NCBI RefSeq assembly: GCF_001194135.2
Contig: NC_068984.1
Location: forward strand, 127,297,226 to 127,361,225
Length of the DNA: 64,000 nt
Direction of reading: 5' to 3'
Source of the DNA: Octopus bimaculoides
Taxonomy: Eukaryota
Each line of letters begins with the position of its first letter. The first letter of the stretch is position 1. The notes under the pieces were generated by a model. It saw only the letters and a list, made by a program, of their open reading frames with translations, was not told where the DNA came from and did not search any database. Made by a program: the position numbers and the translations under genes. This document shows positions 1 to 64,000 of this stretch, piece by piece.

Positions 1-39
1 TGAAAAAAAATCCCCTCTCTATCCTGACTTTCCAAATCA

Positions 40-620
40 AGTGGTACTGGAATAATACAATGGACATTTTGCAGGAAATGCAAACACTTGACTTCAAACA
101 TTCAGCCTTGTCCTTCGTCCTACATCTCTATAACCACCAGAAGTAAAGACATTGCTTACTTTCTTTGTTAAGGAAAACGACAGAGCAATATTTACAGGAT
201 GGCCAGTAGGTAACTTGATTTAGCCCAAACAATGCAGCATCTGTTCAACAAAAAGCCACTAAAATGCCAAGTCATTGACCCCTTAGTATGTTGTACCACA
301 TCACAGATGTACTCTGCTGTTTATACTATTGGCCCAGTACAGCTTCCTGTGAACTGGAAGTGTTTCTTAGTACCATTCTCAGTTTAGGATTTCCATCACC
401 TCCATAATACTTGACATGGCAGTCTTTAGAAAGGGTCTTCACAGCATATCAAAGTCAATGCTTAAAGCAACCTGCATATCCTTCACTAACTCTTGATAAA
501 CTAATGAGAGTCATTGTCCCACTAATGGCACTGCCTGATTGATGTAATACTGAGGATACCTGACAACACTAGGTGCCCAGCCTCATCTGACACTTTATCC
601 AAGATGGCAGCTCTATCAGG
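40..620 (-). mobile_element. Highly degraded LINE reverse-transcriptase remnant (CR1/L2-like)
   Basis: The minus strand gives broken RT-like motifs (e.g. QEAVLGQ resembling QGSVLGP, and IDFDML). Many stops. Confidence 0.35.
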
Positions 621-889
621 ATTATCAGCTGAGTGAAAAGCTTTCTTTACAAAAGAAAGAATAATCATTCTTTCTGATTTAGGCACAAAGCCAGCAGTTT
701 TGAGGGAAAGGGTTAGTCAATTACATCAATCCCAGTACTAGTTTTTTTATTTTATCATTTCTTTAGAGAAAAGTCCACGTGTGACATTGAGAGCATGAGT
801 ATTTCTGGCCTCTATGTAATGCAAGCACAGATAATCCAGCAACTGCATCTGCAAATTCTTTGCAATAATAATAACAATAATGATAATAA

Positions 890-1088
890 TGCTTTCAAAT
901 TTTGGCACAAAGCCAGTAATTATGGAGGAGGGGTAAGTTGATTACATTGACCCCAGGACTCAACCGGTACTTATTTTATTGACCCAGAAAGGGATGAAAG
1001 GCAATGTTGACCTCATCGGAATTGGACAGATGAAATGCCACCAAACATTTTGCCTGGCATGCTAACAATTCTGTCAGCTCGCTACCCT
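890..1088 (-). mobile_element. tRNA-derived SINE, family A copy
   Basis: Matches the roughly 210-bp unit repeated many times in the window (ggcacaa..gaaaggatgaaaggcaa..gctcgc). Flanked by (AAT)n. Confidence 0.75.
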
Positions 1089-1129
1089 AATAATAATGAT
1101 AATAATAATAACAATAACACCTTAAAAGT

Positions 1130-2127
1130 AATGCTAACAAACTATCAAGAAAGGAAGGTGGCAGAAGATTACTAAACACAGCAGACACTATTTGTAGTGT
1201 GATACTGGGTTTCAAGAATTTTGTTGTGCAGAGTAACAATAGAAGACTGTTGACAGCTAGAGATACACAAAAAGTAACCGAAACAGTAGGAGAATTCAAA
1301 GAGAAGAGGATGAACAACAGAACAAGCAAATGGAAAGAAATAGAATTACATGGCCAATTCATGCCACAAACTGAGAATGTTGGTAGTAAAGAACACTGGC
1401 TCTGGCTAATGGATTGGAACTTGAAACAAAAGATCAAAACGCTAATTATAACTGTTCAGGAACAAGCCATTAAAACAAATCTGATAAAGGCAAAGATTGA
1501 CAAAACTCAGACAGCAAATGTAGAATTTGCAGTAAGGAAATGAAAATATTGATCACCTCTTGAATGAATGCAGTATACTAGCACAAAAGGAGTATAAATA
1601 GAGGCATGACTGTGTAGGTAAAAAAAAAGTCTAATGGAATGTTAGCTGAGTGTATGGCTTCAAAATAACACAAAAGCAGTATGAACACAAACCAAAGGCT
1701 GTGGTAGAAAATGAGAATTACAGGATCTTGTGGGAATCACCATAAAGACTGACTTCTTGAAGCAAGAAGACCAGATATGATTATTTAGAAGACAAAATAA
1801 AGAAACAGTGTAAGACCATAAATCTTGCAATTCCTAATGATAGCAGAATCAATACCATAGAAATTGAAAATAATTGAAAAATATCAGGATCTAGCCAGAG
1901 AACTGAGGAGACTGTGAAAGACTAAGACAATAATTATTCCTGTGGTAACTGGTTCACTTAGAATGCGACCTAAATGACTGAAAGATTGGAATTGAGACTC
2001 ACACAGATGACTCAAAGAAATGTACCATCCTACACTCTGCAAGAATCCTAAGGAAGGTTTTTGAGATATGAGGAGACTTGTTGTTATCAAACTTCAAGAT
2101 AAAATCCCTGCTAACTAAATTAGCATG
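1130..2127 (+). mobile_element. R4/Dong-like non-LTR retrotransposon, 3' fragment (zinc-knuckle and restriction-like endonuclease region), decayed
   Basis: Broken translation KWKEIELHGQF...QEQAIKTN..KAKID...IDHLLNECSILAQKEYK*RHD..V...ENENYRILW..TD...YQDLARELRRL..IIPVVTGSL is the typical layout of RLE-clade C-termini. The tail resumes as (CTA)n(TAA)n at about 2925-2975, after the mariner. Confidence 0.75.
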
Positions 2128-2129
2128 TA

Positions 2130-2922
2130 CTGGGTCATCCCATAAATAATGCAGTTTTTTCAGTTGCATGAACTAAAAGTCAGACGGGAATGGGATAAAC
2201 TACATGCATCAACTTATAAAAACAGGGAGTAATTTTACCTTGTCCTTATTGTTAATACAAGTTTTGAAGAGTGCAGTTCGATTTTAACAGTTATTTTTTC
2301 AAAGCTATATGGAAGTGACAAAGGAGCATATTTTGCTTTATGAGTTCAATAAAAGCAACAAAGCAATGGAAAGTGTGAGGAATATTATCTGTTTGGTGGG
2401 ATATGAAAGGTTTAGTCCATTTTGAACTTTTAAACCCAAACCAAATGATAACAAAGGAGATCTACTATGAGCAGCTTGAGTAGCTTACGTCAGCGCTAGA
2501 AGAAAAACAACTATCTTTGGTTCCAAGACGAAAGATGTTCTTCCATCAGAATAATCCTTGGCCACAGTGAGGACGACATCCCAAAGGCTGGAGCAGTTTG
2601 AATGGGAAATGATGCAACACTCATCCACCACATTCACCAGATATTGCCCCATCTTATTATCATTTATTCTGTAGTCTTCAAAATCATTTGGATGGAAAAA
2701 ATATGAATTCTGTAGATGAGGTCAGAACAGTACTGGAGGAGTATTTTTTTTCACAGACAAGTGAATTTTGGAAGAGGGGCCTTGCAAGTCTACCAGATAG
2801 ATGTAAAAACATTGTAGAAAATGAAGGAAAGGATATTTCAGATTAAAAAAGAACTTTGTTTATCTTAATTTTGAAAAATAAAAGAAGTATAAAAAAAACG
2901 CATTATTTATGGGATGACCAAA
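2130..2922 (+). mobile_element. Internally deleted mariner (Tc1/mariner) element
   Basis: TA at 2128-2129 and 2923-2924. TIRs ctgggtcatcccataaataatgc / gcattatttatgggatgaccaaa. N-terminus MEVTKEHILLYEFNKS at 2309. C-terminus HPPHSPDIAPSYYHLF...LPDRCKNIVENEG. Confidence 0.9.
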
Positions 2923-4269
2923 TACTAGTTTACTACTACTACTACTAATAATAATAATAATAGTAATAATAATAACTAGCAGGACCTGTGAATATTTCAC
3001 AGAATTAATGGTAAACCTATCTCGTTATTTTTGAAAACTTTATCCAAAAAACCTGAAAGCAAAGCCTGTTGTTGTTGTGTCTGTATGGAAAGATAGCACT
3101 CATCTGCTACTCATTGAAAAATGGAAGAAATTGGAATACGGTGATTACTTAATGCACTTTATGTATACACTTTATATACTTTATGCACAGATTTATAGAT
3201 TTAACACACAGACTCATATTTTTCCATTTTTCTTATAAACAAAAAAGAAATGTCCCATATATATGATACAACTTTTAGTTAAATTGCATATATCTTCCAT
3301 GTAAATGAACATGAATATTTCATATGACTTGCAATTATGCATATGCATTAAGTGTGAGATGATATAAAAAAAACTTAGCTCAATTAAATAGAAATACACT
3401 TTTCATTATCCAATCACCACCACCACCACCATCATATCTCTCCTCTTTCTCCCCCCTCTCTCCCCTTTCCCTCTCTTTAAACTCACCATCAGAACATCAC
3501 TCCTCTGCTAAAATTATATTTTTAACTCTCTTCTTCTACATTCAACTAACTTTTTCAACCACATAATAAATATTACATTCCCCCTACCTCACATCATGGA
3601 TACTTGTCTTTCCCTCTTTCTGTCTCACTCTTCACCTTATCCTCTTTTTCTCTCTCCTTTTTCTTTCTCCTCTCTTTCCCTTCAACTAATCACGTGAAAG
3701 TTTTAATATTACATTCCCTCTACCACTACCAACACTTCTCTCTTGCTCATTTTTTCTCACCCTCTCTTTTTCTCTTTCTCACTTTTTCTCTAATGATGTG
3801 AAAGCATTACTGACGGGCTAAGTAACATAATGACAAGCAGAATTATTATAAGATAAGCTTGTGAACACTTAAGGTTACAAGTAGTAACCAGCTACCCACC
3901 TAAATTCAACCAAGAATAACAATGAACCCAAGTCAAATCACCAATATAATAATAATCCTTTTTATTATAAACACAAGCCCTGCAATTTTAGAGGAGTGGT
4001 ATAGTTGAATAATAATAATAATAATAATAAATGTCCTGATGCAGTACCAGGCAGTGGCTCCCATGGCTTCTGATTTTAACTGATTAGAAGTGTTATCATG
4101 TACATGTTTTTGTCTTGGTATAAAAGATGGGCTACAGCAAATATTTGGCTCAATATCACAGATTTGCTTGACCTTAAACCAGCTGAGCATGTCCCTCATC
4201 ATCATCGTTTAACGTCCGCTTTCCATGCTAGCATGGGTTGGACGATTTGGTGACTGACAACATGCTAAT

Positions 4270-4640
4270 CTCTGATCATGAACAGGAGTAGTGGGGGAGC
4301 ATCATAGCCATGTACTGAGAAGAATTCTTTGGGGTTTGACTAATTCACCTCTGGAAACATGGGAGTTTCATTCATCATCCTTAAACAAACCTTATTCAAG
4401 GACCTTTCGAGCAAGATGGGCTACTCAACCCGAAGAGAATTCTAACTGGGCCCCAGCTGCAAGGTCATGTGCAGTTTATCTTAAGATGAGATCACCATGT
4501 TGCCCACATGTCGTTGTGATGTATGTGCCCGGTGTAACCTTATCCAATGAGTAGTCATGATGGGTATATTGGGCTTCGTATATCTGTACCCCAGTGTTAC
4601 TTTGATCGCCTGCATTGCTCTCTCACTCAATAATAATAAT
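4270..4640 (+). mobile_element. Retroposon 3'-end fragment with (AAT)n tail; a second copy lies at about 13455-13715
   Basis: The two copies share catccttaaa..aaaccttattc..gatgggctact..gagatcaccatg..ctctcactcaataataat. Confidence 0.65.
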
Positions 4641-5416
4641 GATTAATGATTTGTAACATATATACAGGGCCAGAAATTTGGAGAAAGTAAGCAGTCTATT
4701 ATATTGACCCCAGAGCTTGTCTGGTACCCAAATTTGATCTCAGAATCTCAAGAGGCAAAACTAAATAAAATATGAATTGTGTGTGAGTGTGTATACATAT
4801 CAGACATAATATAGATGAGGAGCATGAAAATATGGGACAGCTACTCGATTAAGATAGAGCACCGTAAAAATTCCAACCACTTTCCAGTTTTCAATGCCAG
4901 TGTGATTGGGTCCTTTCCAAAGCAAACAAAACTTACTGTGCCCACTCATCTTCCATAGATTTTATTGGAAAACAGCAGTAATTCTCTCTACTACCTTCCG
5001 TTTTCAAACAGTACTTGAATAATTTATTTAGAGTGAAAATTGCTTTCCTCTGCTTTTTCATCACCATCTACTGTATGACTTATTTTTAATAGAACCACTT
5101 AATGAACAAACATTGTCTGGTTTTGAAACACATCTTCAAAATGGATATGGCTTATAGCAAGATCCATATTATATTTAATAGTAGCCAATAGGAATTTGTG
5201 GTCCTCCATTAATCTATATAAATTGCAAGAGTGGACAATCCAGTAACTTCAGCTGCAAGCTTTGAATTATTATTTATTCTGACAAACGTGAGTATAAGGC
5301 CTTTTATCTAACCTTCAATGATTCTGCAAAACTCATTACCCTCTAATAATAATAATAATAATAATAATAATGATAATAATAATAATAATGATGATAATAA
5401 AATAACAATAATGGTT

Positions 5417-5635
5417 TTAATTTTTGGCACAAAGCCAGCAATTTCAATGAAGGAGGTAAGGCGACCCCAAGTGTTCAATCAGGACTTATTTTATTGGCCC
5501 TGAAAGGATGAAAGACAAAGTCAACCTCAGCAGAATTTGAACTCCAACATAAATCTGGAAGAAATCCAGTGAAACATTTGATCTGACATGCAAATAATTC
5601 TGCCGGCTTGCTGCCATAATAATAATAATAATAAC

Positions 5636-5670
<35 letters not shown>

Positions 5671-6204
5671 CAATTCTTTCTACTATAGGCATAAGGCCTG
5701 AAATTTGGTGGGAGGGGACTAGTCAATCACATCTCCCCCCAATAGTTTCACTGGTACTTAATTTAACGACCCTAAAAGGATGAAAAGCCAAAGTTGGCCT
5801 TGGTGGAATTTGAACTGAGAACATGAAGATGGATGAAATACCGTTAAGCATTTCACTCAGCGTGCTAACAATTCTGCCAGCTCACCACCTTAATAATAAT
5901 AATAATAATAAAAATCCTTTCTACTATAGGCACAAGGCCTGAAATTGGTGGGGAGAACTAGTCAATTACTCCCCGCCCCCATCAGTGTTTGACTGGGTAC
6001 TTAATTTATTGACCCCCAAAAAGATGAAAGGCAAAGTCAACCCTGGCGGCATTTGAACTCAGAATGTGAAGACGGACGAAATACCGCTGCGTATTTCACC
6101 CGGCTTGTTAACGATTCTGCCAGCTCATCGCCTTAATAATAATAATAATAATAATAATAACAATAACAACAACAACAACAACAACAACAATAATAATAAT
6201 AATA

Positions 6205-6254
<50 letters not shown>

Positions 6255-6475
6255 ATTTAATTTAGGTATAAGAGCAGCAGTTGTTGAGGAAGAGGTTTAG
6301 CTAAGTACATTGGTCTCTGAACTTGACTGATACTTTATCATATCAACTCTGGAAGGATGAAAGGCAAAGTTAAGGCAAAGTTGACCTCAGCAGGATATTA
6401 ATTCTCAATGTAAAGAGAAGGAATGAATTCAGCATGGTTGTTTTGTCTGATACTTTAACAATTCTGCCAGTTTAA
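5417..6475 (-). mobile_element. Four tandem family-A tRNA-SINE copies (about 5417-5617, 5674-5891, 5915-6134, 6255-6475) separated by (AAT)n/(AAC)n/(GAT)n
   Basis: Each copy has a minus-strand tRNA-like head (GGCGA-GCTGGCAGAATCGTT A-box-like, GAGTTCAAAT B-box-like), a central GCCTTTCATCCTTT..GGGTC..TAAATTAAGTACCAG block resembling the Meta-domain SINE core (recalled) and an (ATT)n tail. Confidence 0.85.
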
Positions 6476-7499
6476 TTATAACAACAGATATGGCAACTTT
6501 ACTACCCTGAATAATATCAATTAACATCGATAAAATAACAATGGAGAGAGTTGAAAACAAATAATGAAAATGTTCTAGGATACCTGTGAGTAACAGATTA
6601 TTAACTTATTAATGACATTTTATTGCTTTTTCACTTGTAAATTAATGTGTTGTAAATTTTCATACTAATAACTAATTAGTCACCATGTGTAAACACACTA
6701 TTAAATAATCACCACACAAATTCAGCCCTACTCAAAAGTGACAAGGAATACAAATGAAAACCATGTCATTTAGCCCAAACTTAACAGAGGAATGCATACT
6801 TTGGATTTGGTGCATAAGAAACATGGAAAAGCATAGGGTGTGGGTGTGTAAAGTCCTACTTTGCCAGAAATGATTAAGCCAATACCTAATGACAGTTTCT
6901 GAGATAATGAGCCAGACTTTTCAAATAAAACAAAAAATATATAAATGTATACAAGAGGAATATATTTGCATACTACATAAATATTTTACAGCATTGCCAT
7001 AATGTCATCATTTTTGCATTTGTTTTTACATGCTAGCATAAATTGGATAAGTGTTTTTGAGGCAGTGTTTTATGATTGGATGTTCTTTATGATGCCAATA
7101 CTTTCAGTTTTCTCCCCCATCATGGGCAGGGATATAGTGTGTCTATTCTAAAACAACTGGAATATACATTTATGTAAAATATCTGGAAAGAAAATAACCC
7201 TGATCTAAATCTGACTTTGGATTTGAACATACTCACTGATTTAAGAAGATATCAGATACAGAAATCAAAAGTTTAAAAGAAAGCATGTATAGCAAAAAAA
7301 AATTTTTTTAAAGATGAAAATAAAAAAATCAATGAAAATGCAAACAACAAAAATAAATATTTAACCTATAAATATTGAGAAAAACCTAGCACAAGCCCCC
7401 CCAAAAATGAACAAAATAAGTACAAAATCAAACCCTAGCATATCTACAGCATACTGATCAACAAGGGTTAAATAAGAATTACACAGACAAAAATATGAA

Positions 7500-10480
7500 T
7501 AAAAGTCAAAAGGAGAAAGATTTAAAAATAGAAAATTCTAAACATGGAAATTTTGAATATGACAAGAATGTAAAGGTAGAAATAGTTAAAGAATTAAAAT
7601 CAATAGATCTTCCTGTAAAATCTATACATCAGCCAAAGAGACATAAAGAAAAGATGGTACTCTCTCAAAACAATTCATATAAGGATATCGAAACCCAAAT
7701 AAACAACATAGAAAACAAACATACAAAGAAATATAGAAAATAAAATATCTCTCAGTCCTTAATGAAATCAACAATGGAAAGACAGAAATAGAGTCAGATA
7801 CAACAGAAATACAATACATGAAAAAATGTTTAAATGTATCTAGAATCAAAGAATGATTAAAATCTCTAAACTGCAAAGAGGCTGTTACTTTGAAAACAAC
7901 AATGATTCTTTGGACAAAACAAACAGTTTGATTCCATCCCCAAAAGATTTTATCAAGAACAAAGTAAAAACAGACTATAAATCAATGCAGTGCCAACAGC
8001 AACAGAGGTGGAATAATTTGGAGAAGGTATATGGACAACAAATTGATTGCCACTGGCAAGAATATGAAGAAAAACAATAACAAGTGTAGCACCTGAAGAA
8101 ATGTGGAAAACCATAGAACAACAACAACAACAAGTAGTTCAGATACTACAAGACATGAACTGCTGGAAGGCATCAGGAAGCGATAAAGTTCCAGACTTCT
8201 GGTTGAAATATCTAACAGACATATACACAATGTGCTGGTAAAAATATAGAATGATCAATAGAAAGCGTTAGAAACAATATCAGAACGGCTGACTGAGTGT
8301 AGTGGTGGTGGTGGTGGTGATGGTGGTGGTGGTGGTGTTGGTGGTGGTGATGGTAAATGGTCCCCATTCAAAGAAACAGTAGATCTAAAATACTACATAA
8401 CTTGCCTGCCTACAGTTTTCAAAGCATAAATGGCAATATCATAGAGAATAAATAATCAAATTTAACAAAAAAAACAAACAAACAATCTTTTACTTCCAGG
8501 AGAACAAAGGGGATTAAAGGGTTCATATGATTGTAAAGATGAAATTATTGATCAGTAAAACCATAACTGGAGACAGTAGTAAGAGAGATGTGTGATCATG
8601 ACATGGATAGATTATCAGAAGATATTTAATAGTATTCCCCACCTGCGCATCCTGGAAATATTAGTCATATATGAAGTAGCACCAGTAACAAACAAGTACA
8701 TCAAACTTGTCATGAATAAATAGGAAACAATTCAGTAGATACAAGTAAAAGAGGGAATTATAAAATATGAAACCCATCCATGTTAAAAGAGAAATAGTTC
8801 AAGAAGTCTTTCTCTCTCTCCACCTCCTTTTCTTTTCCGACTAGTATTGACGTCTTTAATCATTCTGTTAAACCAGATTGGACTCCAGTATAAATTCTAT
8901 AGGAGGACATCCATCATGTGGAAGACCTTGTGTTATACACGGCAGATGATGAAACTGACAAGAATTAATGAACTAGACAAAATACAACACACAACATATA
9001 CGATTGAAAGAAGGAATATTAAAGACACATTAGAATAATGCTTAAATCAAAGCTAATTTCCACAAATAAAGTAATAAGTATCAATTCTCTAGCTGTTCCA
9101 GTAATAAGTTGTAGTTATAATGTTCTCAGCTGGAAGCTAAGTGAATTAGTAAGACTTGACAGGAAAATAAGAAACATAATGCTGCCAATACAGGAATATT
9201 ACATCAACCACAAATACAGGGATGAGGAAATCTACTACAACTAGAAAATTATAAAACTATTTACTGTAGGATGACAAAAATATCTAGTTAAGAATAATGG
9301 AGAACAAATAGCTGTAGCTACAAAATATGAAGAAAGCAAAAAACTGTTTTCTGTCTTCAAGGAAACCAGTAAAGATAACAGAATATAACAGAAGCTGAAG
9401 TAACATACAGCTGTGATGAAAATGGAGAAGCAAAAATACTGACTTTTAAGAAGTTAAGAGAAAAAGCAAAAAAAAAAAGAAGCAGACAAAAAAAACCTGA
9501 CAATTTTATGATAAGATATTGGCAAGAAAAGTGTCTTCATGGCCAATACCTGACTAGACTGAATTAAGCAAACGTAAGCAAAAGAAAAATTCTACATGGA
9601 CTGTGAAGTGCAGGACTCAGAGTTGAGAGTGAAAGATTTTTTTTTTATTGTGACACAAGAACAAAGCCTTCCCACCTGAAATTAATAAAAACATATAATG
9701 AACCAGAATATAAAAGTAACTGCAGAATATGTAGAGGTCATAAAGAAACAATCAATCATTGTTTTTGGCTGCCTGGACTTAGCCAAAAGGGAAATACTCA
9801 AACACACACACGTGTGTGTGTGTGTGTGTGCACATGTAGGCATGCATGCATATGTGCATGAAAAGTTGGAGCCTTTATACAATGGAAATTTTGCCAGCAT
9901 TAATAAGTACTTGCAAGCCAATGAATCATCTATATTTGTGTGACCTGCTAGAAATAGTAGCGAAATAACCCACAAATCACACTGTAAAGTTTTTTAAAAG
10001 GAAAAAAAAAAACATGTTAGATACCTTTAAAAAGACAGGATGGTTACAATGAGAATGCCTCAGATAACTGGTCAGCATTACAATTTACTCGGAGGGGGGG
10101 GGGTTACACAATAACAGCCCACAGAAAAAAAAAATGATAGAAATGTACACCACAAAAGGTCTCAAACTGATCATACTCTGGAATAAGTCTATTCATACAG
10201 ACAAGAAGTTAAAGGAAAATTGCCAGTTATTATTGTCAAAAACCATCAGGAAAAAATACCTTTAAACTGAGATGCCAACTATAATGGTTGATAGTACATC
10301 TTAAGACAAAATGGAGAAAACTGTCAAATATAAAAGCCTAGAGATAGAAGTAACCAGTTTGTAAGCATTGAAAGATTAAACAATCTTTATAGGTGCCTTG
10401 ATAATGATATAAAAAACATGCAAGTGTATAACCAAAGTACAACCAGGACTTACACAAACATATATTTCATAGAAAAAAAT
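7500..10480 (+). mobile_element. Long decayed R4/Dong-like LINE (RT to endonuclease) with internal insertions
   Basis: Fragments in order: PDFWLKYL; YITCLPTVFK; PGEQRGLKGSYDCKD; WIDYQKIFNSIPH; MLKSKLISTNKVISINSLAVPVISCSY; QEQSLPT; ILWNKSIHTD. Many frameshifts and stops. Confidence 0.7.
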
Positions 10481-10764
10481 AGCACAGTTAGGCACTGCTC
10501 ATATTATGTAAAGTACTTTCAATAGAAAAACACAAAAATAAAACACAGTACTTATTGTATTTTGTTGTACAGTGAATACATATAATAAAAATGAGACTAC
10601 TGAAACAACACCAGCAGCAGCTAATTTCTTTCATTGACCAACTGTTCTGATGATGTTTAGTGATGGTATAAATGTGAAATATCTTGGAAAGCAACAAACA
10701 AAGAACAGTGGGGAATTTGTTTAAATAAGAGAGTGTGATCAACCTTAACTATAACGATACAGCC

Positions 10765-11305
10765 TTAAGAAAAAAATTGGGCATAAAAGGCATCAGATAT
10801 TGTGTGAAAGAGAGAAGACTGTGCTGGTATGGTCATGTGATATGTACAGATAAGGACAGCTGTATAAAGAAGTGACAATCTCTAATTGTGGAGAGAGCCT
10901 GTGGAAGGGATAAACACAGGAAGATGTGGAATAAGGTGGTGAAATATGATCTTTGGTTGTTGAGTCTCATGGAGGTGATGACAAGTGACCAAGACTTCTG
11001 GTGATTTGCTGTGCTTGAGAAGACACATCAAGTTAAGTGAAATCATGGTTGTGGTCAGTAAAAGGCAACTGTGCTGATGACATGTAAAAGGGCATACATG
11101 TGGGTGACACATAAAAGGCATCCATGTTAGTGACAAGTAAAAGACACCTGGTACATTCTGTAAAGTGGTTGTTGACATTAGGAAGGGCATCCACACCAAA
11201 CCAAAAAAGATGACTAGGGCCTGGTGCAGCTCTCCAGCTCTGGTTAAACCATCTAACCCATACCAGCATGGAAAATGGATATTAAATGATGATGAGGATG
11301 ATGAT
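10765..11305 (+). mobile_element. RTE-clade LINE 3' end with (GAT)n tail
   Basis: LRKKLGIKGIRYCVKERRLCWYGHV...GRDKHRKMW, followed by a 3'UTR ending gcatggaaaatggatattaaatgatgatg. Confidence 0.8.
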
Positions 11306-12890
11306 GATAAAGAAGAATAAAATAAGAAAAGGTTCTGTGACATGTATGAGTGTGGGAGGAATACAAAAAGGGTAATCTCAGGCACCCCAAACATAACGCT
11401 AGATTTCCTTGATACACCACAGACCAATGCCTGCTTGTTTTTGCCACTAATCAACAACTTTATAGGTAATGTGGGTTCAGTTAAAGGCTTGAAATCTCAC
11501 AAAAACAAAAACAAAAAAAAACAAGAGCAGAGTGAAACAAATAAATTAGAAAAGTAGGCGACAAAAACAACAGCAGCAAAAGGAACAACAAAAAGAAACA
11601 GGAGAAAAGATCTACAACAGCAGTAGCAACAAGAATAGAAATAACAGTTACAGCAATCGCAATAGCATAAGACACAAAGATAATCCCACAACAGTAACAG
11701 AAGCAACAACCACAACAGCAACAGTATTTGTAGCAGGTGTAGCATCTGGACTTCTTGCTCTTGACCTCTACTCATATTGGATTGCATATCACAAAGCAAA
11801 ACCATTTAGGAATATCACTAGGGTCTTTAGGGTCAACTAACACCTGGAACTCCATGACTGTTCCCAACCAGTTTTGTTGGGGGGGGGGATGAATTTAAGT
11901 CCTATGACTTTATACTGCTCCACATTCAAATGACACTTAATTCCAGTCTCACAGCATATTTGAAATGCAAACACCACTCAAACAAAATAACACAACCAAC
12001 ACTGCTTATTCTGTACACAATAGACGAAACAATGAAATAACACCAGAAACAACAAATTAAACCCCACAACAATGAAAAACTTACATAGTAAAGATACCCA
12101 TTTCTACATTTCCGAAAGACAAAAACAATGTTGCACACCTCAGAAACACGGCAGTGCACCAGTAGTGCAACAGAAGTTAGCATAAAGCTATTGAAAATAA
12201 CAACAAAATCAGCAGTAGTAGTAAACAAAAAAGCAACTTGAATGGAAGAATTGAAGAAGAATTAACAAACAAGAAAATATCAAAAAGTCGAGAAAGCTAA
12301 TGTTTAAGAAAGTGTCTTCAACAATAAAAAATAATTACTGATTAGAAAAATGCTGGAATCAAACTTTTGTCTGGAGTATTTGTCATGTACACACAAGGCT
12401 GTTGCAAAGACTCTTGGCAATCTTCTTGCTAGAACAGCCATAAATAATAGTTGAATATTGCTTGGAGGCAAAGCAACTTTTACGCCTAAAATATCAAATA
12501 CTGACAACTCACTAGTTAATGAAGTGATAGATATACTATGTCTGAAAAAATGATTTTATTGTCATAAGCTGGAACGACTATGATAATGCTAGTTCAAGGC
12601 TGACCTGGAGCTAAACCAATTTACAGTAGAATGTTTCCTTATCTCCTTTGTTTCCATACCCTTATTGCCCATCTCTTGATCATTCCTCTTACAATCTCAC
12701 TGTGTTTTGCTGACAGTGTGATTAAGGGTGGCAGCAGATATCTTCTATTTATCATACAATGAACTCTCTCACCGATGCTTTTATCTTCATAATGACAGAT
12801 GAAATATCACTAAGTATTTTGCCCAGCATGCTAACAATCTAGCCAGCTTGCCACCTTAATAACAATAACAATAATAACAACAACAACAAC

Positions 12891-12953
<63 letters not shown>

Positions 12954-12954
12954 T

Positions 12955-13165
12955 CCTGTTATAAACACAATGCCTGAAATTTTGTGGGAGGGGACTAGTC
13001 ATTTACATTGACTCCAGTGTTTCACTGGTACTTAATTTATCGACCCTGAAAAGATGAAAGGCAAAGTTGACCTTGGCAGAATTTGAACTCAGAACGTAAA
13101 GATGAATGAAATATTGCTAAGCATTTTGCCCAGCATGCTGACAATCCTGTCAGATTGCCGCCTTA
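12955..13165 (-). mobile_element. Family-A tRNA-SINE copy between (AAT)n tracts; partial copy at about 12790-12860
   Basis: Same unit as 5674-5891. Confidence 0.85.
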
Positions 13166-13959
13166 ATAATAATAATAACAATAATAATAATAATAATCAT
13201 CATAATAATAATAATGATGATGATTTCATTTATTTGCCAAAAGGGCAATGGATGAGAGGGATAATACAAAGACAGACATAAAGTGTGAAAGTTTACATAC
13301 GATAATTAAATGATAAAAAAAAAGGTAAGTATACACAGTATACACTGAAAAAGAAGGGACATATGCATAGCATACAAAGGTAAAAAAAAAAAAGAAAACA
13401 AAGGCAAGGAGGATGAAAGAGATGTGGCCCCTCCTGATACAGAAACACCTCTAGGGATAATCAAAGTTGCATTCATCATCCTTAAAACAAACCTTATTCA
13501 GCGAGCTTTTGAGCAGGATGGGCTACTTGACCTGAAGAAAATTTTAACTGGGCCCCACCTGCAAGGTCGTGCACTATTTATCTTGATATGAGATCACCAT
13601 GTCATGCACATATGGTTGTGATGCATGTGCCTAGTGTACCCTTATTAAACGGGCTTCGTGTAATTGTACTCCAGTGTCACTTTGATGGCATGTGCTGCTC
13701 TCACACTCAATAATAATAATAATAAATAATAATTATTATTATTATTATTATTATTATCATTATTATTATTATTATTTTGAGATTGATACTTGGGTGTTGA
13801 GTATCTTCCACGACACTTACGAAGCCTTATAATTCATGGAAAGAGACCCTGGGAGACCTTGTGAGGCCTTTGACAACAGGTTGCTGTCTGTTCTTACAGA
13901 ATTAACCAGAGCAAGTAAGACTGAGAGCTCTGAGAAGTAAAATATATAATAATGATAAT

Positions 13960-14120
13960 GAAATTTTTCATAAGTGCAATGTCTCAAATTTCTGGGGATA
14001 GAACAATCAATTATAGCAATTTCAATACATAATTGGTACTTTATTTTATCAAGCCCCCAAAAGAATGAAAGATAAAGTTGACGTCAGTGGATTTGAACTC
14101 AGAATACAAAGGACTATAAC
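13960..14120 (-). mobile_element. Degenerate family-A SINE
   Basis: aattggtacttattttatcaagcccc..gaatgaaagataaagttgac..atttgaactcagaa. Confidence 0.6.
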
Positions 14121-14387
14121 TAAAAAGATTTGTTTCCTTTGAGATTGGAGTAAGATAATCAGTGCTCCAAAAAGTTTGAATTGAACAGAAAAATAAAAAT
14201 AACAGTGAGAAGCAGCAGCAGCAGCAAGTAGCTAACACATTATTATGAAAATAAACTCTGAGCATATATATTGAGAGTGCATAAAATAGTTGTCAAAATG
14301 TAAGACATTTGTTCATTTACGCATGCCAATTAGAAATTAGAATGTCAGTTAGAAGGCAATAGAGAACATAGAGACAACTGTGTGAAT

Positions 14388-14420
<33 letters not shown>

Positions 14421-16089
14421 TGTGGGGCAGACAGCAGACAGACGGAGAGAGAAGATATGCTAGCTGCATTTTCAGAACTGGTTACATGCTTCTTCATTGA
14501 TTGTAAAAATTAGGTGAAGAGTGTTTTGCATGAGAACAAAATGTTTGACAATAATATTTAATAAAGGAGTGACAGAAAGTCATTTGCTGGGATTTGTGAA
14601 GGTTAAAGGTTTAGACTGATAGATACAATTGTAAAATATTTTGTATCAGCTAATTTGCCCCTATTGATATAGCTTGGTCGGATATAATTCTAATAGCATT
14701 TTTGCATGGCTAACAAATTCTGTAGATGCTGACTCATGAGAAATATCTCAATCAAGATATTTCAATATATTAGAAAGATGTTTCAAATTTATTGTTTATC
14801 AGACCACTTTTGAATTGGCTGCTTGTCCAACTGAAGAACCTTGCTTGGTAGTAACCAGTTCCACTTAACTGTGAAGTTTGGTTGTTTTCTAAGTCTTGCC
14901 ATTATCTTGCCCTGTGACATGGCAGCTCCTTCACTCAGTCAGACAACTAGCTTCACCTTAAATTCGGTGTCAGAAGCTAGAAACTGATTGTTAAAACTGC
15001 CAGCACAGAAGATCAAGTTACATGAAATAGAAGAGAAAAGAAGAGCAAAGCATTTGATGGGATCATCTGAAGAGAGAAATAGATGCAGTACTTTGGTGTT
15101 AGCAACAACAACTATTGATCATTCTTTAACACTAGCACTTCTTTCTTCAACTAAACCAAATAATTATTGCTATGCATGTATGTCTACAGTTGTGTATGTC
15201 AGTATATAGATTTGAGTCAATGAATGTATGAGCACTTGTGTGAGTATAGTTGCCTCTGTTTGTATGAATATGAGCGTGTGTACAAATGTGTGCAATTGTG
15301 CATGAATACATGAGTATATATGTGTGAACTTGCATATGTTTATATGTATATGTAGAAGATTGTATGTATGTATCTTATCATTGTCAATACCGTTTTATGT
15401 CTGCATCACCATGTCACTGCATGGGTGGGAAAGGTCTTCTCCACTTGTTATAGTTCATTATCATTTTCTGTAGATCAAGCATCTTGAGAGGAGCTTTTGC
15501 TACTTCTTACTATGTCTTCTATTACAAGTTCCTTCAACTTCAATTATTTGACACCTCTTTACCCAACAGTAATCCTCCTTATACAGCACATATCTGTCCT
15601 AATTCTTTTTCTTTCTTTTGCACACTACATCTCATTCTGCTATCAACCAGTTTCTCTCCCAGTTCATTTGTGCAGTGTCTTTCATACACTCTAACATTAT
15701 ACAACTATTGAAGCATTCTTAACTCATTAACTTCTATCTTTCATATGTCCTCTACATTCAGTTCCCCTGCTTCAGTATAATGCATCATATAGTCTGCTCT
15801 TCACTCAGAGAGTGCCTCTGATCTTTAAAATGCAACATACTGTAAATGTCTCAGGTTTTCCTTCTCTCCTTGATATACATATATATCTGATGTCCAGATT
15901 TTTCTCTAGCTACTTGGTATTGTTGCTTCTCTTTTTCTTCCATTCTTTCCATACATGCCTCTTAACTTTTATACCTCTATCTACTATGCCATTCCAGCAC
16001 CAAATTACCTTCTGTTTGACTGGAATCATGCCTCATTCACAGATCTGGTCTGTGGCTTGGAGCAAGTTACCTTGTGGAAACTCTGAGTC

Positions 16090-16500
16090 ATTTTCCATAC
16101 TATAAGTTCTTGAGATATATATCACTTTGTACTTCTTTGAATATTTGTCTGGTTAAAGGATCTTTCAGTTTCCATACCTTCATTCTTTAGATTGTTGTAT
16201 GTCTTTCGGTCCATCCAGGTCTCACTTTGCTGTCACTAGTCACTAATCTATAATAGACAGTAAATTCTTCATGGAGAACAAGGATCCAGTTTTCACAATC
16301 ATCAACCGATCCCATTTCCTGGTAAGTATGAAGTCTATTTCATTAGTGTAGACACTTAAGTTCAGGTGGCTGGCTGGTTTTCTGAAGTTAATGCCGCAGA
16401 TCATCAGATCATTTGTATCACAGAACTCCTTGAGTTTTGAGTTTTTTTTTCAGTCTGTGAAACATAGCCATAGCTTCCATGTACAACTGAATCAGCCAGC
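16090..16500 (-). mobile_element. RTE-like LINE, APE endonuclease C-terminal remnant
   Basis: Minus strand reads KLKEFCDTNDLMICGINFRKPASHL...EIDFILTRKWDR. Confidence 0.7.
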
Positions 16501-17161
16501 ATGGCAGTACCCAGCATATTTATTAAAGTTACCAGTCATGATAATAAAGTTCTAGTTGCTTCCTATCAAGATAGCCTGCAAGAGGGTCTCATAAAAACAG
16601 TCCTTTGTTCATCTGTTAGTCTGATTGTAGTATGTATACAGAAATCACTGTTGCTTGTTGAGTTGCCTATTTTTAGTTTAAGTTTAATTATTACCACATA
16701 CTCTTACTACCTCAGTCACTTTATTTAACCGTTTCTCTGCCAACACTGAGTCTATTCCACCAGCTCCAATGCTGTTACCCACTCAAAAACACTTGCACAT
16801 GTTTTCCATGTCTAAGAAGCACCTGGATTGTACACTGTGCAATCTAGCTATATTCATGCATGCACCTGACTGGATATATACAAATGTATCTATGTATAAG
16901 CATGTATGCATTTGTATATGTATATGCATTTGTATATGTACATACAGGTATGCACATGTTTGTATGTGTATATACATCTGTTGATATATATACCATTTAC
17001 AGGTGTGATAAAGAATATAAATAAGAACATCTCTGATACTTAATAAATTTAGTCATGATTTAGCCGAGAGAGTCAAAATGTAATGGAAAAAAACAAAATG
17101 TAATATTGAAAAGACGTAACAAAACTGCAACTGTTCTCCTTCACGAATAGTTCTTGTTGAA

Positions 17162-17166
17162 CTATG
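17162..17166 (-). CDS. AP1AR: Candidate AP1AR terminal exon (adds Ala then stop; 3'UTR would follow)
   Basis: Strong acceptor ttactattttcttcag|CATAG. In phase 1 it reads GCA TAG. No homology support, so this is only a candidate. Confidence 0.3.
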
Positions 17167-17806
17167 CTGAAGAAAATAGTAATAACAGTAGTAATAATAA
17201 TAATAATAACATATATATATATATGCTTCTCTCCTTCTCTCCAAATGTCAGTATTTTGATAATTACACTGAAGTAATGTACAGAACATGTTATGGGAGTA
17301 ATAAAACGAAATGTCTGTTAGAAATAGAATTTTAGTCAGGTGCATCAACAGACAGACAGGCTTTCTAACTGGCTTGCAGTACAATACATACAAGAATTAC
17401 TAATTGCATGAAGATAGCAAGGAAATAAACATGGAATGATGAATATTTCAGTGAGAATTAGGAATCCACTACTGGTACACAAGGAAACAATAACAAAATA
17501 GTAGAATAGAAACATAAAATAAAATTGTTGTGCAAAAAAATAAATAAATAAATAAGAATTAATATTAGCTTTTGAAGAGTTTAATAAAGGCCTGCTCCAT
17601 GGTAGGTGGATTTTGGGCAGTGTTAGGATATGTCAAGAAATAAAATACAAAATTACTAAACAGTGTGGTAAGGCAAGTGATATAGGTAAGTTGTGTGTGT
17701 TAAACAGAAAAAAGCTGAACTAATGAAACAAAGCAGTAAATTGGTCGGCTAAGCTACAATAGCAGTGGGCTTAAGCAAATGAGCAGGGACCATCTTCAGC
17801 ACCAAC

Positions 17807-17908
17807 CTGCTTCATGATCCCATTCCAGATCTAAGGAAGATGCCTCAGTATGTGACCGATCTCGAGTATGTGTTGTGCTGCTACTAGTACTTTGACCATC
17901 TGCAGATG
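17807..17908 (-). CDS. AP1AR: AP1AR/gadkin exon, 102 nt, with the acidic SLDLEW motif
   Basis: Acceptor ctccaaacag| and donor CAG|GTTGGT. Encodes (A)SADGQSTSSSTTHTRDRSHTEASSLDLEWDHEA, versus human STSLDLEWEDEEG. Phase 1 in, phase 1 out. Confidence 0.88.
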
Positions 17909-18124
17909 CTGTTTGGAGTAAAATCCACAGTTAATAGACAAACGAGAGAAATACAAAGCAGAGAAAGAAATCATTTTAAAGCATGCACCCATTAGCTGCA
18001 CAGTATTATTCAATTGTAAACAATGTTAGGCACAGATGATGTTAATCACAGTTATCAACAAAACACTCAAAAATACAAACCTACTTCATTCAATGCAAAG
18101 ATGTCTAAAGTTGTTAATTTTTAA

Positions 18125-18419
18125 CACGTTAACCGCTACATGTATTACTGGTGGTTCATTGCAAACTTCACACAACTGCTATATGCACCAGTGGTGGTAC
18201 ATTTTTGTAATTTGAGAAAATATTTTCTTCTATATTTTTGATATGGTTTCAAGGATATTTAAATAACTTGGAGTGCTAACTATTAAAGTTTAATTATAAA
18301 ATAAGTTGAACACACACTCACCTCCTTCTGTCACAGATGTCGCTACACTGAGATCAAGAGCTCGTGAAATACTTGGCGTCACCAGTAAGTTCCAGTAACA
18401 GGCTGTGGCGGTTAACGTG
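18125..18419. mobile_element. TTAA-target (piggyBac-type) MITE, 295 bp
   Basis: TTAA at 18121-18124 and 18420-18423. 16-bp TIRs cacgttaaccgctaca / tgtggcggttaacgtg (1 mismatch). Confidence 0.85.
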
Positions 18420-18529
18420 TTAAAGAATAATCAACAGTCTTTTTACATCTTAACATTAAAATATTACGTTTAGGTTAATAAGATCACATTGGTTAGTTTA
18501 TAAACAAATCAAGTAAAATCTATGTTGAA

Positions 18530-18740
18530 TTAACTGTTTAGCTTATAAACTGGCCAGAATCAGCCCAAATACTCTGTTTTATGTTCAAAATGGTCATATT
18601 GGACCACTTGCATCTACCAGGCAATGTCATTCCAAAAATAAACAATTATATCATTAAAATCTCAAACCTATGGGATAATGTAAAATTAATTCAAAACAAT
18701 GTGAATAAACAAACATTACATTTGACTGCTAAAAGATTAA
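18530..18740. mobile_element. Old copy of the MITE family seen at 33976-34196
   Basis: Shares aaactggcca..aaaatctcaaa..gataatg..attcaaaacaatg..aacattacatttga..tgctaaa..ttaa. Confidence 0.6.
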
Positions 18741-19872
18741 ATAATTGTATAGTTAATTTTGCAGCAATTTTAATTGTTATGTTAAATAACTGTGGTTAGT
18801 TTTACACAAATTTCAATGATTCACTTTTTCTCTATATAATATTATTTCTAACTTAAGCAAAAAGCCATTATTTAATTAAATCAAGCAAAGTATATGACTG
18901 GCACTTTATTTTATTAATCCAGGAGAGATAAAAGGTGAGGTTGACCTCTGCAAGATCTGAACTCAGAACCTAGAGTCAGAACAAATGGTGCAAGTGATTT
19001 CAAGCAACTCCCAAATCCATTGCCCTTTGACCGTAAATAATATTGAAGTAGTTTCTATTACATTAACTTAAATGTTAAGAATATCAAAGCAGGCCTATGA
19101 TCAAAGGTATTCTAGCTGTGACCAAACCACCAATTTAGGTGTATCTAAGATTACATTATTTAATGTGTCTTACTTAGGACAATGAGATGTGATCTGGAAG
19201 AGAATTGGCTGCTGTTTCTAAGATACAGAGTAGCTTTGTAAAGGCTCCTTTATAGGGTTATACTTATGATCTTAGGAAAGGTCAGGTTTCCACCAGTTTT
19301 TGGAAAAAGACATTCTTTTACATCAAAATATTGATGAAGAGCAAGTGTTGTACAGTTAGGTTGTAAAGGTACAGATGACTCTTAAGCTGTATGTAGAAAT
19401 TATCTCTGAAAGGATTATGTTAATTCTTGTCTTGGGGGGGGGGATGGAACAAACAGAAAGACAGTATATATTTAAGAAGTTATGCAAAAAAAACATTAGT
19501 TTGTTCCAGCATCTTAACTACAGAAATGTCATACTGTCACGACATGGTGATCATAAAAAAGGTCAACTGCAGCTCGATATTGTCTCTGAAAAAGTCAATA
19601 ATTGTCCAGAGATATTTTCCTCCAAAGATCAGTAGTATATTCTTCTAGATGTACTTGTCTTTGTAAAAGGAAGATTGCATTCAAGTGTTATTGTTTGAAA
19701 AGTCATTGTGTGTTTGATTGTTGATCTTTGAATGGTCAGTTAGTAATGAGATGATGTCTATACAAAGAGGTCATACTGATGTGTAACACAGCAGTCTGAA
19801 TATATGTATGTATACAATCATCATCATCATCATCATCATTGTTTAACGTCCATCTTCCATGCTAGCATGGGT

Positions 19873-19942
<70 letters not shown>

Positions 19943-21959
19943 TTCACATATGCATCTATGAATGTATATGGATACAGTATGGTTGATCGTTAAGAAGTTC
20001 ACTTTGCAACCATGAGGTGGTATCTTGGGAAAATGTCATTTTCTGAAGCCTTGGATCACCCCATACCTTGTGAGTGAAATTGGATATACGGAAATTGTAC
20101 AGAAACCTGTTGGATTGATTGTACCAGTAATTCAAATTCACCTTTCTTTATTCTTGTTTACTAAACTAAGAGCCCAACCTCAACTACCATCACATTTTGG
20201 GACTCAATAAACATACATTATCAAATAGAATAGTTAAGAAACATGATGGTTGTGGTAGTGATGATGATGATATCAAACTATATTACACAACAGTTTTAGA
20301 TTTACATTACACTGTAAACACTAAATTTATTTATTGGTTAACTTAAAATCTTTACATTAGTGTTACAAAATCATAATTGAATAATAAATGATTTTTAAAG
20401 ATGTATTCTAATAAATCCAATGAAATAAAACCTAAATTAAATTAACATATCATTAGAGAGAAATCTAGCCTGAGATGTTATAAATTTATATTTCTATTAT
20501 ATTTATTGTTGTAGTTATTGTTGTTGTTTAGCCTGAAGTCAGTACAGATTGAGCAGATCTGCAAAGGCATTCCTATTGTGACCATCATGTTTTTTAGTCA
20601 GACATAGGTACACATAATTCAATGTATCCTTTCTCTTAGAAGATGCTAGGATGAGATTTAAGGAAGATTTGGCAGCTATTTCTAGTAGATCATGCAAGGG
20701 TTTGGCAGCTCCCTCATAGACTTAACTTTTGTAGGCCTTTGAGACTGATGAGGCAGAAACAGATGAAATTCATCGTAAGATTTTGAATGTTGATGCATGA
20801 AAGGGAAAAAAATAAAAATTAATGGTGGAATCCCTGATGGTTGTAGTCCTGCAGATCAAAGCAGATGAAAGATTGAGCTAAGTGCTTTAATGTGGAATTT
20901 TTAATGGATGAGATAGAGTATGAAAGGATGACAGAAGAAGAGACATAGCAAGGGTACACAAGGTTGACTTGGTGGGGTTAGTACACAGCCTGCTGCCATA
21001 AAGGAGCAGCTACCATTGTAGTTACAGCAGAAAAGACATAGGAAGAGTACAGCACATTGGTATACAAGTGGTTCAAGTGTGCTGGTGTGTGTGAAGTTTT
21101 CAAAAATGTATGTGTGAGAGAGAGGGGAAAAGAGAAAGAAAGAGAGAGAGAGAGTGTGTGTGTGTGTGTGTGAGCATGCACATGCTTGTGTGTTAGTGTT
21201 TGTTAATTTTCATTTTGAACTCTTGTAGTTCAGCAGTTTTCTCAAAAACATAGGGAAAGAGTTACAGAACGATGTAGTTCTAGGAAAGGAAGATTCTACT
21301 CGGTATTTTGTAAAGGACCTGAGAGGTGAGAGGCGATGTGATAGTGAATGAAAGAGGAGAGATGTTGTTTTATGAAACTGCTTAATAAGTCACTGGCTAT
21401 TCAGTTTTTGTAAGTGAATTACTTTCCAGAAGAGGCGCAGGTGCACTGCTTTCAATATTTATAATTTAATAAGGCTACTAACTATGCAAGAATTTTGTTC
21501 TTGAATAAGAAACCAAATCTTTGTGATGCAGTCTTTGCCATCTGCACCATATTAGAGCTTTTGAGATTGTTAAGTTAAAATTTGTATGACACAAGATAGT
21601 TTGAGCTGCCAGTTGTTCATGATTAGCAAAGGTAAATATAAAGAATTGCAGTAACTTGGCCTGATTTGAGTGACGAGGGGGATGGATATCCAATCTCTGT
21701 TGCATTATGTTTTGATGCCCCTTGTTTGTGGAAGATATGTATACTTACAAAAGGTTTCAAGGTTGTTTTTAGAAAGAAAGTTGTTTAGCTTGGGGTTAAT
21801 CCTGGTCAAACATACCTATGATAAAAAGCATTATATCCATAACCATTATATCATTTTTAGGGGTATGGGCATCTAGGACTATATTATTTAATGTGTGGTC
21901 TTCTTTTTACAACAAAGTGAAGAATGATTTGAGAAAGATTTGGCTGTTATTTCTAGCAG

Positions 21960-22180
21960 GCCAGGTAACTTGAATCTCCCTCATTGGCTTGTAGAAGCTC
22001 ATTCGAGGTGGAATCATTGTCATAAAGAGAAGGAAGAATGTTGAAGCAATAAAGTAGATTGTTAATGCAGAGAGTGAAGACATTATGAGAAATGATTAAG
22101 TGTTTAGAGCAAGGTGGAGGAAAACTATCAAATATGCAGTGATGGAGATGAGGCCTGTTTGAAAACATTCACATAGTGGT
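21960..22180 (-). mobile_element. CR1/Jockey-like RT remnant
   Basis: HNVFTLCINNLL...SLYDNDST resembles the RT motif LFxLFINDLL...YADDST. Confidence 0.5.
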
Positions 22181-22349
22181 TTATTTAGAGTGGAGTCTAT
22201 AAATGAGCAGCTTTTCCAGAAAGATTTGTTTGTGTCAAAGAACAACAACTTTGAAAAACACTATTTAGAAAAATTGCAGCCACTAGTAAATTACAAAAAC
22301 AATGAAAAATGAGTATTATTGCAAATGTATAGAGCTTAATGGAAGTAAA

Positions 22350-23212
22350 GTTGTATGATCAATAAGTATCCGGACTGTTGCTATAGAGAATGAACCTAAA
22401 GCACAGAGAATGAAGCCACTTGGCACAGATTGACCTTGAGCTCTGCTGTGCATGCACACTAAGTTTTAATGTTCTAGCTCACTTCCGCTGTTTACAGCAG
22501 TTCTTAGAAGGAACATGTGTAGCGTGTGATTGTTGCACTGACCATGACAGAGAAAGTTGAGCAGAGAATCTGCATCAAATTTTGCCAAAAGCTTGGTGAT
22601 ACCTGGTCAGAAGCCTACGCAAAGTTTTCAAAAAGTTTTCCTTGTTCTTGACACAACCAAGGAGATGAGATTTTGTGTAACTGAAACCTGAGTGTCTTTT
22701 TAGTCAGCTGAAAGCAGTTTTGGCACAAATTTGGCAGACATGCATCTCATACCCAAATCTACAGTGCTAATGGACTGAACTGAACTGTAACTTATCTGCA
22801 CATCTCCTGATAACTCACGGATGGAGATTCGGTGGTTTGCCCTCACAGCTGCAATGTTTTTCTCAGTTCTGCTAGTTGTAGGACTCCCAGGACATTCGTC
22901 ATTATCAACATTTTTTCACCCATCTTGGAAACGTCTGAACTGCTCCATACACTTGTGTGCAGCTCACACACTCCTCTCCACACATTTTCTACAACTTTGT
23001 GTAGGCCTCTGAGCAGGTATCACCATGACAACTTTGTCATAGTCAATGCAATGATCACACACTACACACCTTCCTTCCAAGCACTGCTGTAAACAACAGA
23101 AGTTAGCATGCACAACAGAGTCCCAGGTCAATTTGTGCCCAGCGACTTCACTCTTCACGTTTTAGCTTCACTACTACGGCAAAAGTCCAGATACTTATTG
23201 ATTAGACCTCAT
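22350..23212. mobile_element. Rearranged mariner remnant(s)
   Basis: TIR-like tgatcaataagtatccggact / agtccagatacttattgatt..cctcata. Plus strand EQRICIKFCQKLGDT. Minus strand RRFQDG..VDNDECPGSPTTSRTEKNIAAV. Confidence 0.7.
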
Positions 23213-23559
23213 ATATACTGATGACATTAATGATGATAATGGAATGGTCGATAACCCACTAACCAGTTAAAATTTAATTAGGAAAATGCATGTGTCTAGT
23301 CTTCTTGTGCTGTGTCTATCCTTCTTCAGTTACTGTTTATGTAATAAAAGTAAATGTGTTGTCACTAAACCTTTTAATATATTTCCTAAGTAGTGAGACA
23401 ATATAGTCTGGTTTAATAGCGGTAGCATGAATGAGGCAATGATTTAGTTTAGAAAATAATTTGAAGACAAGAAATTCTCAATGCAATTAATTTAAAGCAG
23501 TGCAATATAAGCTTCATATTGTAATAATATATAAACTGACATATATAGTTGTAGCTTAC

Positions 23560-23642
23560 CTTGACGTAACTGTGTCCTTGCTGACAGAGAACGAGCTTTC
23601 ACACTAGCCAGGAACATTTCGAAATCATCTTCACCTCCGGCT
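23560..23642 (-). CDS. AP1AR: AP1AR/gadkin internal exon, 83 nt
   Basis: Strong polypyrimidine acceptor tttcatttctttttcatttag| and donor AAG|GTAAGC. Encodes AGGEDDFEMFLASVKARSLSARTQLRQ, versus human SGPEDDFESCL. Phase 2 in, phase 1 out. Confidence 0.9.
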
Positions 23643-23714
23643 CTAAATGAAAAAGAAATGAAAAATAAAGAAAGAAATAGGAAAAGTCAGCAGTTAGCTT
23701 CAATAAGCTAGTAG

Positions 23715-23717
23715 AGT

Positions 23718-23763
<46 letters not shown>

Positions 23764-23945
23764 CCATCACCATCATTTAACGTTCATTGTCCATGGTGGT
23801 ATGGGTTGGATGGTTTGACCAAGGCTGGTAAGCTGAGGAGCTGCACCAGACTCCAGTCTGATTTGGCATGGTTTCTATGGTTGGATGCCCTTCTTAATGC
23901 CAACCACTCTAAGAGTGTAATGGGAGCTTTTACATGCCACTAACA
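23715..23945 (-). mobile_element. RTE-type short retroposon / 3' end with (CAT)n tail; related fragments at about 4196-4250, 19820-19870, 32020-32145, 41515-41700, 45490-45640, 58715-58990
   Basis: catcatttaacgttc..ccatg..atgggttggatgg..ggatgcccttcttaatgccaacc recurs in the window. Confidence 0.7.
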
Positions 23946-24615
23946 CAAACCAGTTTAATCTACTCAATATAGTTCAATAGTTGTTGTTTTAATCAAAGGA
24001 TCTAAAGGGATCATGTAGCTTATAAGCTATTTAGCACAATGGTTAGATGATCCAAGTAATCTATTAAGCTATAATCAAGGAATTTAAGTTAATTATGATC
24101 CTTTGAAAAGTAGAAAAGAGAAAAGAAAAGAGACAATGTGTGAGAAACCTTTTCCCTAACATGTCTTTGAGAGTTCCACTGACTAAAAGATGGGTAAAAT
24201 AACAAGTGTTCTGTTTAATAATATGGTTCTTTAATACATGACAGAAGTTTACTTTAAAACAATCCTCTGATTTCTGACATAAATACAAATCCATAAATAT
24301 GGAAAGAAGTGTATAAGTGATTATGTTGTTTCCTGATACTTGAGTGGTACTTTATTTTATTGATTTCATGAGAATGAAAGACTAAGTTAACCCTGACAGA
24401 ACATTAATTCAAGTCTGTTGAACTATCACTTCTGCCAATCTACTGCTTTAAGTGTTCTATTATAAAGACACAATGGGAAAGGTAGTTGATGTCAGTTAGG
24501 TGTACGTGCTGTATAAGACATTTTCCTACAAACATAGAATTACAAGTTATTGAGATGCAGACATTTAAGCAACGTTAAAACAACAGTTCTACATATTAAA
24601 CTAAGGTATACTTAC

Positions 24616-24782
24616 ACGTCCCAGTCATTTTCGTTATCCCCTAACCAGGAACGGTCTGTGTGAGTTTTAGTAGCTTGTTGTTCCTTAGCAATACGCTGAA
24701 GCCGTACTATCCGTGCAGCCTCTCTTCTAGCTTCATAGTAAGCTTCTTCTTCCATACGCAACTCCTCCTCTTGTTTGGCAAG
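24616..24782 (-). CDS. AP1AR: AP1AR/gadkin internal exon, 167 nt (coiled-coil region)
   Basis: Acceptor ttttgtttgtctcattag| and donor GT|GTAAGT. Encodes LAKQEEELRMEEEAYYEARREAARIVRLQRIAKEQQATKTHTDRSWLGDNENDWD(V), versus human LALQEEKLRLEEEALYAAQREAARAAK. Phase 0 in, phase 2 out, matching both neighbours. Confidence 0.93.
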
Positions 24783-25029
24783 CTAATGAGACAAACAAAA
24801 TTAGAATAATGATTGATTGTAGACATTATTGAATATCTAACTTTGAATACAACTGTCTCCTCATTGGCTATAAATAATACCAATACATACCAGAATGTGT
24901 AGTAAATAGTAGATATAACATATATCATACAAGAAGTGAGCATAAGAGACAGAAATCATAATTAAATAAAATATTCAGTAATTAAAACAGAAATAAGAGT
25001 CTAACACTGAGAACGACAGAACGACAGAT

Positions 25030-25165
25030 ACAGAAGCGTATAATGCTGAGTTTAACAGATGCAACATTATGTAATACTGAGTATAATCAATGTAAAAGTC
25101 TGTATTACTGAGTGTAACAAATTTAACAGTAAATAATACTGAACATAACAAATATATGTAACTAA
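25030..25165. repeat. Degenerate minisatellite, period about 30 bp
   Basis: Four to five units of tgtaatactgagtataac-like sequence. Confidence 0.5.
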
Positions 25166-25230
25166 TAAAACAGTCAACATGTGTAATTTATATATAACGG
25201 ATCATCACTAAGTTATATACAACAGAAAAT

Positions 25231-25393
25231 GGTACATCTGGTGGTCCTGTATATGACACTTCTTGTGATCCCAGTAAACGATACATCTAGGGATCCTGTA
25301 AATGGCATATCCAGGGACCCTATAAATAGCACTTTTGACGACCTTGTAACTAGCACATTTGGTGACCTCATAACTAGCACATCTGGTGAATGG
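25231..25393. repeat. 24-bp minisatellite, about 7 units (consensus agcacatctggtgaccctgtaaat)
   Basis: Units start at 25231, 25255 (25 bp), 25280, 25304, 25328, 25352 and 25376 (partial). Confidence 0.85.
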
Positions 25394-26104
25394 TAGGTGA
25401 TATACCTACAGTATTTTCAGGTATGAATGCAATGCAGTGAGTTTTTGTGTTACTCTGCAAACTAAGTAAACTGCTAAATATACAGTGCTCATGCTGCTTA
25501 TAAGAGTATCTACTCCATAGTTGTGGTGGACTGAACAACAAAAATAATGAAAAGCTCTGATACAATAAGAACTGTTGACCCCCTCAACTGGTTATCCAAT
25601 ACCATAGTAATTCACTTATAAAAGTAAGGAATGATTGATTACATTAACCTCAAAATATTACTGGTATCTATTTTGCGGAATAGAATGGCATAAAACGTAG
25701 TGAGCAATAGCAAGATTTTGAGCACTGGACACTAAGATATCAAACTAGATTAAATAAAGTATCCAATCACAAAACAAATATTGCCATCTAATATAGATAC
25801 TTGGCCTTGGTCAATGATGTTTCAGAGAAGTATGGTCAATTAAATTAAGCCCACTACTTTACTGGTACTCCTTTCTAAGATCCTTGGTTAGGATGAAATG
25901 GAAAATTGACCTTGGCAGAATTTGAACAAAGTAAGATATCAAATTAGATAAAATAAAACAACTAAACCAAAAAGAAATATTGTAGACAGAAGTTTGATGT
26001 AGTCCTGATTGAGCTGATCTACAATCAAAAACTTTCCAGCCATGGTCATTCAATTTTTGCTCCCTCCAAAAGATATCATGTACATATTATATTACCTAAT
26101 GTAA

Positions 26105-26330
26105 TCTTGTGGAAGCATGTAGTTTAGTGTTTAGAGTGTTAGACTCATGATTGTAAAATGGCGGTTTCAAATCTTCAACCGGGTGACGTGTTCTTGAGTA
26201 AAACACTTCATTTTCCATTGCTCCAGTCCAATAAACTGGTAAAAATGAGTAATCCTGCAATGGGCTGCCATCCCATTCAGGAGAGAATTTATGTGCCATA
26301 GAAAACAGGAAACTAGACCTACAAGTTTAT
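26105..26330 (+). mobile_element. tRNA-derived SINE, family C (CORE-like centre); second copy at about 28620-28890
   Basis: Head tagtttagtgtttagagtg..tttcaaatc, then gtgttcttgag..acatttcatttt..ccagtcc..gctgg..aaaatgagt. Confidence 0.65.
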
Positions 26331-26570
26331 ATGACTTGGGAATGATCTTTATCCTAATGTAGTCTTAATCCCTGGACTAGCTCCGTAGAGCACCAACAGA
26401 TGGTAGCACATAGTTGCATGTGCAGTGAGAGCTAGCAGTGACCTTCATGAGGCAGTGTGCTGAGTGACATCACTGTGTTTACTTTGCAAGTTGTGAAATT
26501 TGTGTTTTCCTGATCATGTGTATGCTATAGTCTGTGATTTTGTCACTTTTGCTCTTTTACTCTCTTTTTG

Positions 26571-26953
26571 CTCTTTTACTTGTTTCAGTCATTTGACTAC
26601 GGCCATGCTGGAGCACCGCCTTTAGTCGAGCAAATAGACTCAGGACTTATTCTTTGTAAGCCTAGTACTTATTCTATCGGTCTCTTTTGCCGAACCGCTA
26701 AGTTACGGGGACGTAAACACACCAGCATCGGTTGTCAAGTGATGTTGTGGGGACAAACACGCACACACACACACATATATATCTATATATGGTGGGATTC
26801 TTTCAGTTTCTGTCTACCAAATCCACTCACAAGGCTTTGGTCGACCCAAGGCTATAGTAGAAGACACTTGCCCAAAGTGCCACGCAGTGGGACTGAACCC
26901 GGAACCATGTGGTTGGTAAGCAAGCTGCTTACCACACAACCACTCCTGCACCT
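26571..26953 (-). mobile_element. tRNA-derived SINE, family B, near full length
   Basis: Minus-strand head aggtgcaggagtggttgtgtggtaag..ggttccgggttcagtcccactgcgtggc, an internal (CA/TA) tract, and a tail ..gactgaaacaagtaaaagag. Confidence 0.9.
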
Positions 26954-28160
26954 GGTTAAGTTAAAACTTAGGTAAATAAGCTATTTTTAATCTATCTAGT
27001 CCAGGAACCTTTTGATACCACCTCGTAATATCTTTAAGATGGTAAGATATGACCAAAGGAAAATTTGACTGTTATTTCTGACTTGAAGTTTGTTGCTGCT
27101 GTTTAGTCTAAGGTCAGCCTGAACAAACTCATAATCAGAAGCATTTCAGACATGACTATCCTCTCTGTCCTATGTGTGTGAAATCTAGAACAACATAATA
27201 CAACATGCTCTTTTCTAAGACAGTGGAGTGTGATTTAAGGGGATGTAGTTGCTATTTCTAACTGGTAAGCAATAATGTATGTAGAGACTCCTTCATTGGT
27301 TTGCGCTTGAATTTTGTTTTAAAAAATGGTAGAAACAAGTAAAGAAAAAATGTGGGGAAGAGGTGTAGGGAATATAATATCAGTTTAATCATGCTTCAGT
27401 AATAAATCATATGAACAGAAGAATAGTTTATGTAGAGATAAATATACTAACAAAAAAAAAAATTTACAAATCAAAATGAAGCAACAGACAAAACTGAGTT
27501 AATTTTCAAACTATTGACTTCCCCAATTGAAATTGTAGTTCCATTGTCAGATGAGAAAATGTGTGGGTTTTTTTGGGTTTTTTTTTTTCCCTTTTTTTTT
27601 TTTTTTTTTTTTNNNNNNNNNNTTTTTTTTTTTTTTGTTTTTTTGAAATGTTGAGTTTCACATGAAAGTTTTAATGCTAATTGAAACACAATGTGGAGGA
27701 CAGAAGGAGTTGGTCAGAGTAAGGTGGGGGGATGTTTACAGTAGAAGGGTTGGGTGGTGAATTGAGGTGGATTCGAGTTAGATCAATGATGTGTGAAGAA
27801 AAGGAATCTTTAAAAGAGTGTTAACAACAATAGACATTAAAATGAGAGTAAAAGCTAATAGCAGAAGAGTGAACAACATGTTAATGGAGTGAACAATGTG
27901 TTGGAAGAATGGCAGACAATAATTATTGATTCATAGCCCAAGGTCAAGGGGAAGAATTTATTACTGAATCTACCTGACACTATATCTATAGAATATGGTT
28001 GAGATATTTTCTAAACTGGTGTGTGCATGTGTGTGTGTCTATGTGTGTAAATGTACATGTATGTGTGTATGATTCCTATTCAATATATGTAAAGAACAGA
28101 TGAATTGAACATGCATCCAAGAGTTAGAGCATAAGATTTTGAATCATACACACATGCAAT

Positions 28161-28193
<33 letters not shown>

Positions 28194-28439
28194 GGAGGTT
28201 GAAAAGTGAATTCAGAACATGCCATATATAGATAGTAATTACAAAGATTTTAGTGCAGGAACTGGTGAGTAACAGGCCAGACATGAGCAGAGAATAGTCA
28301 ACAGCTGGGTGGGCCAGGTTAGAGATGATATAGAGTTGGCTAGTTCAGGAGGAGTAGTGATAGTAGTAGTAGTAGTAGACGAGAGAAGAAACAGTACATT
28401 TGTGGTCTGAATGTGGTAGTGAGTAAATCTTTATCAATC

Positions 28440-28600
28440 AGCCAGATGACCTGTTTGTGGATGCAGTCTAGGTTTGAGTGAGCAGAAAACAATATTGTCA
28501 CAGAAATGTGAACTGTATTCCAATATGGTCCTTACTTGAACTAAGTATATGGTTAGCAATTGACCTGAGTTGAAGGGATTTCTGAAAAGGAGTTTTAGTA
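28440..28600 (-). mobile_element. CR1/L2-like LINE C-terminal remnant
   Basis: LLTIYLVQVRTILEYSSHF. Confidence 0.55.
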
Positions 28601-29172
28601 ATATTATATATGTCATCATGGAGGCACATGGCTTAGTGGTTAGGGTGTTGTGTTCATGGTCATAAGAGTGTTGTTTCAGTTCCTGGATCGGGCAATGTAT
28701 TGTGTTCTTGACTGGACTAATGTGAAATGAAAGGTTCTTGAGGAGAACCTTTCATTTCACATTAGTCCAGTCCACTTAGCTGGAAAAAATGAGTTATCCT
28801 GTGATGGACCAGTGTCCCATGCAGTGGGGGAATATATATACACCACAGAAACTGAGAAACCAGCCTTATGAGCCAATGGTTCAGGAAGGATCTTTGATTC
28901 TTTTCATATATGTCATCATGAAAAATCATTAGATGCTGTGAGGTCTGGCATCTGGTGACTTTGAAGGTTTTGTTAAGTGTCGTTCATGACTAGAGAGGTT
29001 GTATGGTACAATACTGGTTTCACATGTGTAGTGAGTGTATGCTTATGTAATTGAAAGGACTGCTATGTCCTTATTGATGTTTTCAAGGTTTCTGTTCATA
29101 ATGCACACTTAAAACCTCCCAATTCCCTACAGATGCTAGACCTCACAATATCTGAATATTCCTTATTCTTTT

Positions 29173-29670
29173 ATTAGTTTCAGTCATTTGACTGCAGCCA
29201 TGCTGGAGCACTGCCTTTAGCTGAAGAAATCGACCCCAGGACTTATTCTTTGTAAGCTCAGTACTTATTCTATTGGTCCATTTTGCTGAACTACTAAGTT
29301 ACGGGGATGTAAACACACCAACATCAGTTGTAAGCAATGGTGGGGGAACATACACAGACACACAAACACATACATATATACAATGAGTTTCTTTCAGTTT
29401 CCGTCTACTAAAAGCTTTGGTTGGCCCAAAGCTATAATAGAAGACACTTGCCCAAAGTGCCACACAGTGGGACTGAACCCAGAACCATGTGGTTGATAAG
29501 CAAGCTACTTACTACACAGTCATCCTGCACCTATGGTACTTAATTTATCAATCCTGAAAGGATGAAAGGCAAAGTTGACCATGGTGAAATTTGAACTCAG
29601 AATGTAGCAACAGGTAAAATGACGCTTAGTATTTCGCCTGGCATGCCAACAGTTCTGCAAGCTTGCTGCC
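29173..29670 (-). mobile_element. Family-B SINE (29173-29532) abutting a partial family-A SINE (about 29535-29670)
   Basis: High similarity to 26571-26953 and to the family-A head. Confidence 0.85.
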
Positions 29671-31022
29671 TTATATTATATATGTTGACATATATAATAT
29701 TGTTAAAACTATATCTCAAACACTAAGTTCATGAAGTCAATGCAAGTTGTGTGTGGATGACACCTTTGTGCAGAAGTCTAAGGAAGAGTGATGGTAGTAA
29801 TTTTTATACAGGAGTATGTATTGTTAGAAGTGACATCAAGGTTTGTTAATGTACAGAGGAAAAGTAGGGGTGGAGTAATGCAGTGAGAAAAAACACTGGC
29901 AGCACACAGAGCAAAGAAGCAGTTCAAGAAAAAATTTAAACTCGAAATAAATGATGGATGGAACCCATAGGCAGATTAGCTTAGCTATGAGACTCTTATT
30001 CTAATCAGACACAGTTTACTGATGTCAAGTTTGATAATGTTTTTGTTAACTTTCCCAAATGAGTATGTATGAACAAGTCTCCAGTGTATCTATCTCTGTG
30101 GAAACAGAGACAGATACTGGTGGTCATTGAGGTGGGAGAATGATTCAAATTAATGAATGAGGAGACAATTGTTTTGTTACCATTAAGCTGGAAGTAAGAG
30201 TAAAAGATCAGTAAATAGCAGAATCAAAGAAGTTGCTTTCTTGAGAATGGGATAAACTGTATAAAATAGGACAATGATAAAAGCTAACTCTGGAGTTCAC
30301 AATTCCTTGAATGAATAACTGCTTATGGACAGGGTATTAATCAAATAAGTACCAGAAATATACTGATGCTGATGCAATTAATAAGGAACACAAGAAGGGG
30401 GAAAATCATTATAATATTAAAGAGATGTAAACTGTGATGAAAATGACCATGTTGGTAGTGATGCTGGTGGAAAATAATAACAACTCTTTTGCCTGCCAAT
30501 GAGTGATCCTCCATCAGTTTCAGTTGGATCAACTTAGTCTCTGATTTGTTAAATAAATGTTTATGTGAGAGGTTGAATATTCCACAGACATGTGTAATAT
30601 AATTCTCAAGCCAAATCAACATGATACAATAAGTGACAAATCTGGACCATTGAAGAACTGGTACAATGCATCTGATGGGCTTCCATCTATCTACCTAATT
30701 TCATTCACAAAGTTTGAGTAGACCTTAGGTTGTGATAAAGACACTTGCTCAAGATGCCAGGTAGAAGGATAAAATCTGGGAATAAATGACTGCAAAAGCA
30801 AATATCTCAGTCATTCAGCAACATTTGCCAATAGACAGAAGTGATTTATAGTAATAGTATGGAATAGAAAATAGAAATAGAGAGGACACCTATAACAGAT
30901 GACACAGTAGATGTGGAGAGAGATGATGAAATGTTGGTACTGATAATTGTGATGATGACAATGATTATAAGTTTTAGTTGGAGTTACTTGATAAACATCC
31001 TATATTTTGATATATAATCAAC

Positions 31023-31058
<36 letters not shown>

Positions 31059-31499
31059 TCTAAGTAATCAATATATTTCCTACAAGCTGTCTCAAGATGC
31101 TTCACATTGTAACAAATGTATTATTATATGTTCTAGAATATTCTTGAGATTGTATTCATCGCAGTAGGTTCCATTTTAATGAGTTAAGTAGATGTAGATA
31201 AAAATATCTGATCATCTTGAGTCAATAGAATTTCAGAAGACTTTGCAGTATTTCTGAAGAACTTTCTATAGAAAAAAAAAAAGATTTTTTTTTTAAAGAG
31301 ACAAGAATTTTCTTAAAACATCAACACTATCATACATCATTAAACTAACTGGAGAACATCCATTCCTTAAATCACACTGTACCATTAAAAATAAGAAAAG
31401 TAACATTGAATAGCATAGTCTGAAAAAAATAAGATGAAATTGTCATGACTGTAATGCATTTGATCATCGGTCTGCCCTACTGGGGCTAATCTGAGGTTA

Positions 31500-31900
31500 A
31501 ACCACAACCAATTACATACTAAGAAATTATCAAAAAGACATTTTAGAATCTATTTATCCATGTTAAGAAATGTGCAACCAGATGAATACCCACTATCAGT
31601 ACTCTGAACATTTTGCTTCCCTGGGCATTAAAGCTCTGACATCTGACAGCTGACACTGACATCTGGCAGGTAGACACCAGCAAGATTATCCCCCATCTTC
31701 CTAACAACAATCTTGGGCACCTTTTTGAATTCCATATGTCTAACACTCATGGACATGCTTACAAAATCAAAAAACAACACAGCATTCATAACTTTTGGAA
31801 ACATTTTTCCATGCTCAGAATTGCTGAACCATGGGACAAACTACCTGCATCAGTTGCTAGCTGTCAAGACACTACATCCTTCAAAACTTCCATGCACATA
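31500..31900 (+). mobile_element. CR1-like LINE 3' end
   Basis: SNTHGHAYKIKKQHSIHNFWKHFSMLRIAEPWDKLPASV matches the TRGHxxKL...FFSxRVxxxWNxLP motif. Confidence 0.75.
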
Positions 31901-33975
31901 CCCTTATCTACACATCTCATGATGGGTGTAAAAAGGCATCAGAATCATGCAAGTAATAATCTTGATTCCCATATTTCTATGCAAAAACATCTAGCTATGA
32001 GAAAATAATATCTTGCTTGGAAATAAGTGAAAGCTGGTAACAGGCAAGAAGGGTATTCAGTTGTAGGAAATCTTGCTCAAAAAATTCCACCCGACCCATG
32101 CAAGCATGGGAAAGTGGATATTAAATGATGATGATGATGATGATAGCATTCACAACTGACAAACCATGCTTCACTCATTTCTGTTCATGGCCCACAGATC
32201 TTTCACATTTAATATTCATGTTTCAATAACATGTAATATATTTCTTACAGACAGAGAGGAAGTTGGGTGGGGGCTTTGTTGTTAACTGCTTCTTGAACTT
32301 CGCTACCCACTTCTTTGCTCGAGCTACGATACTTTCCACTACAGCCACGCCAGTCCATTACATAGATCATCTAGGTTACAGAAACTATCAACGATATTTA
32401 ATGGTGCAGAAATTTATCTAAATTTGCAAACTATACTAAATTTAATGAGCTATCTAAGCAGCTCATAGACTTCATTTCATACAATTTATATAATATATTC
32501 AAGTGTATATGTTTATTTGACAATGTCTTTATATTCTGACAGAATATCTTTCAGATCTTAACTTGTAATAAAGTGAATCAAAACACCAAGTCTTCAGTAA
32601 TACAATGATGCTAATAATAAAAGCAAATTTAAATAAACATGGCAATTATGCATTGTTCTTGTTATTTAGTCTGCAGGTTATTCTTAGTCAAGCAGACATA
32701 CAATCAAATGCATTCCAGCCATGACCATCCTGTTTACATTTTTCATGCATAGTGTGTCTAGAATTACATTATTCAATACATTCTTTTTTTTGAAGATGGT
32801 AAGGTGTGATATGTAGATTTGGCTGCTCTTTCTCAAAGGGCTGGTAACCACATAGTGGGTTTTATCGTTAGCTCAAAATTATGATGTATACAAGATGCTG
32901 GCATATTATCTAGCAAAGATTATCTCATAAAGCTAATTTATTCTAATCAGTGAGCTCCAAAACAGATCAATAAGTGGTTATATATTTTTGATACAACTAT
33001 ATACTTTGGTTCATTTTTCTCTTGGATTAACCTCTACCATGAAACTATTTCACAATCAAAAACATCACGAAATTCCAGGAATCTCATCTTCACTTCATTC
33101 TGGTGCCTCGAACATAACTTCTTTAAATATATCATCATATCTGTTTTGATATTCCCCAACAGGGAAATTAAGATCATTGCACAAACTAATGCTCATCTGT
33201 GTAGTAAGTGTGATACAAGAAGCTTTTACAAGGCCTCCTTGGGTAATACTAGAAGTGTAATGCATGCAGGTATTACGTGTGTGTGTGTGTGTGTGTGTAC
33301 CATGCTGATCAAAGAGTAGTATAAAATATGAATCTTTTGAATTAAGTCATATCATTGTAGGTATATATGCCAACGTAATCTCCTTTCTCATACTGTTATA
33401 TTTACCTGTGAAAAGTTAAAATGTCTATATTTTAATAAGTTCTTAAAGGGTTGACTATAACGTAGATATTATCTTTGAGGGGCTGACACTTAAATTAGAT
33501 TTCTGACAATTAGCAAAACTGAATAAAGGAGTGGTGAAATCCTATTGTTCCATAGCAAGTATTTTATAGAAGCAAATCTAATTTTACCTACCTCTACTAC
33601 ACATCTGTCCTCTAGGACAAGAAGATTAAAGAAAAATACATTTCAGAAACCATCACCCCAAAAAGAAATTAATTAAAACATTGTTAGGAGTTTTGCTTGT
33701 TTTAAAATCAATGCAAAATATTAAATTTTTTGCAAAACTTTAATAAATATTTGATGCTGATTAATATTTAATTTTCAAATTCATTAAGCATTTACAAAAA
33801 TATTCAAAACTATATTCATAAATCATAACTTTGTTAAAATAATGTAATTAAAATATTACGGAAACTTATTAAAATAATACAGAAACTATAAAAATAAAAT
33901 AATCAAGATGGATAAATAAAAAGTGTTATGGGAAATGGTTTGGTTTTATTAGTAACAACAAATAAGGTCATTTAA

Positions 33976-34196
33976 TCCTTTAGCATTTAAACTGGCCATA
34001 TCCAACCCATATATTCTAACTCTTTTATGCTCAAACTGTCATGATCTGGCCCCTTTCACCTACCCTACAGTGTCATTCTAAAAATAAGTAATCACATCAT
34101 CAAAATCTCAAAAATTACAAGATAATGCATGATTGATTCAAAACAATGTTAATAAATTAACATTACATTTGATACAGCAACCTGAATGCTAAAGGG
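33976..34196. mobile_element. TTAA-target (piggyBac-type) MITE, 221 bp
   Basis: TTAA at 33972-33975 and 34197-34200. TIRs tcctttagcatt / aatgctaaaggg (1 mismatch). Confidence 0.85.
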
Positions 34197-36179
34197 TTAA
34201 TGCTTATTCATTTGAGGAGGAAAGGAAAACATGATATGGGACTGAAATTGGTAGTTAATGTTTAGTCTGGATTGTTGTGAGTTTAGAGTTAGTGGGAAGA
34301 TAGTGAAGAAGGAAGATATCAAAGAGTGGAAGAATTGAACAGTGTTTGCAGAATCAGGTGCAGCAAATGAAAATCAAACATGCATGAGATATGTATTTAA
34401 GTGGATGCAATAGAGGTTGGGTCAGTTGAGAGGAGCAACAGTTAGTGTAGTAAGGTTAATAGAAGAGGAAAGACAACTGAATGATGAAATAGGTATTGAT
34501 ATTAACAGTGCGTGATAAGAAATGATGTGACAGAATTGACCTCTATCATGATAGAAGCTATCAGAGAAAATATCACAACAATGCTTTAACAATAAATCAC
34601 TCATGCATAAGCATATAAATTCTAACAGAGATTAGAATAATATATGATCTCTTCTCACATTCAATAACCATGAAGGATAGTGGTTTAAAATGATGTTTTG
34701 GAAGGAAATCATGAAGGAAAAAACAAAAACATCATGTAGCCGATAGAATATGACAATGACTGGATTAGAAATAGAAAAAGTTTATACAGAAATCATAAGA
34801 TTGATAGGGATTGAAGACAAATCTTTAAAGATTAACTAGGTTATTAGATAATGTTCCCAACCATTATTGAGTAGAATGTAAGAGAGAGAATTAGTCTATA
34901 TTAAAATGAAACTATAACATTTCACTAATGAGGAAGAATGAAATGAAATTGTTATGTTATGCTGTAATCTAACATTATTATAAGATACCATCTCAACTAG
35001 AAAACTCTCTTGCAGATAGAATTGAACTCATTGCTACAGCTCTAATGTCAGGGATTACACTATATGTGGAGCTACATAAGCCAAATTTATAAGAAATGTA
35101 AGAAATATGATAAGAAAAAATATGCCATTAAAGATTGGCAAATATTTACTAAATGTCTGGTGACTATACTAAAATGTTTTGTGACAGTTCAATGGCCTCG
35201 ACTAAATTCAAAATCAAACTGTTCCAGAACAGAGCAAAGCAATAATGGTAAATATCGGCAAATTATTGTTGTTATTCTATAAAACATTAACAAAAACAAG
35301 ACATTTAAAAAACAAAAAAATAACATGTTTGAATAGCTAATGTTAGATAACCATGAGAGAAGAACCTGTTTTGGAATCAATTCAGGCAATGAAATTAGAA
35401 TATAAGGACTGTTAGTTCAACTTAGTGATTCAATACTTAACTACAGTACAGAAATGGTTAACAGCCAACAAATCTAATAGAGAAGCAGACTTTACCAAAA
35501 TACTTAACAAGAATTACTGAAATTATTAACAATAACAAGTAACATATAACTTTCGGGCCAGTAATTCACTCATGTAAAATCTGCTGCACCACAAATAACA
35601 CAAGCAAAAGAGGTTCTATGCAGTTACTAGAGCAGTTCAATAGACTTAACAAATCTCTGACAAGTTCTTTTAACCATGTTTTTAATATAATATTACACCA
35701 GGACAACATACAATGAAGACAGGAATAGCAACAAATAAAATGTTGATTGAAAGCTTCAGACAACCTTAACCCTCCATGCCAAACATCTGCTCAAAGACTT
35801 GACCAACACTGTTATCAACAACCAACAGCATGAGTCACTCTTACCTGCTAGAAATAGCAGCCATATCTCCTCTAAACACATCTTACTGTCTTTAATAAAA
35901 AAAAAGAAGTGCAGTGAGTAATGTAGTCTAGGGCTGATTACAATAGACCACAAGTTCACTTGATCATGGCCAGTTTGGGAATATATATAGCAACACTTCA
36001 AATGGGAATGATTTCGTGTTTTCCAAACAAAATATCATCCATGTATTAAAAGCAAAAATCAATGGGAAATTGCATATAATCATAAGTTTCTTGATAGCAT
36101 AACATTGATACTACATAACCTTTTCATAGAAACATTCAGACTCCCCTATCTTACATAGCTCTGATTATCTATTCCGATG

Positions 36180-37060
36180 TTCATACCATCATGACCTACT
36201 TCTAGAACACCAATCACTATTATCACATGTAGACATCCTATCATACACCTCTCTGCTAGCTACCACACCTACTATCATTATATGTCCATACCACCATCAC
36301 CTCTCATTAATATAACTACTATCGCCTTACCTTTTCTCTGGCTACCATCCATTACCAGCACATAATTCTTTCTACTATAGCATAAGGCCTGAAATTTTGG
36401 GGAGGGGATAGTCGATTACATCAACCCCAGTGCTCAACTGGTACTTAATTTATTAACCTTGAAAGGAAGAAAAGCAAAGTTGACCTTAGCAGAATTTGAA
36501 CTCAGGATGCAAGGACAGATGAAATGCTGCTAAGCATTTTGCCCGAAGTACTAACGATTCTACTAGCTTGCCATCTTAAACCAGCACATAATAATACCTT
36601 CAATCATCTGCAGCTACTGTAGCTATCATCACCTAACACTGTTGGAGCTACCATCTGCTACCATCACATGTCCATACCACTATCACCTCCTGCTACTGCA
36701 TGAATCATTCACAACCATCACATATCAATTTCATTATTGCTTACTCCTAGTTTAGCTACCATCCACTACCATCTCTACCACCACCACCCCCAACTACTGT
36801 GGCAACCATTCATTTTGCTACTATCATGTCCATACCACTATCCTTTACCACAAAGCTAGCCACCATTTACTACCATCACATGTCCATAGCATTGCCATCT
36901 TACCTCTACAGTAGCTATTTTCCACCACCAGTACATATCCAAAGGACAATCACCTACCTTTACTGTAATTACCATCACATGATCACCCCAGCCCCATCAA
37001 CAATCACATGTCTCTGTCTCAACCATCACATGCTTATAGCTATGATGCACTACAGCCTAC
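36180..37060. repeat. Degenerate C/A-rich satellite (ctaccatcacatgtccataccactatcacct-like units)
   Basis: The motif recurs near 36270, 36660, 36820, 36870, 36970 and 37020. Confidence 0.6.
36367..36579 (-). mobile_element. Family-A SINE with a 13-bp target-site duplication
   Basis: accagcacataat at 36354-36366 and 36580-36592. Confidence 0.9.
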
Positions 37061-38340
37061 TGCAACTCAGATAATTTACTTTTTCTCAAGTTAGTCTACC
37101 ATTCAGATTCTCCATGTATATCTAATGTAATCCTATGCTCTAAACATAAGGGGAAAAAACTGCAATCATTCATTTTACTTGACTAGACTAGATATTAAGA
37201 AGCAACCAAGCTAGAATGATCAAGAATATGAGGGTCTTTCAAAAAGAGTTCTGTTGGCTGATTATTAAGTTCTTTGATCCTCTGACTGTGACTTAACACA
37301 GAGCCAGCATCACTGACTCACTGTCCAATCAATTTGTTTGGTGCATTACATAAAATCAGATTACCATCAAAATTAACAACAGTGAACTAACAATCCAAAG
37401 ATAGAAGTGCTTCATTCAGATATGTTCAACTATGAATAGCTTGCTTTAGCTGAACTAGAACTTAATTCTGGTAAATGCTTAGCATCAACTACCAGCATTG
37501 TTTATTGTATTGATATAGCGCAGTAGAATTTCAGCTGTATTGATAGTCTACCTGGAATATCACTGCATCTTTTTAGCTGTCCTATCAGAAAAATTGATTA
37601 GAGACACATCATTGCAGTGCAACTACAAGGTGAACGTCCTGACTGCAAATATTTAATTCAACTTTGTATCTTTCAATTCAAACAATCACATCTATGTATT
37701 ACTTCTTTTTTTTTTTTTACCTGTGAGAAAGAGATACAAATACACAGGAATGAGACATAACAGAGTCTGCGTCTGAAACAAATTAAATAGCTATATTTAT
37801 ACGCTGGAATCTTGTCACTTTCTTTAAAATTAGCTTACTGATTACAAAGTGAGAAAGAAGAGCATCAGAAAGGAGGATGTAACAGATCAGAAAATTAAAA
37901 TTTGAATATTCAGGGTTTAATCTACCCCAGTTCAACTAAAAAAAAGACACACACGCACTGAGAGAAAGACAGAGAGAGAGAGAGAGAGAAAGAGACAGAC
38001 AGACAGAGAGAGGGAGAGAGAAAGAGACAGACAGAGAAACAGAGGGAAAGGGTAGAGAGAAAGAGAGAGAAAGATATTTCAATTACAAGCGTATTATTTT
38101 TGCTGCTACTTTTAAGAAAATTGGGTTATTTCCTGCAAGATGAATGTAGTCAGTAGCTGAAAGTTTTAAATTTATTTATGATCCAAACCAATTGCTTTTC
38201 TTTTCTATATAAATATTTCTTTTATTTAATGTTAAGGCAAGCTATCTTTTAATATGCAATTTCTACTCGAGAAGCATAAGATGAGAAAGTTATAACTAAA
38301 AGTTTATTTCTTCATACATTATTTATATATCTTGTATTCA

Positions 38341-38587
38341 TTTCTACTCTAGGCACAAGGCCTGAAATTTTGGGGGAGGGGGCCAGTCGATTAGATCGAC
38401 CCCACTATGCAACTGGTACTTAATTTATCAACCCCAAAAGGANNNNNNNNNNCTTAATTTATCAACCCCAAAAGGATGAAAGGCAAAGTCAACCATGGCA
38501 GAATTTGAACTCAGAACTTAAAGACAGACGAAATACCGCTAAGCATTTTGCCCAGCGTGCTAAAATTTCTGCCAGCTCGCCGCCTTG
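38341..38587 (-). mobile_element. Family-A SINE, near consensus, split by a 10-N gap
   Basis: Intact head and centre. A 24-bp sequence is duplicated either side of Ns 38443-38452. Confidence 0.9.
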
Positions 38588-39101
38588 ATTCTGGATATAA
38601 CTACTAGTCTCCATGGGTCACCAAACTTTCATATATATACATATATAAAATTCATATTTGAATACATAAATGTATCTTATATTAATTACAACTTAAAATG
38701 ACCAGTTAATTATACCAACTATAAGTTTGGCTATATACAAGAAATTACCTTAATGAATTTTAATGACTCAAATATTTATCAGTATCACCTCCTATATTAC
38801 TCATATATTACTAGTAAATAAAAGCCATGATTGTGTGTGTGTGTGTGTGTGTGTATAGTGTACTAGGTACAACTACCTTATAGAAAGAAAGCACTCAGTA
38901 CATTTGTAGAGTAACAATTTATTGTGAGTATTGGTAAAAAAAGAAGTCAATGCCTCTCTGTGACTAACAGCTTTATTTTGAGCGGAAATGCTTGAGTATT
39001 CTCACTCTGTATTCTGGATATAACTACTAGTCCCCGTGGATTACCAAACTTTCATATATATATATATATAATTCATATTTGAAAATATAAATACATATTC
39101 T
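38588..39101 (+). repeat. About 90-bp direct repeat pair (38588-38678 and 39011-39101)
   Basis: attctggatataactactagtc..accaaactttcatatata..attcatatttgaa is present in both copies. Confidence 0.8.
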
Positions 39102-39342
39102 AGAGAAAACAAAAGAATTTTTGAATGCAGAATAGCTGTGAAAACAGCTTAGAGGATTGGGTAAATACCCTTAGAAGATGGAAAAAGTGACCAGCAAGCT
39201 GCTACAGAGAATCGAACCCTGTACATCACAAATTCCAGCTGAACCAGCCACTTTTTCCATCTTCTAAGGGTATTTACCCAATCTTCTAAGCTGCTTTCAC
39301 TGCTATTCTGTGTTAAAAAATTCCTTTATTTTCTGTAGAATA
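39096..39342. repeat. Foldback element: 94-bp inverted arms with a 59-nt loop
   Basis: Arms 39096-39189 and 39249-39342, 9 mismatches, inner 35 bp perfect. Confidence 0.92.
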
Positions 39343-39567
39343 CCAACTCAGTTGGCATGTCTAATTTTGCTTATAATATATATATATATGTATACATATA
39401 TACATGTACATATACATATATATATACTTACACATAAACAAATACATATATAATGTTAGTAATATTAAAGTGCAGGTAAGATAATAAAAAAGAAGCAGAA
39501 AGCGAAAAACCCACCACCATAAAACACCAGAACGGCCTGGTGAAGTAAAAACACACCAAAACATTAC

Positions 39568-39664
39568 CTGTGCTTCAATCTCAGCATCAATTTTTTTTTG
39601 CTCGTGAACAAGACCCCTATATTGTTTCTCAGATAAAAGTTGTTTCTCAAAGTCAGTCAGGGGC
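39568..39664 (-). CDS. AP1AR: AP-1 complex-associated regulatory protein (gadkin), internal exon, 97 nt
   Basis: Acceptor gtatag| and donor CAG|GTAATG. Encodes (R)PLTDFEKQLLSEKQYRGLVHEQKKIDAEIEAQ, aligning to human gadkin RPLTEEEIVDLRERHYDSIAEKQKDLDKKIQKE (recalled). Phase 2 in, phase 0 out. Confidence 0.9.
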
Positions 39665-40694
39665 CTATACATAGACAGGTTGGATAAATAAAACACCAAA
39701 AAACAAAAACAATGCACAATAAAAGCATAATATAAACAAAACAAAAAAAATATACACATTGAAAGAATCTAATGAAGTATACATGTTTACTACTTGTAAT
39801 ATAAATAAAGATTCACTACATGTGCTGAAGACAGAGAAACATACAATAGCAGTGTTGGATTGATACTATCTTTTCTTTTTTTTTGCCTTTCATGATCTGC
39901 CAATAATTCTGGTTAAATATTGTAATTCACTAAATACAGACTGGAATAATGCTGGGTCTTCACCCAGGAACAGTGAATCATTTCAATGATACATTATCCA
40001 ATTGGTATAAAATGCTACTGGATAGCAACAAGATGTTTACATGTTACACTTGAAATAGTTTACAAACAAACCAAAAAAAATAAATAAATAAAAACTATAT
40101 AAATAAGTTCATTCTTAGATTCAATAGAAATAATTCCATTATTCAGAGAATAGTTATAATTGTCATTTTCAAAGGTACAATGCCACAATTTTTTTTTTAA
40201 CATCTATTAATATTCAAAAAGAATAATGATAAAGAATCACATAATGATGATGATGATGCTCGTGTAATTATAACTTCAAAAATATTAACGAAATTTTAAA
40301 GCATATTTTTAATCAAAATAAATTTATTAAAAGTTCAAAGCTTTTTCTAAACCGAGAATCCCCAAACAGCAAGTGTATTTCAATGTTCTCTTCAATCAGT
40401 TCTTTTATTTACCATTACCAGAGATAATATATATTAGATCAACAAAGATCGATGATAGAATTGTTGGTCTGCATCAAAGTCTCAGCAACTTAAGTAGTTA
40501 TTATTTCAACAAGAATTTGATTGCTTTTTATCTATCAGTTTGCATAATGTTTTTAGATAATCCTCAACTAAGGGCTACAGATGATTACAGCTGATATTGA
40601 GTTGGAACTGTTGCAGTTATATGTGCATATAATGTATGTGTACATAACCTGCTAGAAGTAAATATTCAGTTTGTACTGTTGAATGCATGGTGCA

Positions 40695-40852
40695 TGTGTG
40701 TCTGAGTGGTAATAAGTTTGCTTCCCAACCACATGTTTCCTGGTTCAATTCCACTGTATAACACCTTGACAACTCTCTTCTATAGCCCTGAGTTAACTAG
40801 AACCTTGTGAGTGGATTTGGTAGATAGAAACTGAAAGACACCCATTTTGTGT

Positions 40853-40888
<36 letters not shown>

Positions 40889-41135
40889 GTGTTGTGTGTA
40901 TGAATATATCTTTACATGTGGGTCTTTATGTTTGTGTTTGTCCTCTGCCACCACTGGGTGACAGGTGTTGGTTTGTTTATATCCCTGTACCTTAGTGGTT
41001 TGACAAGATAAACCAACAGAATAAGTAACAGGTTTAAAAAAACCCAAAAAAAACTAAATACTGGGGTCGATTAGTTCAACCAAACCCTTCAAGATGGTGC
41101 CCCAGCATGACCCACAACCCAATGACTGAAACAAG
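40695..41135 (+). mobile_element. Family-B SINE, plus orientation; another plus copy at about 53200-53560 and a partial minus copy at about 41850-41960
   Basis: gagtggtaataagtttgcttcccaaccacatg..ggttcaattccactg..gtgagtggatttggtagatagaaactgaaag..gactgaaacaag. Confidence 0.8.
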
Positions 41136-41261
41136 TGATAAAGGAAGACTGCTTTACTTTTTTCTTTCAATATTGCAAAGGTTTCATGCGGTCACATTTC
41201 AAGCTGGTCCTTACTTTACATTATTTACAATAGATGGATAGGTGTCCTCATCTTGTTTGTT

Positions 41262-41310
41262 GTTACCACGTTTCGGCTGATGTACCCCTCCAGCCTTCAT
41301 CAGGTGTTCT
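41262..41310 (-). ncRNA. Degenerate minimal hammerhead-ribozyme-like motif (Penelope/retrozyme type)
   Basis: Minus strand ACAC-CUGAUGA-A-GGCUG-loop-CAGCC-GAAA-CGU-G. Core and stem II are present; the cleavage-site base and stem I 3' strand are disrupted. Confidence 0.45.
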
Positions 41311-41400
41311 GGTGGAATTTCGAACTCAACCCATTACTCAACTAATGGGGTACTCTGTTTTCATTCTTAAGGTATTCTTTTTTTCACTGATGTTATTTTT

Positions 41401-41495
41401 TTTGTTGATATTATTTCCCAAGTCCCTGCCTGGCTACTAACCCTTGGAATCTGAGTTCAATACCAAGCAGGAATTTGGGAAATAATATCAACAAA
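41401..41495. repeat. Inverted repeat, 33-bp arms, 29-nt loop
   Basis: tttgttgatattatttcccaagtccctgcctgg / ccaagcaggaatttgggaaataatatcaacaaa, 3 mismatches. It extends further through T and A tracts. Confidence 0.88.
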
Positions 41496-44188
41496 AAAAC
41501 AAAAATAAAATAACATGTGCCACCGGTGCAGGTGCTTTTTAAGTGGCACCAGTAAGATAATTGCAAATGAGTGTCACTGTCATATAAGTGGTGTCCTTTG
41601 TTTCCAATGTTCTGTGAAAACATGTCTAGCCATGGGGAAATATTACTTTACTTGGAAACCAATGAGGTTTGATGACAGGAAAGGATTACAACGTAAAATT
41701 TGACAGTAGAAAATATGCTTCAATGTATTTTGCTTCAGACATGAGTACAAAAAGGTGAATGTCTAAAACAAATACTGTGTGCACGTATGTGCGCATGTAC
41801 ATGTACATATCTTTTTGTAACATAATGGTTCTGCACATTTGTATCTATCAAATTCAACTGTTTTGCTTAACATCTGAAGCTGGAGTAGAAGACACTTGCT
41901 TAAGGTGCCATTGAATGGAAGCAAACCTAGAACCATGTAGTGGCAAAGTGAACTTTTTTACCATAGCCTCATTTATACTTTTAAACACACAAACACACAC
42001 ACACTCACGCACGCACGCACACAAAATGAGAGAGAAATAAATTATATCACTGATACACATAAAATATATACACAGCCACACACATACATTTGATATGCAC
42101 ATACTTTGTTCCACAAAAGTGTGATACAACAGTAGCAAGACGAAATGTTGAAAACAAAGATTTCTATTATCTCAAAACCACTTCATAGTTTCTTCTCTTT
42201 ATAAACTGTTGGCCATCAAACACTATTGAACACTGTTGAGATTTGTTTTATCTGTAACATCTTTACAATGTTAACTGCTGTTGAATAGAGAAACAATGTG
42301 TGATTAAGTGTGCACGTACTCTGTAATGTCTCCATTTTAATCCACAGCAGTTGTAATTTATTTCCGAAATCATTTCAAATCACTGCTAAAGTAGACAAAT
42401 GTGTATGTGCCATGGCCTAACAAGAAATATTACAACATTCCTCTTTATATCTTATGTCACAACTAATTAAGCTTAATTAAGAAACTAGCGTACATGTTAG
42501 AATGCTGCCAAAGTGATTCAGAAATAATTAAAACATTGCTTTTGTTCAATTCAATTAGGTCAACCTTAATCCAAAAGGTCCTTCTTTTTATCAGACAGTA
42601 AAATGGGAATTGAATGAAGTTTAGTTGCTATTTCTAGCAGTTTGAATTACAGTATAGAGTTTCTCTCAGGTAAAGTACATTATTGTGAGAAGACAACTAA
42701 AAGAAGAAATGTCAATTATATATCTTAAGATGTGAAATGCAATGGTTTTCATTTTTTATTGCCAAGGTCAGGAAAAGAGACTATGTCCATGAACTGTTCA
42801 ATTCCACTAAGGCTATTCAGGTTGATACAGCTTATGTTCAACTTTCAACCTGAAGTATCAATGTCACAAATGAATGAGGTCTGGGTGCAGAAGGTTAAGA
42901 AGGAGGAAAGGAAATCCTGATGTAAATTGCAATTACATTGATTTTGTTGAACTTCTTGATGGCTTTTGACCATTTGTAAGCAACATAGAGGAGCAGGTCC
43001 TTCTTAGATCCAGTTTCATGGAAGCCATATTGGTGATGAGTAATATTATCTGATTAGAAACTAATTGAAGTAACAGTTAGGAACTTGGAAGTTAGTGAAA
43101 TATAACCGAACCTTAAGGCAAAGAAGTGCTGAGAGTGCAAGTCAGAGAGGTCTACACATTTCTACAGAAGCCTAACTAATTATCACTTAAAAAGAAAAGA
43201 GAGGCTCAAGATGTTGGAGAAGGTGACTGATAATCATTCTTTCAACCTTCCTAGAAACATTGGAAGTGAGAGCAGCAGGTCAGATGTTGGATGAGCTTGA
43301 GAAGTTGCTCTTTTAATGGATGGAACTGTAACAGGTTTTCAAAGATTAGGAGAGATCCCTATAGAGAGGGTAATAAATGTGATGTTGCCAGGGCTAATGG
43401 CCTTGTTGACTTGAAGTATTTCTGCAGAAGTAAATCTGGACTTGACATGTATGGATACATAAAGATGAAGCTGTTGGAATGGAGGGTAGAGTGAGTTTTA
43501 AAATGTTTTAAAGGTTTTGTGAGAGTGTTTGTGAAAGTCAAAGATTTCTGTTGGAGCACTGTTTACAAAGACACCTTAAATGAAGAGAGGTGAGCAGAAA
43601 GATTCCAAAAAGTCAGTAGATATCCCTTCGGTAAGGAAGTAGAACTAACTGGAAGAGATTGCAGGATACGTGATGCATGAATACATTTCTGGCTTAAGAT
43701 TAAAGAGAATTTATGACAAGAAATTGAATAAAGAATTTGTATTTTGGGCATCATTTCACCAAAGGATCAAAACTCAATCCCAAACATTACACTAGAAACC
43801 AGTAGAGTGACAGTAATATAGTAAAACAGACGTTCAGTAACTTTAGTTGTGTTTTAAAAAAAGACTTTGATAGTCAATATTACACCAAAAGATAAGGTTA
43901 AAGTAATACCAAATTGTACATGTGTTTTAATGGCTATAATGACTATCATAGTACAATTGTTTTAATACCAACATAAAATTTCAAATCAAAGTTACTTGTC
44001 AAACATTCACAACTTAAAAAAAGACATAATAATGTCTTTTTAAAAAAGAAGATGCTTTATTTGGTAAATTGTCTTAGTTATTTAAGTGAGTGGTTAAAAT
44101 TGACAACTCTTATTATCCTGTTGAAAATTGTCTCAGTATTGAAATGATTTACTACAATACAGAAGGGATTAGATTTTTTTCCCCTTAC

Positions 44189-44208
44189 ATTAGTGAGCTC
44201 CGCATTTC
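44189..44208 (-). CDS. AP1AR: Candidate AP1AR micro-exon (EMRSSL + AT)
   Basis: catttattttgaag|GAAATGCGGAGCTCACTAAT|GTAAGG. It is 20 nt, phase 0 to 2, which fits the next exon. The human gene is recalled to have a short phase 0-to-2 exon here. Sequence similarity is weak. Confidence 0.25.
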
Positions 44209-45705
44209 CTTCAAAATAAATGTAAGCAACGTTTGTATGATTTATGTGATATCATGCATTTCAGAACTGGCTGACCAATGCAATCCTGAATGGTACTGTG
44301 TCATACAGGAATCTAAGTGTTAATGGGTCAAGAACATCATTATCCATATAAACACAGGTAGTAAGATATCCCAGGTAAGAGGGGAAATAGATTAAGCTCA
44401 ATGCTAGAGCTTGTCTAATTATTACTAAATAAATTGAATGAAAAACAGTCAACACAAGAATACTGACAAAAGTGTTTTATCACTGAACCATTCCATAGAA
44501 GTATAATCTAATTGTCTATACCAGTCACAAACTGGTTATATCCAAAACATTTTCAAAAGTTTTTTAATTGTAATATACTTTCCAAGACATAGAAAAAAAT
44601 AAGTAGGCAGCCAGCCATGATAACCAGCTGGTGCCAGCCAATTTCTAACATAAACATTTTGAAATGCTGGTTATTTTTGTAATTCATTAAGTATTAATGG
44701 TCTTTTGGAAATATCATAGCTGTTGAGATATGGCTTGTAAATGAGAATCATCCAGCTGCTAGTAGAGGAAGTATGTCTATTTTGTTTGAAATATCCACCA
44801 CAATTACAGCAGAAAATGTCGATCAAAAGACACGGCAGACTATAATGTTGTGATAGTATTAGAGTAAAATAAATGAGAAAAAAGTTAAGATTGGGATGGA
44901 GAACAAACAACAATGGCTAAATGATAAAGATACTACAGAATGGTTTTAATTGGTTGTTACTTTCAACAAGGAAAGAAAAAATAGAAACTACCCAAATCAA
45001 GTTGAAATGTTAAAAAATATTTCAAGAGACTCTAAAGAAGGTCATTCAACAATAAAATTTGTTTACAGTGTATTAATTAAATGTGTTGCAGGAATGTCAC
45101 AGATGAAATTGGTTTAAATAAAATACAGAAGCTGACAGAGAATGATTTTATGTGATTTTCAAGAGTATTTTTCAAGAGAAAAGCAGAATTTGTCTTCCAA
45201 CATTATCAAAAACTGGAACGCATAACACAAGCATCTTTGTTGCAACAAATCTAAGAAATTTTCTGTGAATTGTGCTAATACTATTTTCAATCTTTTAAAA
45301 GTTTTTAAAACAAATCTGGACCTGAGAAATACTAGGAAGATTTGATACAGACACAAAATAATAATTAGTTATTGCTTGACACTTTAATGCTGAAGAAAGT
45401 GTATAAATACGATTCAGAATAATGATATTTAACACTGTCTCAATGTCTATTCTTCAATGCTTGCATGAGTAGTTGGACGGAATTTTCTAAGATAGATTTT
45501 CTAATGCCAGATGCTCTTCCTGTCACCAACTCTCACCTGTTTCCAGGCAATATTTCCCCATCTTCAGATGTTTTCACAGAATATTGGAAATAAATTACAC
45601 TGCTTCTATGACAGTGATACTCATCTGCAACTATCTCATAATATCAGACCAAAAAAACACAAACATACTAATGTGTGCACACACATACACGCACACACAT
45701 ATAAT

Positions 45706-46370
45706 GGGTGAGCCAAAAAGTCTGTTCAGCTTTTGTCAACACTAAACTTCAAGCCCTCTAAGTTAGCTATTTCATGGACAGACTGAAGTAGCTAACTTCA
45801 GTCTGTCCATGAGCACTCATTAGATACTTGAGATACTTCAGTATAATTCAACATGAACTTGTGATGAGACAGATTGTATTTTGTGTGCAAGGCATCGCCC
45901 TGAGAATGGAGAACCAAAGCAAACATTATCGACACCTCATGCATTTTATTTTAAAAAGTGCAAGAAAGCAGTTGAAAGCTGTAGGAAGATATGCACTGTG
46001 AAAGGAGAGGATGTTATCATGGAATATGTGAGCCTGAAGTGGTTTCCAGTGTTCTGACTAGAAAATTTTTTGGATCAAGATGCACCTTGCTCTAGCCAGC
46101 CACCAGTGATTAATAGTGACAAACTAAAGGAATTAATACCAACCTCTACTATTTGACCAAGATGATTGCAGATATTCTCCAAATATCTAAATCGAGTGTT
46201 GAAAGCCATGTGCATCAACTTGGCTACATCAACAGGCCCAATATTTGGCTCCCACATCAACTGAATGAAGCTAACCCTGACCAACTGATTTCCATCTGTG
46301 ATTAGTTGCAGAAAAGTGAAGAAAAACAATCCTCCTTTGATGAGCATGATAACAAGGGATGAAAAAGTTT
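45706..46370 (+). mobile_element. Mariner 5' remnant (transposase N-terminus, pseudogenised)
   Basis: MENQSKHYRHLMHF..KKCKKAVESCRKICTV.GED...KWF...QDAPCSSQP...IADILQISKSSVESHVHQLGY. Confidence 0.75.
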
Positions 46371-46646
46371 TGATTTGTTTGCATTCCCATAACTTTGCAG
46401 TTTTGCAAAGGAAGCTGATAGGACAAGTACCAAGTTTAAAGATGATTTGTTTGACTAAAACACTTCAAGCTACAGTCCAATGACTGAAACAAATAAGAGG
46501 ATATCCTGACACATATGTTACACCTATTACTGACATATCCTAACAGACAAGGGCCATTCGTCGTTGCAAACTCCAGCAATCACTAACTCTTTCATTAGAT
46601 ATTTAATTACCTCAAAACAACACAGAATCCTGTACCACCACCAGTT

Positions 46647-46680
<34 letters not shown>

Positions 46681-47067
46681 NNNNNNNNNNNNNNNNNNNN
46701 NNNNNNNNNNNNNNNNNNNNNNNNNNNNNNNNNNNNNNNNNNNNNNNNNNNNNNNNNNNNNNNNNNNNNNNNNNNNNNNNNNNNNNNNNNNNNNNNNNNN
46801 NNNNNNNNNNNNNNNNNNNNNNNNNNNNNNNNNNNNNNNNNNNNNNNNNNNNNNNNNNNNNNNNNNNNNNNNNNNNNNNNNNNNNNNNNNNNNNNNNNNN
46901 NNNNNNNNNNNNNNNNNNNNNNNNNNNNNNNNNNNNNNNNNNNNNNNGGCGATATCGCCATCCGTTAGAGAAAAAATTGTAGTTTAGAATCAGTAGTTCC
47001 TTGACTGCTATTTCTAAATTTTCAGTATGTTGGTGAAGCAACTCATGCTGACCCCTATATATTTATG

Positions 47068-47109
<42 letters not shown>

Positions 47110-47846
47110 ACAGCAGTAATATCTTGATTGGTGTGAAAGGTAGTGGTGCAATACACACCAACACAGATAAGTGTAGAGGAACAGAAACTGGTGCACTTCA
47201 CCCAGATTCACTTTGCCTACCTCCACAATGACCACATTAAGAACCTACAAGAACAGACTGAGTAGTGAAAGAACTGTAACAGGCTACCCAGGCTACATAT
47301 TACCTGCTTTATAATAATAGACTATTACAGAATACATCTCAAGCACTGGATCTGTGGAGTACATCTCGATGCCACAGCTTTGCTCAGTTGGGGCATATTG
47401 AGGATACACAGCAACAGCAACAATTACTACAAACCAATTTAGTAGCCACAAGAAATTTTATAGTTCCTAGCAAACAGCCATATTATACATATTCAGTTTA
47501 AATCTGTGAGTTGGTGTATTGAAGACAGAAGATTGGTTCGTTGAACTGATTTCTGAGACACATTCTCCCCTGCTGTTTGTGATGTACCTCAGTGATTGGC
47601 TCTACGCCATTCTTTATATTGGTGAGTTCTTTTTCGTTTTCTTAATTCTGAGGAAGATAAATTCTACTAACAGACACTAATTACAGAAAAGGTAAAAAGA
47701 ATACATATAAAATCTGGAACTTTGAAATCAATATAATATTGCTATGAGAAGTGATTTTTGTCTATCTTCAGGCTGTCTATATCATTATGTAACATACTTA
47801 TTACTGAACAATATCAACTTAGTCCAAAATTTTATACACACACACA

Positions 47847-47886
<40 letters not shown>

Positions 47887-48298
47887 TTAAAGAATAAAAA
47901 GACTGGGTTAACAACTCAACATATCACACCCCCTCAATGAACATATATAAGAAATACAGCATAATCCGTCAAACATCCTCTGATTGTGCCGAAACCCGGG
48001 AATGGGAGGAGTGGAGCTATTGATAAGGATAGACAGGCAAGGACTGTTACTGGCACTCAAAATAAATTTAGGGGTGGCCAATGTAAATTATGTAATTGTA
48101 GAGACCCTCTATTATGTCCTTTGGGAGGGCTCTGTTTATGTACAAATGTGATATATAAGTGCACCGTCAGGGATGAGAACAAACTAAATAGGTTCTATAA
48201 GGGGTTCTTATAAGGTTGTTATCCACCCCTGATTGGAACTCTCCCGTATGACATGTGCACATGCTCAGTGACTTGCTTTAACTTCCGCAGATATGTTT

Positions 48299-48333
<35 letters not shown>

Positions 48334-49081
48334 NNNNNNNNNNNNNNNNNNNNNNNNNNNNNNNNNNNNNNNNNNNNNNNNNNNNNNNNNNNNNNNNNNN
48401 NNNNNNNNNNNNNNNNNNNNNNNNNNNNNNNNNNNNNNNNNNNNNNNNNNNNNNNNNNNNNNNNNNNNNNNNNNNNNNNNNNNNNNNNNNNNNNNNNNNN
48501 NNNNNNNNNNNNNNNNNNNNNNNNNNNNNNNNNNNNNNNNNNNNNNNNNNNNNNNNNNNNNNNNNNNNNNNNNNNNNNNNNNNNNNNNNNNNNNNNNNNN
48601 NNNNNNNNNNNNNNNNNNNNNNNNNNNNNNNNNNNNNNNNNNNNNNNNNNNNNNNNNNNNNNNNNNNNNNNNNNNNNNNNNNNNNNNNNNNNNNNNNNNN
48701 NNNNNNNNNNNNNNNNNNNNNNNNNNNNNNNNNNNNNNNNNNNNNNNNNNNNNNNNNNNNNNNNNNNNNNNNNNNNNNNNNNNNNNNNNNNNNNNNNNNN
48801 NNNNNNNNNNNNNNNNNNNNNNNNNNNNNNNNNNNNNNNNNNNNNNNNNNNNNNNNNNNNNNNNNNNNNNNNNNNNNNNNNNNNNNNNNNNNNNNNNNNN
48901 NNNNNNNNNNNNNNNNNNNNNNNNNNNNNNNNNNNNNNNNNNNNNNNNNNNNNNNNNNNNNNNNNNNNNNNNNNNNNNNNNNNNNNNNNNNNNNNNNNNN
49001 NNNNNNNNNNNNNNNNNNNNNNNNNNNNNNNNNNNNNNNNNNNNNNNNNNNNNNNNNNNNNNNNNNNNNNNNNNNNNNNNN
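48334..49081. other. Assembly gap (Ns); other gaps at 27613-27622 (approx.), 38443-38452, 46681-46947, 58231-58432
   Basis: Runs of N. The three large gaps each begin at a (TA)n tract. Confidence 0.98.
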
Positions 49082-49715
49082 CATACCAGCGCAATCGTCT
49101 CTCTTGCACACCACAACTGATGCTTCTTATGTTCAGCTTTTCTCTCAAGATACTTACACTCTGACGGGTATGCACACTGACATTACACATCCAACGGAGC
49201 ATACTGGCTTCATTCCTTGTGAGCTTACGCATGTCCTCAGCAGTCACAGCCCATGTTTCACTGCCATGTAGCATGGCTGTTCGTACACATGCATCATACA
49301 GTCTGCCTTTTACTCTGAGTGAGAGTCCGTTTGTCGTCAGCAGAGGTAAGAACTCTCTAAACTTTGCCCAGGCTATTCTTATTCTAGCAGCTACACTTTC
49401 AGCGCACCCACCCCCACTACTAACTTGGTCACCCAGATAGCGGAAGCTATCGACTACCTCTAGTTTTTCTCCCTGGAATGAGATAGAAGTTGTTTCCTGT
49501 TTGTTTACTGTGTTTATTGCACCTGAACATCTGCCACATACAAAAACTAACTTCCTAGTTAACCTGCCTTTGATATTGCTGCACCTCTTATGTGCCCATA
49601 GCTTGCACCGGGTACATCTTATAGAGTTACTACCTACTCCTTTTCTATATACTGAGCAGGGTCATCTACCTGAAGGGACAGCATTGAATCTAATATTCCT
49701 CTAATTATTAGACTT
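49082..49715 (-). mobile_element. RTE-clade LINE fragment (late RT with a Cys-rich insert), running into the gap
   Basis: PSGR*PCSVYRKGVGSNSIRCTRCKLWAHKRCSNIKG...VCGRC...MLHGSETWAVTAEDMRKLTRNEASMLRWMC...ERRLRWY. Confidence 0.9.
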
Positions 49716-49779
49716 TATAATGTGACTGTCCCTACCTCTTCTACACCTCATCATGCTCATGGCCAAATCAGCGAATGGT

Positions 49780-50055
49780 TGCTGAAAGCAGATTGGGATA
49801 AGGCAATACTTCCCTGAGAGGAGATATAAGCTCCTGCTTATTCCTGTCTGAAGTATCGTCCGATACTTCAGACTTATCGTCCGATGAATTTACTTTGTTG
49901 ACATTCTTCATCGACAGAATTTTTATACCTTTCAACCTTTCAGTCAAGTCCGCCTTTCTTCCAGTAACATACTGTCCCTATAATCTTAAATATTTCTTTA
50001 ACTCAGGCACAGTAAATACTTCGATAGCTGAATTATCGAGCTGCTTTATATCCAT
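49780..50055 (-). pseudogene. SAP-domain (DNA-binding) ORF fragment with one in-frame TAG
   Basis: MDIKQLDNSAIEVFTVPELKKYLRL*GQYVTGRKADLTERLKGIK... fits the SAP pattern xVxELKxxLxxxGxxxxGxKxxLxxRL. It is missed by the ORF track because of the stop at 49978-49980. Confidence 0.7.
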
Positions 50056-50187
50056 GATAAGACGTAAAACAATAACAATAGCGTGGATAGTCTGCGGAAG
50101 TTTAATTGTCTACATAGAGCGCCGCCTAGCCAAGGGAGATAACCTACTTATAGGCAAGCCCTATATAGGAAGCACGAAGAACTTTAA

Positions 50188-50653
50188 CCCTTTCGTTACT
50201 AACCCGGCCGAAAAATTTGTTTGGTTCATAAGACCAACCCGGCCGTAGCCGGCCGAGAGTACCCATTGTTATTTAAATGTATATTTGAACCCAAATCTCG
50301 TTATAACATTCATTAAAACACCTGATTCCACTTTGCAAACAGTTCAGTTATTGTCTCCGACATTGTTGGCGTGATATTTGAAATCAGTGAATTTTGGAAG
50401 ATTTTTTCCACATTTTTTGAGGCGTTAATTTTTTTCAACTTTGAAGATGGAGAGGAGTTTCGTGCTATCAAGCAGTGATTCCGAATTTGAAGGTTTTTCA
50501 ACAGAAGATATCGAGATATCGAAGAAAAGAATGAATGAGCTACAAAAGCACGTGGTGAACGATAATGAGACTAGTCTAAATTCATGATTATTTTAGAATT
50601 TAATTGGAACTCATGAGGGGTGTATTTTGGTCAGAAATATAGTAACGAAAGGG
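50188..50653. mobile_element. TTAA-target (piggyBac-type) MITE, 466 bp
   Basis: TTAA at 50184-50187 and 50654-50657. Perfect 14-bp TIR ccctttcgttacta. Confidence 0.93.
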
Positions 50654-52140
50654 TTAAGGCTAGATATAGAGCGCATATGAGTTCGTTTTCAATGGAAAAA
50701 TACAGTAACTCTACCACACTCGCCTCTTATCTACATGGCCTCAAGAAGAAGATAAGGTACTCTCTTGAATGGTCTATTATAGCGAAGGCCCCATACTTTA
50801 AGGCAAATATTAGCAAATGTTCTTTACGTATTAGGGAATCCCTTGCGATTCTCAGGTCTTTTGGACCAAAAACCCCGAATAAGTTCACGGAGGTAGTCCC
50901 CTTCTGCAACTATAAGTTTTCCTCCACCTTCTTGAAACTGCATAGAGATAAAAATAAATTTAAAAGTAATAAATAATAACAAGTGTAATAGTTTACGTTA
51001 GGGTGAATTGAAACCTTGTAGATTGGTTTTGATACTGCAGCCTGTTTGGCTATTCTAAAATGGCACATTTTTTTTTTTTTTTTGAATCCTCCAATTATTT
51101 ACATAGGCTGGTCCATTTTGTTTATATATATTTGCTCTTTAGAGAAATCATTTTTTCTTTTCTCTTTGTGCATGTCGTGACGTTGTACGTGTGTTTACCT
51201 TGACGAGGGGGGTCATCACTAATTTACACTCTATTGTGTTTTGAAATACAGTGGTGCACTTCTGAAATGGCCATAGGTATTGTATGAAATTCGTGAAAGT
51301 GTTTTTACTGATGGATACCTGCGCTGTGCTGTAATTGTTTTTGACTCATCTGTGGTGAACCTTTTTTGACATGGTGAGCGGAATTGAACTTTGCCTGCTG
51401 ATACCTGCTGGGTGCCTGTTGTTCGCTCTTGTGTGTGCCGGATTGGTGCGAACTTGCCTTTTGGTATCTACTGGTTTTGAGGTGTGAAATGTGTCCGAGG
51501 GAATTGAAGAACTTTAATTCTAAGTGGTGTTAAATCACTTCTGACCTTGTTTTTTCAACCGATAGACTACTTTATGGTACCTCATTTATTCATGTCATTT
51601 TATTTTACTATATCGACTTATTTTATATTATATTATATTATATATTTGAAATTTTTACTCCTTCCGTATTAATTTTTATTCGTATTAATTTTAACTTTTT
51701 TATCTTCTATGAAATGATATTCACGTGTATTGCTTTATACCTTTAACTCAAATTTTTTCAGTTCCATGTTATCGGTTGAAACAAGATATTCGTGTATAAA
51801 AATTTTATACTATATGCTATATTTTTTATTTATTTATTATTTCTTCTTGCGTTATTTCTTCTTATTCCTTATGTTTGACGGATTATGCTGTATTTCTTAT
51901 ATATGTTCATTGAGCGGGTGTGATATGTTGAGTCGTTAACCCAGTCATTTTATTCTTGTCTCAGTTATTCTGAGCATTTCTCCTTGCAGCCCTGTATAAA
52001 ATCTATTGGTTTCCTAATAAGAAACCATTAATATAAATAAATATATATATATAATCATGTGGTGGGAAAGCTGACTCTTTATCACACAGCACCTCGATAA
52101 CTATTTTACAGTATACAAAGTATGTTACACAACATAACTA

Positions 52141-52732
52141 GGATCTATTTCAAAACGGGGGCACCAGTATTTTCTTAACGAAACGCTTTGAAACTTGGGA
52201 CACTGGTAGAATGTGTCGTGTAAAACATCTTTTACTCTTAGTCTTCTTAACAAAAAAACTTACATCGCAAGTTATTCCATGTTAAAGTTGTTGTATTTCT
52301 GTAATTTCAACCAATCACTGACGTCTATTCAGCTGAATAGAGTTACTGCTGGGCGGTCATAAAAATGTTATTCCCTGTGATATATTTCATCCGGTTTAAT
52401 CGTAATTTATACGCATATATTGTTTATATAATAAATTACGCTGTGCGTATCTATGTGTGTAACAATTTTAGAGTTCGGATTCTAGAGTTAGGGTTAGGGG
52501 ATTAATACGATATACACCGTTACAGCGCTGTTTTCAACTGAATAGACGTCACTGATTAGTAGAAATTATCGAAATAAGACAATTTTTTACATGAAATAAA
52601 TTCGAATACAAAAATTTTTTTCTGTTCTATAACACAAAATAGATAAGTATACAAAGTTTGAAAGTCTTTCGGTACCAAAAACACTACATAAAACATAAAT
52701 GAAAACTGGTGCCCCCGTTTTGAAATAGATCC
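52141..52732. mobile_element. Merlin-like non-autonomous DNA transposon, 592 bp
   Basis: Perfect 28-bp TIR ggatctatttcaaaacgggggcaccagt. 8-bp TSD cataacta at 52133-52140 and 52733-52740. GG..CC ends with an 8-bp TSD fit Merlin better than hAT. Confidence 0.85.
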
Positions 52733-55700
52733 CATAACTATCCTGTGATAAAGAAATTATGCAACACAAGATGCTGTCTTATGAAACATAAGTTATAATA
52801 GATGGTCCTCATGACCGGGAAATTAAATTTCTCTAACCAAACTGTCATATTTTACCTGCATACAGGCCTTCCCCATTAAACAGCTGAATTGAAGATATAC
52901 AGGTAGGTACCCATAGGTCTTGGTTGCTGTTCTTGTTAATTAGTAGTGGTCAATATATGCATGAAAGAGGGTTTGCACACATGGGCATGCACCACATGTT
53001 ATTTTGCTTTCCATTATTGCTTTATATAGCAAATGAACCATGGTGCATTAGTTTGTGTTTAAGGGAAATAATTTTTATGCATTTTTTAACAAACAAGTAT
53101 TCTAACTTTCCTTTAAATTATTGAGGTTGATTTTATCTATATAACTTTAGGATATACTAGAGTGAAAACACAAGGTCATACAAGAAGAGAAAAAGCTTAG
53201 CTATGGTGTCAAAAAGCTTTGCTTTGCAACTACATAGTTTTAATTCAGTCTCACTGCACAGCACCTTGGGCAAGTGTCTTCTACTATATCCTCAGGTCAA
53301 CCAATGCCTTATGTATGAATTTGGCAAAAGAAAAATGTGTGGAAGTCCATCATGTGTGTGTTTGTCCCCACCACTACTTGATAACTGGTGTTGGTTTGTT
53401 TATGTCCCTATAACTCAGAAGTTTGGCAAACATGACTGATAGAATAAGTACCAGACTGAAAACCTAGTACTGGGGTCAATTTGTTCAACTAAACCCTTCA
53501 TGGTGGTGCCCCAGCATAGCTGCAGTCCTATGACTATGGAGGTGCCCCAGCATGATCCACAGCTTCTAGCTGAAGCCTATAAAAGAATATACTGTATTAT
53601 TAAACACACATCATTTTGTTTCGTAGAGTTACTCTTATGTTCTCCCAGAATATCCAGTGACTTAAATATAAATCAATTATTAAATCTATTCTTTCAATTG
53701 ATGAATAACTCTCAATGAATTCTTCTTTGATTGAAAGTGGCCTATTCTTATGGTAGTATAAGAGTTAGGGGTTATCTAAAGTAATAAGTCATTCAGCTTT
53801 TAGCCCTCACTTTTAAAAAATTATCCATATATATCTTCCTTCAACAAATTATTGGATTATTTTTATCATCAAAATGAAAGAAACTATCCTTGAATATTTA
53901 AAAAATATAATCCATAGAGATTTATATTTAAATGTTAAAAAAAAGTTAGTATTTAAATAAATTTGTAAAGGCAAAATATCTATAAGATTCTGGAAAGAAG
54001 AAATCATTGAGAATTCATTTTTCTTTTCAGTTCCTTACAAAATAATATAATATAAAGTTAAAAGAAAATTTTGAATTCCAGATGTTGAGTTCTCTAAGAA
54101 GTTGCCATTAATTCTTCAATAAATAACAAAAAGATTGCTAAATAATTGATTTTACCACATTACACTTGTCAATTGAAACATAACTGAAGTATGCCAATTT
54201 TGGTGTTCTGAAGAACTGCCAAGACTACTTGCAAGTTTTGTTATAATACCCAATTAGATAACTAGAAAGTATTCTACCCAAAGCTAGGTAATATTTCAAA
54301 ATCCCATACAAATTCTAAGGATACAATAACATATTCTATTTAATATTTCTTTAAAAGACTTTCATTTCAGTATTTTTAAAGAGAACAATAAAAAGAAATT
54401 ACATTAAGCTTTTATATCTGCCACAGTTTCAATAGCCAAGGCAGGAACCAAGTTACTGTATTAACAATGCATTTGACGGTTTGATCTATAGCTTTCAGAA
54501 ATCTAAAAGAACAGAGGATTATATTCTGAATTCCCAACAGAAAAGATTAGTTACAGAATTACTGGTACTTTACGTAGCAAAGTAGAAGTATTTTAGTTTG
54601 TACAAGTAACTTGTATAAGAAAAGCGTGAGAATTTATAACTGGCAAGTGTAGGTTTTCCAAATTCCTCACCATTTATGTTCTGATGTGAAATGAGCTTTC
54701 CAGACTTCAGGTGATTAGAAATATTTCTAGAATGTCAAGAAAAGCCAAGTAGTGCCTATTGCTTTGAACTAGCAGAAGTAGGAATAGTTGATACTTGAAG
54801 ATGATTTAACTATTTCACAAGGACAGACTAGATCCAACCAAACTTTAGGGTAGATTAAATAAAATGTGGAATCTGATGAAACTCGTAAATGAACTGCAAT
54901 AGGTCAGCTAAAGTTTGTTTATATTTCAGAGAGTTACTTATACTGATTTGATAAGCCAACTTAAAATTGTAAACAGGTCTGGTTTAGAGAATATATCCTT
55001 TATGGCAGGTTACACTGTTACAGCAGCTAATGGTAAGGGTTTCTGCAACCGGTTACATATCTTCTTTGGTTACATACTTTATCCTACACTGCCAAGATCA
55101 GGTTTATATCAATGAAGTGCATAAATTACATAAATGGAAATGGAGAAGATGCAGGTGTGCAGTCAGTCACCTATTTATCAATGTTGCATTATGTCTACTC
55201 TGAAGGCTGTGGTTGCAGATTGGAGAGCAGAGGTATCTTGAAGAACTTGCAAACTCGTACAACATATAAGATTTGCAATAATGGCAGGTTGATAAGAAGG
55301 AATTTGTGAAGGAGTGTGGTCTGGCAGATAAGGTGTTGGACTCATGATCATAAGGTCATAAATTTGATTCCTGAGCTGGGTATCTCAAGCCTTTTCACAT
55401 GAAGATGAGAACTAGCCTAGTACTGGTGCAGTCCTTTTCTCCAGCTGTCACATCCTCATTGCAGTGCTGAGTCAAGGCTAGGGGAGCCAATAGGGTGTCT
55501 ACGATTGCTCATAAGCTACATAGGTACCTAAAATAATTAATGAAAGTATGATCCATACTACTAGGCCATACTCACTTGCAAGGGATAACTATGGTTTTTT
55601 TTCCTCTTAAAGAAGGAATTAATACAAGATGTTTTAATATTGGATGGATCAGAGGGTATTAAAGATTGTATGGTTTGTTAATTTTAAGTTTGTATAGAAT

Positions 55701-56364
55701 AGACTGAGGTCATAAATCCTAAACTTGCTCATTTACTGAAATAAATTCATAATATTGCATAGAAAAGAGCCAAGCAAAATAAATTTAATGGACAGTTAGT
55801 TACTCATAACTAGGGAAAGCCAAAAAATGTGTTTTCAATCAAAGAACACTAAACAGCTGACAGTTAAAATCTGATAGGTGAAAAACCAACGATAATATTG
55901 CAATATTATAATACTGGAATAATATTATTATGCAGAATTATATCTAACAAAATACAGTTGAAACCATTAATAAAAAAAGAAAATAACCAAAAGAGTTAAA
56001 TCACTGGAATGGTAAAAGGATGGCTTTAAACTGCTTTTATCAAGATATAAAGGAATGTAAAATTATATCACTCAGTGTAGAATATTAAATTGATAAAATT
56101 CATGTAAATCTCAACAAAATAGAGATAGTGAAAGGAATATTTTTAATCTCTCTTTCTAACACACAGAAACAAAATAATAATAATAAAATTTTAAATCATG
56201 ATATTTTTGAAAATAAAACTACACAGTTTGGGCTAACGTTTCTCTTCTAGAGCTCAAAACATATTTATTTTAGAGCACCCATCATACATGCTTACTTTTA
56301 ATATACAATATTAATGGTTTCCTAGCAGCAACATTTTATAAGACAGAAAAATCTGTTTCATTAA

Positions 56365-56562
56365 CCCTTTTACTGAGGAAAGCAGTTTTATATACCAATC
56401 TATCTTTTGTTGAGGAATGTTATATATAAAACTACTATTTGTTGAAATATGTCGAGTTTATTGAAGCAACATGACTTGCAGAAAATACCAATCCTATTTT
56501 TTGGGAGATATTTAACATCATTACTGGAATAACGATGCAATTTTATTTTTACAGTGAAAGGG
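56365..56562. mobile_element. TTAA-target (piggyBac-type) MITE, 198 bp
   Basis: TTAA at 56361-56364 and 56563-56566. TIRs cccttttactg / cagtgaaaggg (1 mismatch). Confidence 0.8.
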
Positions 56563-58003
56563 TTAAAGTTGACATAATGGATAAAAGTGGTTTTCATCCA
56601 AGTAAGAAATATACATATCTGACACAATGTGTTCCCAAAGTAGCTCATATATTTACCAAACCTATCAAATTTTCTATAAAAATATCTACTACTCCAAGCT
56701 GTGAAAAAATCCTAAAGTGTCTTCTAACAATCAGATTAGTGAACTCTGTGTTCCTTATTAGCAACTAACCACTGGTCCTCATTTCCAGTAACTCAAAGGT
56801 AATGGAAACTTGCATAAAGACAATCACCTTCATCTGCTTAAGAATCTTTTCCATCTTGTTAATATTTTTATATGGACTATCCAGTGTGCTAACCCTTCAA
56901 AATACAGAAAACTATTTATTTACTCTTGACATCAGCAAAGCATCTGATTGCAACCATTATGAGAATGCCCAAGTGAGACTGCTCATTATCATTTCATCAC
57001 TTGAATTGAAAGTTTTCCATCAAAAACTTCATTACAGTAAGTGCTAATAAAGACCTCCACAACCCACATTTTATTAGTTCTGATGTCTGTCAGGGTTTTG
57101 TTACGAATCCTACCCTTTGCTTTTACACTATCAATAACTTGCTTGCTGTGAACTCTAGTAGCCAATGTATGAAAACGTATGTGTATACGTACACATGTGG
57201 GTATATCCACAATCTGCCATACCACTCACAGCAATATTGAACAAATATAAATTGTATATAAAAGTACAGTTATGCATCTTATCATACTGATGCTAGTTTT
57301 CCTCATGAATATTCCACCATTTCCTTTTCACTTACTTTTTTTTTTTTTTCACTACTTCATTCCTTTCTTCCTGATCCAACCACCTTCTGTTAACCACCCT
57401 TCCTTTGTCATGACACTGCTTACTTTTATCATCTTTCTCTCTTGCCACCTTTTCTTTTTATCTACAGCTCAACTCGTGTTCAACATCCTCAACTGTTACA
57501 TATACTCTCTCTCTCTCTCTTTCACTACCTCTTTACCCTTTCTTCTCTCAATTCTCTTTTCATTCAAACAGTTTCCTTTTCCTTCCTGTAACAGACATGA
57601 GTACTTTGTTTTTTTCCTGTGATTTTATTTGTGGTTTTCAAAAAAAGTGGAAACATGTACATTTGTTTTTGTACATAGTTAAACACAACTTGTATGCATT
57701 TATATGCCTACATGTACACAGAGGCATGCGTAAGTGTTCTTGTTTTTAAGGTGTGCATTTATACGCGTACTTGTTTCTAAGTGTGTGCATACATGAGTAA
57801 ACATACACAGCAGTATATAAATATGGTACAAGAATGTGTGTATATGTGCATATACACATGTACGTGTAAAGGTACAAATGTTGATTTTTCCTATACCAAC
57901 AAAGAAGAATGATGTGAACATTTACAATAGATGTGTTTGAATACATATGTACAAATTCCCAGGAACGCATGGATGTGTAACTATGTATGCGTGAGTGTAT
58001 GTA

Positions 58004-58039
<36 letters not shown>

Positions 58040-58164
58040 GTACACTTATGAAAACATGTGCATGCATATGTGAGTGTATATAAGTATATTCAATTAATCA
58101 ATTATTTAATTATGTACAGATGTACTTTTATATGTAAGCAAGTCTCTGTATGTGTGTGTGTATG

Positions 58165-58208
<44 letters not shown>

Positions 58209-59384
58209 CATATATATATATATATATATANNNNNNNNNNNNNNNNNNNNNNNNNNNNNNNNNNNNNNNNNNNNNNNNNNNNNNNNNNNNNNNNNNNNNN
58301 NNNNNNNNNNNNNNNNNNNNNNNNNNNNNNNNNNNNNNNNNNNNNNNNNNNNNNNNNNNNNNNNNNNNNNNNNNNNNNNNNNNNNNNNNNNNNNNNNNNN
58401 NNNNNNNNNNNNNNNNNNNNNNNNNNNNNNNNTAATATAGGTAGTGTAACTAAATATATATACACATGCTCCATTTAGCTTTCCTAATTACTTATATCAG
58501 AATATTTTCAAAATTACATGCTATGATCACATCATAATAGTATTTTACAGAATATTGTACTGGCTTCCATGACAAAGCTATAAATATATCTTGTGGAAAT
58601 TTTGAATCACAATTTGAACAGTGCTTTCTCACAGAAAACTATATTCCTACATAACTAACCCCTGTAATATTTTCAGGTAATTATGTAACTTAACATCTTC
58701 TATGCTGGCATGGATCACACAGTTAGACAGGAGCTAGTAAACCAGAGGACTGTGCCACCCTTTTGATATGGTTTTTACAGCTGGATGCCCCTCCTAATGC
58801 CAACCACTGTACAGAATGGACTGATGTTTTTTTATGTAGCACCAGTACCAGCAAGATCACCAAGTAATTTGCAACATAAAGTCCCCTTAAATGAGAGAGG
58901 GAGTGGTATTGAGGAAGGTGGCTTTTGCCTGGTGATGAGGGGTTAGAGTATGACAGTGGTATAGAAACAAGTGTCTTGCTGTAGAGGATATACATGATTA
59001 CCCCAGTCAGGGAAGGAGATAGGGTTAAAGAGAGTGAGAGAAAGAGAGACGGTGGCAATGGACCAGGGCATACTCTTAAGGTACAAAGAGGTGAATATAA
59101 ATGGAATGGTAGAGGGGGGCAAAGCACTGAGTGGTATACACAGGTATATGGGAGGAGGGGTACAGATGACAGGATATATATATATATATATAAAATCTGA
59201 AGTGGCAGAAAAATAACAGTGAATCACTATGTGCAAAACAGAGGTCAATAAACAAATACAAGAATGAAACAATGCCCAAATTATAAGCATACCACTAAAA
59301 CTGAGTTATTACAGTTCTTGCCTGAAGATTATGGTGTTGTGAAACTTGAGTCACAAGAAAAACATTCAGTTTTAATAAACTGTA

Positions 59385-59810
59385 TATATGTGTGCTTAAT
59401 ATATACATACACACACACATACACATATAAAGATACACATATTCATACATATATATATATATACACACATATAAAGGCATACATATTTATATATATATAT
59501 ATATACACACATATAAGGACATACATATTCATATATATATATACATATAAAGACACATATATACATACATACACACATACATATATATACACACATATAC
59601 ATGCATACATACACACATATACATACAAACACACACACATATATATACACATATAAAGACCCACATATACATATATATATATATACACATATATATACAC
59701 ACATATATATACACATATATATACATACACACATGCGTGTATCCATATATACACACATATACATGCATACATATACACACATATACATACAAACACAAAC
59801 GCACACACTG
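59385..59810. repeat. Long compound (TA)/(CA) microsatellite; similar tracts at about 57950-58230 and 60770-60865
   Basis: Directly visible. It explains the YI/CV/HT-rich spurious ORFs. Confidence 0.95.
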
Positions 59811-62800
59811 TTATACAGTGCAGTTTAAATTCAAATTGCAAGGCAACAATATTTAGAACACCATGTGTATTTCTGTATATCTAAAGAGAAACTAGGAGGA
59901 GGAATCTCTATAAATCTCTGAAGAAATGAAGACCTAGCAAATTTACCTGCTCCAGATTGCATAATTCAGCCATAATCTTCACTGAAATATGCATAAGATG
60001 TAATTCATTAATTTATGATCCAACTTACCAGTTTTTGTTTTTTTTTACATGTACTCTGTGATTTTTCTAATTATGGATACAATTCATAAGAAAAATGAAT
60101 TATAATGTATAAATATTCTTCACAATTTTCTCTTGCAATGTATGATAAAATATGAATTTCTAAATACTGGTTATATATTATGCAATTTAAATTGCACTAT
60201 ACAAATATATACATACATACACATACACATTTATTTTCTGTATCTCTCTCTCCTCCACACATATATATATAAGAGAGATTCTGATTTACCAATATGATTA
60301 TTAAATTATAGCAAGTGAACATTGTTTTTTAATAGAACTGAAAACAAGCTTCTCTATAAGGGAGTTGAAAAGGGAATCAATTTTTGAACTTAAATAATTG
60401 GCATATACACTGTCTTGAATTATTTTCTATTGAGTTTTCTTTTTTTACAACATCAATAACCACTAGAGCTTGTTTTCAGTTCTATTATAAAACTCTGTTC
60501 ATGTTATAATTTAATAATCACAACAGTAAATCAGATTTTTAATTTCTTAAGTTTTGGCAGCAAGTCTGATATCTTTTGTAAATTGATTCACACTTAGACT
60601 GGGCAGGAATACTGTTCAAACATTCCCACTGCTATTCTTATATATAACTGGCCAACTGGAACACTGTTTATGAAATAGTAGTATATGCATTTCTCATTCT
60701 TTCTATGGTACCCTCAGATGATGCATTGACAAAGTTAAGCATTATTACTTCCACACTTGCAGAAAACACACATGCACATATATACATATGATATGTGTTT
60801 GTGTGTATGTATCTATACACACACATATGTGTATGTGTCTGAGTGTGTATGTATGTATGTATGTAGGTCATTGTTCAGTTTTATTTCAAGATTTTTTGCC
60901 AATAGAGAAAGAGCCAGTTTCTAACCTAGATCCAAGGCTCCTTCATTGGAATTTCATCATCAACAACAGGGTATTTTTGTTTATATGTATACACGCAGCT
61001 CTGTATGTTTTGTTTTATGTATGTATTCTCACGCATATGCTTGCATATCTAGACCTGCTCATATATACTTAAATGATAAACTCTTGGAAAGTTTTACAGT
61101 TCCAGTGATGGCTTGGATACTGGATCTTCAAATCAGCTTCCTCCTTTCTGGTTTGAGAAGCCCAATTTCTCAAGATTGGTATTTAGACAGTGTGTTACAT
61201 ATCCCAGTGCCCCAATAATTACAGGCATAAACCTAAACTTGTAATCTGGATAGAGCAACTGTAAATTTCTCAATAGTTCAGCATAGATAATATTTTTGAC
61301 TGATCCTTATGTTAACATGCACTGAGCAGCTGATTTTCACAACTGTACAGTTTGTTTATGTATGTATGTATGTACATATGTATGTATGTATGTATGTATA
61401 GTTCATAACTGAAAGAACAGTAACAGTGCCTATCATCTTTACAGGCCCCCCACACTGGTTAAATTTTTTTTCAGCTTGAACTTCTGTGGTTCCATGTTTG
61501 TAGGGAAAGATTTCTATAAAATTGCAGATTTGGGGATACAGGATTAGCTGAAATGATTACTATGAAACCTGATGGGAGAGATATAGTCTAAAGGGAGAGG
61601 AAGGTGCATTGGGTAAAAGACAGTTTGGAAAATGAAATAGCAACAAGTAGTCTATAAGCTGTACAAACAGAGAGAATACAATATCCCAGCAAAGAGAAGG
61701 TTTTTGCGTGTGTGTGTGTGTATGTGCATGTGCATGTGAGTGTAACAGTACAAAAGATTGTTGTGCACTGGACTTGATGTGTTGCATCTTATTTCTGAAT
61801 TTGATTCTCATTGATATTGATTCAAATTTATTTTGATTTAATCCCTCTTGGAAAGATAAATCAAGTACCCATAATACCCTTGGACTTATGTTATTACATT
61901 TTATCCAAGCTAATATTAAATATAGAGACTTTATAGTGCAATAATGTTTACATTAATTGAAAGTCTAGAAGCTGCACATTAAGGAGTGACACAACTAGTA
62001 TTGCATTGATTGATTTAAGAGAATTATGTCCTAGAACCATATTAGATTACTGCTCTCACATCTGGGACAAGAGTGTACTGCTGCTACATGTACAAACATC
62101 TGGCGCTGCACTGTACACTGCAACAGATACAAACATCTTGGCCTACATAATTTAGATAACCACTGATTCATTTACTGCAACCACTGCCCCACAGATGAGA
62201 TATTTCCTCTCTGGGCATCTTCGAATGCTCCTACAATGGCTTTTGCTTCTTGTACTGACTATCAATATACTTACTTCAGCCAACACACTTATCACTTTTC
62301 TTCTCATCACTATTGCATCTCTTGAATCTCCCACAAAATACTTTGTTTAATATATTATTATCCTGAATTGTAACCATTTAAAACTCCCTTTTTTCCTACA
62401 AACATCAACTGTTGTTCAAAGTGAACATCAGTTGCATTGTCTCCACCAATCTAGGCAAGCATGCAGAAGGTCAAGGGTACAAGCCCATCCTCCCTTGATA
62501 ATCTCAGAAAAACAAAAATATTTCCAACTTTAAAAAAGTCTTTAAAAGAAAAGTAATCAATGTGAAGAGTTTATTTCATTTGTTGCCATTCTGAGAGTGA
62601 CTGTTTCCTCACACGAGATTACAACTAAGTAGATAAAATACATTTGATGTAAATGTGTTGGAAAGTAAAATATTGATCATCTATTTGGTTGCTAGTAGTT
62701 ATGATATAACATGGAGCTTCTACTTTTCCCAGACACAACACAACTTACATATGAAAAACTGTTTTCATGCTTTCATGTTATTTTCAACAATTTATGCTTA

Positions 62801-63059
62801 GCCTGTTTACAGATAAAATTACTTATGAATCTTGCATATTAATGAATTCTTGAGAATTTTTTGTTTTCTTGTAATTTTTCCCCAGAAATTCTATTCCTGT
62901 CCAAGAACAATTTTTTTCCAGGTTGAAACTTATATTATGCTACTTTTATATTTTTGCTTTAAAAGTATTTAACTGGGTAAAATATTACTTAAAATAAAAC
63001 TGAGACTAACTACGTAGGCTACCTACTCCTTGACTTTTCTATCCTTGGTCTGTAGTCTT

Positions 63060-63560
63060 TTTATTAAGGGCACTGCTTGTGTGTTTTAGATATATATATT
63101 ACCACTCTCTCTCTTCCCTTTACACCGGCATGGTCACATGCTTCCGGTCAATAATCCTTTCCTTCCTTGGCTTTCGCCAAGCAACGCACGCACCACTTTG
63201 TCCCTCTCGGGTCTGTGCCTCATCGCGTTCATACACACATAATTTTTCTCGTCTGGCCATAAAGCCTTTTCTGTTTGTTTTCCAGTCTTGTTTTTTGTCC
63301 GCCACTACATTCCTCCATGGCTAGATTTAATTTGCGTACACAAATTTACTCTGCGATCCATGAGACGAGCCGTTTTAGCGATGCGTCCTGCCCAAGCTCG
63401 TCGAAACGCCAGTGTTAAAACGTGGGTGGCTGATGAAGGAGAATGTTCTCTATGTGGCTCGTGTGTTCTCGTCTACGTTTGTTTGCAATGTCCTGTACCC
63501 GGATATGCACCTATACATACAGGTGGATGTCGGTATGCACATACCTGTACGTATATATGC
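63060..63560 (+). mobile_element. CpG-rich segment, probably the tail of a young Penelope-like or other repeat (a promoter is not excluded)
   Basis: Contains hammerhead-like pieces (..ATGA-GACGAGC..GCTCGTC-GAAA; CTGATGAAGG) and ends in (TA)n. No AP1AR start (MGNC-like) was found here. Confidence 0.35.
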
Positions 63561-63582
63561 ATATACTCATTTACTATTTGTT

Positions 63583-63633
<51 letters not shown>

Positions 63634-64000
63634 TGCCTTATGCTAACACAATTTTTACTTAAATGTTGTCTCCTCCAACCCTATATCATGCAGCAATTAA
63701 GATGATTTTATTTGAATGTAATACTTCAAATAAGATGATTTTACTTGAATCATAAGAAAGCAGTGCATTGAGCTGTATTTTCTATAAGCATCTACTTATA
63801 CTAGAAGGTGGGTGAGAGACATTAATAAAGCCTTGCATACAAATATACATTTTAACAATGGAACTAGTTCTTCTTGGTGCCAACTCTCAGTTTTACTCAT
63901 ATCCATAAATGGGATGCATAAGTCATCTTTCAGGTGAAGCTTATCGTTTTCATCACATTTTTGTCTTACCCAGTATCAACTTCTTTGTCCCTGTAGTTAT

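Follow-up and report, generated by a model that had tools for sequence, protein, structure and literature searches.

Comparison with transposons of other molluscs indicates that the feature at 48199/48200-50162 of the Octopus bimaculoides window (the whole 64-kb stretch of DNA analysed) is very probably a dead, non-autonomous copy of a cut-and-paste DNA transposon of the ISL2EU group, which is placed in the PHIS / PIF-Harbinger-like superfamily. What the octopus copy retains is roughly 100 nt at the transposase side, roughly 107 nt at the opposite end and, from the second gene, the initial 85 codons, which encode a SAP motif and a linker. It is called dead on account of a nonsense codon in the SAP motif and interruption by a LINE-like fragment, and because transposase, SWIM and YqaJ sequences are missing from its readable part. 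None of these three was found in the readable part of the window, in which a 748-N gap is unread, and the SAP exon was the sole match when the whole element of Mya arenaria was compared to the window by tblastx. The assignment to ISL2EU is accordingly based on the homology shown by the ends and by what remains of the ORF. A search within the 64-kb window for further copies of the element ends or of the SAP region returned none.

The initial annotation had described an insertion of a DNA transposon with terminal inverted repeats (TIRs) that fits no family cleanly and may be undescribed. The insertion was borne out, as excision restores a host ORF and the ends are homologous to those of an element in Sinanodonta woodiana. 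The sequence features listed were likewise all present, but the reading of an unclassifiable or new family did not hold, and that of a 3-bp target site duplication (TSD) is probably mistaken. The ORF is the N-terminus of a SAP-SWIM-YqaJ protein, the transposase paired with this protein in other molluscs is of the ISL2EU type and both octopus termini have homologs in the ISL2EU element of Sinanodonta, which amounts to a match to an already named family at the group level. The feature is thus real but ordinary, its SAP ORF being the residual start of the usual second gene of ISL2EU.

Element ends and target site

The left end of the element lies at 48200, where host sequence ending in ttctata is followed by AGGGGTTCTTATAAGG, and the right end finishes at 50162 with GGCAAGCCCT, followed by atatagg; the AGGG..CCCT ends reported initially are present at these positions. 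The transposase-side terminal region (48199..48301, plus strand) comprises the TIR, (A)AGGGGTTCTTATAAGGTTGTTATCC, and the subterminal motif TTTAACTTCCGCAGA at 48277-48291, with no transposase gene after it. The SAP-gene-side terminal region (50056..50162, minus strand) comprises the 5' leader/promoter, the subterminal motif TCTGCGGAAGTTTAA at 50091-50105 and the TIR. The perfect 12-bp subterminal inverted motif noted previously was recovered as AACTTCCGCAGA at 48280-48291 with its complement at 50091-50102, and extends to 15 nt with one mismatch. A subterminal core, ACTTCCG, was invariant in 6/6 aligned ends, and a motif common to all ends examined is a candidate for a site of protein binding or a promoter in a group that has been little studied. 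The ends and the TSD of the octopus family were read from the window copy only. When 48199..48301 is translated on the minus strand (SKSLSM.TCHTGEFQSGVDN.L), the product matches the tail of an octopus gene model, P0015, and the N-terminal extension of model P0013 reflects a SAP-side terminal region that is conserved among octopus copies.

Excision of 48200-50165 (1966 nt) resulted in an uninterrupted host ORF in which NVIYKCTVRDENKLNRFY is directly continued by IGSTKNF, restoring the 'YIG' motif, and a Pfam GIY-YIG match spans the restored junction. The insertion interrupts GIY-YIG coding sequence that belongs to another repeat; a second copy of this repeat (a paralogous empty site) was sought within the window and not found. 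When aligned to each other over 100 nt, the two octopus ends showed weak similarity (z = 1.8, with 15/300 shuffles reaching the score). Alignment to the matching Sinanodonta ends gave z = 15.1 for the transposase side and z = 11.7 for the SAP side, and in both cases 0/300 shuffles reached the score. The termini are taken to be real on the grounds that excision restores the host ORF and that each end is homologous to an end of an autonomous mollusc element. The same evidence makes it extremely improbable that the two ends stem from different elements misjoined across the assembly gap. Although the 748-N gap between them is of estimated length and their mutual similarity is weak, the outer flanks join as an unbroken GIY-YIG ORF in which the YIG motif is exactly restored, and the ends match, in the orientation expected, the two distinct ends of a single Sinanodonta element. 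That the outer flanks join into a single frame supports the arrangement of the sequences on either side of the gap, in order as well as in orientation, and these sequences accordingly belong to one insertion.

The flanks can be read equally well as AT/AT, ATA/ATA or TATA/TATA, and in this single copy the empty-site join fits all three. By the rule of the family, the left TSD copy is the AT at 48197..48198, where ATA (48197-48199) or TATA (48196-48199) is also readable, and the right copy is the AT at 50163..50164, alternatively ATA at 50163-50165. The 3-bp ATA duplication of the initial annotation is therefore present as letters but indistinguishable from the two other readings. In the Sinanodonta copies, left flanks of TAT/TAT/AAT/TAT stand against right flanks of ATA/ATA/ATA, so that only AT is duplicated, and an AT duplication was also observed in ten copies from Mya arenaria. 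The octopus pre-insertion site, TTC-TATA-TAGG, fits the T-AT-A pattern of the Sinanodonta copies (duplicated dinucleotide between hyphens). Judged by these closest autonomous relatives, the TSD is probably a 2-bp AT and the 3-bp ATA a misreading, and a true 3-bp ATA duplication in the octopus copy is possible, its left end having one A more than the Sinanodonta end.

The 3-bp duplication had been taken as a hint of PIF/Harbinger, an assignment that the duplication of a 2-bp AT within a TATA-like target in the closest autonomous relatives does not favor. PIF/Harbinger proper resembles the present element in belonging to the same superfamily, in the DDE_Tnp_4-type transposase found in the relatives, and in having two genes and AT-rich targets. 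According to the literature, its duplication is a 3-bp TWA (TAA/TTA) and its second ORF carries a Myb/SANT domain; Pangu duplicates ANT. In contrast, the octopus second ORF begins with SAP and is of SAP-SWIM-YqaJ type with no Myb/SANT, and the flanks read ATA, not TWA. A perfect ATA beside both ends, with ends positionally homologous to AGGGC...GCCCT, would suit a PIF/Harbinger element or another 3-bp-TSD member of PHIS with a true ATA duplication. This is nevertheless very unlikely, as ATA conforms to neither TWA nor ANT, the second ORF of PIF/Harbinger is of another kind, and the nearest relatives with homologous ends, the ten Mya copies included, duplicate AT only. A TAA/TAT reading with GGGG...CCC ends, worked by hand, removes 1964 nt, and the host ORF that results then contains a stop codon. 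A piggyBac-like miniature element is located 22 nt from the octopus copy, and the TTAA at 50184 belongs to it.

The SAP reading frame and its relatives in molluscs

The SAP ORF spans 50055-49768 on the minus strand, and its ATG at 50055 is positioned 107 nt from 50162, in agreement with the roughly 107 nt given initially; the corresponding distance is ~100 nt in Sinanodonta and 86 nt in Mya. What survives of the second gene (SAP-SWIM-YqaJ) comes from its first coding block: 85 codons at 49801..50055 on the minus strand that encode the SAP motif followed by a Ser/Asp-rich linker, SSDDKSEVSDDTSD. The clear SAP motif and acidic linker described earlier were thereby recovered, with a match to Pfam PF02037 of 23.8 bits (E 3.4e-5) at a cut-off of 23.9. 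An in-frame TAG at codon 26 (49978-49980), which the initial annotation did not mention, falls within the SAP motif where the octopus family has Tyr26. The ORF is 82-94% identical to at least 13 short Octopus bimaculoides gene models, and homology to other octopus SAP copies ends at 49801. The octopus models extend into the start of a SWIM finger (...NVHSADCNC), and a search with the octopus second coding block returned only the same truncated models, all ending in ...CNC, and no full-length octopus protein. Many UniProt models of O. bimaculoides named 'SAP domain-containing protein' are in fact transposon remnants. One octopus model, P0018, fuses the SAP exon to Kazal-domain sequence.

Full-length relatives are SAP + SWIM + YqaJ exonuclease proteins of 554-599 aa (about 570) that occur in many molluscs, often in several copies. 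The window ORF is 40% identical (E 1e-16) to the N-terminus of one such protein from Sinanodonta, P0017, and homologous to the transposon protein from residue 6 on, while the longer octopus model P0004 is 49% identical to the N-terminus of Sinanodonta ORF2. The closest partial protein matches in a cluster look-up, in which other cephalopods were sought, came from Haliotis, Solemya and metagenome contigs. A 6.49-kb block recurs at 10 loci of Mya arenaria with >99.9% identity; within it, the SAP-SWIM-YqaJ gene is convergent with a THAP/HTH_Tnp_4/DDE_Tnp_4 gene, and the block is bounded by inverted repeats with AT/AT flanks. The same architecture was found in Sinanodonta at 4 loci (three different insertion sites) as an element of 4564 bp, both genes being apparently intact in the autonomous element (L011 7901-12464, GCA_046254885.1). 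Haliotis has the same gene pairing with an unannotated transposase homolog. The pairing of SAP-SWIM-YqaJ with THAP/DDE_Tnp_4 matches the published definition of ISL2EU (PMC4482050, PMC4122938, PMC9179366), and the association suggested initially, that SAP-led ORFs accompany YqaJ exonucleases in ISL2EU-like elements, is correct, being both seen in the mollusc relatives and published (PMC4482050). The clear SAP + SWIM + YqaJ architecture of the accessory ISL2EU protein in molluscs is a minor point of some value.

Two further readings are weighed by these comparisons. The window alone shows no transposase and has a TSD resembling a 3-bp ATA, not the TWA of PIF/Harbinger, both of which would be in line with an undescribed transposon superfamily using a SAP DNA-binding module. 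Such a superfamily is exceedingly unlikely given that the SAP-SWIM-YqaJ protein pairs with ISL2EU-type transposases in three other molluscs, that the octopus termini are homologous to Sinanodonta ISL2EU termini and that the architecture had already been published. The second reading, a captured piece of a host gene within an unrelated MITE, had been raised in the initial annotation as what could overturn it. SAP domains are common in host nuclear proteins, and the fusion in P0018 could be cited in its favor. It is scarcely credible, however, when a SAP-led gene starts 86-107 nt inside the same conserved end in Mya, Sinanodonta and octopus, and the encoded protein is homologous to the transposon protein nearly from its start. 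The SAP ORF is part of the element and was not acquired from a host exon.

Interior of the octopus copy

Between the two terminal portions, a (TA)16 microsatellite at 48302..48333 abuts an assembly gap at 48334..49081, which consists of 748 N and is wholly within the element. The microsatellite could derive from the element itself, from the tail of a LINE or from a separate repeat. The gap is followed by a 5'-truncated, LINE-like (non-LTR retrotransposon) fragment at 49082..49800 on the minus strand, which lies nested within the element and continues into the gap. We take this fragment to be the C-terminal part of a reverse transcriptase from FAD(D) on, the motifs FADD ... YLG ... RRLRW having been recognised by eye. 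A PHD-like zinc finger is embedded in it, two stops fall within its frame, and this frame has not closed at 49083. Searches with the fragment against Pfam, NCBIfam and PDB sequences returned the PHD-like finger only and no reverse-transcriptase match, and tblastn detected only degenerate relatives of it within the window. The gap probably contains the rest of the LINE-like fragment and more (TA)n, and perhaps more of the element interior. All three long gaps of the window abut (TA)n runs, which suggests that the gap is a microsatellite-caused break in the assembly. Since the SAP ORF is located entirely to the right of the gap, the observations made on it are independent of the gap. The long 'ORFs' called across the gap consist of runs of X and are artefacts.

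Comparison with known systems and wider meaning

The likeness to ISL2EU (IS3EU; Han et al. 2014, 2015) extends to the second ORF of the full-length relatives, in which a DNA-binding region comes first and the YqaJ exonuclease last, to the THAP + HTH + DDE_Tnp_4 transposase of the homologous autonomous elements, and to the TIRs; the octopus flanks are compatible with an AT-rich target in which 2 bp, AT, were duplicated. The octopus copy differs in being short, internally deleted and LINE-interrupted, without transposase or YqaJ. Furthermore, the TIRs of published ISL2EU elements 'usually' start with GG and the target is A-AT-T, whereas the octopus ends start with (A)AGGG and the target is T-AT-A. 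The closest likeness is to the Sinanodonta element, both 100-nt ends of which are homologous end for end to the octopus ends. An AGGGC terminus, an ATAAG..GTTAT block and the subterminal motif AACTTCCG are common to the two, while the Sinanodonta element is full-length and the octopus copy has an extra A at its left terminus. Kolobok had been named initially as a possible relative. Its transposases also carry a THAP domain, but the transposase is a different one, and Kolobok duplicates TTAA, whereas the octopus flanks are TATA / ATAT with no TTAA at the ends. A transposase gene is not expected in a non-autonomous copy.

Autonomous members of the lineage have two genes in convergent orientation, which start ~90-120 nt in from the respective ends. 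The first encodes the THAP + HTH + DDE_Tnp_4 transposase and the second the SAP + SWIM + YqaJ (lambda-exonuclease-like) protein. Based on the domains and the literature, the transposase is predicted to bind the TIRs, excise the element and reinsert it at the AT of a TATA-like target, whereby AT would be duplicated. The SAP/SWIM part may tether the exonuclease to DNA, and the role of the latter is probably in processing of breaks or in promoting repair of the donor site.

The import of the region extends little beyond annotation, in that it should not be called as a gene, the appropriate mask being DNA/PIF-ISL2EU (non-autonomous) and, nested inside, a LINE-like fragment; DNA/PIF-ISL2EU is the RepeatMasker class name. 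The KP repressor of P elements acts as a truncated interfering protein. By analogy, the open SAP(-SWIM-start) ORFs kept by many octopus copies, ~100-150 aa in length, might encode putative truncated DNA-binding proteins that interfere with full-length ISL2EU proteins. The 100-nt termini of the unionid mussel and of octopus are roughly 70% identical while the proteins are only 40-49% identical. Termini more alike than proteins might reflect horizontal transfer among molluscs, as opposed to constraint on protein-binding sites. Interference by truncated SAP proteins and horizontal transfer were, even when taken jointly, considered improbable. The octopus copy itself is dead under either reading.

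Insertion boundaries and the interrupted host frame

The octopus element is a dead copy of an ISL2EU-group transposon that is internally deleted, interrupted by a LINE-like fragment, nonsense-mutated and nested in another repeat. The features initially annotated in this AT-rich window (~34% GC) were all present in the sequence. The element has AGGG..CCCT termini (boundaries marked by hyphens: left, 48190–48210, aggttctata-AGGGGTTCTTATAAGG; right, 50150–50170, ATAGGCAAGCCCT-atataggaag) flanked on each side by ATA, or by TATA if the right end is read as GCCC. A perfect 12 nt subterminal inverted motif (AACTTCCGCAGA, 48280–48291, complement at 50091–50102) can be lengthened to 15 nt if one mismatch is allowed, and a SAP ORF starts 107 nt inside the right end. 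Over 100 nt the left and right ends showed weak similarity to each other (z = 1.8).

An assembly gap (48334–49081) lies inside the element, with (TA)16 at its left edge and an open minus-strand frame (...ERRLRWY) running into it from the right. Long ORFs called across the gap are runs of X and meaningless; the SAP ORF (50055 to a stop at 49768) lies wholly to its right. The empty site was reconstructed by excising in silico both 48200–50165 (1966 nt) and an adjacent TTAA-flanked miniature element. This resulted in one unbroken ORF across the outer flanks (...CKLCNCRDPLLCPLGGLCLCTNVIYKCTVRDENKLNRFY-IGSTKNF-KARYRAHMSSFSMEK...), in which the Y-I-G codons of the GIY-YIG motif were restored exactly at the junction and a Pfam GIY-YIG match covered both joins (21.3 bits, E 3.4e-4, against a cut-off of 22.6). 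As the flanks join into a single GIY-YIG ORF, a single insertion has its termini at 48199/48200 and 50162, and the scaffold order and orientation are correct. The host ORF of both insertions (47980–48198, 50166–50187 and 50658–50973; ~186 aa) is repeat-like and has a Cys-rich motif followed by the GIY-YIG nuclease domain, which we take to resemble the endonuclease domain of Penelope-like elements. All three long gaps in the window directly adjoin (TA)n microsatellites (46650–46947, 48302–49081 and 58150–58432), which suggests these as the cause of the assembly breaks; what is missing there is probably TA repeat that failed to assemble rather than unique sequence.

The SAP reading frame and its relatives

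The translation of the SAP ORF from the ATG at 50055 on the minus strand (MDIKQLDNSAIEVFTVPELKKYLRL*GQYVTGRKADLTERLKGIKILSMKNVNKVNSSDDKSEVSDDTSDRNKQELISPLREVLP...) matched Pfam SAP (PF02037) at 23.8 bits (E 3.4e-5), marginally below the cut-off of 23.9 bits, and a Ser/Asp-rich linker directly follows the match. An in-frame TAG at codon 26 (49978–49980), absent from the initial annotation, falls within the SAP motif. The 95-aa translation matched 13 short (63–151 aa) O. bimaculoides models named 'SAP domain-containing protein' at 82–94% identity, which shows the ORF to be a repeat and the window to come from this octopus or a close relative. Since codon 26 is Tyr in every one of these copies, the TAG is a nonsense mutation of the window copy. 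The N-terminal extension of gene model P0013 shows conservation of the family beyond the start codon, reaching position 50115 or further, and homology to other octopus copies ends at 49801. Several models run on with ...AKQQLRSGIFYHDRHVHSIEYHDVSESCSHCIV...NVHSADCNC and end there. Model P0015 continues into SSKSLSMRTCHTGEFQSGVDNTL, the minus-strand translation of the left end of the element (48277 down to 48215), which assigns this end and the SAP ORF to one repeat family. Another model, P0018 (A0A0L8I7X3, 278 aa), in which the SAP block and the start of the second block are fused to a Kazal-type domain plus an acidic tail, reflects either chimeric annotation or exonisation of a transposon fragment.

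When the longest octopus model served as query in an exhaustive HMMER search, 80 relatives were returned, the long ones (554–599 aa) comprising SAP, SWIM and a YqaJ-like exonuclease. The octopus '...SADCNC' aligned to the beginning of the SWIM finger in these proteins (C.C.AG.GE.CNH), and the window ORF was 40% identical (E 1e-16) to the N-terminus of one such protein from Sinanodonta woodiana (P0017). SAP-SWIM-YqaJ proteins are present in many bivalves and gastropods, often as several near-identical copies per genome. A truncated S. woodiana copy (L016, 5898–6429) encodes a 142-aa SAP-led protein alone that resembles the short models of octopus, so short derivatives reduced to SAP arise repeatedly in the lineage.

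Autonomous elements in other molluscs and the octopus ends

A 581-aa SAP-YqaJ protein of Mya arenaria occurred at at least 10 loci, all sharing a 6.49-kb block (>99.9% identity) with termini TGTCCTTTCCGATAAC...GTTATCGGAAAGGACA and AT on each flank. The block pairs the SAP-YqaJ gene with a convergently oriented gene encoding a protein that matches THAP, HTH_Tnp_4 and DDE_Tnp_4. The initial suggestion of SAP-led YqaJ ORFs in ISL2EU was a correct lead. At one locus (L002, 9913–22559; CP111013.1) two full copies lie head to tail with a single AT between them (...GGAAAGGACA-AT-TGTCCTTTCC...) and appear to share one target duplication. In S. woodiana the same gene pair was found in an element of 4564 bp bounded by AGGGCATTCC...GGAATGCCCT; its four full-length loci represent three independent insertions, as two have identical flanks. 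These four loci and one truncated copy show the pattern (t/a)AT-AGGGC...GCCCT-AT-a, which makes the duplication 2 bp long (AT) within a TATA-like target. A duplication of 3 bp fails in this species, the left flanks being TAT, TAT, AAT and TAT against ATA on the right. A transposase homolog also exists, unannotated, in Haliotis.

Both octopus ends aligned to the matching Sinanodonta ends (transposase side, 48199–48298, z = 15.1; SAP-gene side, 50162–50063, z = 11.7), with 0 of 300 shuffles reaching the score in either case. Judged by this similarity the octopus ends are ISL2EU ends. With termini that match and a SAP ORF homologous to SAP-SWIM-YqaJ, the initial proposal of an unclassifiable, possibly new family is unsupported. 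Among the features that the two elements have in common are the AGGGC terminus, ATAAG, GTTAT, CCCCT.ATT.GGAACTCT on the transposase side, and TAGG.GGCGCT on the SAP side. The SAP-led gene starts 107 nt from the end in octopus, 100 nt in Sinanodonta and 86 nt in Mya. The ACTTCCG core of the subterminal motif (extended form ~AACTTCCGSRGRMTAT) was invariant in 6/6 aligned ends and was found at both Haliotis ends too. It lies ~60–90 nt inside both ends, upstream of each inward-pointing gene, in Mya (L003 9990–10000, 16310–16325), Sinanodonta (L011 7965–7975, 12375–12390), Haliotis (L012 7977, 13326, 13346) and octopus (48280–48291, 50091–50102). Because of this invariance the 12-bp motif first noted in octopus is a conserved feature of this ISL2EU lineage. 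Its role may be that of a promoter element or of a transposase-binding site, and it contains a GGAA core like that of an ETS-type site.

The 1966 nt of octopus element plus duplication given by the empty-site join are compatible with AT (element 48199–50162), ATA (48200–50162) and TATA (right end GCCC). A TAA/TAT duplication with GGGG...CCC ends was rejected because it removes 1964 nt and puts a stop codon into the restored ORF. The initially proposed 3-bp ATA does stand on both flanks, but AT, as in ISL2EU, is the most likely duplication of this single octopus copy, since the pre-insertion site TTC-TATA-TAGG agrees with the T-AT-A pattern of Sinanodonta and the left end is merely one A longer.

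Interior and neighbouring repeats

The whole Mya element compared with the window by tblastx gave the SAP exon as sole match, and no transposase, SWIM or YqaJ sequence was found in the readable part of the octopus element. From 49801 to the gap, one minus-strand frame with two stops reads ...PFADLAMS...PCSVYRKGVGSNSIRCTRCKLWAHKRCSNIKGRL...FVCGRC...YLGDQVSSGGG...RIRIAWAKFREFLPLL...LSLRVKGRLYDACVRTAMLHGSETWAV...RRLRWY. We take this segment (49082–49800) to encode the C-terminal half of the reverse transcriptase of a non-LTR retrotransposon (LINE); a PHD-like zinc finger (C..C...C..C..H..C....C..C) is embedded in it and was the only part that the tools detected. Degenerate relatives of the fragment occur in the window at ~15612–15788, 10759–10830 and 37517–37573.

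The second insertion in the host ORF, 22 nt from the ISL2EU copy, is a piggyBac-like miniature element of 466 bp (50188–50653; 50184–50657 with flanks) with TTAA on both sides and perfect 14 nt TIRs (CCCTTTCGTTACTA / TAGTAACGAAAGGG). A short ORF (MERSFVLSSSDSEFEGFSTEDIEISKKRMNELQKH...) survives in it, apparently the remnant of a transposase N-terminus.
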